Shown: positions 1-64,000, numbered from the stretch's first letter. The stretch is 64,000 bases of DNA from Spirochaetia bacterium (GCA_045606105.1 JAZURI010000002.1:64001-128000), one strand, 5' to 3'. Notes: generated by a model from the sequence alone, not told the origin. Numbers and translations: made by a program.

Positions 1-426
1 AATGCCAAGGCAGGCGAAAAGAAGATCAGGATGGTTATCAATGAAGAGACCTTTCTCAGCAGGATTCCCGAATACATGTACAAGGATGAATTCTGTTCCA
101 TACTGGGAAATCTTGTGGACAATTCCCTGGATGAGCTTACCGGCCGGACCGACGGACTGGTGGAAATAGGCATCTTTCAGAGTGACAGTGAGATAAACAT
201 TACCGTTTATGACAACGGAAAAGGCATACCCGAAACATCAATTTCAAGAATTTTTGAAAAAGGACACAGCACCAAGGGCTCCGGAAGGGGATTCGGACTC
301 TGGCTTATCAAGGAAATAGTTGATGCATATCAGGGAAAGATAAGGATATGCTGTGTTTCGGGAACTGTGGTAAATGTCATACTGCCGATAAAACTGGAGA
401 GAAAACATGAAAATACTTATTGTTGA
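1..426 (+). CDS. Sensor histidine kinase, CitA/DcuS family (5' partial, HATPase_c domain)
   Basis: Frame is open from base 1. N box (ILGNLVDNSLD), G1 (DNGKGI), F box (IFEKGHSTK) and G2 (GRGFGL). Overlaps a CitB-type regulator. Confidence 0.85.
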   Translation, partial: NAKAGEKKIRMVINEETFLSRIPEYMYKDEFCSILGNLVDNSLDELTGRTDGLVEIGIFQSDSEINITVYDNGKGIPETSISRIFEKGHSTKGSGRGFGLWLIKEIVDAYQGKIRICCVSGTVVNVILPIKLERKHENTYC

Positions 427-1096
427 AGACGATCCGATGGTAACACACATCAACATAAAATTTGCAAACAAGGCCGGTTACGACGATGTGGAATCTGTGG
501 CCGACATAGAAGGGGCAAAGGAGAGACTGAGCAGGGGAGAAATCGATCTTGTTCTTCTCGATATCTATTTTCCCGTAGGAAAAGGGATTGAAATCCTGAT
601 ATGGATCCGTAACCGGGGGCTTAAAACCGATGTCATCCTCATAACTGCAGACCGAAGTGCCGAAACAGTGGAGACTGCCATGAACTACGGTGCTGTCGAT
701 TATCTTATCAAGCCCTTTGATTTTGAACGCTTCAAGGCAGCCATGGATAAATATATCAGCAAGATCAACGGCATTTCAGGAAAGGTAAATGTTGAACAGA
801 ACGATATCGATGCCCTTTTTCTTGACAATACAAAAAAGGATATTGCAGCCTTGTCAGGGGATTTCCTGGAAAAGGGAATGAGCGAGAAAACCTATATCAC
901 CATATTTGAAGCAATGCAGAAAAGTGAAAATGCCGTTACCTCCGAGGAGCTTGGTGACAGACTGGGAATTTCCAGGGTTTCCGTAAGAAGATATCTTGAA
1001 TTCATGGAAAGCAAGGGTATCCTGGAGCTTAAGCTTATCTACGGAAAAAAGGGCAGACCTCAGCACTTATTCAAATATATTGAAAAAAGTAATTGA
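407..1096 (+). CDS. Response regulator, CitB/DcuR family
   Basis: Receiver domain (ILIVEDD, LLDIY, DYLIKPF) and C-terminal HTH (LGISRVSVRRYLEFM...YGKKGRP). Confidence 0.9.
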   Translation: MKILIVEDDPMVTHINIKFANKAGYDDVESVADIEGAKERLSRGEIDLVLLDIYFPVGKGIEILIWIRNRGLKTDVILITADRSAETVETAMNYGAVDYLIKPFDFERFKAAMDKYISKINGISGKVNVEQNDIDALFLDNTKKDIAALSGDFLEKGMSEKTYITIFEAMQKSENAVTSEELGDRLGISRVSVRRYLEFMESKGILELKLIYGKKGRPQHLFKYIEKSN

Positions 1097-1121
1097 CCTT
1101 TATTTTTGAATTTGATAAAGT
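1093..1121 (+). promoter_or_regulatory. Sigma70-type promoter for tRNA-Met
   Basis: TTGACC-17 nt-TAAAGT with a TGn extension, 12 nt upstream of the tRNA. Confidence 0.6.
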
Positions 1122-1133
1122 ATCGACATTGAT

Positions 1134-1206
1134 GGCGGCGTAACTCAGTCGGTAGAGTAACCGGCTCATATCCGGTCTGTCAGGGGTTCAAGTCCCTTCG
1201 CCGCTA
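1134..1206 (+). tRNA. tRNA-Met(CAT), probably elongator; CCA not encoded
   Basis: Acceptor stem GGCGGCG/CGCCGCT with discriminator A. D arm ACTC/GAGT. Anticodon stem ACCGG/CCGGT with CAT at 1167-1169. T arm AGGGG-TTCAAGT-CCCTT. Lacks initiator hallmarks; tRNA-Ile2 is not fully excluded. Confidence 0.92.
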
Positions 1207-2219
1207 TTCTTTTTATATGCCAGTTGTCCGCAGGCACCTGAAATCCCGAAACCTTTCTTTTTTCTTATTGTATAGTTGATTCCTATCCTGTCCAGTTTTG
1301 CACAGAAGCTGTTTATACTTTTCACGGAAGGTGTCCTGAATGCCTTTCCTTCAACCTCATTCCACGGAATAAGATTTACAAGAACAGAAAGTCCCGATAC
1401 CATTTTCCTGAGAGCATTGATATCCTCATCACCCATGTTGAAATTTTCGATAAGAACATATTCAAAGGTAAAACGCTTGTTTTTTATTTTCTGGAATTCA
1501 CGGAGGGACTGCTTTAAATCCTGAAGGGAATATTTTCCTGTAATCGGCATTATTTCCTTTCTTTTTTCAGGAATTGCACTGTTCAGTGAAACAGCCAGCC
1601 GGATGTCATGAGGAAACTGTGACAGCTTTTCGATTCCCGGTACTATTCCGCAGGTGGAAACCGTGATCTTTCTTGAACCCAGGCCTATTCCGTTCCTATC
1701 GTTGAGAATCTCTATGGCCTTGAAAAGGTTCTCTGTATTGTCAAACGGTTCTCCCATTCCCATGAAGACGATATTTGAAAGCTTTCCCGCAATTCTTTCG
1801 CCAATCAGAAACTGCTCCAGAATCTCTCCTGCAGTAAGGTTCCTGAGAAAGCCCATATCTGCTGTCCTGCAGAACCGGCAGCCCATCTTACAGCCGCACT
1901 GAGAGGAAATACAGATGGTCTTCCTGTCGTTTCCGTCATTGAGTATGACAGCCTCGGTACAGAGCCCGTCGGAAAGCCTGAGTCTCAGCTTCTTGTTCTT
2001 CTCGTCATCAAGTACCAGATCCACCTCGGTTGTATAGACAGAGAAATTTTCTTCCAGCCTTTCACGCATGGAAAGGGGAATATCGGTCATGGAGGAAAAG
2101 CTTTCGGCACCTGAACAGAGTGCACGGTATATCTGCTTTGAACGGAACTTCTCCTTTACACCGATCAGCTCATGGATTTCATCCGGAAAAAGCCCTAAAA
2201 GACTTGTTCTTGCAGCCAA
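1188..2219 (-). CDS. rlmN: Dual-specificity rRNA/tRNA m2A radical-SAM methyltransferase RlmN
   Basis: CISSQCGCKMGCRFC (CxxxCxxC), MGMGEP and C-terminal GACGQL. Start reassigned to the TTG at 2219, just after the hisB stop. Confidence 0.93.
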   Translation of the reverse strand: MAARTSLLGLFPDEIHELIGVKEKFRSKQIYRALCSGAESFSSMTDIPLSMRERLEENFSVYTTEVDLVLDDEKNKKLRLRLSDGLCTEAVILNDGNDRKTICISSQCGCKMGCRFCRTADMGFLRNLTAGEILEQFLIGERIAGKLSNIVFMGMGEPFDNTENLFKAIEILNDRNGIGLGSRKITVSTCGIVPGIEKLSQFPHDIRLAVSLNSAIPEKRKEIMPITGKYSLQDLKQSLREFQKIKNKRFTFEYVLIENFNMGDEDINALRKMVSGLSVLVNLIPWNEVEGKAFRTPSVKSINSFCAKLDRIGINYTIRKKKGFGISGACGQLAYKKNSGEGT

Positions 2220-2221
2220 AA

Positions 2222-2797
2222 TCAGATAACACCCTTTGTGGAAAGCACGCTGCTGTGTTCCGATGGAGAATAAGCCTGCTTCAGGGCTTTTCCGAAGGCC
2301 TTGAAAAGGGCTTCTGCCATATGGTGGCTGTTTGCTCCGTACCTGCAGTTGCAGTGCAGTGAAATCTGAGCCTTGTTTGCGAATGCTATGAAGAATTCCC
2401 TTAAAAGGGACATGTCGAAGGTGCCGGACATTGCCTGAGGAAAATCGGCATTGAATACTGCATAGGGTCTTCCGCATACATCAATAACCACCTCTGAAAG
2501 GGCATCATCCATAGGGATAACCGAGAATCCGTATCTGCAGAGAGGACTGTTTTCCGCACCGAGACGGCTGAATGCATCTCCCAGGACCAGTCCGATATCC
2601 TCCACCAGGTGATGAGGATCCACATCCACATCCCCGTCAGCCTCTATACTGAAGGAAAAGCCTCCATGAAAAGCCATGGCTGTAAGCATGTGATTGAAAA
2701 AAGGGAGCGGAGTCCTGATATCAATGACCCTGCTGTCATCAATACCGACAGAAAGTGAAATATCGGTTTCTTTGGTTTTTCTTTTTACACTTATCAT
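2222..2797 (-). CDS. hisB: Imidazoleglycerol-phosphate dehydratase
   Basis: RKTKETDI, FFNHML, DPHHLVED, PMDDAL and NSHHMAEALFKA motifs. Confidence 0.95.
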   Translation of the reverse strand: MISVKRKTKETDISLSVGIDDSRVIDIRTPLPFFNHMLTAMAFHGGFSFSIEADGDVDVDPHHLVEDIGLVLGDAFSRLGAENSPLCRYGFSVIPMDDALSEVVIDVCGRPYAVFNADFPQAMSGTFDMSLLREFFIAFANKAQISLHCNCRYGANSHHMAEALFKAFGKALKQAYSPSEHSSVLSTKGVI

Positions 2798-2873
2798 AAA
2801 GGTTTCCTTAAAATCTGGATTTATTTATTTATAATACATTTATTTTAATAAAACAATATGTTATATTTTCCCC

Positions 2874-3572
2874 ATGCAGTTTTATAATGAAATTCTCTGG
2901 CTGACAGCACTTGTTGTTACCTTTTCCATTTTTCTTGCCGTTTATCGCTTTTCGGGAAAGACAGGACTTTTTATATGGATCGGAATAGCATCTGTTCTGG
3001 CCAATATCCAGGTTATCAAGCTCATAGATTTTTTCGGATTTACGATAACATTGGGAAATGTACTCTATGCCACCACCTTCATGGCCACCGATATCCTTTC
3101 CGAAAACTATTCGAAGGAACATGCAAGGAAATCAATCTGGGTAGGTTTCATCGCAATTACATGCATGATAGTTCTCATGAAGATATCAACATTGTTCAAG
3201 CCGGCAGAAGCAGATTTTGTTTCCGGAAGCCTGAACACCATCTTCGATTTCATGCCAAGGGTCAGCCTTGCCAGCCTGGCAGCCTTTGTCGTTTCCCAGT
3301 ATCACGATGTATGGGCCTATGACTTCTGGCGGAGAAAATTTCCTGAAACAAAATTTATTTTTATAAGAAACAACCTGAGTACAATCGTAAGCCAGCTGGC
3401 CGACAGTACAATCTTCACCATTGTCGCTTTTGCAGGGGTATATGATTTTCCGGTACTTGTTTCTATTATCCTTTCAACCTGCATACTCAAGTGGATAATA
3501 GCCCTGTTTGACACCGGCTGTATCTATCTGGCGGCAGCATGGCACAGGAAAGGGAAGGTAAGGGAACTGTGA
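2874..3572 (+). CDS. Queuosine precursor transporter (YhhQ/VUT family)
   Basis: Multi-TM protein with ANIQVIK, TLGNVLYA..TDILSE.Y, SQYHDV and RNNLSTIVSQLADS motifs. Confidence 0.85.
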   Translation: MQFYNEILWLTALVVTFSIFLAVYRFSGKTGLFIWIGIASVLANIQVIKLIDFFGFTITLGNVLYATTFMATDILSENYSKEHARKSIWVGFIAITCMIVLMKISTLFKPAEADFVSGSLNTIFDFMPRVSLASLAAFVVSQYHDVWAYDFWRRKFPETKFIFIRNNLSTIVSQLADSTIFTIVAFAGVYDFPVLVSIILSTCILKWIIALFDTGCIYLAAAWHRKGKVREL

Positions 3573-4201
3573 CAGACATCAATGCATTGGAATACATGAG
3601 AAGCTTTATCGAATTTACAAATCCTGTATGCAGGGAGCTGGAATCCACAAATGCGGGAAGGGATGATCTTCAGCCCTCCATCGAGCCTGAAAGCGGCCGT
3701 TTTCTTTCATTCCTTGTCAGGATGACAGGAGCCAGGAAGGTCCTTGAAATGGGATGCGGTGTGGCAAACTCCACAATATGGCTGGCAGAGGCGGTAAAGG
3801 CCAACGGAGGAATACTCTATACAGTGGACAATCATCCGAGGACCTGGGCAGAGGCCTGCAGGAATATCGAGAATTCAGGCCTGAAGGATTATGTCCGGAT
3901 GTTTCATTCCGATGCAGAGGCCGCAGTTGAGAAATTCATGGCAGATGGCGAGGAATTCGACCTTATTTTCCAGGACTGCGGAAAATATGTATATACATTG
4001 ATCTATGACCAGGTGGCATCCCTGTGCCGGAAAGGGGGAATAATAGTTGCAGACGATACCATGTTCTCAGTCTGTGACGGTGTAAGGAAAAACCTGGGAC
4101 TCCATATGGACCGTTACAATAAGCAGATGTTTGCAGACAAGGCCTTTTTCTCAACCATGATACCCATCGGTCACGGAATCACCCTGAGCCTGAAGTTCTG
4201 A
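3569..4201 (+). CDS. Class I SAM-dependent O-methyltransferase (TrmR/caffeoyl-CoA OMT-like)
   Basis: VLEMGCGVANS, FDLIFQD and GGIIVADD. The GTG start overlaps the upstream stop (GTGA). Confidence 0.8.
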   Translation: MTDINALEYMRSFIEFTNPVCRELESTNAGRDDLQPSIEPESGRFLSFLVRMTGARKVLEMGCGVANSTIWLAEAVKANGGILYTVDNHPRTWAEACRNIENSGLKDYVRMFHSDAEAAVEKFMADGEEFDLIFQDCGKYVYTLIYDQVASLCRKGGIIVADDTMFSVCDGVRKNLGLHMDRYNKQMFADKAFFSTMIPIGHGITLSLKF

Positions 4202-4208
4202 ATCAGGT
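4193..4208 (+). repeat. Left direct repeat of the glycan island
   Basis: AAGTTCTGAATCAGGT; TCTGAATCAGGT (4197-4208) is identical to 12537-12548. Confidence 0.85.
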
Positions 4209-4225
4209 TTAACTTCAATTATGAG

Positions 4226-4254
4226 TTGTTTTTTATAAATTTTATTATTATAAT
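4226..4254 (+). promoter_or_regulatory. Putative sigma70 promoter of the island operon
   Basis: TTGTTT-17 nt-TATAAT; SD-like GAGGG before the TTG start at 4287. Confidence 0.5.
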
Positions 4255-4286
4255 GATATTCATAAGCTTGACTGAGGGTAAGTACT

Positions 4287-5411
4287 TTGGATAAAGGACA
4301 TCAGAAAAAATTATTTGTTTCCCAGCCTCTTCTGCCGTCACTGTCAGATGTAAACAGGCATCTTGAGGATATATGGAATTCCAGATGGCTTACCAATATG
4401 GGAATAAAACACAACGAATTAGAAAACAGGATAAAGGAAGTCCTTAAGGTACCTTGTGCATCACTTTTCAATAACGGAACAATTGCATTGCTGACAGCAA
4501 TCAAAGCACTTGATTTACCTTACGGAAGCGAAATTATAACTACTCCGTTTACATTTGCCGCGACTCCACATTGTATTACATGGAACGGTATGACACCCAT
4601 ATTCTGTGACATAGAAAAAGATACTTGTACCATTGATGCAGATAAGATAGAAAGACTTATCAATTCTAAAACTTCAGCTATTCTTGGAGTACATGTTTAC
4701 GGTTTTCCTTGTAATATTGAAAAAATAGGGAAAATTGCCGAAAAATATAATCTAAAAGTCATATATGATGCTGCACATGCTTTTTCTACAGAGATAGACG
4801 GCCGCGGTATCGGTACATTCGGTGATATAACTATGTTCTCTTTTCATGCGACCAAGCTTTTTAATTCAATAGAGGGAGGATGTCTTACCTACAATAATTC
4901 TGATCTGATCAAGAAAATCTATAATCTCAGAAATTTTGGTATACAGTCGGAAGAAATGGTTGAAGAGGTTGGAATCAACGGAAAACTAAATGAAGTCCAG
5001 GCATCTATAGGACTGGAAAACCTGAAACTTTTCCGGGATGAACAGTCAAAAAGGGCTGAAATAAAAAAATTTTACGACAGCAATCTTGGAAAAATCAAAG
5101 GAATATGGATTCCTGAACTTCCTGCCGGTGTTACAAATTCATATCAGTATTATCCAATTATCATTGAAGATGATTTTCCTGTTTCCAGAAACGAGCTTTA
5201 TGAAAGATTCAAAACACAAAACATCTTTACCAGAAAATATTTCTATCCGGCATGTTCAGATTATGCTTGCTATAGAAACAGTCCATCGGTAATGAATTCA
5301 GATCTTTCCACAGTCAACGATATCAAGTACAGGGTTCTTTGTCTCCCTTACTACGGTTCACTTACAGAAGAAGATCTGGAAAAAATCTGCAGAGGTTTCA
5401 GATGTCTTTAA
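4287..5411 (+). CDS. DegT/DnrJ/EryC1/StrS PLP sugar aminotransferase (VioA-like)
   Basis: NNGTIAL, TTPFTFAAT, IYDAAHAF, SFHATK (PLP Lys) and RKYFYP motifs. Confidence 0.88.
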   Translation: MDKGHQKKLFVSQPLLPSLSDVNRHLEDIWNSRWLTNMGIKHNELENRIKEVLKVPCASLFNNGTIALLTAIKALDLPYGSEIITTPFTFAATPHCITWNGMTPIFCDIEKDTCTIDADKIERLINSKTSAILGVHVYGFPCNIEKIGKIAEKYNLKVIYDAAHAFSTEIDGRGIGTFGDITMFSFHATKLFNSIEGGCLTYNNSDLIKKIYNLRNFGIQSEEMVEEVGINGKLNEVQASIGLENLKLFRDEQSKRAEIKKFYDSNLGKIKGIWIPELPAGVTNSYQYYPIIIEDDFPVSRNELYERFKTQNIFTRKYFYPACSDYACYRNSPSVMNSDLSTVNDIKYRVLCLPYYGSLTEEDLEKICRGFRCL

Positions 5412-6127
5412 GAATTCTGAAGAATATAGTCTGGTTATTGTTCGGAAAAAAACGCCTCAGCAGAAAAATCAGGAAATGCAATGAAATTCAGATAAATAAA
5501 TCTGCATTGAAAAACATAAGTTTCAACATCAGGGGATGTAACAACACTGTTGTCATAAAGAACAATACCATCAACGGAAAAATTTTTCTTAATATTTTCG
5601 GAGATAACAACAGGATATTTATAGATGAAAATGTCAGTATTTCAGATTCTTTAAGAATATATATCGGACAGGATCATCCGTATTTCGGAAAAGTGACAGA
5701 TTCAGTCTTTTCAATAGGTAAGAATACATCGGTAGAATCCTTGAAATACATAACCTACAATTCCGGTACTTTCTGTGAAATAGGAGATGATTGTATGATC
5801 TCCTTTGGTATCACAATATATAATACAGACGGACACCCTATCCTTGATAAGGAAACCGGTAAAATTGTCAATCATGTTTCAGGTATAAGAATCGGAAGAC
5901 ACTCCTGGCTTGGAATGAATACTGTCATATTGAAAAATTCCGTAATTCCGGATAATTCAATCATAGGCTGCAGCTCGGTATTTTCAGGTAAAAAATTTAC
6001 CCGAACTTACTGTGCTTATGCTGGTAATCCGGCTGTACAGGTCAGGACAGATGTGGACTGGAATGTTGACGGCAAACGATACGGTTACATAACAAACAAC
6101 AGACAGTCGGAGAACAGCAATCAATGA
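5402..6127 (+). CDS. Left-handed beta-helix (hexapeptide repeat) acyltransferase
   Basis: IGDDCMIS, NTDGHPI, IGRHSWLG, IPDNSIIG and AGNPA. The ATG at 5402 overlaps the upstream gene end. Confidence 0.8.
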   Translation: MSLRILKNIVWLLFGKKRLSRKIRKCNEIQINKSALKNISFNIRGCNNTVVIKNNTINGKIFLNIFGDNNRIFIDENVSISDSLRIYIGQDHPYFGKVTDSVFSIGKNTSVESLKYITYNSGTFCEIGDDCMISFGITIYNTDGHPILDKETGKIVNHVSGIRIGRHSWLGMNTVILKNSVIPDNSIIGCSSVFSGKKFTRTYCAYAGNPAVQVRTDVDWNVDGKRYGYITNNRQSENSNQ

Positions 6128-7287
6128 AGCACGAAATTAAGGGAAACAGGATTGCATATACAGTTTTCGGGAAACAGATTCTTTTTATTAATTTTGCCTA
6201 TTACAAAAACATATTTGCAGAAACTGTCAAGGCAAAAAAAATACAGGATAACTATGATCTGAAAACACTCCGTGAAGCAAAGAAGCTTATTCTGTTCGTT
6301 GTTCCGGCATCTACCAAAATCAACGGAGGAATAATGTCCATATATTCTCTCTGCGAAACATCAAGAATGCTGAATCCCGATTCACTCTGTATAATTTCCA
6401 CATATCCCAATTCAAGGTTTACATATTCATCCAACGATAAATTCCTTAATTATGAACAGATCTACAGGTTTGACCAGATAACAGAACATTGCCGCAACCT
6501 TGAAAGTCTTATTCTCCATATACCCGAATACTACTCAAAGGAATTCTATGGTTCTCTGAAACAGAAAGATAAGGATTTTTTCAGAAATTCAGGCAAGGTT
6601 CACATCAATATACTGAATCAGAACATCGAACTTATGCCGGATCCTATGAATATCAGCAGTCTGTATGAAATAACCCATAATATAACCCAGACACTTGCCC
6701 ATAACAGATATGCGACACAGGAAGTATGTGACAAATGGCAGATACCAACACATCTTTTCTCTGTCAGTATTGATTTATCAAGATATAAGATATATAATTT
6801 TGAAAATAAAGAAAAAATAATTGTATTGTCACCAGATACAAATAAATACAGGGATAGGGTAATTGCTGTCCTTAAAGAAGGGCTGCCGGAGTGGAAAATT
6901 ATTACTGTAAATAACCTTACATTTGCAGAATATATGGATCTTATTTCAAGGGCATTCTTTACAGTTACGTTCGGTGAGGGAATGGACGGGTACCTTAACC
7001 AGCCGATATATAAGAACAGTTTAGGGCTGGCTGTATATAACGAGGATTTTTTTCCGGGTAAAAGCTGGATGAATCTGAGAAACATATATCCGGACTATGA
7101 AACCATGATCAGGAATATCTGCAGCGATCTGCAAGAACTATATTCAGACAGTGATTTGTATTATAAAGTCATCGAAGAACATAGACAGATGCTTGGTTCC
7201 ATTTATGTAACGAACAATTATGTTGACAATTTAAGGCGGTTTTATCTGGGAGAATACGATTTTTTTCCAGCTATCAAAGGAGATTAA
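6124..7287 (+). CDS. Hypothetical protein, possibly a GT-B glycosyltransferase
   Basis: 387 aa, coupled by an ATGA overlap. N-terminal GG motif (INGGIMSIY) and late FGEGMDGY resemble GT-B donor-binding motifs. Confidence 0.45.
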   Translation: MKHEIKGNRIAYTVFGKQILFINFAYYKNIFAETVKAKKIQDNYDLKTLREAKKLILFVVPASTKINGGIMSIYSLCETSRMLNPDSLCIISTYPNSRFTYSSNDKFLNYEQIYRFDQITEHCRNLESLILHIPEYYSKEFYGSLKQKDKDFFRNSGKVHINILNQNIELMPDPMNISSLYEITHNITQTLAHNRYATQEVCDKWQIPTHLFSVSIDLSRYKIYNFENKEKIIVLSPDTNKYRDRVIAVLKEGLPEWKIITVNNLTFAEYMDLISRAFFTVTFGEGMDGYLNQPIYKNSLGLAVYNEDFFPGKSWMNLRNIYPDYETMIRNICSDLQELYSDSDLYYKVIEEHRQMLGSIYVTNNYVDNLRRFYLGEYDFFPAIKGD

Positions 7288-7289
7288 GT

Positions 7290-8462
7290 ATGAGTCTGGC
7301 AACTTTTAAACATGTTAAAATTTCAGGAATAAGTGTTGTCGTTCCAGAAAAAGAAATCAATATTTATGATGAAGCACAGTATTATGGCGGAAGTGTTAAG
7401 AAAATAGACAGAATGAGAAAAATGGTAGGCTTCTGGAAAAGAAGGGTTGCCGATCTTGAAACGACCCCTGCTGATTTAGCATATGATGCCGCAATCAATC
7501 TCATTGATGACTTAAAAATAGATAAAAATACAATAGATGCTTTGGTATTTATTGTTCAACAACCGGATGTTTTAAATCCATCTACTGCATACTTTCTTCA
7601 CGATAAATTAGGACTTTCTCAGTCTTGTTTGGCAACTGATATCAATCAAGGCTGCGTAGGATGGGTCTTCGGTCTTTATATGGCAAGCCAGATGATTGAG
7701 TCCGGAGCTCATAAAAAAATCCTTTTATTGAATGGAGATACTCCTTCTGTGGGAATTGATCCTTCTAATAGGAATTCAGCACCTATTTTCGGTGATGGGG
7801 GATGTGCAACACTGCTTGAATATAGCGATAATGAAATAAAATCATATTATAATCTTGATGTTGTTTCATCAGGTTTTGAAGCTATTGTCGCACCTTTCAG
7901 TGGTACAAGATTTAGGATGGAATGGCAGAAGGAAGGGGAATTGGAATTATACCATAAATTATTTTTGGAAAAACTTACTATGCCTACAGGAGCAACTGTT
8001 CCATTAATGGGTGGATATATGGATGGAATATCTGTTTTTGATTTTACTATCAAATATGTACCCGATAATATTAAAAAATTATTAGCTTACGCAAATCTCA
8101 CCCCGGAAGATTCAGGTGCGCTTTGTCTTCATCAAGCAAACAAACAAATTATTCAGGCTGTAGGTACAGAAGCTGGATTTGAGCTTGAAAAAGTTCCTTA
8201 TACCGCATTTGAAATTTACGGTAACAGTACAATGTGTTCTATACCAACAACAATAGCCTGTCTTGATAAATCAATAAAAAAGGATAAACTCTGCTGTTGT
8301 GGTTATGGAAACGGTCTTATAGCCCTTGGTTCGATACTGAATCTTGAAAATACTTATATATCAGAAGTCAGGACATTCAAGAGACCTGATTATGTTATGA
8401 CCAGAGAAGAATATATTAATTACTGGAGAAATAAAATTACCGGTAATATAGAAAATAATTAA
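7290..8462 (+). CDS. 3-oxoacyl-ACP synthase III (FabH-like)
   Basis: Cys-His-Asn triad (DINQGCVG, LHQAN, YGNST) and IFGDGG. Confidence 0.88.
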   Translation: MSLATFKHVKISGISVVVPEKEINIYDEAQYYGGSVKKIDRMRKMVGFWKRRVADLETTPADLAYDAAINLIDDLKIDKNTIDALVFIVQQPDVLNPSTAYFLHDKLGLSQSCLATDINQGCVGWVFGLYMASQMIESGAHKKILLLNGDTPSVGIDPSNRNSAPIFGDGGCATLLEYSDNEIKSYYNLDVVSSGFEAIVAPFSGTRFRMEWQKEGELELYHKLFLEKLTMPTGATVPLMGGYMDGISVFDFTIKYVPDNIKKLLAYANLTPEDSGALCLHQANKQIIQAVGTEAGFELEKVPYTAFEIYGNSTMCSIPTTIACLDKSIKKDKLCCCGYGNGLIALGSILNLENTYISEVRTFKRPDYVMTREEYINYWRNKITGNIENN

Positions 8463-8475
8463 AAGGGAGATAATT

Positions 8476-8706
8476 ATGACAAAAGAAGATTTTTTACTTG
8501 CATTGGAGGATATCCTTCAGACCGACGATCCTATTGAAATCGATCTTCAGCTTAAAGAACTCGAAGAATGGGATTCATTAGCCATGATGGCTGTTATAGC
8601 ATATTACAAGAAGACTTTTGGAATCAATATTGTACTTAAAGAGCTTAAGGAAATTAAAACACCGGCTGATCTCATTGCTTTGGCTGGAGATAAAATAAAT
8701 GATTAA
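8476..8706 (+). CDS. Acyl carrier protein
   Basis: Small acidic 76-aa protein with WDSL phosphopantetheine motif; SD GGGAG. Confidence 0.85.
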   Translation: MTKEDFLLALEDILQTDDPIEIDLQLKELEEWDSLAMMAVIAYYKKTFGINIVLKELKEIKTPADLIALAGDKIND

Positions 8707-9445
8707 GTTTAATAAGGAACAGATTTATATTGTTACAGGTGCCTCTTCCGGATTAGGAGAAGGCACTGCTTTGCTTCTTAACGAGCTTGGAGCAACAGTA
8801 GTTGCAATAGCAAGAAATTCAGACCGGCTTGAGGCAATGAGGTCAAAATGTAAATATCCTGAAAACATGCATATTGAAATCAAAGATCTGGCAGATAATA
8901 TCGATGGATTACCAGCATATATCAAAGAATTAAAAAACAAATATGGTAAGTTTTCCGGTATGGCATATTGTGCCGGAATAACAAATATTCAACCTCTGAA
9001 AATTCTTGATATTAACGAAATGAAAAAACTATTTGATATTGATTATTTTGCACCGATTGCACTTGCAAAAGGTTTTGCAGACAAAAGAAATAATATTGGA
9101 CCAGGGGCCAGTGCTGTTTTTATTTCATCATTGGCTGCTACTGCTTGTAACAGAGCTATGACAGGTTATTCAGGTGCAAAATCTGCATTAATTGCATCTG
9201 TAAGATGTATAGCTAAAGAATATGCTTCACAAAAAATCAGATTTAATTGTGTTTCACCGTCAGATATTCAGACACCGATGCAGAATTGGTTAAAAGAAAT
9301 AAAAGGTGATGAACAAACATCATGTGTCTATCCTATGGGCATAGGGGAAGTATCAGATGTGGCCAATATGATTATTTATCTTCTTTCTGATAAATCAAAA
9401 TGGATCACAGCCCAAAATTATACAATAGACTGTGGAGTAATGTAA
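8699..9445 (+). CDS. SDR oxidoreductase (FabG-like ketoreductase)
   Basis: TGASSGLG, YSGAK (YxxxK) and IRFNCVSP. Confidence 0.88.
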   Translation: MIKFNKEQIYIVTGASSGLGEGTALLLNELGATVVAIARNSDRLEAMRSKCKYPENMHIEIKDLADNIDGLPAYIKELKNKYGKFSGMAYCAGITNIQPLKILDINEMKKLFDIDYFAPIALAKGFADKRNNIGPGASAVFISSLAATACNRAMTGYSGAKSALIASVRCIAKEYASQKIRFNCVSPSDIQTPMQNWLKEIKGDEQTSCVYPMGIGEVSDVANMIIYLLSDKSKWITAQNYTIDCGVM

Positions 9446-9446
9446 T

Positions 9447-10082
9447 ATGAAGAAAATATACATAGTAGGTGGAAATGGTTTCGCAAGAGAATGTTATCTT
9501 TATCTTCTCTGGACCTGCCAGGCTAACCCGGAAATTCAGTTTGCAGGATTTCTTGGGCATGGCGGTTACGGACATACTGTGGATTACAAGAATCTTCAGG
9601 AGTTTTATAAAGGTGAAGTTGCAGACCATATTTTTAACATTGATGAATATGTTGTAATAGGAGCTGGTTATCCTGAATTAAGACAAAAGATTTATAATGA
9701 ACTTAAAGCACGTAATGTCCAGTTCTTTAATTTAATTCCACCATATGTATATATTAATTCTACCATTAATCTTGGAGAAGGAAATGTTTTTGTAGCTCCT
9801 TTCACAGCTACTGTTAATATTAAAATAGGGAATGGCAATGTTTTCAATGGTGGTGTTGTAGTTGGACATGATGCTGTAATAGGAGACTGTAATTTCTTCG
9901 GCCCGAGAAGCCAAATTCTCGGAGGTGTTAAAATAGGTAACAATAACCAAGTCGGGGCAGGTAGTATTCTTCTTCCTAAAGCAAAAATAGGCAACAATAA
10001 TATAATTGCACCTTTGAGTGCAGTATATAAAGGTTGTAAAGACAACTGCCACATGTTGGGAAATCCGGCATTAAAAGTATAA
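9447..10082 (+). CDS. NeuD/PglD/VioB-family sugar acyltransferase
   Basis: N-terminal IVGGNGFARE, hexapeptide repeats, VGHD catalytic His and GNPA. Confidence 0.85.
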   Translation: MKKIYIVGGNGFARECYLYLLWTCQANPEIQFAGFLGHGGYGHTVDYKNLQEFYKGEVADHIFNIDEYVVIGAGYPELRQKIYNELKARNVQFFNLIPPYVYINSTINLGEGNVFVAPFTATVNIKIGNGNVFNGGVVVGHDAVIGDCNFFGPRSQILGGVKIGNNNQVGAGSILLPKAKIGNNNIIAPLSAVYKGCKDNCHMLGNPALKV

Positions 10083-10092
10083 TATATTAATT

Positions 10093-12534
10093 ATGAATAA
10101 TATTAATCTAGTTACAATAAATAAAAGCAATTGCGTAGGATGTAATGCATGTTTTAACATATGCCCGCAGAATTCCATAAAAATGCTGGAAGATGAAGAG
10201 GGTTTCTTTTATCCGGTTATAAATAAACAATCGTGTATAGATTGTGGACTCTGCTTAAAAGTATGTCCATCTTTACACAAATCTCAGGTTTATGTAGATA
10301 ATTCAGAAAATCCGGATTGTTATGCTGCTATGGGAAACAATGAATTAAGAGCAATAAGTTCATCCGGCGGTGCTTTCTCTGTTATTGCGGACAGAATTTT
10401 TAATATGGGTGGTGTTGTTTGCGGAGCAGCTTTTGTCGGACAGGATGTCAGACACATAATTATTGATAATCCTTCAGAACTTCACCGACTGCGAGGGTCA
10501 AAATATCTTCAGTCTGACACAAATATAATTTTCAGCCAGATTAAGAATATTTTAGATAAAGGAAGAATATTGTTATTTACCGGTACTCCATGTCAGGTTG
10601 CCGGACTTAATCTTTTTTTGGGAAAAAAATACGATAACTTGTTTACTGTTGACCTTCTCTGTCATGGGGTACCTTCACAGAAGGTCTTTGATAAATATCT
10701 GGAAGAGACCATTAAAGAGGGAGAGTTTGTTCATACTTCATTTCGTGATAAAATAGCTGGTTGGAATGTTTATGCTACTACTACTACTACTACTACCCAA
10801 TATCATGAAACTTCATCTGTATCGACCTACCTGCAGGCTTTTTTAAAAAATATGTGTCTAAGACCTAGTTGCGGTACTTGTAAATTCACTTCAACAAAGA
10901 GGGAAGCTGATATAACTATCGGAGATTTCTGGGCAATCGAGCGTTATAAGCCAAGTCTAAATGACAAGAAAGGGACTTCTGTCATTTTATTGAACAGCGA
11001 AAAAGGAAAAGCTCTGTATAACGAAATAAAGTCTGAATTTAAGATACAGGAAAAAGTTCCTATTGAATATGCCAAATGGTTTAACATTTCTTTATACACA
11101 ACACTTAGACAACATCCCAAAAGGCATGTTTTTTTTAAAATGCTGAATGAGGGAAAAACCCTTAAGGAAATCACTGATTATTTCAACAGCAAAAGTTTTG
11201 ATGTCGGAATTATCAATTTCTGGACCTTCAAGAATATGGGAGGAGTTATTCAGACATATGCATTGCAGACAGTTATCAATCAACTTGGATATACCACCTG
11301 CAATATTAATACATTATTCTCTATTGATATTAGAAATAAATATACGGGATCATTTGTTGACAAATTTGCAAGAAAGCATCTGTCCTACACTGAACCATAT
11401 TATTCTTTGCCAGCTTTAAATAAAATTAATGAATATTTTGATACATTTGTATTTGGTTCCGACTGTATTTGGGGAAATTGGTGGACTAAACAAGAAAACT
11501 GTTTAAGATTTTTTGGAAATTTTATAGATTCAAATAAAAAAATCATTTCATATGCTCCGTCGTTTGGTAGCAGTACCTTTAACAGGGCAAATAATATTAC
11601 AAACATTATAAGATATTATCTTAAAAAGTTTGATGCTGTCTCTGTAAGAGAAAAAAGCGGAGTAGACATATTAAAAAATACTTTCGGAATTGACGGTACT
11701 CTTGTTCTTGATCCGACATTGCTTCTTAATGCAGACAAATATGATGAATTGATCAGATTTTCCAAAATGAGTAACAAAAACTATATATTCAATTATTCAA
11801 TAGGCATTAAACAAGATGATATCGCTTATCAAGAAATGATTAAAAAAATTGAAAAAGAGGATATTTTTGCACTGACACAAGATAAACTCGATAATATAAA
11901 TGTTGAAGATTGGCTTTACCTGATAAAAAATGCAAAACTTCTTATTACCAATTCATATCATGCCTGCTGCTTTGCAATAAAATTCAATGTACCATTTTAT
12001 ATTTTTTCCCCTTACGAACTTGATACCACAAGATTTGATTCCTTGCTCAGAATCCTGAATCTGGAGGATAGGATTCTTCGTTCCAAGGAAATTGTGTATA
12101 ACATAAAGGATGTTTATGTTCCTATTGATTGGAATAATGTAAATTCAATTATTAAAAAAGAAGCTGAGCGTTCGATTTCATGGCTGAAAGAAGCTTTGGA
12201 AACACCTAAGGATGTTTCAAAAATCAATCCGGCAGATGATGTGATAAATTTTCTTAACAGCAGGATTTCAATTCTGGAAGAAGAAATAAATAGAAATAAT
12301 AATATTTTAAATGTAATTGATTACAAGAAAAATTATAATCGTTATATGTTATTTCGAATTCTGAAAAAACTTTCCCGTTCTCACGAGAAGAAGCAAAAGT
12401 ATAAAACAAAACAGCAATTTTATTATGCAAAATTAAAAATTACAAAGGAAATAAGAAAAAAAAACAAGCAGAAAAGTACTATCTTTATTGAGGATGTTAT
12501 TGCAATCTTAAAAAAAATATTAAAGAGAAAATAA
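10093..12534 (+). CDS. Fusion of 4Fe-4S dicluster, FrhB/FdhB-like and polysaccharide pyruvyltransferase domains
   Basis: CVGCNACFNICP and CIDCGLCLKVCP; SSSGG, RGSKYLQS, GTPCQ, CHGVPS and ADITIGDFW; then NMGGVIQ, FGSDCIW, SVRE, DPTLLL and TNSYHA. Confidence 0.85.
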   Translation: MNNINLVTINKSNCVGCNACFNICPQNSIKMLEDEEGFFYPVINKQSCIDCGLCLKVCPSLHKSQVYVDNSENPDCYAAMGNNELRAISSSGGAFSVIADRIFNMGGVVCGAAFVGQDVRHIIIDNPSELHRLRGSKYLQSDTNIIFSQIKNILDKGRILLFTGTPCQVAGLNLFLGKKYDNLFTVDLLCHGVPSQKVFDKYLEETIKEGEFVHTSFRDKIAGWNVYATTTTTTTQYHETSSVSTYLQAFLKNMCLRPSCGTCKFTSTKREADITIGDFWAIERYKPSLNDKKGTSVILLNSEKGKALYNEIKSEFKIQEKVPIEYAKWFNISLYTTLRQHPKRHVFFKMLNEGKTLKEITDYFNSKSFDVGIINFWTFKNMGGVIQTYALQTVINQLGYTTCNINTLFSIDIRNKYTGSFVDKFARKHLSYTEPYYSLPALNKINEYFDTFVFGSDCIWGNWWTKQENCLRFFGNFIDSNKKIISYAPSFGSSTFNRANNITNIIRYYLKKFDAVSVREKSGVDILKNTFGIDGTLVLDPTLLLNADKYDELIRFSKMSNKNYIFNYSIGIKQDDIAYQEMIKKIEKEDIFALTQDKLDNINVEDWLYLIKNAKLLITNSYHACCFAIKFNVPFYIFSPYELDTTRFDSLLRILNLEDRILRSKEIVYNIKDVYVPIDWNNVNSIIKKEAERSISWLKEALETPKDVSKINPADDVINFLNSRISILEEEINRNNNILNVIDYKKNYNRYMLFRILKKLSRSHEKKQKYKTKQQFYYAKLKITKEIRKKNKQKSTIFIEDVIAILKKILKRK
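10775..10796 (+). repeat. (CTA)7 in-frame microsatellite encoding poly-Thr
   Basis: ctactactactactactactac, translated as ATTTTTTT. Confidence 0.9.
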
Positions 12535-12548
12535 GCTCTGAATCAGGT
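12533..12548 (+). repeat. Right direct repeat of the glycan island
   Basis: AAGCTCTGAATCAGGT, 15/16 identical to 4193-4208. Contains the mutL stop (TCA, 12543-12545). Confidence 0.85.
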
Positions 12549-14231
12549 ACGTCCTATAAGCTCGTAAAGCTTCTCCTTTGTCAGTTCCACATAGAGAGGT
12601 CTTCCGTGGGGACATCTGGGCAGCGGCATTTTAAATACCTTTCCGATAAGCTCCATAGCCTTTTCATAATCTATACTGTCGCCTGCCTTGATTGATTTTT
12701 TGCAGGCAGCCCTTGCGTAAAGCTCTGTTTTGATATTTTCTATATTTCCTTTCTGGGAAATGATAAGCTCTAGTACATCATTCTTCAGTTCGAAAAAAGA
12801 TGTGGGCAATGCATCAACATAGAGGGAACCCCCTTCATCCTTCCTGATTGATATACCTATGGTGTCGTAAAGCGGAATGTTTTTTTCTATCATTTCCAGT
12901 ATTTCATTATCTGCTTCAAGATAAAAAGGGAGAAGGAGAGGCTGGATATTGTCCTTTTCTTCAAGGAAGTTGTTATAGAAAAAACGCTCCTGGCTTGCAT
13001 GCTGGTCGATTATATAGAGGGTTCCGTCCTTTTCACAAAGGAGAAAGCAACCGAAAATCTGACCCAGATATCTGAAATCAACCGGCTCTGTTCTGTGAAT
13101 CGGTACGGCAGGTCTCTCCCGGAGCAGGGATATTTCCTTTTCGGCCGGTTTTGAGAAGCTGTAATGAAATTCGGTTTTTTTTCTTTCATTCGTTTTTTCC
13201 GCTGCAATACTTTTAATCAGCTCCGGGGCCTTGTATTCAAATTTTTTTTCAGACGGGGCATCCATGCATTTTGCCAGAGCCTCCACCACCGCATGATGAA
13301 TTGAAGGAAGATTCTTTATCTTGACCTCCTTCTTGGCCGGATGAATGTTGAAATCCACCAGAGATGGTTCTATTTCAAGATACAGGAATGCGGCCGGATA
13401 TGTTCCTCCCGGAAAAAACGGTGCCAGCCCGTAACAGATGGCCTGAACAAGCGAAAATTCCTGTATGCACCGGCGGTTTACATAAATCTTTATATATTTC
13501 CTGTCCCGTCTTGAGTATTCAACTCCCGGAAAATAGATATCAAAGCTGAATCCTTCCCCTGAACCGGCTGTCTCATGGTAAAGCTTTTCAGGCACAAGGG
13601 CAGGATATGCAGCCGCAATACGCTCCCGCATTGAACCGGCAGGAAGAAACATGCTCAGTTTTCCGTCAACAACAAGCCTGAAGCTTATATCGGGAAAAGC
13701 GGCTGCCTTTTCAATAAAGACATTTCTGCAGCCTGCACCCTCAGAAACCGTACTTTTGAGGAATTTTTTTCTTGCAGGGAGGTAGCAGAACAGATCCCGT
13801 ACCGTAACCACAGTCCCCTTGTTTGATTTTCCGGCACCGAACCTTGTTATCTTTCCGCCGTCCACGGCAATTTCATTGCCCGATTCGCCGTCAGTTGAGG
13901 TAACTATTTCCAGGCGTCCCGAAGCAGCTATGCTGGAGAGGGCTTCCCCCCTGAAACCCATTGTCCTGATGCTGAACAGGTCTTCGGCAGTTTCAAGCTT
14001 GGAGGTGGCGTGGGGAAGAAAGCAGATTTCCAGGTCTTCACGGCTCATGCCGCATCCGTTGTCGGTAACCTTTATTTCCTTTATTCCTCCGTCACGGATA
14101 TAGACTGAAATTTCGGTACTTCCCGCATCTATGGAATTATCAAGAAGCTCCCTTACTACTGATGCTGTTCTGTCAATAACCTCACCGGCAGCTATTCTGG
14201 AAGCTGTAAGTTTATCGAGTATCTTTATCAT
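12543..14231 (-). CDS. mutL: DNA mismatch repair protein MutL
   Basis: IAAGEVI, ELLDNSIDAG, GFRGEAL, DFNIHPAK, DQHA, ACK and CPHGRP. Confidence 0.96.
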   Translation of the reverse strand: MIKILDKLTASRIAAGEVIDRTASVVRELLDNSIDAGSTEISVYIRDGGIKEIKVTDNGCGMSREDLEICFLPHATSKLETAEDLFSIRTMGFRGEALSSIAASGRLEIVTSTDGESGNEIAVDGGKITRFGAGKSNKGTVVTVRDLFCYLPARKKFLKSTVSEGAGCRNVFIEKAAAFPDISFRLVVDGKLSMFLPAGSMRERIAAAYPALVPEKLYHETAGSGEGFSFDIYFPGVEYSRRDRKYIKIYVNRRCIQEFSLVQAICYGLAPFFPGGTYPAAFLYLEIEPSLVDFNIHPAKKEVKIKNLPSIHHAVVEALAKCMDAPSEKKFEYKAPELIKSIAAEKTNERKKTEFHYSFSKPAEKEISLLRERPAVPIHRTEPVDFRYLGQIFGCFLLCEKDGTLYIIDQHASQERFFYNNFLEEKDNIQPLLLPFYLEADNEILEMIEKNIPLYDTIGISIRKDEGGSLYVDALPTSFFELKNDVLELIISQKGNIENIKTELYARAACKKSIKAGDSIDYEKAMELIGKVFKMPLPRCPHGRPLYVELTKEKLYELIGRT

Positions 14232-14294
14232 TGATTTATTTTACACCATGATTTTTTAATTTACAACAACCATTATTGGTAATATAATCAAGCC
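14232..14294. promoter_or_regulatory. Divergent leaderless promoters for mutL and hydF
   Basis: Plus strand TTTACA-17-TATAAT-6-ATG; minus strand TTGTAA-17-TAAAAT-6-ATG. The two -35 boxes overlap. Confidence 0.7.
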
Positions 14295-15494
14295 ATGAAC
14301 AATACACCGACCTCTGAAAGGACACATATAGCAATATTCGGCAGAAGGAATGCCGGAAAATCAAGTATAATCAATGCAGTTACAGGGCAGGATCTTGCCG
14401 TTGTCTCAGATGTGAAGGGAACTACCACCGACCCTGTTTCAAAAGCCATGGAACTTCTTCCCCTGGGACCTGTGGTCATCATCGATACTCCGGGTCTGGA
14501 TGATGTGGGGGCACTGGGAGAGCTCAGGGTAAAAAAAGCATATCAGATCCTCAACAAGACAGACATTGCACTTCTTGTTATTGACGTTCAGGAGGGCTTT
14601 TCCGGCGAGGACGAAAAAATCCTTGAAAGAATCAAGTCCAAGAATATCCCTTACATTACAGTCATGAACAAGGTCGACCTTCTGGATGAAATTCCTGCAG
14701 ATTCAGATAAAACGATATGGGTCAGCTCCGTAAGCGGCTACAATATAAACAAGCTCAAGGAGCTTATGGCGGTTCAGATGAAGCAGGATGATTCCGGAAA
14801 GAAGATAGTTGGGGACCTTGTTTCAGCCGGTGATTCGGTTATCCTGGTGGTTCCCATCGACAAGGCTGCTCCCAAGGGGCGTCTCATACTTCCGCAGCAG
14901 CAGACAATCAGGGATCTTCTGGACCACGGTGTTTCTGCTGTTGTATGCAAGGAAAACAACCTGAAGGAGACTCTGGAAAATCTCAGGAAAAAGCCTGCCA
15001 TGGTAATTACCGACAGCCAGGTCTTCAATGTGGTTTCACCTATAGTACCGAAGGATATTCCGCTGACCTCCTTTTCCATCCTTTTTGCCCGTTACAAGGG
15101 TAATCTCAGTCTGGCGGTCAAAGGGGTGGCAGCCCTGAAAAACCTTAAGGACGGGGACAAGGTTCTTATTGCAGAGGGGTGTACCCATCACAGGCAGTGC
15201 AACGATATCGGTTCGGTGAAGATTCCGGCCTGGATCAGGCAGTGTACCGGGAAGGAGATAAAATTTGAATTTACCAGCGGTACCGAATTTCCCGATTCCC
15301 TTTCGGAATACAGTCTGATAGTACACTGCGGCGGATGCATGCTGAATGAACGGGAGGTGAAGTACAGATTAAGCTGTGCCCGGGATGAAGGAATCCCTGT
15401 AACAAATTACGGTATTCTCATTGCCTATGTTACAGGTATCCTGAAAAGAAGCGTGGAGATATTTCCCGATATTGCGGCTGAAATAGCCGATTAA
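14295..15494 (+). CDS. hydF: [FeFe]-hydrogenase maturation GTPase HydF
   Basis: GRRNAGKS, DTPG, NKVD, PKGRLILPQQQ, ITDSQ, EGCTHH and HCGGC. Confidence 0.95.
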   Translation: MNNTPTSERTHIAIFGRRNAGKSSIINAVTGQDLAVVSDVKGTTTDPVSKAMELLPLGPVVIIDTPGLDDVGALGELRVKKAYQILNKTDIALLVIDVQEGFSGEDEKILERIKSKNIPYITVMNKVDLLDEIPADSDKTIWVSSVSGYNINKLKELMAVQMKQDDSGKKIVGDLVSAGDSVILVVPIDKAAPKGRLILPQQQTIRDLLDHGVSAVVCKENNLKETLENLRKKPAMVITDSQVFNVVSPIVPKDIPLTSFSILFARYKGNLSLAVKGVAALKNLKDGDKVLIAEGCTHHRQCNDIGSVKIPAWIRQCTGKEIKFEFTSGTEFPDSLSEYSLIVHCGGCMLNEREVKYRLSCARDEGIPVTNYGILIAYVTGILKRSVEIFPDIAAEIAD

Positions 15495-17347
15495 TCGTAG
15501 TATTTTTCCTTATATACGGCTCTCGGATAATAGTGCCTGAGTATTTCTTCAGCACTGTAGCCCTTGTCTGCCATACCGGCGGCACCGCACTGGCTCATTC
15601 CGAAGCCGTGTCCCCATCCGCCCCCTATAAAGGTGAAATAATCGGGAAGGCCGTTTTTTCCGTGTTCGTATTCACAGATAAACAGAAGGCTTTTAAGGCC
15701 GCCCAGCCTGGTTCTGGCCGATCTGCCGGGAATGATCATTTCGCCCCTGGTTCCCACCAGCTTCACATCCTGAACTCTGCCGCTGATGCTTCTTTCCAGC
15801 GGGATTATATCCTTGAGATATCCGATGGTATGCTCAGGATCTGCCAGATTCTGTATATCCTCGCGGGTTACATGGATTGCCCATCTGTAATCGGCAAAGG
15901 AGCTGTATGAATTTACGATACAGCTTGATTCAGGGGGATTTTTCAGCCAATCCTCAAGAAGGGCCGGTGAAAGGGGCTCCTTTCTCTTTTTTTCCATTAT
16001 ATCGGGAACCGGTACCATATAGCTGTTCTGTCCCCATATTCCTGAAGGCTCGTCCGAATATCCGCCGTCGTTATGTGAAAAATAGGCAATAAGAGGTCTT
16101 CCTGTAGGGGTAAGAAGAACGGTACCCCGGGTCTGGTCCACAGCTCTTGATGTCCGTACATCCTCCCAGCTGTAGCCCCTGTAGGCTGTGGCTGTAAAGG
16201 TTACATCGTAATCCCTGTTCTTTCTCTCCTGAAGCCTTGAAAGGATGAATGTCCTGGCTGCAATGGCCTGAGCCTTGAGGGATTCTGCCGGCCATGACGG
16301 AGATATTTCGCCGGGAACCACGCCGTAGAGATAATCATCGATATCCACATGGTTTACCACGGTTATCCTGCTGCTTCTTACAAGGAACTGCATGTTTCCC
16401 CGGTATATGGAACCGTCTCCCATGGTGGTAAGGACATTTCTGCTGCCGTATTCCATCATGCAGCTTTCCATAGTCGAAAATACAAGCTTATCCTTCCTGT
16501 CATAAAAAAGAAGCTGGCCCTTCCGTGTCTTTACCGTAAGGGTTGTACCTGCCTCACCTGTATATTTCTTTCCCGAAAAGATAAGCTCAAAGGGGGCACC
16601 GGACCTGAAAACCACGGATGAGCTTCCTGTGATAATGGCTGCCCGTACATTTATACCACTGGCTGCCGAGGTTTCTGCCGCAAGAACCGGCTTCTGCTGT
16701 CCCGAACCGCCTGTATGGAGAAGCTCCGGAACCCTGGTACCAGCATCTGTTTCCTTACTGAGCTCTTCAATCTTTTCCTTCAGGAAGCTGTAATCAGGTC
16801 TCTGTCCCAGGGCTTTTTTATAAAGGGTCAGTGCTTCCGGCTTCTTGTCAAGCCTTTCCTTTACCTCGGCCAGTGCAACAGCCGCTTCATAATAGGAGCG
16901 CTCAGTCTTAAGGGCACTTCCGAAATATTTTTCCGCCCCGGCCATATCCCCCGATGCCAGCGCACATCTTCCGGCACTGTAATGGCTGATTGCCTTGAAG
17001 ACATTGTTATTATCAAGCTTTGTATAAAATTCTGTAGCCTTGTCATATTCCTTGAGAAGCTCGTGGTACCGGCCGGTATAATAGGCCAGCTCCCCATCTC
17101 TTGTTTCCAATGGATAAAGCTCCCGGGCAATAAGGAGATCACCGCTTTTTACAGCTGCAATAAATCTCAGCCTGATGCTTTTTTCATCATCATAGCGTCC
17201 GAGAATACCGGCTGCCTTATGAGGGTAACCCGATTCAATGTAATATCTGGCTGTATTGTAGGTGTTTTCACGGTCGGAACCGAAAAGTACAGAGGGAAAA
17301 ACCGATAAAAGAAGGAGAAGCGGAAGAATTTTATTCTGTATTTTCAT
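15491..17347 (-). CDS. Exported TPR + SpoIID/LytB lytic transglycosylase-domain protein
   Basis: Signal peptide, TPR-like helices, YLYGVVPGE, ESLKAQAIAART, GWGHGFGMSQ and ILRHYYP. Confidence 0.85.
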   Translation of the reverse strand: MKIQNKILPLLLLLSVFPSVLFGSDRENTYNTARYYIESGYPHKAAGILGRYDDEKSIRLRFIAAVKSGDLLIARELYPLETRDGELAYYTGRYHELLKEYDKATEFYTKLDNNNVFKAISHYSAGRCALASGDMAGAEKYFGSALKTERSYYEAAVALAEVKERLDKKPEALTLYKKALGQRPDYSFLKEKIEELSKETDAGTRVPELLHTGGSGQQKPVLAAETSAASGINVRAAIITGSSSVVFRSGAPFELIFSGKKYTGEAGTTLTVKTRKGQLLFYDRKDKLVFSTMESCMMEYGSRNVLTTMGDGSIYRGNMQFLVRSSRITVVNHVDIDDYLYGVVPGEISPSWPAESLKAQAIAARTFILSRLQERKNRDYDVTFTATAYRGYSWEDVRTSRAVDQTRGTVLLTPTGRPLIAYFSHNDGGYSDEPSGIWGQNSYMVPVPDIMEKKRKEPLSPALLEDWLKNPPESSCIVNSYSSFADYRWAIHVTREDIQNLADPEHTIGYLKDIIPLERSISGRVQDVKLVGTRGEMIIPGRSARTRLGGLKSLLFICEYEHGKNGLPDYFTFIGGGWGHGFGMSQCGAAGMADKGYSAEEILRHYYPRAVYKEKYYD

Positions 17348-18065
17348 TTTTCCTCTTTATTCCTGCAACCTTGGAGAAAATCCTGTCGATCTTGGCCGCT
17401 TCCTCCTTGCAGAGCATGGCCCTGGTGAAGATATCCCTGAAAAAAATCTGCATCTCCTCCGATCCGTCAATCTTGAAAAAGCCGATGCTTCTGAAATTTT
17501 CTATAAGATTTTTTGACACATCCTCAATTTCCTTTACGGAAACCGGGGTAAAGGCATGGACCGGCGGCAGCTTCTGGGATTCCCTGAAGATATGGTAACA
17601 GATGATCTGTACAGCATGGGAAAGGTTAAGGGAAGGAAAATCGTCCGATGTAGGGATGGCTATAACCGCATTGCACAGAGAAAGCTCCTTATCGGTAAGA
17701 CCATGCTTCTCGTTTCCGAAAACCACAGCAATCTCCCCCTCGTCGGTATGACAGAATCTCTCACACATCTCCTCCGGCAGGAAAGTACGGTATTTTCTTT
17801 TCTTTCCCTCTCTCCGGCTGGTCCCCACCGACATCACTGTTCCCTCAAGAGCCTCCTCAAGGGTAGGGGCAAAGACCGCATTCTCGAAAATATCAAAGGC
17901 ATGGACAGACATGTATTCTATGACCTTCCTGTCATATTCCTGCGGCTCGGCTATAACCAGCTTTTCTATACCCATGGTTTTCATGCTTCTGCACACGGCC
18001 CCAATATTTCCGCTTTCATCCGGATGGACAAGAACTATCCTTATCCTTTTCTTGATATCAGTCAT
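17331..18065 (-). CDS. SPOUT RNA methyltransferase (TrmJ/LasT family)
   Basis: GNIGAVCRSMK, VFGNEKHGL and SLNLSHAV. Start set at the ATG at 18065. Confidence 0.88.
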   Translation of the reverse strand: MTDIKKRIRIVLVHPDESGNIGAVCRSMKTMGIEKLVIAEPQEYDRKVIEYMSVHAFDIFENAVFAPTLEEALEGTVMSVGTSRREGKKRKYRTFLPEEMCERFCHTDEGEIAVVFGNEKHGLTDKELSLCNAVIAIPTSDDFPSLNLSHAVQIICYHIFRESQKLPPVHAFTPVSVKEIEDVSKNLIENFRSIGFFKIDGSEEMQIFFRDIFTRAMLCKEEAAKIDRIFSKVAGIKRKNENTE

Positions 18066-18127
18066 GAAATACAATTTATATTAAATATTTCATTTGGGCA
18101 AGAAATTTATGCAAAGTGATTTCCCAC

Positions 18128-18156
18128 TTGACTATCGGTGAAGTGCCTTGTAAAAT
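18128..18156 (+). promoter_or_regulatory. Sigma70 promoter of the phoH operon
   Basis: TTGACT-17-TAAAAT. Confidence 0.6.
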
Positions 18157-18171
18157 TCCATAAAGCCTGAG

Positions 18172-19122
18172 ATGACCGACAAATTTATCTGTGTCCTTGA
18201 TGACACGCAGCTTATACCCGAACTATGCGGCAGCAATGACCGCAACCTCAAAATCATAGAAGAGCATCTTAATGTTCCCGTATTCTGCCGCGGCAACGAG
18301 ATATTCCTGGAATCGCCCGACAGATCCAAGCAGAAGCTTTTCAGCCATGTCATCGAAAAAATGAGGGATTATGCCAGAAAGGGAATTTCCCCTGACAGCG
18401 ACATGATCACCACCATCTTTACCGAAGCGGAAACACCGGGCTCCGGACCTGAGGAAAGCGGAGACCTCTCCCTTAATGTACCGGGCAGCAGCAGAAGGAT
18501 TTTTCCAAGAAACAGGAACCAGATAAGAATGCTCAGTCTTCTTTCCGAAAAGGATCTTGTATTTGCCGTGGGTCCTGCAGGTACCGGAAAGACATATCTT
18601 GCGGTAGCAAAGGCTTTAAGCGAGATTCTCCATAAAAGGGTAAAGAAGCTGGTGATTACCAGACCTGTGGTGGAGGCAGGAGAAAGCCTGGGATTCCTTC
18701 CGGGAGACCTTGCCCAGAAAATCAGCCCGTATCTCAGACCTCTCTACGATGCCATGGAATCCATACTTTCACCGGAAGCGGTACTGAGACTCCATGAGGC
18801 AGGAGTGATAGAAATTGCTCCTCTTGCATATATGCGTGGACGAAGTCTGTCAAATTGTTATATAATACTGGATGAAGCCCAGAATACCACCCGGGAGCAG
18901 ATGAAGATGTTCCTTACCAGAATAGGGGAGAATTCAAAGGCTGTGATAACGGGAGACATAACCCAGATTGACCTTCCGGCAAAGAAAAGCTCCGGTCTGG
19001 TGGAGGCTCTGGAAATACTGAGGAATATAGAAGATATAGGCTTTGTGGAGTTTGCTTCCGGCGATATCGTCAGAAACAGGCTTGTGAAAAAGATCATTGA
19101 TGCATATGAAAAAACTAAGTGA
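18172..19122 (+). CDS. phoH: PhoH-family ATPase
   Basis: GPAGTGKT, RPVVEAGESLGFLPG, AYMRGR and LDEAQN. Confidence 0.93.
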   Translation: MTDKFICVLDDTQLIPELCGSNDRNLKIIEEHLNVPVFCRGNEIFLESPDRSKQKLFSHVIEKMRDYARKGISPDSDMITTIFTEAETPGSGPEESGDLSLNVPGSSRRIFPRNRNQIRMLSLLSEKDLVFAVGPAGTGKTYLAVAKALSEILHKRVKKLVITRPVVEAGESLGFLPGDLAQKISPYLRPLYDAMESILSPEAVLRLHEAGVIEIAPLAYMRGRSLSNCYIILDEAQNTTREQMKMFLTRIGENSKAVITGDITQIDLPAKKSSGLVEALEILRNIEDIGFVEFASGDIVRNRLVKKIIDAYEKTK

Positions 19123-21310
19123 GATAATCAGGAACTTCAACTACCGCGAACATAAATTTCTCAAGATCACAATCCTTGTTTCCTTTCTGATAAATTTCCT
19201 CTTTATCGTTATTCTGGAAAGCAACAACAACTTTTCCGGCATCAAATCACAGTATCAGGCCGGTACCATAGCCCAGAAGGATATCGTAGCCGATTTTCCG
19301 TTCCAGTACATAGACAGTAAGGCCATGTCCAGGCTCAAGTATGAAGCTGAAAAGAAAACCGTCCCTGTCTACAAGGTCGATAACAGCATCTCCTCGGAAG
19401 TTCTGGAGAATTTCAATGAATTCAGCACCATCATGCAGGATTTCATCTCCGGAAATGTAAATTATGACAACTATTACACCCTTTCAGACAAGATGAAGGG
19501 GCTGGGATACAATTTCAATCCCGATTTCCTGGTTTCCATGGGAAAAAGCCCGGCGGCACTTTCTGTTCTGGAGCAGATAAGGATTATTCTCGAAGATGCC
19601 ATGAATGCCGGAATCATCGGAAACAATTCCCTTTCCTATGACAAGAACGGAACCATCGAGGTATGGAGATGGTACGATTCCGTAAGGGAGAAGGAGGATA
19701 TTGATATCGGTGATATCCTTACAGCCGACAAGCTGGCCTCCTATATCAGGTCCACCTACGGAAAATCCCTGGCTGACGAGGATCTTTCATCAGTTATCTT
19801 CTTTGTCAGTGAGTTTGCGGAGGAAAACCTTTTCTTTGACTACGATGAGACAGAGGCCAAAAAAAATGCCATCCTCGCCAATATCGAGCCGGTTTACAAA
19901 TCCGTATCGGCAGGAGACATCATAGTAAAGAAGGGCTTCCTGATTTCGGAATCTGATATCGAGAAGATCAGAATGCTCAGAAACAGCACAGGCATGAACA
20001 TAGAGAACCTTTTCGGTACATTCCTGTTCCTTCTGCTCATTTATCTTTTCAGCATTATAATTCTTTCCATGATAATGACTTCTTTGGCAAGAAAGCAGAG
20101 CTTTATCTTTCTTTTCATGATATTTGCACAGATACAGTTTGTCCTCATGCTTGTATTCCTGAAGATACCGCCTTATATCAGCACAATGAATGCAGCGCTT
20201 CTTCTTCCTACAGCCGCATTCTCCATGCTCCTTTCAATAGTCTGCAATGTAATGACCGGTACCTTCTTTTCAACTGTTTCCGCGCTTCTGCTTCTCATGC
20301 TTGACGTAAACAGCATACTTCCGCCTCTGTTTGTAGTACTTTCAGGGGTTACGGGCTCATTGGTGGTATACAAGTTCAACAAGAGGATAGATCTTATCAA
20401 ATCAGGTCTTTTCCTGAGTATAATGAACTTCATTTTTGTCCTTGTATTCAATCTTCTGCTTCCGCATACATGGAAAAATTCCCTGTTCCAGTGCATTTTC
20501 GCTTTTATCAACGGATTTGCATCAAGTATTCTCTGTCTCGGTATACTGCCTATACTGGAGCAGATCATGAATGTGCCGACCCTTTCCAGGCTGGCAGAGC
20601 TTTCAGACCTCAATACACCGATTCTTCAGAAAATGCTCCATATGGCATCGGGAACCTTCAACCATTCCATTCTGGTGGGCAACCTGGCAGAGACTGCCTG
20701 TAACGACATCAATGCCAACGGTCTTCTGGCCAGGGTAGGGGGCTACTATCACGATATCGGAAAGATTGACCAGGCAGAATTCTTTATCGAAAACCAGGAA
20801 GCCTACAACAAGCACGATTCCCTTTCACCGAGTATTTCGGTCTCCATCATAAAATCCCATGTGAAGTACGGTGTCGAAAAGGCAAAGGAGCTCAATCTCC
20901 CTCAGGAGGTTATCGATATAATTGCCCATCACCACGGAAACGGTCTTATTTCCTATTTCTACATGGAAGCCATGAAGCTTGAGGACAGGGCAAAGGTTAC
21001 CCCGGCCGCCTATTCCTACAACGACGGAAAACCGAAAAGCAAGGAGGAGGCTGTGGTTCTGCTGGCAGACAACGTGGAGGCTGCGGTAAGGGCTCTCAAG
21101 ACACCTACGGTTGATGATATCGAGAAGCGTGTGGACTCCATCATCAAAAGTAAAATCGAATCTGAACAGCTTTCCGACAGTGACCTTACATTCAGAGACT
21201 TGCAAATTATACGTGATTCCTTTATAAATACATTAAAGGGAATTCATCATTCCAGAATACAATATCCAAAACAGGAAGAGATTAATGAATTATCTGCAGA
21301 TTCAGATTGA
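19106..21310 (+). CDS. 7TM-HD membrane phosphohydrolase (PgpH-like c-di-AMP phosphodiesterase)
   Basis: Extracytoplasmic domain, about 7 TM segments, GTFNHS, YYHDIGK, HHG and LAD. Conserved phoH-pgpH-ybeY context. Confidence 0.85.
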   Translation: MKKLSEIIRNFNYREHKFLKITILVSFLINFLFIVILESNNNFSGIKSQYQAGTIAQKDIVADFPFQYIDSKAMSRLKYEAEKKTVPVYKVDNSISSEVLENFNEFSTIMQDFISGNVNYDNYYTLSDKMKGLGYNFNPDFLVSMGKSPAALSVLEQIRIILEDAMNAGIIGNNSLSYDKNGTIEVWRWYDSVREKEDIDIGDILTADKLASYIRSTYGKSLADEDLSSVIFFVSEFAEENLFFDYDETEAKKNAILANIEPVYKSVSAGDIIVKKGFLISESDIEKIRMLRNSTGMNIENLFGTFLFLLLIYLFSIIILSMIMTSLARKQSFIFLFMIFAQIQFVLMLVFLKIPPYISTMNAALLLPTAAFSMLLSIVCNVMTGTFFSTVSALLLLMLDVNSILPPLFVVLSGVTGSLVVYKFNKRIDLIKSGLFLSIMNFIFVLVFNLLLPHTWKNSLFQCIFAFINGFASSILCLGILPILEQIMNVPTLSRLAELSDLNTPILQKMLHMASGTFNHSILVGNLAETACNDINANGLLARVGGYYHDIGKIDQAEFFIENQEAYNKHDSLSPSISVSIIKSHVKYGVEKAKELNLPQEVIDIIAHHHGNGLISYFYMEAMKLEDRAKVTPAAYSYNDGKPKSKEEAVVLLADNVEAAVRALKTPTVDDIEKRVDSIIKSKIESEQLSDSDLTFRDLQIIRDSFINTLKGIHHSRIQYPKQEEINELSADSD

Positions 21311-21770
21311 AAAGGGAGACCCCCCCTTACAACCCACAGTAGATGGGACGAAAATCAGGAAAACGGTAATAAAGGACTTTATTCTCAAGGTTCTTGATTA
21401 TCTCGGAAAAGACAAATGGGAATTATCCGTTCTTTTCTGCAACGACAGCTTTATACAGGAGCTGAACAGTGCCTACAGAGGCAAGGACGAACCTACAGAT
21501 GTCCTTACATTTGCCCAGGTAGACAGCGATATCCCTTTCCCGGCAAAGAATAACCGGTATTACGCAGGTGATATTGCAATTTCACTTGAAACACTTTCTA
21601 AGAATTCCAAGGCATTCGATGTATCTCCGGACGAAGAGCTTAAAAGGCTTCTTATCCACGGTATCCTCCATCTTGACGGCATGGACCATGAGGATAACGA
21701 ACCGGAAAGAGAAATGCTTGTTCTACAGGAAAAAATACTTCAGGACTTCAAAGGAGTGCAGCTGCTGTGA
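21285..21770 (+). CDS. ybeY: rRNA maturation endoribonuclease YbeY
   Basis: LNSAYRGKDEPTDVLTF and HGILHLDGMDH. Confidence 0.93.
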   Translation: MNYLQIQIEKGDPPLQPTVDGTKIRKTVIKDFILKVLDYLGKDKWELSVLFCNDSFIQELNSAYRGKDEPTDVLTFAQVDSDIPFPAKNNRYYAGDIAISLETLSKNSKAFDVSPDEELKRLLIHGILHLDGMDHEDNEPEREMLVLQEKILQDFKGVQLL

Positions 21771-22555
21771 AAATCTCAGATTTTTTGAATAAAATGTTTC
21801 ACAAATCCGAATTCGACGAGGAAAGCTTCGGCAACCGTGACCTTAACCTCGAAGAAAAGGATATGATAAAAGGAATTGTGGATCTGGCCGAAAAGACAGC
21901 CAAGGATATCATGATTCCCCGCACCGATGTGGTTTTCATCCCTTCAGATGTTTCCAAGGATGAGATTCTCAAGATAATCGTGGAAAGCGGTTTCTCCAGG
22001 TTCCCTGTTTACGAGGAAACCATTGATAATGTAATCGGAATCCTTCACGTGAAGGATGTTCTCATGATGCTTGTAACAGGGCAGGATTTCTCCGTCAAGG
22101 ATCTTCTCAGAAAGCCTTATTTCATTCCGGATACAAAGAAAGTCAATTCACTTTTCCACGAAATCAGAAGAAAGAAATGTCATATTGCCATTATCGTTGA
22201 TGAATACGGCGGAGTGGCAGGAATCATCTGTCTCGAGGATATTCTTGAGGAGATAGTAGGTGAGATCCAGGATGAATTCGATGATGACGAGGAGGATATC
22301 CTTAAGGTAAGTCCTTCCGCTTATATCTGTGACACCAGGGTTTCCATTGATGACCTGAATGAAGAGCTTCATATAAATCTTCCGAATGAGGATTATGATA
22401 CTCTCGGAGGCTTTGTTTTTGAGCTTTTCGGAAAGATTCCGGTAAAATATGAGAAGAAATCCCATGACAATATGAATTTCATCATACAGGATGTGGACGG
22501 AAACAAGATCAAATCGGTCAAGATTGAATTGAACGTAAACAACAAACAAGGTTGA
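21767..22555 (+). CDS. CBS-pair + CorC/HlyC domain protein
   Basis: IMIPRTD, FSRFPVY, VDEYGG, LEDILEEIVGEIQDEFD and DTLGG. Confidence 0.9.
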   Translation: MKISDFLNKMFHKSEFDEESFGNRDLNLEEKDMIKGIVDLAEKTAKDIMIPRTDVVFIPSDVSKDEILKIIVESGFSRFPVYEETIDNVIGILHVKDVLMMLVTGQDFSVKDLLRKPYFIPDTKKVNSLFHEIRRKKCHIAIIVDEYGGVAGIICLEDILEEIVGEIQDEFDDDEEDILKVSPSAYICDTRVSIDDLNEELHINLPNEDYDTLGGFVFELFGKIPVKYEKKSHDNMNFIIQDVDGNKIKSVKIELNVNNKQG

Positions 22556-22580
22556 AATAAATTATTTTTAGGTTCATACT
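22552..22580 (+). promoter_or_regulatory. Leaderless promoter of the pantoate kinase-coaBC operon
   Basis: TTGAAA-17-CATACT-6-ATG (22587); no SD. Confidence 0.6.
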
Positions 22581-22586
22581 GATATT

Positions 22587-23516
22587 ATGTTAAGAAAAGT
22601 CGGCGCATTTGCTCCCGGACATGTTTCGGGACTGTTCTACATGCAGGATAAAAGCAGCAACCCGCTTTACGCAGGCTCCCTGGGAGCCGGTTATTCGCTG
22701 CTTAAGGGTATTACAACAAACATTGAGGTAAAGAAGAGTCAGGATGAATGCGGAATCACCATCAACGGTGTCCACAGCGATGCTCCCGTAAGCCGGAAGG
22801 TCCTGGAACTTTTCTTCAATGAAATCAACGAAAAACCAATTCCTATTGACATAAAACATGTTATAGAAACACCGCAGGGTTCAGGTTTCGGTACCAGCGC
22901 AGGAGGTGCCCTGAGCCTTTCCATGGCACTGAATCATCTTTACGGTGAACCGCTGAACATGATCAATGCCTCCAAGCTGGCCCATGTGGCAGAGGTATGC
23001 TGCAAAACCGGTCTGGGAACCGTAATGGGTGAGTTCTACGGCGGATTCAGAATTCTTACCAAGGTCGGAGCTCCCGGAATAGGAGCCTCCCTTTCCATCC
23101 CTTATCCTGCCGATCTCTATTCCATGTGCGTGGTATTCGGGCCTATTTCCACAAAGGACTCCCTTTCAGACCCTGCAATCAGGGAACGGGTAATGGAGGC
23201 CGGAAAAAAATATCACAACCTTCTGAGTGAAAATCTGGATATAGATCATTTCCTTGAATATTCCAGGGCTTTTACCGAAGATACCATGCTCTATACTCCG
23301 GGAGTGCGTGCAGCTCTCGATTTCTTTACCGAAAGAAAGATAAATGCCAGCATGCTCATGTTCGGAGACGGTATATTTTCCATAATCCCAAAATCCATGC
23401 TGAAGGAAGCGATAAAGACAGCCGAGGATTTCAGCAGCCTCTGCAGCGGCATCAAGCCGGAAATATCCATATCTCGCATCGCAAAGCGCGGTGCCGGAAT
23501 AGTAAGCGAAGACTAA
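22587..23516 (+). CDS. Archaeal-type pantoate kinase-like GHMP kinase (COG1829)
   Basis: AFAPGHVSGLF, GSLGAG, PQGSGFGTS (GHMP loop), AHVAEV...TGLG, GAPG, ISTK and ASMLMFG. Adjacent to coaBC. Confidence 0.85.
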   Translation: MLRKVGAFAPGHVSGLFYMQDKSSNPLYAGSLGAGYSLLKGITTNIEVKKSQDECGITINGVHSDAPVSRKVLELFFNEINEKPIPIDIKHVIETPQGSGFGTSAGGALSLSMALNHLYGEPLNMINASKLAHVAEVCCKTGLGTVMGEFYGGFRILTKVGAPGIGASLSIPYPADLYSMCVVFGPISTKDSLSDPAIRERVMEAGKKYHNLLSENLDIDHFLEYSRAFTEDTMLYTPGVRAALDFFTERKINASMLMFGDGIFSIIPKSMLKEAIKTAEDFSSLCSGIKPEISISRIAKRGAGIVSED

Positions 23517-23526
23517 GGAGAAGCCC

Positions 23527-24795
23527 ATGGCATACGGAATCCATCCTTCATTCGACATAACCGAATCCAGGGATACCACCCTCAGGGGAAAATCCATCAT
23601 TCTCTGTATAACAGGCAGTGTTGCTGCCGTACGGGCATCGGAACTGGCAAGACTTCTCATGAGAAAAGGGGCAAAGGTCTATCCTGTAATGTCTGCCGCC
23701 GCATGTTCCCTTATCGGACCCGACCTTATGGAATGGGCCTGCGGCTTCAAGCCTGTAACCACCCTTACCGGAGCTGTTGAACATGTGGCACTGGCCGGAA
23801 ACGTGGAGGGAAAAGCAGATCTGATTCTTGTGGCTCCATGTACCGCAAATACCATCGGTAAGATTGCAGGTGGAATAGACGACACTCCTGTAACCACAAT
23901 GGTTACCACAGCCCTTGGCGAAAAAATACCTCTTATAGTTGTTCCGGCAATGCACGAGCCGATGTACCGTCATCCATTCGTGATGGAAAACATAGAAAAG
24001 CTCAGAAATGCGGGTATTACCGTAATGCTTCCGAGAGTGGAAGAGGGAAAGGCAAAAATTCCCGACAACGAGCTTATTGCAGATACCGTAGTATCAGTTC
24101 TGTCAAAGGATAAGCCGCTCAAGGGTAAAAAAATACTGATAACAGCAGGAAGGACAGTGGAATATATTGATCCTGTCCGTGTAATAACAAACAACAGCAC
24201 CGGAAAAATGGGTTTTGCCATTGCCGAAGCGGCCCGTGACATGGGAGCCGAGGTTACAGTTGTTTACGGAAAGGGCTCCGTGGATTCGGTTCCTGGTGTA
24301 AAAATCATAAATGTTTCCACAGCTGAGGAAATGAAAAAGGGTGTGGAGCAGGAGCTCAGCTCTTCAGATTATGATATCATGATGGCGGCAGCGGCCGTGG
24401 GAGACTGGCAGCCGGTGGAATCATCAGAAACAAAGCTCTCAACCAGGGAGCATAAAAAACTGATTATGGAGCTTGTTCCCACACCTAAGATCATAGATGG
24501 CATAAAAAGCCGCTATCCTGAGGTATTCCTTGTTGCTTTCAGGGCTCTTCACGACCTTTCAGAGGATGAGCTGCTGGATGACGGCAGAAGAAGAATGGCG
24601 ATAGCTGATGCCGACATGATTGCCATCAATGATGTGTCAAAGGCAGGCCGGGGCTTCGGAACCGACACCAATGAAATGCTGGCAGTAAGCAAGGACGGCG
24701 AAATAAGAAAGCTGGAACTTGCATCAAAATATGAAATCGGAAAAAAACTTCTTAATATAGCTTTGGAGAAAATCAATGCAGGCAAAAATAATTAA
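23527..24795 (+). CDS. coaBC: Phosphopantothenoylcysteine decarboxylase/synthetase CoaBC
   Basis: CITGSVAA, EHV, APCTANTIGKIA, PAMH, TAGRT.EYIDPVRVITN.STGKMG, AAAVGD and GFG.D.NE. Confidence 0.93.
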   Translation: MAYGIHPSFDITESRDTTLRGKSIILCITGSVAAVRASELARLLMRKGAKVYPVMSAAACSLIGPDLMEWACGFKPVTTLTGAVEHVALAGNVEGKADLILVAPCTANTIGKIAGGIDDTPVTTMVTTALGEKIPLIVVPAMHEPMYRHPFVMENIEKLRNAGITVMLPRVEEGKAKIPDNELIADTVVSVLSKDKPLKGKKILITAGRTVEYIDPVRVITNNSTGKMGFAIAEAARDMGAEVTVVYGKGSVDSVPGVKIINVSTAEEMKKGVEQELSSSDYDIMMAAAAVGDWQPVESSETKLSTREHKKLIMELVPTPKIIDGIKSRYPEVFLVAFRALHDLSEDELLDDGRRRMAIADADMIAINDVSKAGRGFGTDTNEMLAVSKDGEIRKLELASKYEIGKKLLNIALEKINAGKNN

Positions 24796-25675
24796 CGGAC
24801 TTGAAATAAGAAAGGCAATCCTTGAGGAAATCAAGGCAGAAACACAGAAAATCAAGGAAGAAAAGGGAGTGGTTCCCGGACTGGTTACAATTCTCGTAGG
24901 TGAAAATCCCGCTTCTGTTTCATATGTCACCCTCAAGGTAAAGACAGCCATAGAAATGGGCTTCAACGAGATTCAGGTAAATCTCCCTGCAGATATTTCC
25001 GAAGAGGCACTTCTGGCAGAGGTTGAAAAATACAATAAGGATGATTCCGTACACGGAATCCTGGTACAGCTTCCTCTTCCCAAGCACATTGATGAAAACA
25101 AGATCATTTATGCGATAGACCCTGACAAGGATGTGGATGGCTTCCATCCCGTAAACATCGGCCGTCTTGTACTGGGAGGAGAACATGTGAAATTCCCTCC
25201 ATGTACCCCTGCCGGAATCGTTGAGCTTCTGGAACGTTCAGGAGTGGAGACCAGCGGTGCGGAGGTGGTTATCGTAGGAAGATCAAACCTTGTGGGCAAG
25301 CCTCTTGCAAACATGCTCTGCAGAAAGGGCAGAAATGCAAATGCAACCGTAACATTGGTACATACCGGAACAAAGGATCTGGCATCCCATTGCCGGAGAG
25401 CCGATATCCTGGTTGCGGCAGCCGGTTGTCCGGACCTTATCAAGCCTGAATGGGTAAAGCCGGGAGCCTGTGTCATCGATGTTGGTGTAAACCGTGTAGG
25501 TGAAAAAATCAGCGAAAAGACAGGAAAGAAGGTGGCAATCCTGAAGGGAGATACCGATTTCGAGGCTATTTCCAAAATTGCAGGCAGTATTACCCCGGTA
25601 CCGGGAGGAGTAGGCCCGATGACTATTGCCATGCTTATGCAGAATACACTCAATTCCCTGAAATTCAGGATCTGA
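24776..25675 (+). CDS. folD: Methylenetetrahydrofolate dehydrogenase/cyclohydrolase
   Basis: YVTLK, GILVQLPLP, KDVDGFH, PCTP, GRSNLVGKP and TPVPGGVGPMT. Confidence 0.96.
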   Translation: MQAKIINGLEIRKAILEEIKAETQKIKEEKGVVPGLVTILVGENPASVSYVTLKVKTAIEMGFNEIQVNLPADISEEALLAEVEKYNKDDSVHGILVQLPLPKHIDENKIIYAIDPDKDVDGFHPVNIGRLVLGGEHVKFPPCTPAGIVELLERSGVETSGAEVVIVGRSNLVGKPLANMLCRKGRNANATVTLVHTGTKDLASHCRRADILVAAAGCPDLIKPEWVKPGACVIDVGVNRVGEKISEKTGKKVAILKGDTDFEAISKIAGSITPVPGGVGPMTIAMLMQNTLNSLKFRI

Positions 25676-25687
25676 CCGGAGTTAAAA

Positions 25688-26770
25688 ATGGAAAACAACA
25701 TTGAATTAAGCGCTACATACGAAGCCTCTCTTGAGAGAAGCAGAAACATAGAAAAGGATATCCTTCTCAACCCTCAGAAATACAGGGTTCTTACAGGAGA
25801 CAGACCTACAGGACGACTTCATATCGGCCATTACTTCGGCTCTCTCCAGAACAGGGTAAGACTGGCAGACCTGGGTGTACCAACCTGTATCCTTATTGCC
25901 GATTATCAGGTTCTTACCGATCATGAGGCCTTTTCCGAAATTTCCCAGAATACAAAGCAGCTTGTAATTGATTATCTGGCTGCGGGAATCAAACCAAGCG
26001 ACAAGGTAATCATCTATCCTCACAGCTACATTCCGGAAGCAAACCAGCTTATGCTCCCGTTCCTTACATTGGTTTCCAGCGCAGAGCTTGAAAGAAACCC
26101 TACCGTAAAGGAAGAAATAACAAAATCAGAGCTTTCCTCAGTCAATGCGGGAATGCTTACATACCCGATTCATCAGGCCTGCGACATCCTCTTCTGTAAG
26201 GGAAATGTTGTTCCTGTAGGAAAGGACCAGCTTCCTCACATCGAGCTTACACAGAAGATAGCCAGAAGATTCAACAAGAAGTTCTGTAAGAATTCAGAGC
26301 CTATTTTCCCGATTCCGAATGCACTTCTCAGCAAGACACCGAGCATTCTCGGTCTGGACGGAAGCCAGAAAATGAGCAAGAGCCGTGGAAATGCAATCAT
26401 GCTCTGTGCCACAGAGGACGAGACAGCTTCTCTCATCAAGAAAGCAAAGACCGATACAGAAAGAAACATCACCTACGATCCTGTAAACAGACCTGAAGTT
26501 GCAAACCTTCTCATGCTCATATCACTCTGTACCGGAGAAGAGCCTGCGGATATAGCAGCAAGAATCGGAGAAGGGGGAGGCGGACTCCTTAAGAGAACCC
26601 TTACAGAGGCACTCAACGAAAAGCTCAGACCTCTCAGAACAGAAAGAAAGAAGCTTGAAGCTGCACCGGATTACATCTGTCAGGTACTCCATGACGGAGC
26701 AGCCAGAGCCAGGGAAATGGCTGTGGAAACCCTTACACAGGTTCGCCGTGCAATGAATATGGAAATCTGA
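25688..26770 (+). CDS. trpS: Tryptophan--tRNA ligase
   Basis: TGDRPTG, HIGH, YP..QACDIL, VPVGKDQ and KMSKS. Confidence 0.95.
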   Translation: MENNIELSATYEASLERSRNIEKDILLNPQKYRVLTGDRPTGRLHIGHYFGSLQNRVRLADLGVPTCILIADYQVLTDHEAFSEISQNTKQLVIDYLAAGIKPSDKVIIYPHSYIPEANQLMLPFLTLVSSAELERNPTVKEEITKSELSSVNAGMLTYPIHQACDILFCKGNVVPVGKDQLPHIELTQKIARRFNKKFCKNSEPIFPIPNALLSKTPSILGLDGSQKMSKSRGNAIMLCATEDETASLIKKAKTDTERNITYDPVNRPEVANLLMLISLCTGEEPADIAARIGEGGGGLLKRTLTEALNEKLRPLRTERKKLEAAPDYICQVLHDGAARAREMAVETLTQVRRAMNMEI

Positions 26771-26777
26771 CAATAAA

Positions 26778-28115
26778 ATGAGACTCGGAAAAAAAATCAT
26801 AATTCTCGGTCTCATTTTGTTTCTTATGCCGGTTTTTTCTCCCTTTTGTCAGGAGGAGAAGCATGTTAACAGGGCCGTAACCGAGGCTCTTTCCTCCAAT
26901 GTTCTCCTGTGGGGCTTCAACCGGTTTGTCACCGACCAGGAATATGCCAGGATCTCACCTGAATCCATGTGGGAAAACCTTTCAGGGGAATGGGTGTGGG
27001 ACCAGGATGAATATACCGTAAACCAGATAGGACATCCGTATCAGGGCTCTCTCTATTTTACCGCAGGAAGGGCCAACAACCTTGATTTCTGGGAATCCTC
27101 AGCTCTTACTGCCGGGGGAAGCATAATCTGGGAATACCTGATGGAAACGGAAACTCCATCCAAGAACGACCTGATCATTACAGTCATGGGAGGAGCCTCC
27201 GTAGGGGAGATGCTGCACAGGCTTTATGAAAAATCCTTTTGGTCAAAATCCCTCTGGCTCTCTTTTTTCATCAGCCCAATGGATGCTGTAAACTATGTTA
27301 TAACTGACAAAAAGCCTGACAACACCGAACACATTCCATTGGAAACCGAAACTCTTTTCTACTTCGGAAGCATATCGGCCGATACAGGCAACCTACAACA
27401 TACCATAGGCACGGGAATCAATATAGTTTACGGAAAACCCTTCGGGCTTGAAAGCAAGGTTCCTTTTGAGCATTTTGAGCTGAATCTGGATGCCTCTTTT
27501 TCAGGAGATGCGTATTATTGGATATCTTTCTTTTCCGACGGCTTGATCAGATCCTGGGCCCCCTGCGAAGACCTTAATTCCGCCACAACCTTGGGTATCG
27601 GGCTTCATTACGACTTTATCTATTCAAAGGACATAAATTATTCGGCCAATTCACTGGGATTCACCCTGAAAAGGAGAAATTTCCTGGATCACGATTTTAT
27701 TTTCGACATAAGAATGCATCTGAACTGGCTTGTTCTGGGCTGCAGCGAATACCCTTATTTCATTAACGGCGATATTCCCAGACCGGCACACCTTGATGAA
27801 CGCAGGGATTACGATATGGGCACCGGAGAAAACATCAAATTAAGCCTGGAGCTTTCTCACGACAAATTCGGCACCCTTTCCCTTTTCGGCAATGCCAGCG
27901 GAATCCATACCATAGGAAATGCAGTTCCGGAAGAGGGCTCTGACGGATTCATATTTGTGGGAACAGCCGGTTTTTCTTACGAAAGGAAATTCAAAAGCAA
28001 ATACAGGGTAGGCCTCAGGGACAATTTTTACTTCAAGCATGGCATATATGACAGTGCTTCAGATTCAGAGAACTGCCTGAATCATTTCAGCATCTATTTC
28101 AAAGTACATTCCTGA
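26778..28115 (+). CDS. Exported DUF3943-type protein, probable outer-membrane protein
   Basis: Signal peptide; WVWDQD...NQIGHPYQG, WEYLMETETPS.NDL and GEMLHR. Beta-rich C-terminus. Confidence 0.7.
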   Translation: MRLGKKIIILGLILFLMPVFSPFCQEEKHVNRAVTEALSSNVLLWGFNRFVTDQEYARISPESMWENLSGEWVWDQDEYTVNQIGHPYQGSLYFTAGRANNLDFWESSALTAGGSIIWEYLMETETPSKNDLIITVMGGASVGEMLHRLYEKSFWSKSLWLSFFISPMDAVNYVITDKKPDNTEHIPLETETLFYFGSISADTGNLQHTIGTGINIVYGKPFGLESKVPFEHFELNLDASFSGDAYYWISFFSDGLIRSWAPCEDLNSATTLGIGLHYDFIYSKDINYSANSLGFTLKRRNFLDHDFIFDIRMHLNWLVLGCSEYPYFINGDIPRPAHLDERRDYDMGTGENIKLSLELSHDKFGTLSLFGNASGIHTIGNAVPEEGSDGFIFVGTAGFSYERKFKSKYRVGLRDNFYFKHGIYDSASDSENCLNHFSIYFKVHS

Positions 28116-29052
28116 TATCACGGCAGCCTGTAAGAATCATCACCAGCCTGTCCATTCCCAAGGCAGTACCGGAGCATTCGGGAAAAGTCCTGAAAATTTC
28201 AGGATAGGAATAATCCACATCCACCTTGATTGCAGCACATTCCTCCTTGACCTTACCTTCTTCTGCATAGAAATCCCGTACAACATCGGCTCTTGTTTCC
28301 TCGGTATAACAGTTGGCAATCTCTATTCCGTCGATATAGATCTCCCATCTTTCATAGATGTTCTCTTTCCTGTTCAGTCTGGCTGTGGCAGGAATATTGG
28401 CAGGATAATCTGTCAGGACGGTAATTCCGCTGCCGCATACCACAGGCTCGGTTTCAAGAATGAATAACTTGTTGAAAACCTCTTCCCAGGTAGTATAATC
28501 ATCTCCCACCTCGTATCCCTGTTCCAGAGCAGCACTCTTTATCGATTCAAAATCGGGACACAGTGCGATATCAATTCCGGTAGTTTCAAGAAAAGCCTCC
28601 CTTACGGTAATCACTCTGAAAGGGAGATTGCTGTATTCAGGGCTGAAACGGGTGAAAAGGGTGCCGAAAAGCTCCTTGGTAAGCTCCAGGGAATCCTTGT
28701 AGTCCGCATTTACGGTATACCATTCCAGCATGGTGAATTCGGGAGAATGATTCTGACCGTTCTGCTCGTAATTGCGGAAGGACTTGCAGATCTGGAAAAT
28801 GCTGCCGCTTCCCTCAGATATAAGTTTTTTCATCCAGAGCTCAGGAGAGGGAAGAAGATAGAGATTTTTCGGATCCTCGTAAGGGGAGATAAGCTCAGTC
28901 CTGAAAATCTCGATATGGGCTTCAGGAATGACATGAGGAGCAAGAATAGGTGTGGAGACCTGAAGATAGCCCCTCTCAATAAAGAAATTTCTTACAAATT
29001 CAGTAATTTCAGCCCTTTTTCTGAGCAGTTCAAACTTTTCTGCATAATCCAT
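28099..29052 (-). CDS. epmA: EF-P lysine ligase (LysRS paralogue, PoxA/GenX)
   Basis: Catalytic-domain-only class II aaRS with SPELWMKKL, FRN.E...HSPEFTMLEWY, ERWE, EIAN and G.ALGMDRL. Start reassigned to the ATG at 29052. Confidence 0.88.
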   Translation of the reverse strand: MDYAEKFELLRKRAEITEFVRNFFIERGYLQVSTPILAPHVIPEAHIEIFRTELISPYEDPKNLYLLPSPELWMKKLISEGSGSIFQICKSFRNYEQNGQNHSPEFTMLEWYTVNADYKDSLELTKELFGTLFTRFSPEYSNLPFRVITVREAFLETTGIDIALCPDFESIKSAALEQGYEVGDDYTTWEEVFNKLFILETEPVVCGSGITVLTDYPANIPATARLNRKENIYERWEIYIDGIEIANCYTEETRADVVRDFYAEEGKVKEECAAIKVDVDYSYPEIFRTFPECSGTALGMDRLVMILTGCRDIRNVL

Positions 29053-29125
29053 AAAACAATTATACACATTTTCCCATTTATTTTCTACCAAACTGCGTTA
29101 TATGGTGTTATAATTTATACAGAGG

Positions 29126-29869
29126 ATGAACATGACAGATACAAGCAGGACAAAATCCAAGAAGAAAATCCTGGTTATTGAAGATGACGAGGATATCAGA
29201 AACCTGATACTTTTCAATCTAAGTCTGGATGAGGAATTTGAGCTTCTTGATACCGACAACGGTGAAGAGGGGCTTCTCATTGCAGAAAAGAATATACCGG
29301 ACCTTATCATACTGGACATTATGCTTCCGGGTATAGACGGCTTTGAGGTGTGCCGCATTCTCAAGGAAAACATTTCCACCAGGCGTATTCCGGTTATCAT
29401 GCTTACAGCCCGTGCCGATGACGAGGATGTGATCAGAGGATATGAGCTGGGGGTGGAGGATTATCTCAGGAAGCCTTTCAACAGCATGAAGATTCTCTCT
29501 GCAAGAATCCACAATGTCCTGCAGCGCAGGGCTGAAAATTCAAAGATAACAATCGGTTCCCTGGAAATAGACCCTCTCAGCTTTTCGGTAACTGCAGACG
29601 GAATCCCGGCCGAGCTTTCATATTCCGAATTCAAGATACTGCAGCTTCTTGCTGAAAACAGAGGTGTGGCCTTCAGCAGGGAGGCTATCATGGCAAATGT
29701 CAAGGCAGGCAAGGGCAGCGGAGAGAGCCAGGAGGAGAAGACAGGGAAGAAAAATACCCTCCGTTCCGTGGATGTACAGGTGCTTTCCCTCAGGAAGAAG
29801 CTGGGAAGCTGCGGACACCTTATCGGTACCATCAGGGGAGCGGGATATATAATCAAGACTGACATATGA
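29126..29869 (+). CDS. OmpR/PhoB-family response regulator
   Basis: IEDDED, LDIMLPGIDG, DYLRKPF and winged helix RSVDV...IGTIRGAGY. True start may be 29132. Confidence 0.9.
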   Translation: MNMTDTSRTKSKKKILVIEDDEDIRNLILFNLSLDEEFELLDTDNGEEGLLIAEKNIPDLIILDIMLPGIDGFEVCRILKENISTRRIPVIMLTARADDEDVIRGYELGVEDYLRKPFNSMKILSARIHNVLQRRAENSKITIGSLEIDPLSFSVTADGIPAELSYSEFKILQLLAENRGVAFSREAIMANVKAGKGSGESQEEKTGKKNTLRSVDVQVLSLRKKLGSCGHLIGTIRGAGYIIKTDI

Positions 29870-31623
29870 AATTAAAGATTTTCAGAAACTTTTTTTTCCG
29901 GCTCTTCTCACTTCAGTTTGCGGCACTGCTTCTCGTTGTTTCGGTAACTCTGGTACTGACCGTCAATTCCATATCGGATCTCATGTACAGGAAAACCGCA
30001 GATGAGCTGGAAAACATATGCAAGCTGGTCTGCAACACCCTTCCTTCGGAAAAAATTATATCTCTTTATGACATAGAGGCTTATGCCCTTTATGCAACCT
30101 CCGGGACAGGAATAAGGCTTACCATTATCCAGTATTCAGGAAGCATTCTTGCCGATTCCCATGCCAATTACAGATCCATGAGCAACCATTTCAACAGGCC
30201 TGAGGTAATGGAGGCATTTACAAAAAATATAGGTAGAAGCATCCGTTACAGCGAAACCATGGGAACGGAGATGATGTTCGTGGCAGTTTCATATCCCTCC
30301 ATGGGCTTTGTCATAAGGACCTCCAAGCCGGTGGAAGAGATTACCCATTTCAGGAACTTTTTCTATAAGCAGGTAATTCCTTATACTGTTTTCGTCTTTT
30401 TCATGATTCTTATTTTTGCCTTTTTCTTTTCGGCGGGAATCCATTCAAACATAAAGTCACTGAAGGATGTAACCCACCATTATGCCACCGGAGATTTTTC
30501 CGTTTTTCTTCCCGAAAGGGACGATGAGCTGGGAGACCTGAACCACTCCATCAATGTGATGGGAAGCCATCTGAAGAACAGGATTGACCTGATAACTGCA
30601 AAAAGAGATCAGATCCAGGCTATTGTCAGCCGTATGATAAACCCTGTTGTCCTGGTTGATGACCATCTGAACGTGCTTGAAATCAATCCTGCTGCGGCAA
30701 ATCTTACCGACAACAGTCAGTATGTGGGAAAAAATATCAGTGATGTAATCCTTAATGAAGATATCAATCACATTATCCGCATAACACTGGAGAAAAAGCA
30801 GGATCAGGAGTCGGCAGTATGTTTTGACCCTGTGAAAGGTATCTACTACTTTGTCCACACCACATATATCGAAGGAATCAGCACCTTATCAGGTACCGGA
30901 ACAATTCTTGTTGTAATGAACGATATCTCAGGTATGAAACGGCTTGATGACATGAGAAGGGAATTCTCCGCCAATGCCTCCCATGAACTGAAAACCCCGG
31001 TAACCTCCATCATGGGATATGTGGATACATTGATAGAAACCTACCGGGAGCATCCCGAAAATATCGGCCGTTTCCTGGGTATCATAAAGAAGCAGTCGGA
31101 CCGGCTTGCCAGAATCATAGAGGACCTTCTTATACTTTCCAGAACCGACAGTACCTATATAAGGCTGGAGAAGGAGCACATGATGGCAGATGAGCTTATT
31201 GCGGTATCGGTTTCCAATGTATCGGAAATGGCGGCCGAGAAGAACATAACCATAGAATGCGGGGATTTTTCCCATATTTCCATGTTTGTCCATCCGGTTC
31301 TGGCAGAGCAGGCCCTGAGCAATCTTCTCAACAATGCGGTAAAATATTCGGATTCCGGCACCACTGTAACAATTACGGCTGTCGAAACAGACGGCTTCAC
31401 CGAAATATCGGTATCTGACAACGGGCCCGGCATTGAGCCTGAATATCTTCCTAGGCTCTTTGAACGCTTCTACAGGGTCAACAAGGAGATCAGCCGTACA
31501 CTGGGTGGCACTGGTCTCGGACTCTCCATCGTAAAACAGGTGGCTGTAACCCACGGAGGCAAGGTTGAAGTCGAAAGTGTGGTTGGCAAAGGGTCTGTTT
31601 TTAAAATATACTTCCCGGCATAG
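29866..31623 (+). CDS. PhoR-like sensor histidine kinase (HAMP, PAS, HisKA, HATPase)
   Basis: Two TM segments, NHFNRPEV, ANASHELKTP, NLLNNAVKY, DNGPGI, FERFYRV and GGTGLGL. Confidence 0.9.
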   Translation: MKLKIFRNFFFRLFSLQFAALLLVVSVTLVLTVNSISDLMYRKTADELENICKLVCNTLPSEKIISLYDIEAYALYATSGTGIRLTIIQYSGSILADSHANYRSMSNHFNRPEVMEAFTKNIGRSIRYSETMGTEMMFVAVSYPSMGFVIRTSKPVEEITHFRNFFYKQVIPYTVFVFFMILIFAFFFSAGIHSNIKSLKDVTHHYATGDFSVFLPERDDELGDLNHSINVMGSHLKNRIDLITAKRDQIQAIVSRMINPVVLVDDHLNVLEINPAAANLTDNSQYVGKNISDVILNEDINHIIRITLEKKQDQESAVCFDPVKGIYYFVHTTYIEGISTLSGTGTILVVMNDISGMKRLDDMRREFSANASHELKTPVTSIMGYVDTLIETYREHPENIGRFLGIIKKQSDRLARIIEDLLILSRTDSTYIRLEKEHMMADELIAVSVSNVSEMAAEKNITIECGDFSHISMFVHPVLAEQALSNLLNNAVKYSDSGTTVTITAVETDGFTEISVSDNGPGIEPEYLPRLFERFYRVNKEISRTLGGTGLGLSIVKQVAVTHGGKVEVESVVGKGSVFKIYFPA

Positions 31624-31634
31624 GATTTGTTTTT

Positions 31635-34385
31635 ATGAAAAAATTTGCAGCAATCATTGTTTTTATCCTTCTTGCAGGATTTCTTCATTCACAGGAGCTT
31701 AAACCCGATTCCTCAATAAAGATGGGGGAGCTGGATAACGGTCTATCGTACTATATCAAGGATAATTCTTTCCCAGAAAACCAGACCTTTCTCAGACTGG
31801 TGGTAGCCTCAGGCTCCATTGATGAAAACGAGAACCAGCTGGGTCTTGCACACTTTATGGAACACATGGCTTTCAACGGCACAGAAAAATATCCCGGAAA
31901 CAGAATCATAGATTTTCTGGAAAAATGCGGTGTAAGATTCGGTCCTGACCTGAATGCATATACCAGCTACGACAGAACAGTATATATGATCAATTTCCCT
32001 ACCTCCGACATGAATACCATAGAGCAGGGAATCGAAATACTTGCCGAATGGGCAGGAAGAATCTCTATGGAACAGAAAGAGATAGACAAGGAAAGGGGTG
32101 TTGTCCTGGAGGAACTTAGACGGGGGAAGGGAGCAGGTGAAAGAATAAGCCGCTTCCACACCGAAAACCTGCTGAAAGGTTCTGTATTTGTAGACAGGGA
32201 CCCCATCGGAAAGGCTGAAATACTTAAGAATTTCAAAAGGGAAGAGCTGGTATCCTTCTATACCGACCGCTACAGACCTGAACTTATGGCAGTTATTGCC
32301 GTAGGTCAGTTTGATACAGAGCTTATCGAAAAAGAAATCAGGGAAAAGTTTTCTTACCTGAAAAGGGGAAAACCTTTAAAGATTGCCGATAAATCGGTAC
32401 CTATTGGCAAAGATCCTGTGGCTGCCGTTTATGCCGACAAGGAGGCTGAAGCAACCGAATTTACCGTTTATTACCGCATTCCTCACGAAAACGTAACCAC
32501 GGAACAGCAGTACAGGGCTTCCATAGTAAAGGCTCTTTTCTCAAACATGCTGACAAACAGATATGAGGAACTGAAAAGCAGCAAAAATCCTCCCTTCATT
32601 TCTGCCTATTCAGGCTTCGGCTCCATGTTTGATACCATGTCATTCTGTACCGTAGCCGCAACCCTTAAAAATGACAGTGTAATCAGCGGTATTGATGCTG
32701 TTACTGCCGAGCTGGCCAGGGTTATCAGACACGGATTCACACAGGGTGAGCTGCAGAGATCCAAGGCCGAACTCATGAGCCTTATGGAAACTGCCTATAA
32801 CGAAAGGGAAAAGACCCACTCGTCATCACTTGTTGCCGAATACACCAGAAATTTCCTGGACAACGAAACTATTCCCGGAATTGAAAAGGAATATATGATA
32901 TACAAGAAATCCCTTTCCGAAATAACCCTGGAGGAGGTTAACAGCCTGAGACCGGTTTTCGGACAGAAGGAGGGACTCATGGTTCTTCTTACCGGTACTG
33001 AAAAAACGCTGGAGGGAACTGATGATAAAATTCTCATGAAGACCTTTGAAAAGGGTATTTCATCGGAACCGGCCCCTTATGTGGATTCGGCACCGGATTC
33101 CATTGTCATTGACAATATGCCTGAACCGGGAAAAACAAAAAAGATCAGGCATGACCGTAAGAATGATGTAACCACGCTGAAGCTTTCCAACGGATCGGAG
33201 GTAATAATAAAATCCACCGATTTCAGGAACGACCAGATACTTTTCTCAGCCTCATCCTTCGGCGGAAGTTCCTTGGTTTCCGATAAGGATTGGGCATCAT
33301 CAATGGTGGCCTGTGCAGTTGCGGTGAACAGCGGACTCGGCAGCTACGGCAAAACAGAGCTGGACAAGGTTCTTATGGGTAAGAACATATCACTTTCCCC
33401 GTATATTGAAGATTATTCCGAAGGCTTCAGCGGACATTCATCCGTAAGGGACCTGGAAACGGTTTTCCAGCTGATCTACCTTTATTTCACTGCACCGAGA
33501 TTTGACAGGACAGCCTACGATTCCTATATGACCAGACTGGAAAATGCTGTGAAGAATATGGAAAACACACCGGACAAGATCTTCAGCGATGCCTTCAGAA
33601 AAGCACTTTATGAGGGTCATTTCAGAGGAAGGCAGTTTGATGAAAAAATACTTGAAGAAATATCCTTTGAGGCCTGCAGCTCGGTATTCAGAACCAGGTT
33701 TGCCGATCCCGGAGACTTCACCTTTGTTTTTGTAGGAAATACCGATGCTGAAACCATCAGGGAGCTTGCCGAAAAATATATTGCCTCTGTCGGTTCCGTA
33801 AAAAAACGGGAGAAATGGGCCGATGACGGCAAGAGAATATCCGACAAAGGCTCCTCTACAGAAATCTACAAGGGGACCGATGACAAGAGCCAAGTGCTTT
33901 TGCTTATGAAAGGAGACTGCCGGGATTCCGCAAAAACCAGAATAGAGATAGATGCAGTTTCCTACATCCTGGACATCAGACTCCGTGAGAAAATAAGGGA
34001 GGAGATGGGAGGCACCTACAGTATTTCGGCATATCCCTCTTTTGTACAGATTCCTGACTCAAAATATATGATTTATATCATCTTCGGATGCGATCCGGAA
34101 AGAACCGATGAGTTAAGCAAGGCTGTTCTTGAGGAAATAGAAAAGCTGAAGGAGGCTGTTCCGCAGGAGGATCTTGTCAAGTTCAAAGCTGCAAGACTGG
34201 CCGAATATGAAAAGAACCTGAAAGAGAATGCCTACTGGCTTTCAGTTCTGGAGCAGGAAAGCACAGATCTCAATTACGAGAAGCTGATTAACAGGCTGAA
34301 AACAGGCACCCTGAGAAAAAGGGCAGAAAAGTTTTTCGATACTTCGGACATGCTTGTTCTGACACTTTATCCAGAAATTACTTGA
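31635..34385 (+). CDS. Exported M16B zinc protease (PqqL-like)
   Basis: Signal peptide, LDNGL, GLAHFMEH (HxxEH), NAYTS, ERGVVLEE and LREKIRE..G.TY. Confidence 0.92.
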   Translation: MKKFAAIIVFILLAGFLHSQELKPDSSIKMGELDNGLSYYIKDNSFPENQTFLRLVVASGSIDENENQLGLAHFMEHMAFNGTEKYPGNRIIDFLEKCGVRFGPDLNAYTSYDRTVYMINFPTSDMNTIEQGIEILAEWAGRISMEQKEIDKERGVVLEELRRGKGAGERISRFHTENLLKGSVFVDRDPIGKAEILKNFKREELVSFYTDRYRPELMAVIAVGQFDTELIEKEIREKFSYLKRGKPLKIADKSVPIGKDPVAAVYADKEAEATEFTVYYRIPHENVTTEQQYRASIVKALFSNMLTNRYEELKSSKNPPFISAYSGFGSMFDTMSFCTVAATLKNDSVISGIDAVTAELARVIRHGFTQGELQRSKAELMSLMETAYNEREKTHSSSLVAEYTRNFLDNETIPGIEKEYMIYKKSLSEITLEEVNSLRPVFGQKEGLMVLLTGTEKTLEGTDDKILMKTFEKGISSEPAPYVDSAPDSIVIDNMPEPGKTKKIRHDRKNDVTTLKLSNGSEVIIKSTDFRNDQILFSASSFGGSSLVSDKDWASSMVACAVAVNSGLGSYGKTELDKVLMGKNISLSPYIEDYSEGFSGHSSVRDLETVFQLIYLYFTAPRFDRTAYDSYMTRLENAVKNMENTPDKIFSDAFRKALYEGHFRGRQFDEKILEEISFEACSSVFRTRFADPGDFTFVFVGNTDAETIRELAEKYIASVGSVKKREKWADDGKRISDKGSSTEIYKGTDDKSQVLLLMKGDCRDSAKTRIEIDAVSYILDIRLREKIREEMGGTYSISAYPSFVQIPDSKYMIYIIFGCDPERTDELSKAVLEEIEKLKEAVPQEDLVKFKAARLAEYEKNLKENAYWLSVLEQESTDLNYEKLINRLKTGTLRKRAEKFFDTSDMLVLTLYPEIT

Positions 34386-34419
34386 AAACTAAGGAAGTAT
34401 ACTTTATACTATATTATTA

Positions 34420-35349
34420 ATGAATCTGGAAGTTTTTGTACTAGGTTCCGGTGGTATGATGCCGCTTCCGAAACGGCACCTGACATCTGTTCTTCTGCGC
34501 AGAGAGGGAGATCTCTTTCTTTTTGACTGCGGTGAAGGGACTCAGGTTTCTCTGAAGAAGCTTAACCTGCGCTGGAAAAACATATCTACAATCTTTATTT
34601 CTCACACCCATGCAGATCATGTGACCGGGCTTCCCGGAATCATGATGCTTTCATCACAGGTTGACAGGACAGAACCTCTTTATATCATAGGTCCTCCTAG
34701 AATCAGGGATTTTGTGGAAGCAAGCATGAAAATTCTTGACATGTACATCAATTATGAGGTCATCATAAAAGAAATAGAGGAGCCGGGAATTGTATACAGC
34801 ACCGAATCCTTTCAGGTTGAGGCCTTCAGGCTGGATCATACAAAACCGTGCTACGGTTATACCTTTACCGAATTTCCCAGGGCAGGAATATTCCATCCCG
34901 ACAAGGCAAGGGAGCTGGGTATTCCCATGGGGGCCATGTGGTCAAGGCTGCAGAAAGGGGAAAACATCACCCTGGATGACGGCAGGATAATCACACCTGA
35001 TATGGTTCTCGGAGAGCAGAGGAAGGGGAGAAAGTTCTCCTTTGTCACAGATACGCTCTCAATGCCGGAAATTGCCCCTAAGGTAACCGGCTCCGATGTA
35101 TTTATCTGTGAGGGCATGTTTGAGGAGGAGCTGGCCGGATCGGCCCATGAGAAGAAGCACATGACAGCGGCAGAGGCAGCCCGTATAGCAGCTTCGGCAG
35201 GTGGGATAAAACAGCTTGGTCTTATCCACTACAGCCCACGCTATACCGACAAGGAGCTCAGGAAGCTTCTTGATGAGGCAAGAGAAATCTTTCCGGATAC
35301 ATTCCTTACAAGGGACGGACAGACACTATCAGTAAAATATGAGGATTAA
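34420..35349 (+). CDS. rnz: Ribonuclease Z
   Basis: LFDCGEGTQ, SHTHADH, exosite PMG, TDT, HMTA and HYSPRY. Promoter TTGAAA-17-TATACT at 34382-34410. Confidence 0.93.
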   Translation: MNLEVFVLGSGGMMPLPKRHLTSVLLRREGDLFLFDCGEGTQVSLKKLNLRWKNISTIFISHTHADHVTGLPGIMMLSSQVDRTEPLYIIGPPRIRDFVEASMKILDMYINYEVIIKEIEEPGIVYSTESFQVEAFRLDHTKPCYGYTFTEFPRAGIFHPDKARELGIPMGAMWSRLQKGENITLDDGRIITPDMVLGEQRKGRKFSFVTDTLSMPEIAPKVTGSDVFICEGMFEEELAGSAHEKKHMTAAEAARIAASAGGIKQLGLIHYSPRYTDKELRKLLDEAREIFPDTFLTRDGQTLSVKYED

Positions 35350-35366
35350 ATTATGGAGACAAATTT

Positions 35367-36299
35367 ATGATACATGTGGAAAATATTGAAAAGATTTACG
35401 GCAAGTTCAAGGCTGTGAACAATGTTTCCTTTGATATTGGCAGAGGAGAAATCGTAGGTCTTCTCGGTCCGAACGGAGCAGGTAAGACCACCATCATGAA
35501 GATTCTTACCGGATACCATTATCCTACAAGCGGAAATGCCATTCTTAACGGTTACAGCATTTATGACAATCCGCTGAAGATAAAGGAATCCACAGGATAC
35601 CTTCCTGAAATGGCTCCACTGTACGATGATCTTACAGTAATCGAATATCTTGATTTCATGGCTGATATCAGGAAAGTAAGCAAGGATATAAAGAAAAGGG
35701 AAATAGAAAGGGTAATCGCGGAATGCGGGCTCTCTCCTGTGGTTTACAGGGGAATCGGCAAGCTTTCCAAGGGATACAGACAGAGAACAGGACTGGCCCA
35801 GGCCATTATCCATTCTCCGGAAATCCTTATCCTGGACGAACCTACCACCGGTCTCGACCCTAACCAGATCATCGAGATCAGAAAGCTTATCTCAGATATC
35901 GGCAAGGAAAAGACAGTCATCCTTTCCACCCACATCCTCCAGGAGGTTGAAGCAGTCTGCAACAGGGTTCTCATCCTCAACCGCGGAAATATTGTGGCCG
36001 AGGGTACTCCGGACAAGATCAGGGATGAAGTGAAAGAAGACGAAAAATATACCGTTGAAATCATAGGCAAGGCAGATATTACTTCACTTGAAAAGCTGGA
36101 CTCTGTTCTCGGAATCATTTCCGAAGAGACAGCAGACGGAAAGACCATCATCAAGCTTTCCACAAGAAAGCAGTACGATGCCGGTGCGGAAATCTTCGAC
36201 TGGGCCGTTTCCGGAGGCCACAGGCTTACAGCCCTGGTACCGGAGCAGACAAGCCTTGAGGATATTTTCAGGATTCTTACAAAAAAGGCGGGGGTGTAA
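35367..36299 (+). CDS. ABC transporter ATP-binding protein (GldA-like)
   Basis: GPNGAGKTT, LSKGYRQR, LDEPTTGLDPNQ and STHILQEV. Confidence 0.9.
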   Translation: MIHVENIEKIYGKFKAVNNVSFDIGRGEIVGLLGPNGAGKTTIMKILTGYHYPTSGNAILNGYSIYDNPLKIKESTGYLPEMAPLYDDLTVIEYLDFMADIRKVSKDIKKREIERVIAECGLSPVVYRGIGKLSKGYRQRTGLAQAIIHSPEILILDEPTTGLDPNQIIEIRKLISDIGKEKTVILSTHILQEVEAVCNRVLILNRGNIVAEGTPDKIRDEVKEDEKYTVEIIGKADITSLEKLDSVLGIISEETADGKTIIKLSTRKQYDAGAEIFDWAVSGGHRLTALVPEQTSLEDIFRILTKKAGV

Positions 36300-36300
36300 A

Positions 36301-37014
36301 GTGAACGTAAAAGGACTTATCAAAAAAGAGCTTAAAGCATATTTCAACTCCCCGATGGCATATCTGGTGGTGCTGTTCTTCATACTCAGCCTCAACATCT
36401 TCTTTTTCTTCTTCGGACAGTTCTTTGCCAACGATAACGCATCCATGAGAAACTACTTCTCCATTATGCCTATCCTTTTTATCCTTATACTGCCGGCCAT
36501 CAGCATGAGAAGCTGGGCAGAGGAGAGAAAGCTCAGGACAGATGAGCTTCTTTTTACCCTTCCTCTCAGCGAGTTCGAGATTGTAATGGGAAAATTCCTC
36601 AGTGCCGTTTTCCTTCTTTGCATGATGATTATCCTTACATTCCCGGTTCCGATAATGCTCAACATGTTCGGAAGCTTTGAAAGAGGACAGATTATCGGAG
36701 AATACATCGGAACATTCCTTCTGGGTATTTCAGGCCTTGCGGTGGGACAGTTCATCTCCTCCAGGACCTCAAACCAGATCAGTGCATATATCTTCAGCGT
36801 AGTGGTGCTTATCTTCATCACATTCATCGGAGATATCACCATGATGATCAACATCAATCCGGCAGTGGGAAAAATCTTCAGCTACCTTTCACTCAGCACC
36901 CACTTTGCATCCTTTGAGAAGGGTATATTTGACACAAGGGACTTTGCATATTTCACTATCATAACCAGTCTCTTCCTGTACCTGAACATCAAGGTAATCA
37001 AATTAAAGAAGTGA
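36301..37014 (+). CDS. ABC-2 permease (GldF-like)
   Basis: KKELKAYFNSP.AY, PAISMR.WAEERK..TDELL.TLP and about 6 TM segments. GTG start at 36301. Confidence 0.85.
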   Translation: MNVKGLIKKELKAYFNSPMAYLVVLFFILSLNIFFFFFGQFFANDNASMRNYFSIMPILFILILPAISMRSWAEERKLRTDELLFTLPLSEFEIVMGKFLSAVFLLCMMIILTFPVPIMLNMFGSFERGQIIGEYIGTFLLGISGLAVGQFISSRTSNQISAYIFSVVVLIFITFIGDITMMININPAVGKIFSYLSLSTHFASFEKGIFDTRDFAYFTIITSLFLYLNIKVIKLKK

Positions 37015-37024
37015 GGCGGAAAAC

Positions 37025-38530
37025 ATGAACAACAAGAAAAAAGAGATAATTTTAGCAGTTCTGGTTTTTGCGGCCGCCATACTTCTGGCCCTTAACACAA
37101 CCAGGTATTTCGGAAGAATAGACATGACCGAAAACAAGTCATTCACAATTTCGGCAGCCACCAAGGAATATATCAAGACTATTCCTGAGCAGGTTAACAT
37201 CACCTATTTCATTTCCGACAAGATCAGGACCATTACTCCTGCTGCAGCCCAGATCGAGGATATCCTTTTCGAATATGCGGCAAACTCCAGGGGTCATATT
37301 GTTTCAAGCTCCGTGGATCCTGCAAAGAATTTCATGGACAGCTATGCAAAGAAGATGGGTATCACCGCCCAGCAGGTTGAAATCTACGACAGGAACGAAA
37401 GGGCATACTCCACCGTTTTCTCAGGTATCCTTATCCAGTATCTGGACAGGACAGAGGCAATTCCTTTTATCCTTGACCTTTCAAACCTTGAATACGAGGT
37501 TACCAGCACCATCCAGAAGCTGGTAGAAAACAGGACAACAAAAATCGCACTCCTGACAGGTAACGACAAGAATACGGTCGATTACTACTATACCTTCCTC
37601 AATGAGGCCATGAAACTCTCCGGAGAGGTGGTTGTACAGGAAAGGGGAAAGGAAATCGACAGCTCCGTATCGGTTCTTTTTGTGCTCGGAAACATGGATA
37701 TAACAGAGGAAGAGCTCCGTCCGGTGGACAGGTACATGATGAACGGAGGAAAGGTCATTTTCCTGGTGGACGGTGTCCATGTTGACATGCTCGACAACCT
37801 GAAGGCAACCAAGATCGAGAACAACCCTTGCATCAACATGCTGAAAAAATGGGGAATTACCGTAAACAACAACATGGTTCTTGACAAGTACTGCAAGAAA
37901 ATCACCATGAAGGACCAGCTTCCTATAAACTATCCTCAGTGGCTCAGTATAAACAGCAAGTATGTATCAAAGGATAACCCGATCACAGCCGGCTTTGTCA
38001 GTCTGGACATGATGTGGGCCAGCTCCATTGACATCACCCCTGCGGAAGGACTCAGCTACGAGAAGCTTCTTTCCTCCACTGAAGAATCATGGCTCCTTAC
38101 AGACTATCTTACAGGAAGTCCTTACGAAGCCTATACCACCCAGAACGTGGCCCAGGAAACCAAGGGCTCCCATGCTCTTGCCTATGCAGTTACAGGCTCT
38201 TTCGCAAGTGCCTACGGCCAGGGAAAATCTCCTGACACAAAAATCATTGTAGTCAGCGATGCAGACTTCATCTCAAACCTTCTTGAATATACCGAAAGCC
38301 CTGCAAACATGCTTTTTGCGGAAAATGCAGTGGAATGGCTTACCAACGACAGCTTCATGAACATAAAGACAAGAAGCATGAGGGACGTGAGACTCAACAA
38401 GATTACCGACATGAGTGACAAGCTCAGAGCAATTATCGCGGTTTATGCGGTTAATATCATTATCATTCCGGCCGGAATCATTTTCTACGGTATATTCAGA
38501 TATGTGAGACGTAAAAGAAAGGATGCGTAA
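37025..38530 (+). CDS. GldG-family (GIFT-domain) ABC auxiliary protein
   Basis: N-terminal TM, RIDMTENK.FTIS, LEYEVTSTI, YMMNGGK, VVSDADF and a C-terminal TM. Confidence 0.82.
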   Translation: MNNKKKEIILAVLVFAAAILLALNTTRYFGRIDMTENKSFTISAATKEYIKTIPEQVNITYFISDKIRTITPAAAQIEDILFEYAANSRGHIVSSSVDPAKNFMDSYAKKMGITAQQVEIYDRNERAYSTVFSGILIQYLDRTEAIPFILDLSNLEYEVTSTIQKLVENRTTKIALLTGNDKNTVDYYYTFLNEAMKLSGEVVVQERGKEIDSSVSVLFVLGNMDITEEELRPVDRYMMNGGKVIFLVDGVHVDMLDNLKATKIENNPCINMLKKWGITVNNNMVLDKYCKKITMKDQLPINYPQWLSINSKYVSKDNPITAGFVSLDMMWASSIDITPAEGLSYEKLLSSTEESWLLTDYLTGSPYEAYTTQNVAQETKGSHALAYAVTGSFASAYGQGKSPDTKIIVVSDADFISNLLEYTESPANMLFAENAVEWLTNDSFMNIKTRSMRDVRLNKITDMSDKLRAIIAVYAVNIIIIPAGIIFYGIFRYVRRKRKDA

Positions 38531-38535
38531 ATAAA

Positions 38536-39489
38536 ATGAAATTCAGAACTAAAATAATAAGCTTATCGGCAGCAATAATTATCCTTGCAGGAACATATTT
38601 CCTGGGCGGTGTATTCTCGGCACAGAGCAATGTGGACAAGCTCTCCATGATTCCGTTGTTTGATACCTCACTCAAGGAAAATCTTTCCGGTGTAAAGGTT
38701 TCCACCACAGACGGAAATCTCATGCTTGAAAAGAAGGGTAAGGATGAATGGATTGTAAGAATCGATGACCAGGTAACATATCCTGCCTCCAATGTCAGGA
38801 TCGAAAGCCTTGTGACATCTGTCTTCGATGTAACAAAGTTCAAGCTCATAGGACACGGTGAAAAGTACTGGCCAGAATTCCAGCTTGAGGAAAACAGGGC
38901 CGATACAGTCGAGGTTTTCGTAGGGGGAGAATCAAAGTTCACTCTCTATGTGGGAAAGGAGGGTCCCGGCAGGAAGGGCGATTATGTAAGGTCCTCCCTT
39001 TCCGATGAAATCTATCTTACCGATGCCACCATGCAGCGCCATTTCGGCAAGGAGCCTAAATACTGGTTCAACATGCGTCTTTTCCCTGAAAAATATATCG
39101 GAGAGGATATGTTTGCCATCAACATCACCGACATAGCCGGCAACAAGATATCCATCAAGAAGGACAGACCGGACAAGAAGGGACAGTGGGCAAACCTTAT
39201 CGACAAGACAAAGGTTCCTGTAAAGTTCGGTGCCGATACAATTGCCAACAACATTGCAATGCTTGAAGCGGAGAACTTCATCAATGGTTCCGACCCGATC
39301 AACCCTAATGCAGTCATCGAGGTGGACAGTGCCGAATTCGGACACATCATCTTCGACTGTCAGAGAATTGTGGACGGGGAAAGATACATGTATGTAATCA
39401 AGAAAAGGGGAGACTCCTTCATGTACCTTATTCCGGAAGACAAGATGCTCCCGATTCTCTTCCCTAAAGATCTTTACAAAGAAGAGTAA
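38536..39489 (+). CDS. DUF4340-type membrane-anchored protein
   Basis: N-terminal anchor; W...YPA, LYVGK and YVR motifs; usual position after gldG. Confidence 0.65.
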   Translation: MKFRTKIISLSAAIIILAGTYFLGGVFSAQSNVDKLSMIPLFDTSLKENLSGVKVSTTDGNLMLEKKGKDEWIVRIDDQVTYPASNVRIESLVTSVFDVTKFKLIGHGEKYWPEFQLEENRADTVEVFVGGESKFTLYVGKEGPGRKGDYVRSSLSDEIYLTDATMQRHFGKEPKYWFNMRLFPEKYIGEDMFAINITDIAGNKISIKKDRPDKKGQWANLIDKTKVPVKFGADTIANNIAMLEAENFINGSDPINPNAVIEVDSAEFGHIIFDCQRIVDGERYMYVIKKRGDSFMYLIPEDKMLPILFPKDLYKEE

Positions 39490-40102
39490 AAATCTGACGG
39501 TGGATTTCCTCTCTGGACAATCTGCCGTCGATTACATGAATTTTCATGGGAGAGTCCTTGTACAGCTCAAGGACCTTCCTGTAATTTGCATCAATTTTTT
39601 TCTGAAATTCCAGCTTTTCGAAAATCTCGGCCGCTTCACCTCTTGCTGCTCTTCTTTTTTCACACTCTTCGGGAGAAAGCTCTATAAAGAAAAGATGCTC
39701 CGGCAGCGGATAGAAGCTGTTCAGCTTAGCAACAGTATCAAAATCCACATCCATGGACTGGTATGCCAGGCTTGAAAAAAGATATCTGTCACAGATGACC
39801 TTTGTTCCGGCCTCTGCCAGGGCCTTTATCCCTTTTTCTCCGTTGACATGTTCATTCCTGTCGGCCGAAAAGAGGAGGGCCAGTGTAAAGGGATCCACAG
39901 TTACCTTGCTTCCCAGGATTTCCCTGATAAAGCGGCCTATATGACCGGATGTAGGCTCGTTGGTCCTGAAAGCCGGGATTCCTTCCTGCTCCAGACGGCT
40001 GCAGAGCATGTCAAGCTGAGTTGTGGTACCGGCTCCGTCAAGCCCCTCAAGCACGATAAAATTCCTGATTATATTCTTAAACTTATATTCATTCATAGAC
40101 AT
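39464..40102 (-). CDS. tmk: Thymidylate kinase
   Basis: FIVLEGLDGAGTTTQ, EPT, LLFSADR and CDRYLFSSLAYQ. Start may be 40096. Confidence 0.93.
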   Translation of the reverse strand: MSMNEYKFKNIIRNFIVLEGLDGAGTTTQLDMLCSRLEQEGIPAFRTNEPTSGHIGRFIREILGSKVTVDPFTLALLFSADRNEHVNGEKGIKALAEAGTKVICDRYLFSSLAYQSMDVDFDTVAKLNSFYPLPEHLFFIELSPEECEKRRAARGEAAEIFEKLEFQKKIDANYRKVLELYKDSPMKIHVIDGRLSREEIHRQIFTLLCKDL

Positions 40103-40190
40103 TTTATATTTATATTAAATATATAAAAAAAAATATATAAAAAAACGAGAAATATTTTTGATTATAATGTATACTTGAAGATGGGTAATT

Positions 40191-43100
40191 ATGCGCAGCG
40201 GATATAACTTCGGCATAAAAAAAGTTCTTATTCTCATGATAGCGGCAGCAGTGGCTGTCCTTACTTCATATTATGTCCGCATCAACGCAGAAGCCATTGC
40301 CCTTGAAAACAGGAATGCCATCATAGAATACTTTGAGAACAGGCTCGGACGCAACCTGAAATATTCCACGGTAGATCCTTTTTTCGTAAACTCCATAACT
40401 ATCCACGACATAGAAATAACCGACGACCTGGGCCGCCGGCTCCTTAAAGGGGATGAGCTTAAGATCAGGTTCAACCTTTTCCGTTATCTCTTCAAGAAGG
40501 AATTCATCATTTCGGGTGTCAGGCTTGAAAACGGAAACATCAATTTCATCCAGGCTGCCGATTCAGATATCTTTTTCGGCAATGATTCCGCCGATAATGA
40601 AGAAACCGGCAACGGGAAACCGGCAAGAAAACTCCGCAACTTCAGGTTTTCAGGAAAAAACATAACTGCAGATTTTCTTACGGAATACGGAAGCATCAGA
40701 TTCGAAAGACTCTACAGCAACATGACCACAACTCCCGAAACCCATCTTTTTGATGCCCACGGAACCATATCCGGAAGAAACATAACCCTTCCTGTCATCG
40801 GCAACTTCAGAACCGGCTTCGAGCTCAAGGCAGACCTTTCACGCAGCAACAACATCGGGGATCTGGATATCGATATCAAAAACTTCTCCTCCGATGTCCT
40901 CAATACCGGAAAGCTGTCACTCCATGCATACTACAATGACGGCAATCTTGAAATAAGGAATGTGGAGGACAGTACTCCTATAGACTATGAACTCAGATAC
41001 TACAAGGAATCGGGAAGAACCGAATTCAGAACCGTATTCGAGAATTTCAGGCTTTCGGACAATATCGTATTTGTCCAGAAATACCAGAAATACAACAGAT
41101 ATGCAAAAGGAGAGGCCAACGGAAACTTCAGCATTGTCCATACACCAAAAAACGTGGAAAAATATGCCTATTCCGGCGATATGGCAATCTCTTTCAGAAA
41201 TACAAACATCCCTTACAGACCTGAATGTCATCTGAACTTCACCGGAATTGACGAGAAAATCAATTTCAGAGCCCTTACCATGGAAACCGATAAAGGAAAC
41301 GGTGCTTATCACGGAACCATCGATATTGCCGAGAAATCGGCAGAGGGAGATCTTCTCCTGGACAACTTCAATATCGGAAACGACATCCAGGTCAGCACCA
41401 GGTTCGATATATCAAAGTCCGGCGACAATACACTGCTGCAGTCAGAAAGTCTCGACATAAACGGATATGACCTGGGCAGCTGCACCATCAAGGCCGATAC
41501 CGGAAGCATGAAGGGAGAGCTTTCTGTTTCAAAGAACGGCATCCGTAACCTCAGCATCAGGGGAGAACAGATTCCGGGAAAGAACTACAGAGGATATATC
41601 ACCACTGAGCGCCTGGATCTTAAAGCGGCAGAAGCAGCCCTGAACAGGAACCTGATTCCAGGCTTTATCCGCATGGACCTTGATTCAGAGCTCTTCTTCA
41701 TTACCACCGGCGACAATCTCTATGTCAGCGGCAGGGATCTTCTGGTTTCCGACAGAAATGACAGGAGCAATTTTCTCAGGTTTTCTGTTTCATCAACACT
41801 GGATGACATGTCTGTGAATGATATTGCATTAAAGTACGGCAAGGCTGAGGGAAGCGGATTTCTCAACATCACCGACATGAGAAAGGATACATCCCTCTTC
41901 CGGTCCATTGTTTCCGTAAATGAGATAAATTATGAATTCAAGGGTTTTATGAACAAAGGGGAGAGCCTTTATCTTTCAGGAACTCCGGGCTTCACCCTTT
42001 CTGCCTATTTCCCTGATGATAAAAGCTCTGTATTTACATGCAGGACCAGGGATTTTCCGGTTTATATCAAAAACTGCAAGAGTATATTCAATCTCAATAT
42101 CAACGGCTCAACCGAAGAGGGAAAGCTTCCGGCAGTCAATATAACAAACAGTTCGGTTTCCAATCTTTTCTTCCTCAGGGGCTCCGACAACAGGATTACC
42201 GTCAACGGCAATCTCAGAAACAACAGTCTCAGGCTTTCATCCCTCAGGATAAAGGATGCATTTTCCACAGTTACCGGAACCGGAGAAGGGGTCTTTACCG
42301 ACAAGGCCAATATGGGCGGATGGTTCAGGGGAACAGGAAGCTCACCTGATGAGCATTATGTCATCAACCTCAGTCTGAAGGACAACAACATAGGGCTTGA
42401 TGCCGAAATAGTGAATTCACGGCTGGAGCGCTTCATACATATCCCTGTTACAGGCAGCCTTTCCGGCTCCGTCAATGTATCGGGAACCATGGATTCTCCG
42501 GAATTCAGCATAGATGCAGATATCAGGAAGGGAACCATTTTCAGGGAGCCTATGGAATTCGCCACCTCAATTTCCGTAACCAGGGACAGATCGGAAATAA
42601 AGTCCTTCAATGGTTATCTCGGCAGTGTTGATATTCTTTCAACCTTCGGATTCATCGACTGGACCGAAGGAATCTATAACCTGGACTCAAATATTGTCCT
42701 CAATTCCAAAATTGACGATTCCTCCGCCGAGGCACTCTTCTCCACCTCAGGCATCATAGAGGAGGAGGGCTCCTGGATAATCAACCCGGCAACCACAAAG
42801 AACCGGGGAAAAATGCAACTTTCTTCTCCTTCGGCTGTTTTGATTGGGTACAGGGAGTGGAAGTTCGATTATTCCAACGACGGAGAGATATTTACCCTGA
42901 ACGGAGGACCTTACGAAAACTCTGTTTCAGGACGGTATTTCTCGGACGGAAATTTCGACCTTAATCTCAAGGCTCCTCTGTTCATAACCGGAGATGTGAA
43001 AGGTACCCTTAAAGACGGATATATGGATGCACTTATAAACAATGCCTATGTTGATCTCGGATCTGTAGGTCAGCTTCTCAAGGACTCCTACTTCACACCT

Positions 43101-44498
43101 CTTTCAGGAAACGGTGTGGGAACACTGCGCATCAACGGCAACATCAACAATCCCGACATCTGGGGTGTACTCAGGGCCGATGATATCTATTTCACCCTTA
43201 ATTCCGTACCTGATATCCTGGGACCTTCATCTGCCGAGATTTTCCTTCAGGGAAAGGAAATTTCCCTTCAGCCTCTGCAGATCGATCTTTCAAAGGACAA
43301 TTTTGCCCATGTCAACGCCCAGTTCATCCACGAGCACTGGGCCCTGGACTATTTCAATGTAAATATTTCCGTATACGGAGATCCGAAAAAAGGAACCAGG
43401 ATTACCGAAACCTTCTACGGTATCGATGTGGACGGCTATGCAAACGGACACATTTCCGTTGCCGGCAGCAACAGGACATACTGGGTAGAAGGGGATGTGG
43501 TGGTAAACAACTGTATCATCAACATGAGCAAGGACTTCTATGACGAGCCTGAGGAATCCGACGATTTCTATGAATTTATAGTTGATATGAAGCTCCAGAG
43601 CGGAACCGGTGTGGAATTTTTCTGGCCGACCCAGAAATTTCCGGTACTCAGGGCCTATGCCGACAGGAACCAGATCGTAACCATCAATTTCGACAGCTCT
43701 GCCGAAACCTTCAACATTGACGGAAACGTGGATTTCAAGGGCGGTGATATCTTCTACTTCAGCAACAACTTCTTCATCAGGGACGGACAACTTTTCTTCC
43801 ATGAGAACCAGGACAAGTTCGACCCGAGAATCACCGTAAATGCCGAAATGAGAACCATAAGCAGGAACAACGAAAAGGTAAAGGTTCTTTTTATCCTGGA
43901 CAATGCACCTCTCAGCAATTTCCAGCCTAGAATAGAATCGGTTCCGGCCCTTTCACAGGCCGAGCTTTTTGAGCTTCTGGGCGATACACTCATGGGAGGA
44001 GACCCGGGAGATGACGAAAGGACAACCATGACCACCCTGGCCAACGCCAGTGCCTACGGTACCCAGCTTCTCGGTATATTCCGGCCCTTTGAAAGGACTG
44101 TAAAGGACATACTGAACCTGGATCTCTTCTCAATCCAGGCCCAGCTTTCGGACAAGATTTTCAATAACCGCCGTAACGAGGAGAAGAGTAATGTGGACAT
44201 GAAGCAGATTTCGGCCACCACATATATAAACAATATTGATATTTTCATGGGAAAATACTTCGGAAAGTACTTTTTTCTTGATACAACCCTAAGATTTTCC
44301 ACATGGGATTTTGACACATTTGAATATTATGATTATGATATGCCTGTATTAGGAAACATGTATATAGAATCGGAGATAAATTTTGAAGCTGAAACTCCGC
44401 TCTTTATACTTAATCTGGGATTATATCCTAAGTTCGGTAATATCAGGGATTCAATGCTGGATACCACATTGGGTATATCCTGGAGACTATCTTATTAG
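40191..44498 (+). CDS. tamB: TamB/AsmA-like (DUF490) translocation and assembly protein
   Basis: 1435 aa, N-terminal TM anchor, beta-rich body, immediately upstream of bamA. Confidence 0.78.
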   Translation: MRSGYNFGIKKVLILMIAAAVAVLTSYYVRINAEAIALENRNAIIEYFENRLGRNLKYSTVDPFFVNSITIHDIEITDDLGRRLLKGDELKIRFNLFRYLFKKEFIISGVRLENGNINFIQAADSDIFFGNDSADNEETGNGKPARKLRNFRFSGKNITADFLTEYGSIRFERLYSNMTTTPETHLFDAHGTISGRNITLPVIGNFRTGFELKADLSRSNNIGDLDIDIKNFSSDVLNTGKLSLHAYYNDGNLEIRNVEDSTPIDYELRYYKESGRTEFRTVFENFRLSDNIVFVQKYQKYNRYAKGEANGNFSIVHTPKNVEKYAYSGDMAISFRNTNIPYRPECHLNFTGIDEKINFRALTMETDKGNGAYHGTIDIAEKSAEGDLLLDNFNIGNDIQVSTRFDISKSGDNTLLQSESLDINGYDLGSCTIKADTGSMKGELSVSKNGIRNLSIRGEQIPGKNYRGYITTERLDLKAAEAALNRNLIPGFIRMDLDSELFFITTGDNLYVSGRDLLVSDRNDRSNFLRFSVSSTLDDMSVNDIALKYGKAEGSGFLNITDMRKDTSLFRSIVSVNEINYEFKGFMNKGESLYLSGTPGFTLSAYFPDDKSSVFTCRTRDFPVYIKNCKSIFNLNINGSTEEGKLPAVNITNSSVSNLFFLRGSDNRITVNGNLRNNSLRLSSLRIKDAFSTVTGTGEGVFTDKANMGGWFRGTGSSPDEHYVINLSLKDNNIGLDAEIVNSRLERFIHIPVTGSLSGSVNVSGTMDSPEFSIDADIRKGTIFREPMEFATSISVTRDRSEIKSFNGYLGSVDILSTFGFIDWTEGIYNLDSNIVLNSKIDDSSAEALFSTSGIIEEEGSWIINPATTKNRGKMQLSSPSAVLIGYREWKFDYSNDGEIFTLNGGPYENSVSGRYFSDGNFDLNLKAPLFITGDVKGTLKDGYMDALINNAYVDLGSVGQLLKDSYFTPLSGNGVGTLRINGNINNPDIWGVLRADDIYFTLNSVPDILGPSSAEIFLQGKEISLQPLQIDLSKDNFAHVNAQFIHEHWALDYFNVNISVYGDPKKGTRITETFYGIDVDGYANGHISVAGSNRTYWVEGDVVVNNCIINMSKDFYDEPEESDDFYEFIVDMKLQSGTGVEFFWPTQKFPVLRAYADRNQIVTINFDSSAETFNIDGNVDFKGGDIFYFSNNFFIRDGQLFFHENQDKFDPRITVNAEMRTISRNNEKVKVLFILDNAPLSNFQPRIESVPALSQAELFELLGDTLMGGDPGDDERTTMTTLANASAYGTQLLGIFRPFERTVKDILNLDLFSIQAQLSDKIFNNRRNEEKSNVDMKQISATTYINNIDIFMGKYFGKYFFLDTTLRFSTWDFDTFEYYDYDMPVLGNMYIESEINFEAETPLFILNLGLYPKFGNIRDSMLDTTLGISWRLSY

Positions 44499-44506
44499 GA
44501 GCATTT

Positions 44507-47074
44507 ATGCATTGTTTTAAATATAAGCTTTTGTTTGTTTTACTTTTTATTTTCTCTGCATCCTTTTCCTTTGCCCAGGACAGCTGGTACCAGGGAAAGA
44601 AGATTTCGGAAATAAAGTTCAACGGATTGTATATGATCAATCAGGAGGAACTGGAATCAATAACCGACAGCTATATTGACAAAACTTTTGATGATGAAGT
44701 TTTCATGGAGCTTCAGAACAAGCTCTTTGCACTGGACTATTTTGAAGACATGACCTCTTCAGCCTATCCGGGAAGAGAGGATATTTCCAAATACGACCCT
44801 GAAAACACCGTTGTGATACAGTTCAACATGATCGAGTATCCTTCCGTAGCCAAGGTAAAGCTCTCAGGAAACAAGAATATCAGGAAAAACACCATTCTCG
44901 ACTCTGTCATGCTGAAGCCGGGTGATATCGTTACCGGTGTCAAGCTCAGGCTGGAGGAGGAGAGAATCAATGACCTCTATATAGAAAAGGGCTTCCATGA
45001 AGTACAGATTTCCGGGGAAATCGGTGCCAGGGATGAAAACAACACCGTTACCGTAACCTTCAGGATTGATGAAGGAAAACAGATGAACATCAAGGAAATC
45101 GTTTTCGTTGGAAACAACAATCTTTCCAAGACTGCCCTCAGAAGAAATCTTGAAACAAAGAAGCAGGGACTTTTCTCAAAGGGACTCTATCAGGAATCCC
45201 TTATCGAAGAGGATATTGAGAAAATCGAAAGCTTCTATTCCGAAAAGGGATACATCACCGCAAGGGTAGTGGATGTAAAGAGCGAAATAATCGATACCGA
45301 CGATCCTGAAAAGATGGGTCTGCGCCTTACATACTATATTGAAGAGGGAGACCAGTACACATACGACGGAATCAGCTTCATCGGAAACATAATCCATAAC
45401 GATGAAGAGCTTGAGAAGATGGTAAGGACCAAGAACGGAGATGTTCTCAACAAGGTAAGGATGGAGGCTGACTTTGTAAAGATTTCAGACCTTTACTTTG
45501 ATGACGGATATATATTCAACTCCATTTCCGAAGAGGAAGTCATCAACTACGAGCACAAGAAGGTTTCATATATCGTTACAATCGTGGAATCAGGAAGAGC
45601 CCATGTTGAAAATATCGTTGTAAGAGGAAACGACAAGACCAGGGAAAATGTAATTCTCAGGGAGCTTCCTATCGGCGTGGGAGATGTATTCAGCAAGAAG
45701 AAGATCATCGAAGGGGTACAGAACCTTTACAACCTTCAGTATTTCTCTGCCATCTATCCTGAAACACCGGCAGGCTCTGAGCACGGGCTCATGGATCTTA
45801 TAGTAAACGTGGAAGAGGGAAAGACCACCGATATCCAGTTCGGTCTTACATTTTCGGCCGATGCGGGAGATATTCCGGTAAGTGCCTTCGTAAAATGGAC
45901 CGACAGGAACTTCAGGGGAACAGGTCAGGAGCTCAGTGTAGGTACAGAACTTTCCACAGATGTACAGAGCCTTTCAGCCTCCTTTACCGAACGCTGGCTT
46001 ACAGACAAGCGTCTTTCAGGTACCATCACAGCATCGGTTTCCCACGAAACCACAGCCAATGTTGCCCAGGATATCATGAACCCTGTATTCAAGGGCGATG
46101 ACTATGACGACGGTGAGGTTCCTGACCCTTATGACGGACACCTTGTAGACAGACATACAGGAGAGCCTTCCGATGACGATGATGCAATAACAGACTACGA
46201 ATATGCCATCAAGCACGGCATCGGTATTCCGGAAGCATATCTCATGGAATACGAATCATGGAATATCGGACTTGGTCTCAGTCTCGGTTACACATGGCAT
46301 CTTCCTATCGGCCGTATCGGTTCCGGTGCAGGTTATAACTTCATCAGGACATGGGTAGACTACAATGACAGCATTTACCGTCCTTATAACGAAACCGTAA
46401 GGGAAAACTTCAACAAATGGATGACAACAAACCAGCTCTGGACCTCTGTATCATGGGATACAAGAGACATTGTATACAACCCTTCAAAAGGTTTTTATCT
46501 GAAGGAAACACTTACCTATACAGGTGGTATCCTCCCTTCAGACCGTCAGTATATCGCATCCACAACCAAGGGACAGATTTTCCAGCAGCTTTTCTCGATT
46601 CCGCTGGGAGAGGTATTCAAGTTCAAGATGGTACTGGCTCTCGGTTCCTCCATTTCAGTTATCCTCAACCAGCTTGACGATGACATCAAGGTTACAACCA
46701 ACGAGCTTCTCTACATTGACGGACTTACAATGGCAAGAGGATGGGACAGAGTCTACGACGGAAAGGTTCTCTGGGACAACTGGGTTGAGCTCAGGCTTCC
46801 TATTTTCGAGAGATATATATGGTGGGATTTCTTCATGACAGCAACAGGTATCTGGCCTGAAAGGGAAATGTTCAAGGACATGACATCTGAAGACTTCTAC
46901 TGCACATTGGGCGGTGGATTCAGGCTTACCATTCCGGGACTCCCTATCGGATTCTATTTTGTCAAGAGATTCCAGTACGACAACCACGGAAACATAGACT
47001 GGCAGGAAGGAACACTTTTCAAGAATTCCATGCAGCTTGACTTTGTTATCGGATTCAACCAGAGCTATTACTAG
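44507..47074 (+). CDS. bamA: Outer membrane protein assembly factor BamA
   Basis: Signal peptide, POTRA repeats (GNDKTRENVILRE), barrel with ARGW (VRGF-like) motif and aromatic C-terminus. Confidence 0.92.
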   Translation: MHCFKYKLLFVLLFIFSASFSFAQDSWYQGKKISEIKFNGLYMINQEELESITDSYIDKTFDDEVFMELQNKLFALDYFEDMTSSAYPGREDISKYDPENTVVIQFNMIEYPSVAKVKLSGNKNIRKNTILDSVMLKPGDIVTGVKLRLEEERINDLYIEKGFHEVQISGEIGARDENNTVTVTFRIDEGKQMNIKEIVFVGNNNLSKTALRRNLETKKQGLFSKGLYQESLIEEDIEKIESFYSEKGYITARVVDVKSEIIDTDDPEKMGLRLTYYIEEGDQYTYDGISFIGNIIHNDEELEKMVRTKNGDVLNKVRMEADFVKISDLYFDDGYIFNSISEEEVINYEHKKVSYIVTIVESGRAHVENIVVRGNDKTRENVILRELPIGVGDVFSKKKIIEGVQNLYNLQYFSAIYPETPAGSEHGLMDLIVNVEEGKTTDIQFGLTFSADAGDIPVSAFVKWTDRNFRGTGQELSVGTELSTDVQSLSASFTERWLTDKRLSGTITASVSHETTANVAQDIMNPVFKGDDYDDGEVPDPYDGHLVDRHTGEPSDDDDAITDYEYAIKHGIGIPEAYLMEYESWNIGLGLSLGYTWHLPIGRIGSGAGYNFIRTWVDYNDSIYRPYNETVRENFNKWMTTNQLWTSVSWDTRDIVYNPSKGFYLKETLTYTGGILPSDRQYIASTTKGQIFQQLFSIPLGEVFKFKMVLALGSSISVILNQLDDDIKVTTNELLYIDGLTMARGWDRVYDGKVLWDNWVELRLPIFERYIWWDFFMTATGIWPEREMFKDMTSEDFYCTLGGGFRLTIPGLPIGFYFVKRFQYDNHGNIDWQEGTLFKNSMQLDFVIGFNQSYY

Positions 47075-47088
47075 GAGATAATTTCAAA

Positions 47089-47613
47089 ATGAACAGAAAA
47101 ACAATTTTTATTGCATTGATTATATTTTTTTCAGCAGCAGCTTCATCCTTTGCCCAGCAGCAGATGATTCCCAAAATCGGACTTATCAACTATTCAGCCA
47201 TTGTAAAGGAGTATGTTCCGTTCAATCCTCTTTATGATGAAATCAAGAAGCTGAACAACGAGTATGAGAAAGAGGTGGCTGAAATCTCCGATGAAATCAA
47301 GGATATGGAGGAAAAAAGGGACAGCTATCTTGAATCGGGAATGGAAAAGACAGCTAAAAAGCTGGATGAACAGATCACCAACAAGAAAAATTATCTTGTA
47401 CAGTTTTCTGCTGCCAAGAATTATGAAATCGAACAGAAGAAGCTTCTTGTATCAGATTCCACAAATGCACTTGAAAAAGTCATAAATGAAATTCAGTACA
47501 TTGCCGAAAGCGAAGGCTATTCCGTTATCTTTGATTCAAATGACAAGAATATTATCTGGTGGAGCCAGAGCGTAGATATTACGGAGCTTGTAATCAAAAG
47601 ACTGAAAAAATAA
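47089..47613 (+). CDS. skp: Periplasmic chaperone Skp/OmpH
   Basis: Signal peptide, KIGLIN, coiled coil, AESEGYSVIFD and VDITELVI. Confidence 0.85.
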   Translation: MNRKTIFIALIIFFSAAASSFAQQQMIPKIGLINYSAIVKEYVPFNPLYDEIKKLNNEYEKEVAEISDEIKDMEEKRDSYLESGMEKTAKKLDEQITNKKNYLVQFSAAKNYEIEQKKLLVSDSTNALEKVINEIQYIAESEGYSVIFDSNDKNIIWWSQSVDITELVIKRLKK

Positions 47614-50168
47614 TGGAAAGTACTACAGATACCCCTGCGGTCAGACAATACAGAAGAATCAAAAGCGCCCATCCCGATGCCATTCTTTTTTTCAGAATGG
47701 GTGATTTCTATGAAATGTTTGACTCTGATGCCAGGGAAGCCAGTGCCATTCTTGATCTCGTCCTTACCAAAAGGGCCCAGCTCCCCATGTGCGGTATTCC
47801 GTTTCACGCTGCACCGGCCTATATCGGTCGTCTTCTCAAGGAGGGGCGGAAGGTAGCTATCTGTGAGCAGATAGGTACTCCTCAGAAGGGCTGCAAGGTC
47901 ATGGAGAGGGAAGTAACGGAAATAATCAGCCCCGGTACAGCCGTGGTAGAGGATTATCTCGACAAGAACAGCAACAATTATCTTTTTGCCGTGGGCAGGA
48001 CCGGTTCAACATATTCCCTTTCATATCTCGATCTTTCTACCGGCGAATTCTGTGCAGCCGGTTTCGGAGAATCTGAAAAGTTTGAATTTTTCAGAAAGGA
48101 ACTTTACCGCCTGATGCCGGGAGAAATCCTTATTCAGGAATCTCTCTGTTCCGAGGACAGTGATATAGCCTCCATTCTTGACAATTACAAAAAAGTTATC
48201 ATAAACCGGTTTCCGGACTGGCAGTTCGATCTTGAAAACTCAATACAGGCACTCAGGACCCAGTTCAATGTGATAAACCTCAAGGGATTCGGTTTCGAGG
48301 ACAATGCTCCGGAGCTTTTGTCTGCCGGCGTGATTCTCAACTATATCCATGAAACCTCAAAATCCATGCTGCCTCATATTACCGGTATAACCAGGTTCGA
48401 TTCCTCCGGATATATGTACCTTGATGAATCATCATTAAGGAATCTTGAAATACTGAGAAATATCCAGGACGGAAGCTCAAGGTATTCCCTTATAGAGGTT
48501 CTGGATCATACCAAAACGGCAGGGGGAAGCCGGAAGATGAAGCAATGGCTTACATCACCTCTGGTCTCTATAAAAGATATCAGGAAAAGACAGGATTCGG
48601 TAGATATCTTCTACAGAAACCAGCTCCTTCTTTCAACAGTCAGAAGCAGACTTTCCGGAATCCTTGATATGGAAAGAATCTGTGCCAAGACAGCCATGAA
48701 CAAATCCAATGCCAGGGATATGGAAGGCCTCAGGAACTCCTTTGAAAGATGTGCCGAAATCATGGAGCTGCTGGAGGAATACGGTTTTTTCAGCCCTGCC
48801 CACAGGGAGCATATAATTTCGCTTCGTGATTATCTGGAAAAAACCATTGCCGACAATCCCCCTGTGGTCATCAACGAGGGAGGGATGATAAAGGAAGGCT
48901 ACAACAGCGAACTGGACCATCTGCGCAATCTCAGGGACAACAGCCAGGCTATACTGGATGCATATATGGAAGATGAAAGAACAGCCTGTAACATTCCGAA
49001 CCTGAAGCTCAGATACAACAAGATTATCGGATATTTCATAGAGGTAACAAAATCCTATCTTTCCCAGGTACCGTCCCATTATATCAGAAAGCAATCCACA
49101 TTGAACAGCGAACGCTTTACTACGGAAAGACTTACAGAGCTTGAAACAGAGCTTAACACGGCATATGAAAAAATCATCACCCTGGAAAGGGAGCTTTTTA
49201 ACGAAATAAGGGACAGAATAAAGGAAGAAATCAGGTTTATCATTGATGTGGCAGGACGCATTTCAGAAACCGACTGTATTCAGTCCTTTGCCCATGCAGC
49301 CACAGTAAACGGATATATCAAGCCTGTAATCAACAGCAGCAGCTCTGTCAGCATCAAGGGTGGAAGACATCCGGTTGTTGAGGTCAATCTTCCTCCGGGA
49401 GAATTTATTTCCAATGATTTTTCCCTTCAGAGCGGCAAACAGAACCTGCTTATGCTTACCGGTCCCAACATGGCGGGAAAATCCACATTCCTAAGACAGA
49501 ATGCCATTATCGTCCTTATGGCACAGACAGGAAGCTTTGTACCGGCAGAGGAGGCTGAAATAGGGGTGGTGGACAAGATATTCTGCAGGGTAGGAGCCTC
49601 TGACAATCTGGCCAGGGGAGAATCGACCTTTCTTGTGGAAATGTCTGAAACAGCCAATATTCTCAGAGGAGCCACCCAGAACAGCTTTGTGATAATGGAT
49701 GAGGTAGGAAGAGGAACGGGAACCAATGACGGCCTTTCCATAGCCTGGAGCATCTGCGAATACCTGACCTGCAGACTGAAGGCCAAAACCATTTTTGCAA
49801 CCCATTACCATGAGCTTACCGCCATGGAAAACAGCAATATCGTAAACATGTCCATGAATGCCACCGAAGAAAACGGCAGACTTGTATTCCTTAAAAAGAT
49901 AAAACAGGGAGCTGCAAACCGTTCCTACGGAATCCATGTGGCCGAGCTGGCCGGAATACCTTACGAAATAATCCTCAGAGCCAAGGAGCTTATGAAAGGG
50001 CTGGAAAAAAAGGAGATGAAAATCCCTGAATGCCGGACTGAGGAACCGGAGCTGTTTTCACCGGCCCAGCTTCTGGAAAGCGAGATTCTTTCCGCCGACC
50101 TTAACAACATGACACCTATGCAGGCCCTCAGCTTTTTATCCGAGCTGCAGAAGCGACTGACACAATAG
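47613..50168 (+). CDS. mutS: DNA mismatch repair protein MutS
   Basis: FFRMGDFYEMF, GRHPVVE, TGPNMAGKST, GESTFLVEM, DEVGRGT and SYGIHVA. The ATG overlaps the skp stop (TAATG). Confidence 0.97.
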   Translation: MESTTDTPAVRQYRRIKSAHPDAILFFRMGDFYEMFDSDAREASAILDLVLTKRAQLPMCGIPFHAAPAYIGRLLKEGRKVAICEQIGTPQKGCKVMEREVTEIISPGTAVVEDYLDKNSNNYLFAVGRTGSTYSLSYLDLSTGEFCAAGFGESEKFEFFRKELYRLMPGEILIQESLCSEDSDIASILDNYKKVIINRFPDWQFDLENSIQALRTQFNVINLKGFGFEDNAPELLSAGVILNYIHETSKSMLPHITGITRFDSSGYMYLDESSLRNLEILRNIQDGSSRYSLIEVLDHTKTAGGSRKMKQWLTSPLVSIKDIRKRQDSVDIFYRNQLLLSTVRSRLSGILDMERICAKTAMNKSNARDMEGLRNSFERCAEIMELLEEYGFFSPAHREHIISLRDYLEKTIADNPPVVINEGGMIKEGYNSELDHLRNLRDNSQAILDAYMEDERTACNIPNLKLRYNKIIGYFIEVTKSYLSQVPSHYIRKQSTLNSERFTTERLTELETELNTAYEKIITLERELFNEIRDRIKEEIRFIIDVAGRISETDCIQSFAHAATVNGYIKPVINSSSSVSIKGGRHPVVEVNLPPGEFISNDFSLQSGKQNLLMLTGPNMAGKSTFLRQNAIIVLMAQTGSFVPAEEAEIGVVDKIFCRVGASDNLARGESTFLVEMSETANILRGATQNSFVIMDEVGRGTGTNDGLSIAWSICEYLTCRLKAKTIFATHYHELTAMENSNIVNMSMNATEENGRLVFLKKIKQGAANRSYGIHVAELAGIPYEIILRAKELMKGLEKKEMKIPECRTEEPELFSPAQLLESEILSADLNNMTPMQALSFLSELQKRLTQ

Positions 50169-50228
50169 TGCGACTTTTTTTTATAGATTTCATTACTTTT
50201 TTTTAATTTTTTTTATTATCATTATTCT

Positions 50229-50615
50229 ATGACTAAGAATGACATTATTGAATTATGCAGAAAAGAGCAGTGGGATGAGCTTAAAAAAGCTTCTGAAAAC
50301 AGAAAAGAACTTAATGCATCCGATTCCTATGGCATGACACCCCTCATGCATGCGGCTTGGAAAAGCAATGATGCAGAACTGGTGGAAACCCTTTTGAAAA
50401 ACGGAGCTGAAATAGATGCCGTAAGCACCAACGGTATGACAGCCCTTATGTTTGCTGCCTGGAGAAGCAGCAACCCCGAACTGGTTTCCACACTTATCAG
50501 AAACGGAGCAGACATCAATGCCAGAGACAGTAACGGCATGACCCCGATCATGTATGCCTCCGGAGACAGCACCAGGGAAGAAATCGTAAAGATTCTCCTT
50601 GAAGCAAGAAAATAA
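50229..50615 (+). CDS. Small ankyrin-repeat protein
   Basis: Three repeats at 34-aa spacing (GMTPLMHAA, GMTALMFAA, GMTPIMYAS). Confidence 0.88.
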   Translation: MTKNDIIELCRKEQWDELKKASENRKELNASDSYGMTPLMHAAWKSNDAELVETLLKNGAEIDAVSTNGMTALMFAAWRSSNPELVSTLIRNGADINARDSNGMTPIMYASGDSTREEIVKILLEARK

Positions 50616-50673
50616 ACCCCAAAACCCCTACACAGACCTTTGAAACAACATTTATTGATTTGAAATGCTGATT

Positions 50674-50693
50674 AAACAGGTCACTCCTGTTTT
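50674..50693. terminator. Probable bidirectional intrinsic terminator
   Basis: AAACAGG-TCACT-CCTGTTT(T) hairpin at the convergent junction, overlapping the downstream gene's stop. Confidence 0.5.
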
Positions 50694-51442
50694 ACCAGCT
50701 GCAGGAACATCAGCATATAGTGCTGTATGTCGTTGAAGTACTTTTTCTGAAAGGCGGCACCGGCAGGGGTCACATAGCGGAAATGCCAGCATTCCCAGCT
50801 GTAGCCTGTCAATTCCTCGTATCCCTTCGGAAAGGAGAGGGAGAATCCGTATTTTCCGGCATTTTCCCTCAGCCATTTTTCTTCCGCCGTATTATAGAAG
50901 CTGTCATCCACTGAGCCGAAATCCACCACGGTACCCAGCTGATGCTGGGATGATCCCGGAGGTGCGGAGAACTTATCGGTCTCTTCCTTTCCGTAAACAG
51001 AAATGTAATAGTTATAGAGACCGGTCTGGTATCTGTAGCTTCTGTAGGCAGAGGAGACCATTATATCCAGTCCCGCCTTCCTTGCATCGGCCAGCATTTT
51101 CTTCAGGGCATTGAATGCAGTCTCTTCCAGCTGCATCCCTTTCTTGTTGACCTTGATTCCGGTATCATCCAGTGAAACCAGGATTCCCGGATTATAGTCC
51201 TTATCCAGCAGATTCTTCTTGTCGGCCACAACAAAGAGCCTCTCATCCTCCTGTTCCACCAGCAAAAGATCTCTCTTGAAATCCTCCATGTTATCCAGGA
51301 TACTGTTCCTGATATCTGCAGGAAAGCCGTTGAAAAACAGGGCATCCACTATCCTGTCATCGTCAGGATCGGCAGGACAGCCGAATACAGCAACAAGAGT
51401 AAAAAATAAAAATGTAACTGCCCGTTTAAAAAATAAGTTCAA
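50681..51442 (-). CDS. M15B (VanY-like) D-Ala-D-Ala carboxypeptidase, probable lipoprotein
   Basis: Lipobox-like AVFGC, SAYRS, SAPPGSSQHQLG.VVD and WECWH. Confidence 0.88.
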   Translation of the reverse strand: MNLFFKRAVTFLFFTLVAVFGCPADPDDDRIVDALFFNGFPADIRNSILDNMEDFKRDLLLVEQEDERLFVVADKKNLLDKDYNPGILVSLDDTGIKVNKKGMQLEETAFNALKKMLADARKAGLDIMVSSAYRSYRYQTGLYNYYISVYGKEETDKFSAPPGSSQHQLGTVVDFGSVDDSFYNTAEEKWLRENAGKYGFSLSFPKGYEELTGYSWECWHFRYVTPAGAAFQKKYFNDIQHYMLMFLQLVKQE

Positions 51443-53783
51443 TTACCTCTTCCATTCTGCTTACCGGATGGAATACAATTCCTTTCTTCACATAAGCAGG
51501 AATTTCCTCCAGATCCTTTTCATTCTGTTTCGGAATGATGATATGCTTTATCATGTTCCTTCTGGCTGCAATGGTCTTCTCCTTAAGGCCTCCGATAGGG
51601 AGAACAGCTCCTGTAAGAGAAAGCTCTCCGGTCATTGCAAAATCCTTCTTTATCTTCCTGTTCCTGATAAGGGAAAGAACTGCACTGGCCATGGTGATAC
51701 CTGCTGAAGGGCCGTCCTTTGGAGTCGCCCCCTCCGGAATATGGAGATGATACTGATAATCCTCAAACGCACTGCGGTCTATTCCGAACCTCTCTGCAAT
51801 GGTCCGTACATATGTAAAGGCTATGTTTGCCGATTCCTTCATTACATCACCCATCTGACCTGTAAGCCTGAAGCCCTCTTTTCCCGGCATTCTTGCAGTT
51901 TCTATCATCAGGGTATCCCCTCCGAAATTGGTCCATGCAAGGCCTACAACCATTCCGGGTCCTGTCGGAACCTTGATTTCGTCCGGTGCAAACCGAGGCT
52001 TGCCCAGGTATTTTTCCAGCTTGTCGGAAGTAATGATGAACGGATATTCCCGCTTGTCCATAACCAGCTCCCTGGCCAGCTTCCTGTTTATCTTGTCCAG
52101 TGCCTTTTCCAGATTTCTGACACCAGATTCACGCACATAATTTTCGGCAATGACAGAAAGGGTATCTCCCTTGTAAAAAACCTGCTCCTTGTCCAGTCCG
52201 TTGGCCTCAAGGCTTTTCGGCAGCAGATAACGCTCGGCAATCTTTACCTTTTCCTGCTTGATATATCCCGCAATCCTGATAATTTCCATTCTGTCCAGAA
52301 GCGGGGTAGGAATGGTATCAAGGGAGTTTGCGGTAGTGATGAACATGACATTTGAAATATCAAAAGGGAGATCCAGATAATGGTCCCTGAAGGAAACATT
52401 CTGCTCCGGATCCAGAACCTCAAGAAGAGCCGATGACGGATCGCCCTGATAAGAGGAGCCCAGCTTGTCAATTTCATCAATCATGAAAACCGGATTGCTG
52501 GTCTTGCAGATTTTGAGTCCCTGAAGAATTTTTCCCGGCATGGCGCCGATATATGTCCTTCTGTGTCCCTTGATTTCTGCCTCATCCTTCATTCCGCCCA
52601 CGGAAAAACGGAAAAATTCCCTGTTCATGGCCTTGGCTACAGACCTTCCCACAGAGGTCTTACCCACACCCGGAGGGCCCACAAGACAGATAATGGAGCC
52701 TTTTGAATCCTTTTTCAGCTTCTTTACCGAAAGATATTCAATGATCCTTTCCTTCACATCCTCCAGACCGTAATGATCCCTGGAGAGAATTGCCTTTGCC
52801 TTCCTGATATCCAGCTTGTCATCCGAAAACCTGTTCCACGGAAGATTTATTATGGTGGAAAGGTAGTTTCTTGTAACACCGAATTCAGGGGAGTGAGGAT
52901 CCATCATGGAAAATTTCTGAAGCTCCTGCTCCACGGCTTCCTTTACCTCGCCGGTAAAACCGAACTTTCTTACAGCCTCACGGAAGCGGTTGTAATCGCT
53001 GTCCTTGGAATCGGCCGGAAGCCCCAGCTCCTTCTTTATGGCCTTAAGCTCTTCCCGGAGAAAGTAGACTCTCTGACTTTTTTCAATCTTTTCATTTATC
53101 TGCTTCTGGATTTTTTTCTGGATACGGAGAAGCTCCTGCTCCTTCTTGATGAAAACCAGAACCTTTTCCATTCTTTTCCTGATATTCAGTGTCTCAAGGA
53201 TTTTCTGCTGTTCCTTCTTGTCAATGTTGAGAATGGAAGCAACGAAATCGGCAATCTTTCCCGGCTGGTCGATATTGACCATGTTGAGACGCATCTCTTC
53301 GGTAAAAAGGGGATTGTTTTCGGAAACCTGCTTCATTTCGGAAAGGATAGCCTGAGTCAGGGCCTTGATTTCCGCAGAGCCTGAACGCTCCTTCCTGTCC
53401 TCCAGATATTCAACCTCTACCGCAAGAGGAGCCCGCTTTGTAAGAGCCTCCTTGATCCTGAAACGCTTCAGGGTAGATACAAATATGTTCAATCCGCCGT
53501 CAGGCAGGTTTATCTTCTTGACTATCTTGGCTGCTGTTCCCACTGTATAAAGATCGTCGGGTGTCACAGGTGCATTGCTGTCAGTTTCATCATCCCTCAG
53601 AAGGACAAGACCCAGCATACCGCCGTTTTTAGCCATTGCTTTCTCAACAGCCGACAGATCCTGCGGTGAAACAATCATAAGTGGGGTCAGAATCCCGGGA
53701 TAAATAGGTTTTCCGGCAAGAGGTACGATATAAAGCTTATCCGGAAGCATTTCCTCCAGGGTTGCCAGTTCTTTTTCGCCCAA
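51426..53783 (-). CDS. lon: ATP-dependent protease Lon
   Basis: LON N-domain, GPPGVGKT, GHRRTYIGAMPG, PKDGPSAG and IGGLKEK. SD AAAGGAG. Confidence 0.96.
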   Translation of the reverse strand: MGEKELATLEEMLPDKLYIVPLAGKPIYPGILTPLMIVSPQDLSAVEKAMAKNGGMLGLVLLRDDETDSNAPVTPDDLYTVGTAAKIVKKINLPDGGLNIFVSTLKRFRIKEALTKRAPLAVEVEYLEDRKERSGSAEIKALTQAILSEMKQVSENNPLFTEEMRLNMVNIDQPGKIADFVASILNIDKKEQQKILETLNIRKRMEKVLVFIKKEQELLRIQKKIQKQINEKIEKSQRVYFLREELKAIKKELGLPADSKDSDYNRFREAVRKFGFTGEVKEAVEQELQKFSMMDPHSPEFGVTRNYLSTIINLPWNRFSDDKLDIRKAKAILSRDHYGLEDVKERIIEYLSVKKLKKDSKGSIICLVGPPGVGKTSVGRSVAKAMNREFFRFSVGGMKDEAEIKGHRRTYIGAMPGKILQGLKICKTSNPVFMIDEIDKLGSSYQGDPSSALLEVLDPEQNVSFRDHYLDLPFDISNVMFITTANSLDTIPTPLLDRMEIIRIAGYIKQEKVKIAERYLLPKSLEANGLDKEQVFYKGDTLSVIAENYVRESGVRNLEKALDKINRKLARELVMDKREYPFIITSDKLEKYLGKPRFAPDEIKVPTGPGMVVGLAWTNFGGDTLMIETARMPGKEGFRLTGQMGDVMKESANIAFTYVRTIAERFGIDRSAFEDYQYHLHIPEGATPKDGPSAGITMASAVLSLIRNRKIKKDFAMTGELSLTGAVLPIGGLKEKTIAARRNMIKHIIIPKQNEKDLEEIPAYVKKGIVFHPVSRMEEVIELIF

Positions 53784-53810
53784 TATAAAACTCCTTTGCT
53801 ATACTATATT

Positions 53811-53838
53811 ATTATAAAATAAATATTACAAATGTCAA
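53811..53838 (-). promoter_or_regulatory. Consensus sigma70 promoter of lon
   Basis: TTGACA-16-TATAAT on the minus strand. Confidence 0.65.
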
Positions 53839-53852
53839 AAGTCAAGTACAGA

Positions 53853-55700
53853 TTATTTTCCTGTAACCCTGAAATGGGATGACATTGTAACGGGATCGGC
53901 CGATGTACATTCAATACGGACCTTTTCTCCCAGTGCCAGACGGAAACGGCCGCTGAGCTTGAATTCATAGGCCAGTTCAGGTATCAGCATCACATTCCTG
54001 TCCTCGGTATGAGCCACGCATACTGCTTCTCCCTTCCAGTTTCCCTCATGGTTCTTAAGGTAAACAAGGGTCCAGTACTCCTTGCACTGTCTTTCCAGTT
54101 TTGCACGGCCCGAAGCTGCCGGGGCGGCACAGATAATCCTTTCATTTATCTCCGCGGCAGAGAGAAGCTCCTCTCCGGCTATGAAACGCCTGAGCTGTAT
54201 GTGGGAAAGCAGATCCTCATAACGCCTCATGGGGCTGGTTACCCTGACATACGGCTCCAGTCCAAGACCGGCATGAAGACCGGGAATCACCGACAGGTTG
54301 CTGGTCCTGCAGTTTCTTCTCAGCTCATACATACCGTAAATGGTATCGGGACGCTCGGTCATTTCCGGCTCCTCCTGAACGGCATAGGGAAGGGCAATAT
54401 GGTTTTCGGCAGCATAGACGGCAACAGCATGACCTGCCGCTATCATTGCATTGGCCACCATCTCCCTGACCTCGGAAAAACCGGTCTGCTTGATACTGAT
54501 GCTTCTTTCGGGAATATTTACCCTCAGTCCTGTTTCAGGAAGCCTTATCATTACAGCCCTGTTACGGATACGGAGATCACGGAACCGCCATACAGCCTCT
54601 GCACAGGGGGCAAATTCCTCGGAATCCATGAGAGCCCCGGCTTCATCATAGTTCATTCTGGTAACCCGGACCCTGCTCAGGGTCATCCTTTCAAGGCTGG
54701 GCTTTCCGGACTCATCTATACGGATACCGAAACTGAGGGCCGGAGATATTTCATTAAGTCCCAGGCCGAAGATTCCAACCGATTCGGCAGGGAGCATTAC
54801 AGTTACCCCTTCGGGAAGATACAGCGTACAACCCAGCTCCATGGCAAAGGCTTCGAGCCCGCTTCCTGCCCTGACTACGGAAGAGGGATCCGCAACATGT
54901 ATCCAGACAAGTCCTGTTTCCCGGTCATAGCTGATTGCATCATCAGGGTCCGTACTTCCGATATCATCTATCGCATAAGCAGCCAGATGGGTCAGGTCAG
55001 CTCTTTCCTCATCAGGAACTGTATCGGGAAAAGGGGGATATTCAAGATCAACAGGGATTGAATAACGGCGGGGCCACGGATTGTTGTCAAACTCGTTCCA
55101 TACCCCCAGCCTGGTCAGAAGCCCCTGGGCCTTTTCGGGAAGAACCTCCATATCAAGATCGTGCATCAGCTTGCTGGAGGGACTTTCACCATAGGCCACA
55201 TTTTCGATTTCCCTGAGTCTGGAGCTGTCCTCAGGAACCACCCTGCAGCTTCTTATTCTCTCAAGAAGCTCCGCATGGGCATCCTTTCTTGCATTTTTCA
55301 GCTGCTCCTTCATCTCCCTGGAACGGACATGCTCGGAGGAATTGGCCCTGACACCCGATGAAACAGAACCGCTGAAATAAAAATCGCTGCTGATAAGTTC
55401 TGCAGCGGCAAGGGCACTTGACGGAGAGAAATCCCCGAAAAGAAGCTCTGTGAATTCGGCGAAATCCATGGTCTCGTCACCCATGAGCTCACTGTTTTCA
55501 GCCTGAACCTCGGCAGAGGGAATGTCGGCTGGAGAAGGAACGGAACTGCAGGGTCCCGGATGAACAGGCTCGATATCCTTGAGCCTTACCGATTTTCTGT
55601 CTCCGTTTGCAGTACGGATTGAATACTTGTCACCTGAAATTTCGGTAACAACAGCCCCTTTACCTTTATATAAAACCAGAGAATTGTTGTTTACAGTCAT
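53853..55700 (-). CDS. RNB-domain exoribonuclease (RNase II/R family)
   Basis: AIDDIGSTDPDDAIS, IHVADP, TLYLPE and HAGLGL..Y.RVTSPMRRYEDL. Confidence 0.9.
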   Translation of the reverse strand: MTVNNNSLVLYKGKGAVVTEISGDKYSIRTANGDRKSVRLKDIEPVHPGPCSSVPSPADIPSAEVQAENSELMGDETMDFAEFTELLFGDFSPSSALAAAELISSDFYFSGSVSSGVRANSSEHVRSREMKEQLKNARKDAHAELLERIRSCRVVPEDSSRLREIENVAYGESPSSKLMHDLDMEVLPEKAQGLLTRLGVWNEFDNNPWPRRYSIPVDLEYPPFPDTVPDEERADLTHLAAYAIDDIGSTDPDDAISYDRETGLVWIHVADPSSVVRAGSGLEAFAMELGCTLYLPEGVTVMLPAESVGIFGLGLNEISPALSFGIRIDESGKPSLERMTLSRVRVTRMNYDEAGALMDSEEFAPCAEAVWRFRDLRIRNRAVMIRLPETGLRVNIPERSISIKQTGFSEVREMVANAMIAAGHAVAVYAAENHIALPYAVQEEPEMTERPDTIYGMYELRRNCRTSNLSVIPGLHAGLGLEPYVRVTSPMRRYEDLLSHIQLRRFIAGEELLSAAEINERIICAAPAASGRAKLERQCKEYWTLVYLKNHEGNWKGEAVCVAHTEDRNVMLIPELAYEFKLSGRFRLALGEKVRIECTSADPVTMSSHFRVTGK

Positions 55701-55884
55701 TTAAAAAAAATTAACACCATAAATCCAAACTTTCAAGTCCAATATTAATATAATTATATATATTTAAAGAAACGTTTACGATTTTTAAAAGCATACTATA
55801 AAAATATTGCACTTTTCAAATCTTTTAATGCTTTGCTTAGATAAAACGGAACATATTAAATAAATCCTAAATCCTTTATCCACC

Positions 55885-55913
55885 TTTACATTCCCATAAT
55901 TTTAATCTATAAT
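55885..55913 (+). promoter_or_regulatory. Sigma70 promoter of rpoZ-miaA
   Basis: TTTACA-17-TATAAT; SD AGGAG at 55927-55931. Confidence 0.65.
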
Positions 55914-55941
55914 GACAATGTTATATAGGAGTTTTAAAATC

Positions 55942-56133
55942 ATGATCCCATTGGACAAACTGGAAGAAAACAAGAACAATGTTTACGAGATGACCTGTGC
56001 TGCCATCAAAAGGGCAAAGCAGATTGCAATGACAGGTGATGCTGCTCTCGAGGAAGATGATACAACCAAAATTACTTCTATTTCCCTTAACCAGATTCTT
56101 GTAGGCAAAACCGGCTATAAGATGGAACAGTAG
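55942..56133 (+). CDS. rpoZ: RNA polymerase omega subunit (short spirochaete type)
   Basis: NVYEMTCAAIKRAKQI motif; 63 aa; upstream of miaA. Start reassigned using the SD. Confidence 0.78.
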   Translation: MIPLDKLEENKNNVYEMTCAAIKRAKQIAMTGDAALEEDDTTKITSISLNQILVGKTGYKMEQ

Positions 56134-56135
56134 GC

Positions 56136-57074
56136 TTGAAAGAAGCTGTTCCCGTCATTGTCGTATTCGGTCCCACAGCTGTTGGAAAAACCGAATTTCT
56201 ACTTAATTTCGGAAAAATCGGCGAAATAATTAATCTTGACTCACTTCAGGTTTACCGCTACATGAGTATCGGCACAGCCAAGCCTGATTCTGCTGTTACA
56301 GACATAATACCGCACCATCTCATCGACTGCATCGACCCCGATACGGAATTCTGTGCCGGAGACTTTGTTTCGGAAGCTGACCGTCTCTGCCAAGAGATAT
56401 ATTCCAGGGGAAAGATCCCGGTTCTTTCGGGAGGTACAGGCTTTTTTCTTAAAAACTTCATCTACGGACTGCCTCAGGCGCCCCCTTCGGATCCGGCAAT
56501 CAGGGCAGAACTTCAGAAAAGGGCGGAAACAGAGGGGACCGAAGTACTCAGAACGGAGCTTGAAAAGGGAGATCCCGTTTCCTGGGGCAGGATAAAGGCA
56601 GCAGATACATACCGCATAATAAGGGCCCTGGAGGTACTGTACACATCAGGACAGCCCCTTTCATCCTTCACCCTCAGCAGCCGGCCCAGAAAGGAGTATT
56701 CCTTCTTCCTCATCGGTCTCAACAGGGACAGGGAAGAGCTGTACGACAGGATAAACAGAAGAGTTGATCTCATGTTCGATGCCGGACTTCCCGAAGAGTA
56801 CAAGATGCTGAGAAAAATGGGCTACAATGATTCATCTCCCGGTCTTTCAGCCATCGGCTACAGGGAATTTTCCCTGATGGAAAAGTACGGAAGCTTTACC
56901 CTTGCCGAAATCAGGGAGCTCATAAAGCAGAACTCCCGCAACTATGCAAAAAGACAGCTTACATATTTCAGAGCCCTGGAAAATGTCCGGTGGATAAATC
57001 CCGGAGAATGGGAAACCATAGAAAAGGAAATATTAATTTTTCTTGAACAAAACAGCCATGTAGGTATAAAATAG
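56136..57074 (+). CDS. miaA: tRNA dimethylallyltransferase
   Basis: GPTAVGKT, DSLQVYR.MSIGTAKP, HHLID, GGTG, AIGYRE and YAKRQLT. Confidence 0.96.
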   Translation: MKEAVPVIVVFGPTAVGKTEFLLNFGKIGEIINLDSLQVYRYMSIGTAKPDSAVTDIIPHHLIDCIDPDTEFCAGDFVSEADRLCQEIYSRGKIPVLSGGTGFFLKNFIYGLPQAPPSDPAIRAELQKRAETEGTEVLRTELEKGDPVSWGRIKAADTYRIIRALEVLYTSGQPLSSFTLSSRPRKEYSFFLIGLNRDREELYDRINRRVDLMFDAGLPEEYKMLRKMGYNDSSPGLSAIGYREFSLMEKYGSFTLAEIRELIKQNSRNYAKRQLTYFRALENVRWINPGEWETIEKEILIFLEQNSHVGIK

Positions 57075-57078
57075 ACTC

Positions 57079-57360
57079 ATGTGTTACTTCTGCGGAAAAA
57101 CTTTGGATACAGAAAGGGTTTACAGAGCTTCGGTCTGCTCAGGCTGCGGCAGGGATCTCAGATGCTGCCTCAACTGCAGATACTATTCCAAGGGCTCCTA
57201 CCGGGATTGCCGTGAATCGGTACCGGAAGAGGTAAGAGACAAGGAAAGGGCCAATTTCTGCGAATATTTCTGTTACGAGGAAAAGGAGAAATCCGGTACC
57301 GAAGAGAAAAAGAAACAGGATGCAAGAAATGAATTCCTGAAACTTTTCGGCGGTAATTAG
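57079..57360 (+). CDS. Small Cys-rich, probably metal-binding hypothetical protein
   Basis: CxxC, CxxC, CCxxC and further Cys (10 in 93 aa); DKERANFCEYF. Confidence 0.7.
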   Translation: MCYFCGKTLDTERVYRASVCSGCGRDLRCCLNCRYYSKGSYRDCRESVPEEVRDKERANFCEYFCYEEKEKSGTEEKKKQDARNEFLKLFGGN

Positions 57361-57361
57361 G

Positions 57362-58150
57362 ATGAAAGGATATGTAATCGGCTTCTACGATTCCGGAATA
57401 GGGGGACTCCCTTATCTCAGATGGTTGCAGGAAAGAACGGAAAACTGCAGCTACCGTTATCTTGCCGAAACCGCAAACTTTCCCTTCGGTACAAAATCCG
57501 AGGATGAAATAAGGCACATTGTCATAAACAGCATAGGGCGCTTCATCGAAAAGGCTTCTCCCGACATCATTGTAATTGCCTGCAACACCGCATCGGTAAC
57601 AGCGCTGAAGCTGCTGAGAGAAAACTACGAAATCCCCTTTGTCGGGGTGGTTCCTGCCATCAAGCCGGCCGGAATCCTTTCCAGAAACAAGAACATCGGC
57701 CTTTTTGCCACCAACAAGACAGTTTCCCAGGCCTATACCCAGAATCTCATAGATTCCTTTGCATCCGGCTGTACCGTGAAGAAATTTGCCATGCCGGAGA
57801 TAGTCTCCTTCGTGGAGCACAGTATCTTTACGGCATCCCGGGAAGAAATAACAAGAATGATCACACCTGCCGCCGATTTTTTCAAGGCAAACGGAACCGA
57901 CACCATCATTCTGGGCTGTACCCATTTCACATACCTTGAAGAAACCTTCAGGGAAATCATGGGACCCGGTATTTCAATCGTGGATTCAAGGGAAGGGGTA
58001 GGGAAAAGGACACTTTCCCTGCTGGTAGGGAAAAAACCATCAGAATGCTCCGGGGAAAATCTCTTCTTCACCACATCTGAGGAAAAGAAACCGGAAAACT
58101 ACAGGTTTATCAGGGATTATTTCGGATTGGAACCCGGCGGTGAAATCTGA
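57362..58150 (+). CDS. murI: Glutamate racemase
   Basis: DSGIGG, FPFGTK, ACNTAS and LGCTHF. Confidence 0.94.
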   Translation: MKGYVIGFYDSGIGGLPYLRWLQERTENCSYRYLAETANFPFGTKSEDEIRHIVINSIGRFIEKASPDIIVIACNTASVTALKLLRENYEIPFVGVVPAIKPAGILSRNKNIGLFATNKTVSQAYTQNLIDSFASGCTVKKFAMPEIVSFVEHSIFTASREEITRMITPAADFFKANGTDTIILGCTHFTYLEETFREIMGPGISIVDSREGVGKRTLSLLVGKKPSECSGENLFFTTSEEKKPENYRFIRDYFGLEPGGEI

Positions 58151-58347
58151 TCGTCAAGGTCTATGTCGGCCAGGATATCATCCAGGATAAACTCTCCCGA
58201 TTCCTCCTCCGCCTCCTCAAACTCCTGAATCACCTCATCCGGAATTTCCTCAAGGTCAAGAGGCTCTTCGGTATCGGCCGCTGTTACTTTCACAGGACCC
58301 GACTTGATCCATACACCGTATTTTTCAATCTCTTTTTCCATGCTCAT
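58117..58347 (-). CDS. Small, highly acidic hypothetical protein
   Basis: 76 aa, 24 D/E, YGVWIKSGP motif, own -10 box (TAAACT) 6 nt upstream, and fills an otherwise empty gap. Confidence 0.6.
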   Translation of the reverse strand: MSMEKEIEKYGVWIKSGPVKVTAADTEEPLDLEEIPDEVIQEFEEAEEESGEFILDDILADIDLDDQISPPGSNPK

Positions 58348-58425
58348 ACCTGAAGTTTACACCATTTCAGAAAAAATTGGTATATTTTTTTAAAGATATT
58401 AACAAAGACGGACGAAAAGATAAAT

Positions 58426-58920
58426 ATGAGGCATTTTCGCAATCTTGCTTACGCATTCTTTTTCTGTATCCTCACATACCTGGTCCTTTCGGCTTTCTAC
58501 GGAGATACCGGCATGCTGGCCTACGAAGAACTTCAGCGGTACAACTCCAAGCTGGAGCAGAACATAAAGGAACTTCAGGTTATCAATGCAGACCTGGAAA
58601 ACAAATGCCGCATGCTTCAGGACAGTGAAAACATAGTACTTACCGCAAGATCCAACGGCATGATTGCCTCCGACGAGAAGCTGATCATCATAGAAGGCTT
58701 CTGCAGTTCCGACTGCCGGGAAGCAGGTCCGGTCCTGGGCTCCCTCTGCGGAAACCAGATAAAGAACGTCAACAGAATCACCGATATCTCGAAACTCAGA
58801 TTCCTCAGCTTATTAATACCGTTATTGATTTTTCTCTCCGTAAAAATTATATTTAATAAAAATGGTTACAGAAAAAAATCAGGACACTGCAGAGCTTGTG
58901 TCACAGGTTCTGCTGAATAA
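58426..58920 (+). CDS. FtsB/DivIC-family septum formation initiator
   Basis: N-terminal TM, YGDTG, leucine-zipper coiled coil and AR..GMI...E. Confidence 0.72.
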   Translation: MRHFRNLAYAFFFCILTYLVLSAFYGDTGMLAYEELQRYNSKLEQNIKELQVINADLENKCRMLQDSENIVLTARSNGMIASDEKLIIIEGFCSSDCREAGPVLGSLCGNQIKNVNRITDISKLRFLSLLIPLLIFLSVKIIFNKNGYRKKSGHCRACVTGSAE

Positions 58921-59413
58921 CGGAATAGTAATTATCCCTACAGACACAATATACGGATTCTCCTGCCTGCCGGGGCCGGCTGAGCAGCGGCTCAGGGAGC
59001 TGAAGGGCAGAGGAGCCGAAAAGCATTTTCTGAGACTTGCCCTTAAGGAGCAGCTTCATATGCTTACCCCACAGCTCCCGGAGGAAAGATTCCTTTCCCT
59101 GTGGCCCGGCCCCCTTACCCTGATAATGAACAGTCATGAACCCGGTACAACAACCGGTATCCGCGTACCCGACAATAAGTTTCTTCAGGAAATCCTTGGA
59201 AAAACAGGAGCTCCCGTTATTTCATCCAGCGTAAATTTCAGCGGCATGCCTGCCATGAACGACATAAAGGAGATCACCGCACTTTTCGAAGACAAGGTTG
59301 ACCTGATAGTGGACGGAGGAATCCTGCCCGAATCAGCCCCTTCCACCATTGCGGATATCACGGTGAAGCCCTTCAGGATTCTTAGACAGGGAGCCATGGA
59401 GATAAGAAAATGA
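58862..59413 (+). CDS. tsaC: Threonylcarbamoyl-AMP synthase (TsaC/YrdC)
   Basis: PTDTIYG, KGR...K, WPGPLTL, GIRVP, SSVN.SG and PSTI. Confidence 0.9.
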   Translation: MVTEKNQDTAELVSQVLLNNGIVIIPTDTIYGFSCLPGPAEQRLRELKGRGAEKHFLRLALKEQLHMLTPQLPEERFLSLWPGPLTLIMNSHEPGTTTGIRVPDNKFLQEILGKTGAPVISSSVNFSGMPAMNDIKEITALFEDKVDLIVDGGILPESAPSTIADITVKPFRILRQGAMEIRK

Positions 59414-59922
59414 AAGAAAAAGTCTGTCTTGGTATAGGCTCCAACATGGGAGACCGGCTTGAAAATATCCTTACCGCATTCAAAAAGCTCAGTGCCTTCA
59501 TCACAGACCTGAAATCAGCATCGATCTATGAAACCGAGCCCATGTACATGACCGAGCAGCCCAATTTTCTGAATACTGTTTTCAGCGGAGAGACTGAGCT
59601 TTCTCCCGAGGAGCTTCTCCGGATAATACATTCACTGGAGGATGGTGCAGGAAGGAACAGAAAGCTGGCTGGTCCCAAGGGCCCGAGACCTCTGGATATC
59701 GATATACTTCTGTTCGGCCGCAGGATTCTTGATACCGAAATTCTTACGGTTCCCCATCCAGGAATCAGGGAGAGGGATTTTGTCCTGGCACCCCTTACAG
59801 AGCTTTTTCCCGGCTGCACAGATCCTGTCACAGGAGAAAAATATATTAAATTTTTAAGAAAAAAGCCTGTTTCCCTCTATTTATCTTCTGATATTTCTGC
59901 TATACTTCACGGGAATGGATAA
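59410..59922 (+). CDS. folK: 6-hydroxymethyl-7,8-dihydropterin pyrophosphokinase
   Basis: LGIGSNMGDR, YETEP, FLN, GPRPLDIDIL, PHP and RDFVLAPL. Confidence 0.94.
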   Translation: MKEKVCLGIGSNMGDRLENILTAFKKLSAFITDLKSASIYETEPMYMTEQPNFLNTVFSGETELSPEELLRIIHSLEDGAGRNRKLAGPKGPRPLDIDILLFGRRILDTEILTVPHPGIRERDFVLAPLTELFPGCTDPVTGEKYIKFLRKKPVSLYLSSDISAILHGNG

Positions 59923-60640
59923 TGTTGATTTGAGACTTCAGGTTTATATGGCCCGCTGCGGAGTCGGCTCCAGAAGATTCTGTGAAAAGTGTATAGCAGA
60001 GGGACTTGTAAAAATCAATGGCAAGCCCGTAACCGAGATGGGAATCAGGGTAGGCGAGGGTGATATTGTCGAGTACAGAGGAAGAAAGATATACCCCGAC
60101 AGGAAAAAGGTTTACATAGCCTTCAATAAGCCTGTGAAGGTTCTCTGCACCAATGACGATCCCGAAGGCAGAGATGTCGCAATCAACTATTTCAAGGAAG
60201 CCTTCCCATACAGACTCCATAATGTGGGACGCCTGGACTATATGTCCACCGGCCTGATCTTCTACACAAACGACGGAGACTGGACAAAGCTCATAGCACA
60301 TCCTTCGGCACAGATTGAAAAGGAATACATAGTCGAAACAGCAAAGCCTGTAACCGAGGAGCTCATGATGAAATTCGTAAAGGGCTTTGTAATCGAGGGT
60401 GTAAAATACAGAATACAGAAATTCAGCATAAAGAGTCCGGTAAAGATTCATATCATTCTTACAGAGGGAAAAAACAGGGAAATCAGACGTTTTTTCCAGT
60501 TCCATTCCATCAAGGTAAAGAAGCTTCACAGAATCAGGATCGGTTCGGTACGGCTTGAAAGCAGCATGCTTCCGGGTAGTTTCAGAGAACTTACCCCCAG
60601 AGAAGTGGGCAGCTTCATAAAAAAGAAGGAAGGAGTATAA
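59915..60640 (+). CDS. RsuA/RluB-family pseudouridine synthase
   Basis: S4 domain (RLQVYMARCGVGSRR), NKP, VGRLD and EGKNREIRR. Confidence 0.9.
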   Translation: MDNVDLRLQVYMARCGVGSRRFCEKCIAEGLVKINGKPVTEMGIRVGEGDIVEYRGRKIYPDRKKVYIAFNKPVKVLCTNDDPEGRDVAINYFKEAFPYRLHNVGRLDYMSTGLIFYTNDGDWTKLIAHPSAQIEKEYIVETAKPVTEELMMKFVKGFVIEGVKYRIQKFSIKSPVKIHIILTEGKNREIRRFFQFHSIKVKKLHRIRIGSVRLESSMLPGSFRELTPREVGSFIKKKEGV

Positions 60641-61279
60641 ATGGTAATAGCAATCGACGGACCCGCAGGAGTAGGCAAGAGCAGCATCGCAAAGATGATT
60701 GCCGGCAAGATGGGAATTTTCTATCTTAATTCAGGCAATTTCTACCGGGCCGTGACACTCAAGCTCCTCAGGAAGGGAATCAGTCCCGAAAATCAGGGAG
60801 AAGCAGTCAGGATTGCTGAAAACACCGTCATTACCGTAAATGACGGCAGGGTTTTCATGGACGGTGAGGATGTGGAGGATCTCCTTCACTGTGACGAAGT
60901 GGACGCTGTTGTGGCCCCCGTTTCCGCAATAGTGGGAGTCAGGCTGGTGGTGAACAATCTTCTCCGCAGGCTGGCCGGAAAGCTGGACCTCATTTCGGAG
61001 GGAAGGGATATAACCACAGTGGTTTTTCCGGATGCCGACTACAAGTTCTATTTCGATGCATCGGCAGATGCAAGGGCAGCAAGAAGATTCGAACAGGGTG
61101 TAAGCAATCTCTCCCTGGAAGAAATCAGGCAGAAGATAATAGAACGGGATAATATTGATATAAATAAATCTTTTGGAGGACTGAAAATTTCAAAAGATTC
61201 AATTTATATAGATACAACAGACTTGACCATAGAGCAAGTTTATGAGAAAGTACTTAATAGTATTAAAAAAAATCAGTAG
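60641..61279 (+). CDS. cmk: Cytidylate kinase
   Basis: IAIDGPAGVGKSS, SGNFYRA and EGRDITTVVFPDA. Confidence 0.94.
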   Translation: MVIAIDGPAGVGKSSIAKMIAGKMGIFYLNSGNFYRAVTLKLLRKGISPENQGEAVRIAENTVITVNDGRVFMDGEDVEDLLHCDEVDAVVAPVSAIVGVRLVVNNLLRRLAGKLDLISEGRDITTVVFPDADYKFYFDASADARAARRFEQGVSNLSLEEIRQKIIERDNIDINKSFGGLKISKDSIYIDTTDLTIEQVYEKVLNSIKKNQ

Positions 61280-61299
61280 GTAGGTAGGAGTTTTTTCAA

Positions 61300-62985
61300 A
61301 TGGCTGAGAAAGAAATGATCAATGAAGAAACAATTAATCAGACAAATCTTCAGGAAGAATACCTGAAGTCCCTTAATGAACTTGAAGATGGACAGATTGT
61401 CGAAGGTACAATCATCCAGGTAACACCTGACACAGTTTTCATCGATATCGGATACAAATCAGAGGGAAAAATTTCAATTAACGAATTCGAGGAAGCTCCT
61501 CAGCTGGGCGACACAATCAAGGTTGTTCTCGTTAAGAAAGATACACGGGACGGACAGATTGTGGTTTCAAAGAAGAAATACGACGAAAAGAAAATCTGGC
61601 AGGACGTAAAGGCTGCATTTGATAACGGTACACCTGTAAAGGGAAAAATTGCCAAGAGCGTGAAGGGGGGATTCGAAGTAGTCCTCGGTCCGGACATCAA
61701 GGGTTTCCTCCCAATTTCAAAGGCAGATGTTTTCAAGATCGAAGATCCGGCTCCATACATCGGAACAGAATCCATGTTCTACCTTGAAAGACTTTTCAGC
61801 GAAAAGAAAGTCAACATCGTTCTTAACAGAAGAAAATATATGACAGAAGAGCTCTCAAAGAAGAAAGAAGAGTTCTACAGTAATGTAAATGTAGGTGACA
61901 CAGTAGAAGGTACAGTAAAGACAATCGCAACATTCGGTGCATTCATCGATCTGGGCGGTTTCGATGGACTTCTCCACATCAACGACATGAGCTGGGGACA
62001 TGTAACAAAACCAAAGGAATTCGTAAAGAAAGGACAGAAAATTGCTCTCAAGGTTATCAACCTTGACAAGGAAAGCAACAAGATCAACCTTTCACTCAAG
62101 CATTTCAAGGAAAACCCTTGGGATACATTTGAAGACAGATATCATGTAAACGATGTTATCACAGGAAAGGTGACAAAGCTTACAGACTTCGGTGCATTCA
62201 TCGAGCTGGAAGAGGGAATCGAGGGAATGGCTCACATTTCTGAGTTCTCATGGATCAAGAAGGTAAACAATCCAAAGGATATCTTCAAGGCCGGCGACGA
62301 AGTAAAGTGCATGATTCTCGGATACAACCTTACAGAAGGGAAGATTTCTCTCGGTATCAAGCAGGTTGAGGACAACCCATGGGATACAATCGATGAAAGA
62401 TATCCTGCAGGAACAGTGGTTGAAAAACCAATTGTTAAAATCACAAACACAGGTGCATTCATCCAGCTGGAAGAGGGAATTGACGGATTCCTCCACGGAG
62501 ATGACATTTCCTGGACAAAGAAAGTAAAGAATCTCTCTTCAATGTTCAAGGTAGGCGATGTTGTAAAGACAGTTATCGTTAACTGCGACAAGGAACAGAG
62601 AAGAATCAAGCTCGGAATCAAGCAGCTTACAGAAAACCCATGGAGCGCATTTGCAAGAGAATTCCAGAGAGGAAGCATCGTAGAGGGTGAAATTTCCAGC
62701 AAGTCTGAATTCGGTCTTTTCGTAAAGGTAAAGGGCGATATCGAAGGTCTCATCAACAAGAGCAACATCAACGAGGAATTTGTTGAGGATGTTGACAAGG
62801 AAATGGAAAAGTTCAACGTTGGTGACAAGGTTAAGGCCATGGTTACAGAAATCAACCCTAAGAGACAGAAGCTCGCTCTTTCAATCAGAGAGTATAAGAA
62901 ATCACTCCAGAGAGAGGAAATTTCAAGATACATGAGCGAAAATGATGAACCTAAGGCAACTTTGGGAGATTTCATCAAACACTGA
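61300..62985 (+). CDS. rpsA: 30S ribosomal protein S1
   Basis: Six S1 domains (FGAFIDLG, FGAFIELEEG, GAFIQLEEG, FGLFV); DIGYKSEG; strong SD. Confidence 0.96.
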   Translation: MAEKEMINEETINQTNLQEEYLKSLNELEDGQIVEGTIIQVTPDTVFIDIGYKSEGKISINEFEEAPQLGDTIKVVLVKKDTRDGQIVVSKKKYDEKKIWQDVKAAFDNGTPVKGKIAKSVKGGFEVVLGPDIKGFLPISKADVFKIEDPAPYIGTESMFYLERLFSEKKVNIVLNRRKYMTEELSKKKEEFYSNVNVGDTVEGTVKTIATFGAFIDLGGFDGLLHINDMSWGHVTKPKEFVKKGQKIALKVINLDKESNKINLSLKHFKENPWDTFEDRYHVNDVITGKVTKLTDFGAFIELEEGIEGMAHISEFSWIKKVNNPKDIFKAGDEVKCMILGYNLTEGKISLGIKQVEDNPWDTIDERYPAGTVVEKPIVKITNTGAFIQLEEGIDGFLHGDDISWTKKVKNLSSMFKVGDVVKTVIVNCDKEQRRIKLGIKQLTENPWSAFAREFQRGSIVEGEISSKSEFGLFVKVKGDIEGLINKSNINEEFVEDVDKEMEKFNVGDKVKAMVTEINPKRQKLALSIREYKKSLQREEISRYMSENDEPKATLGDFIKH

Positions 62986-63002
62986 GTTTGAGGTTATAAG
63001 GT

Positions 63003-63692
63003 ATGCAACAGGAAGAAAAACCAAACGCACATCAGAGAATCCGCAAGTTTATCTCAAAATATACAAAACCTGCGGCTGTTTTTCTTGTAGCTGTGCTTGT
63101 AGTTTTTGTAGTTGTTGAAATTATAAATTTTGCAAATGCAAAGAAGGCTGAAAAGGCAACTGCCCTTATCGAGGATATCCAGGACAGATACATCGAGGCA
63201 GTTCAGGCAGAAGAGGATCCTGACAAGATTGCAATGTCAAAGTATCAGAGCTATCTGGACGAGATTGACGGCGTAATTGCACAGTACCCTAAGGAATATG
63301 CCGGACTCAGGGCTCTTTTCATGAAGGGCGACATGCTCTATTCATTCCGTGAATATGAAAAGGCAGCAACAGTCTACAGCGAATTTGCAGCAAGGTTTCC
63401 TGATTCCTATGATGCACCTATAGCTATCTATAATACAGGTGTATGCTATGAAAATCTCGGCAAGACAGCAGAGGCAGAGGCTGAATATCTTAAGATTTAT
63501 AACAATTATAAAGAAGATTATGCAATGATGCCTAAGCTTGTTTTCACCTTGGGCAGATTGGCAGAAGGCAGTCAGAAATATGCCGATGCTGAAAAATACT
63601 ACAATCAGATTACAGAAGAATATCCTGACAGCAACTATTCGCTGTACGGTCAGGACAGAATCATTCTGATGAAAGCCAAAGGACAGATCTGA
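63003..63692 (+). CDS. Membrane-anchored TPR protein (YfgM-like)
   Basis: One N-terminal TM followed by TPR helices (FPDS, YPDS motifs). Confidence 0.75.
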   Translation: MQQEEKPNAHQRIRKFISKYTKPAAVFLVAVLVVFVVVEIINFANAKKAEKATALIEDIQDRYIEAVQAEEDPDKIAMSKYQSYLDEIDGVIAQYPKEYAGLRALFMKGDMLYSFREYEKAATVYSEFAARFPDSYDAPIAIYNTGVCYENLGKTAEAEAEYLKIYNNYKEDYAMMPKLVFTLGRLAEGSQKYADAEKYYNQITEEYPDSNYSLYGQDRIILMKAKGQI

Positions 63693-63711
63693 AACTGATC
63701 CTTAAATTTAC

Positions 63712-63752
63712 AAAAACCGGTAACAAAGTATTAACTTTTTACCGGTTTTTTA
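63712..63752. terminator. Intrinsic terminator hairpin
   Basis: AAAAACCGGTAA-c-AAAGT-atta-ACTTT-TTACCGGTTTTT after the rpsA operon. Confidence 0.7.
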
Positions 63753-63767
63753 TTTATAATAGGGTAG

Positions 63768-64000
63768 ATGAAACTTAAGGGCATTTTTACTTTATTCATT
63801 ATATTGACTCTCTCCGCAGTTATGCTCTCATCCTCATGCGGACTCTACTCATATCCTTACATTTCACCGCCGGATGTAAGAACAGTCAGTATCACCGGTG
63901 GTAATGCCATTATCATCAATACCGGCGACAACGATCCCGATGTATTCCGGGGATACGAAATCTACTACAAGTTCTATAATCAGAGTACTGCAGCCAACGA
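63768..64000 (+). CDS. Spirochaete-type lipoprotein (3' partial; absent from the ORF track)
   Basis: MKLKGIFTLFIILTLSAVMLSSS-CGL lipobox and FRGYEIYYKFY. Open to the window end; TATAAT 7 nt upstream. Confidence 0.75.
   Translation, partial: MKLKGIFTLFIILTLSAVMLSSSCGLYSYPYISPPDVRTVSITGGNAIIINTGDNDPDVFRGYEIYYKFYNQSTAAN

Follow-up and report, generated by a model that had tools for sequence, protein, structure and literature searches.

The window, a 64,000-nucleotide stretch of an uncultured Spirochaetia genome (G000, genus g1 of family f1), carries on its plus strand a GHMP-type gene homologous to the archaeal pantoate kinase (PoK) and, immediately downstream, a gene for a bifunctional CoaBC. 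A previous reading made from the sequence alone had placed two genes 10 nt apart here, and the ORF calls agree with it in position and spacing. The motifs quoted in that reading also occur in the translations: FAPGH, GSLGAG, PQGSGFGTS and AHVAEV...TGLG in the kinase, and HPSFDI, ELARLLMRKGA and EHV in CoaBC. The features of the locus are as follows.

21767..22555, plus strand: corC-like CBS/transporter-associated gene, the 5' neighbour of the kinase gene (ORF)
22587..23516, plus strand: PoK-like GHMP kinase of 309 aa, a proposed pantothenate kinase, without phosphopantothenate synthetase (PPS) (ORF, profile and structure matches)
23517..23526, plus strand: 10-nt spacer that contains the Shine-Dalgarno-like GGAGAAGCCC, the junction where PPS appears to have been excised
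23527..24795, plus strand: coaBC, 422 aa, bifunctional phosphopantothenoylcysteine synthetase/decarboxylase of an archaeal-like type (TIGR00521, tree, motifs)
24776..24795, plus strand: overlap of coaBC and folD, the junction where panB appears to have been excised
24776..25675, plus strand: folD, the 3' neighbour in the gene string (ORF)

The plus-strand string reads ybeY, corC-like, kinase, coaBC, folD and trpS, with gaps of 31, 10 and 12 nt and two overlapping gene pairs. On the 5' side a string of PhoH-HD membrane protein-YbeY-CorC-kinase is conserved; the corC-like orthologues (58-70% identity) lie directly 5' of the kinase gene in G201, G202, G203 and G206, and folD orthologues with 83-89% identity hold the equivalent position within genus g1. 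The GC content of the kinase/coaBC region is 0.46. A recent island was considered and rejected, because this value is similar to that of the flanks and the synteny is conserved across the genus. An assembly chimera was rejected as well, because contigs of other public runs (X1 record 1, X2 record 21 and X10 record 8) span the kinase/coaBC junction with no insert. The first of these is 3019 nt long and spans 22300-24868; X1 is the best DNA match and possibly the source sample of the window, and so is not independent. The X10 library is an RNA library with contigs over both genes and across the junction, which as RNA-library contigs do not prove transcription. In run X11 the junction is unspanned, a coverage gap that is no evidence either way. 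The stretch is found again in 20 runs of 9 studies, on animal gut, faeces or sheep.

The kinase matches the Pfam family GHMP_kinases_N (PF00288) with an E-value of 1.4e-8. Among NCBIfam models the two for pantoate kinase, NF040725 and NF041122, rank first, followed by mevalonate kinase at 26.7 bits. The two top scores are well under the curated cut-offs (131.7 versus 380 bits and 122 versus 500 bits) of these equivalog models, which were built for methanogen and Thermoplasmata sequences. The nearest solved structure by sequence (phmmer) is the Thermococcus kodakarensis pantoate kinase, PDB 6jbc/6jbd, with an E-value of 3e-31. An AlphaFold2 model of the kinase (pLDDT 92.9, pTM 0.91) has 6jbc as its top Foldseek match (E 2.3e-29, TM 0.83), and the next matches are mevalonate diphosphate decarboxylases and other GHMP enzymes at E-values of about 1e-19. 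No family match was found to the pantothenate kinases CoaA (TIGR00554), Fumble (PF03630) or CoaX (PF03309). The gene had been recognised from its motifs as a COG1829-type PoK homologue, and this assignment stands, with pantoate kinase models and 6jbc ranking first in the profile, sequence and fold searches.

CoaBC has both expected domains (PF02441, E 4e-29; PF04127, E 1.4e-54) and scores 370.3 bits against TIGR00521, above the cut-off of 219.7. Over its full length it is 50-54% identical to four CoaBC proteins of Bathyarchaeia and Nitrososphaeria, and the best other Spirochaetota match is 35% among 121 sampled genomes. In a CoaBC tree of 47 rows, from which the short row L186 was dropped, one side holds 11 PoK-linked spirochaete and four TACK-archaeal CoaBC together with those of G248, G250 and G226, and the other side holds the 29 remaining Spirochaetota CoaBC; the branch between them has an SH-aLRT support of 100. 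All 14 spirochaete CoaBC of the G000 type have the motifs HPSxDI, ARLLMRxGA and G.[VI]EHV, as do the four archaeal CoaBC, one of which has no HPS; the 29 other Spirochaetota CoaBC have none of them. The archaeal-like character ascribed to this protein from the sequence is supported by the tree and by the distribution of the motifs. The N-terminal extension is also found in the CoaBC of the PPS-bearing G201, so it is not a scar of a deletion.

The G000 assembly is 1,464,972 bp in 11 contigs and 99.03% complete, and its CoA pathway includes CoaD and CoaE besides CoaBC. There are no matches to PPS (PF02006) in G000, and the same search was positive in four control archaeal genomes; the sequence-only remark that the operon has no PPS therefore extends to the whole genome. 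The wider check it had proposed, for PPS, panC, coaA and coaX, also came back empty, since the genome search found no PanC (PF02569), CoaX, CoaA or PanB. The type II PanK family (PF03630) likewise gave no match in G000, in a search whose positive control gave no match in any control genome. With no PPS, PanC or known PanK found in G000, CoaBC is left with no recognised supplier of 4'-phosphopantothenate. One ApbA-family gene is retained in each of G000, G202 and G203, so a ketopantoate-reductase-like activity may remain. Two ECF S-components score over the PF12822 cut-off in G000, versus one in G201, and neither was assignable to pantothenate. ECF S-components of G000 lie at C9:37984-38382 and C11:77080-77523.

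At E <= 1e-10 the kinase was found in only 4 of 201 sampled genomes of the phylum, and it is present in 25 of 61 closer relatives, including 18 of the 19 other members of family f1. PPS is found in 17 of the 61 relatives, always in a kinase-bearing genome and adjoining the kinase. Eight genomes have the kinase and no PPS (G000 and G202-G208), and all belong to genus g1, whose ninth member, G201, has PPS. In a set of 80 named loci, 73 have PPS no more than 4 kb from the kinase; the seven exceptions are six ruminant MAG loci of genus g1 and one archaeal contig of 2.7 kb. CoaX occurs in 28 of the 61 relatives and in none of the eight PPS-less genomes, CoaA over the cut-off in none of the 61, and PanC in six, none of them among the 19 of family f1 or the eight PPS-less genomes. 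PanB occurs in 34 of the 61, within g1 in G201 only. The g1 genomes are uncultured Spirochaetia MAGs, with the G202-G208 subgroup coming from the fore-stomachs of ruminants (goat, sheep, buffalo and yak) and G201 from horse faeces.

PanF (TIGR02119), a dedicated pantothenate symporter, scores over the cut-off in 8 of the 61 relatives: all six genomes of the PPS-less G202-G208 subgroup, where the scores are 418-453 bits versus a cut-off of 328, and G226 and G124. Twelve further genomes of family f1, PPS-bearing or other, have no PanF over the cut-off, and neither do G000 and its nearest relative, G205. The presence of PanF in six PPS-less genomes indicates that these cells import pantothenate, for which they have no known PanK. 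In these six species with PanF and CoaBC, the PoK homologue would be the obvious candidate for the missing PanK step. Comparative genomics makes it rather likely that salvaged pantothenate is the substrate of the orphan PoK homologue, which would then be a PanK with a GHMP fold. For G000 itself this would presuppose that pantothenate is taken up, presumably by another route than a PanF over the cut-off.

The operon appears to have been dismantled within one genus. The gene order is CorC-PoK-PPS-CoaBC-PanB-FolD in G201, PoK-PPS-CoaBC-PanB in other f1 genera, and CorC-PoK-CoaBC-FolD in G000, G202, G203 and G206. The PPS gene of G201 sits between the kinase and coaBC, where G000 and all six ruminant MAG loci have a 10-nt spacer of the GGAGRA type from the kinase stop codon to the coaBC ATG. 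Likewise, PanB lies between CoaBC and FolD in G201, and G000 and the ruminant MAGs have a direct coaBC/folD junction in common. The arrangement PoK-PPS-CoaBC-PanB is ancestral in the Spirochaetia family of the window, and PPS and PanB were lost later, locally, within genus g1. The simplest history would be that PPS and PanB were each excised once, in the common ancestor of the PPS-less genomes. The kinase tree unites the seven PPS-less kinases in one clade (99/97), with G201 as its sister. A five-gene tree (1890 columns) groups G000 with the G202 group at a support of 65/51, and a grouping of G000 with G201 is not rejected (p-AU 0.415). As this tree leaves the order of G000 and G201 open, a single loss rests on the common junctions and the kinase tree, and two parallel losses of PPS and PanB may be the alternative.

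The PPS-less kinase is kept under strong purifying selection. Its dN/dS is 0.028-0.061 in 15 pairs within G202-G208, with synonymous sites close to saturation, and that of CoaBC is 0.056-0.076 in six pairs, so the kinase is equally or more tightly constrained. No rate acceleration was found on the kinase branch, the lengths scaling with CoaBC and FolD alike in PPS-bearing and PPS-less lineages. The ORF is intact and full-length in seven of the eight PPS-less species-level genomes, and the G205 copy is cut by a contig end. These data bear on the view that the kinase does something unrelated, moonlights, or is a relic that has not yet decayed, with 4'-phosphopantothenate or later intermediates coming from the gut community. 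In favour of this view, the G000 genome is reduced (1.46 Mb) and dependence on other organisms is probable. However, it appears very unlikely, given intact ORFs in seven of eight genomes, kinase dN/dS values of 0.03-0.06 although synonymous sites are near saturation, and conservation of the 10-nt coupling to coaBC.

Known PanKs commonly accept pantetheine, and on that general knowledge the kinase could mainly salvage pantetheine, or be a broad pantothenate/pantetheine kinase that feeds CoaD directly; a pantetheine kinase had also been suggested in the sequence-only reading. The cell could in that case do without CoaBC, yet the latter is kept beside the kinase at a dN/dS of 0.056-0.076, and PanF is present in six of six sister genomes, which makes this route improbable.

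The active site of the kinase has changed little. S104, E136 and T189, aligned with S104, E134 and T186 of the T. kodakarensis PoK, are conserved. In the latter enzyme we take R155 and T186 to bind pantoate and S104, E134 and D143 to be catalytic, and the residue identities at those numbers fit the alignment. The position aligned with D143 is T145 in the window kinase, and is a threonine in all 83 aligned sequences, including 40 archaeal PPS-linked ones; the position aligned with R155 is L157, a leucine in family f1. Among 76 PPS-linked PoKs 72 sites are at least 85% conserved, and 67 of these are kept in all seven PPS-less kinases, where S104, H133, E136, T145 and T189 are invariant. When the seven PPS-less kinases are set against 18 spirochaete kinases with a linked PPS, only two columns separate them, K/E155 to R and F181 to C, and one of these two substitutions is conservative. 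C181 is common in the wider PoK set, which leaves position 155 as the sole change unique to the PPS-less clade. The residue pair 155/157 is E/R in most PoKs (62 of 76), K/L in family f1 and R/L in the PPS-less clade, and position 155 lies on strand 154-159 of the model, two residues from L157. This change is taken as a point in favour of a pantothenate kinase role.

The T. kodakarensis PoK is specific for pantoate over pantothenate. With active-site residues essentially as in PPS-linked PoKs, the window kinase might still be a pantoate kinase, using pantoate that is imported or comes from an unrecognised route; some ligase with no relation to PPS or PanC would then join 4-phosphopantoate to beta-alanine. 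The ApbA-family gene remaining in G000, G202 and G203 also fits such a role. However, PanB has been lost too, G000 has no match to PF02006 or PF02569, and PanF in six of six genomes of the sister subgroup suggests that the vitamin is salvaged ready-made. This explanation requires two unknown components, not one, and we regard it as unlikely. A role as pantothenate kinase would imply a switch of substrate or a promiscuous kinase. Against this role, the kinase pocket hardly differs from that of PPS-linked relatives, and the kinase branch shows no rate acceleration. Should the PoKs of family f1, with K155/L157 versus the usual E/R, be bifunctional already, gene loss alone would have sufficed for the switch.

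The operon as a whole has archaeal relatives. Outside the spirochaetes, the nearest kinases belong to Bathyarchaeia, Nitrososphaeria, Thermoproteota and Asgard archaea, with 36-43% identity, and the archaeal loci that encode them have the same gene set in the order PoK-PPS-x-PanB-x-CoaBC. In an unrooted kinase tree of 84 rows, a branch with a support of 68 can set the 43 spirochaete rows apart, and the archaeal rows form a 95* clan that also holds the spirochaete row L102. PoK and PPS are described, in the relevant passages of two papers (PMC6650551, PMC7883664), as near-universal in archaea and rare in bacteria, which makes archaea to spirochaete the parsimonious direction of transfer, to be read on trees that are unrooted. 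The transfer proposed from the sequence alone is therefore retained as to its archaeal origin. The data do not fit a recent transfer of kinase and CoaBC alone; they point instead to an old transfer of the whole PoK-PPS-PanB-CoaBC cluster, which is now found in several Spirochaetia families.

These observations may be combined into the following scenario. An ancestor of several Spirochaetia families would have acquired an archaeal-type operon for 4'-phosphopantothenate (PoK, PPS, CoaBC and PanB), most likely from TACK-type archaea. PPS and PanB would then have been precisely deleted in one gut-associated, small-genome subclade of genus g1, and with them the de novo route would have gone. The PoK homologue would have been retained in translational coupling to coaBC, and would phosphorylate imported pantothenate, giving CoaBC its substrate, 4'-phosphopantothenate. 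It would thereby serve as the pantothenate kinase of the cell, with a GHMP fold unrelated to PanK types I-III. The suggestion of a non-canonical pantothenate kinase, already made from the sequence, is strengthened, short of proof, by gene content, synteny, selection and PanF. To our knowledge, only three structural types of PanK are recognised. We consider it an even question whether the kinase represents a fourth type, of GHMP fold and derived from an archaeal pantoate kinase; in this view the whole operon moved to Spirochaetia, and a gut-associated clade later went from synthesis of vitamin B5 intermediates to import of the vitamin.

PanK is a drug target and catalyses the step that commits substrate to CoA synthesis, at which the pathway is usually regulated. 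Pathway reconstructions have long had a gap where a genome seemingly has no PanK. Genus g1, in which the operon occurs both intact and without PPS and PanB, is a clean natural experiment, and nominates a specific gene for the missing PanK. The archaeal route, with an archaeal-type CoaBC, appears widespread in Spirochaetia, and is correspondingly weaker as a marker between the two domains. Some of these spirochaete proteins are already annotated as 'pantoate kinase' in databases, and models of the metabolism of spirochaetes from rumen and gut would be misled by such automatic labels. Literature searches returned no report of a PoK/PPS operon in spirochaetes or of a PPS-less derivative, and among the titles and abstract openings of the literature naming pantoate kinase none concerns spirochaetes or a PPS-less PoK. 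The new point would be an orphan PoK homologue, still strongly constrained although PPS and PanB have been lost and accompanied by PanF in the sister subgroup, as a specific, testable candidate for a PanK of GHMP fold.

Compared with known systems, the window kinase is like the archaeal PoK (T. kodakarensis TK2141) in its GHMP fold, in its top sequence and fold matches and in keeping the S104, E134 and T186 positions. Unlike it, the window kinase belongs to a genome that has neither PPS nor PanB and scores under the NF040725 and NF041122 cut-offs; it also has T145 and L157 in place of D143 and R155, and an arginine at position 155 that is found in the PPS-less clade only. The intact operon of G201 and genera g105-g107 is closer, with orthologous genes in the same context (kinases 51-62% and CoaBC 60-75% identical), and differs in that the window clade has lost PPS and PanB and its G202-G208 branch has PanF.

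The sponge-associated Candidatus Poribacteria have a PoK and PPS pair (Thomes & Lescure 2020, PMC7883664). As in the window clade, this is an archaeal-type phosphopantothenate route in a bacterium, with a bacterial-type CoaE. Unlike Poribacteria, which keep both enzymes, the window clade is without the ligase, and has an archaeal-like CoaBC and a cluster syntenic with that of Bathyarchaeia. The main text of PMC7883664 makes no mention of spirochaetes and states that the coexistence of both routes is undescribed. The same paper finds the Picrophilus PanK to be much closer to bacterial PanK than to PoK. The Picrophilus homologue, which the sequence-only reading had cited, is thus no precedent for a COG1829 PanK. 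The reaction proposed for the window kinase, and its position one step before CoaBC, would be those of PanK types I (CoaA), II and III (CoaX). The kinase differs from these enzymes, which have P-loop or ASKHA folds, in having a GHMP fold and no homology to them.

[quoted passage not shown] The genes of G211 lie at two places on one contig:

C1:533431-534039, CoaX
C1:1029209-1030862, PoK and PPS

According to Thomes & Lescure 2020 (PMC7883664), the coexistence of both routes has not yet been described. A search for PanC found it in none of these four genomes (0/4), and their CoaX may therefore serve in salvage only. PanB is present in 11 Spirochaetia genomes (G220, G222, G226, G231, G233, G238, G239, G245, G246, G253 and G255) in which the queries used for PanC, PPS and PoK gave no match.

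The pantothenate importer PanF directly adjoins CoaBC in G124 (C1:868872-871688) and PanB in G226 (C154:230-2890), and these two neighborhoods support the use of PanF as a CoA-pathway marker within this class. The genome from which the window comes (G000) encodes an ECF transporter operon about 3.2 kb from its coaD:

C9:34305-34763, coaD
C9:37984-38382, S-component of the ECF transporter operon (EcfA, EcfT and the S-component; locus L197, 1393-3304)

This operon is a candidate vitamin importer. Elsewhere, positions 4001-12000 of the window have a GC content of 0.33-0.36, compared with about 0.45 across the remaining window; this stretch may be foreign DNA or a region for surface polysaccharides.

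In the kinase tree, the PoK of a Spirochaetales MAG (L102, 4001-4798) is placed within the archaeal clan, apart from the other spirochaetes. This placement hints at more than one transfer, although the branch of L102 is long.

P0187, a metagenomic homologue of 724 aa with 59% identity to the window's CoaBC, carries CoaBC and a PPS domain in a single chain (PF04127, PF02441 and PF02006). Family f3 (G030, C1:269405-277213, and G094) has both PoK and PPS, with CoaC and CoaB split; the CoaC, of about 190 aa, adjoins PanB. The separate CoaC and CoaB proteins of this family take the place of the fused archaeal-type CoaBC.
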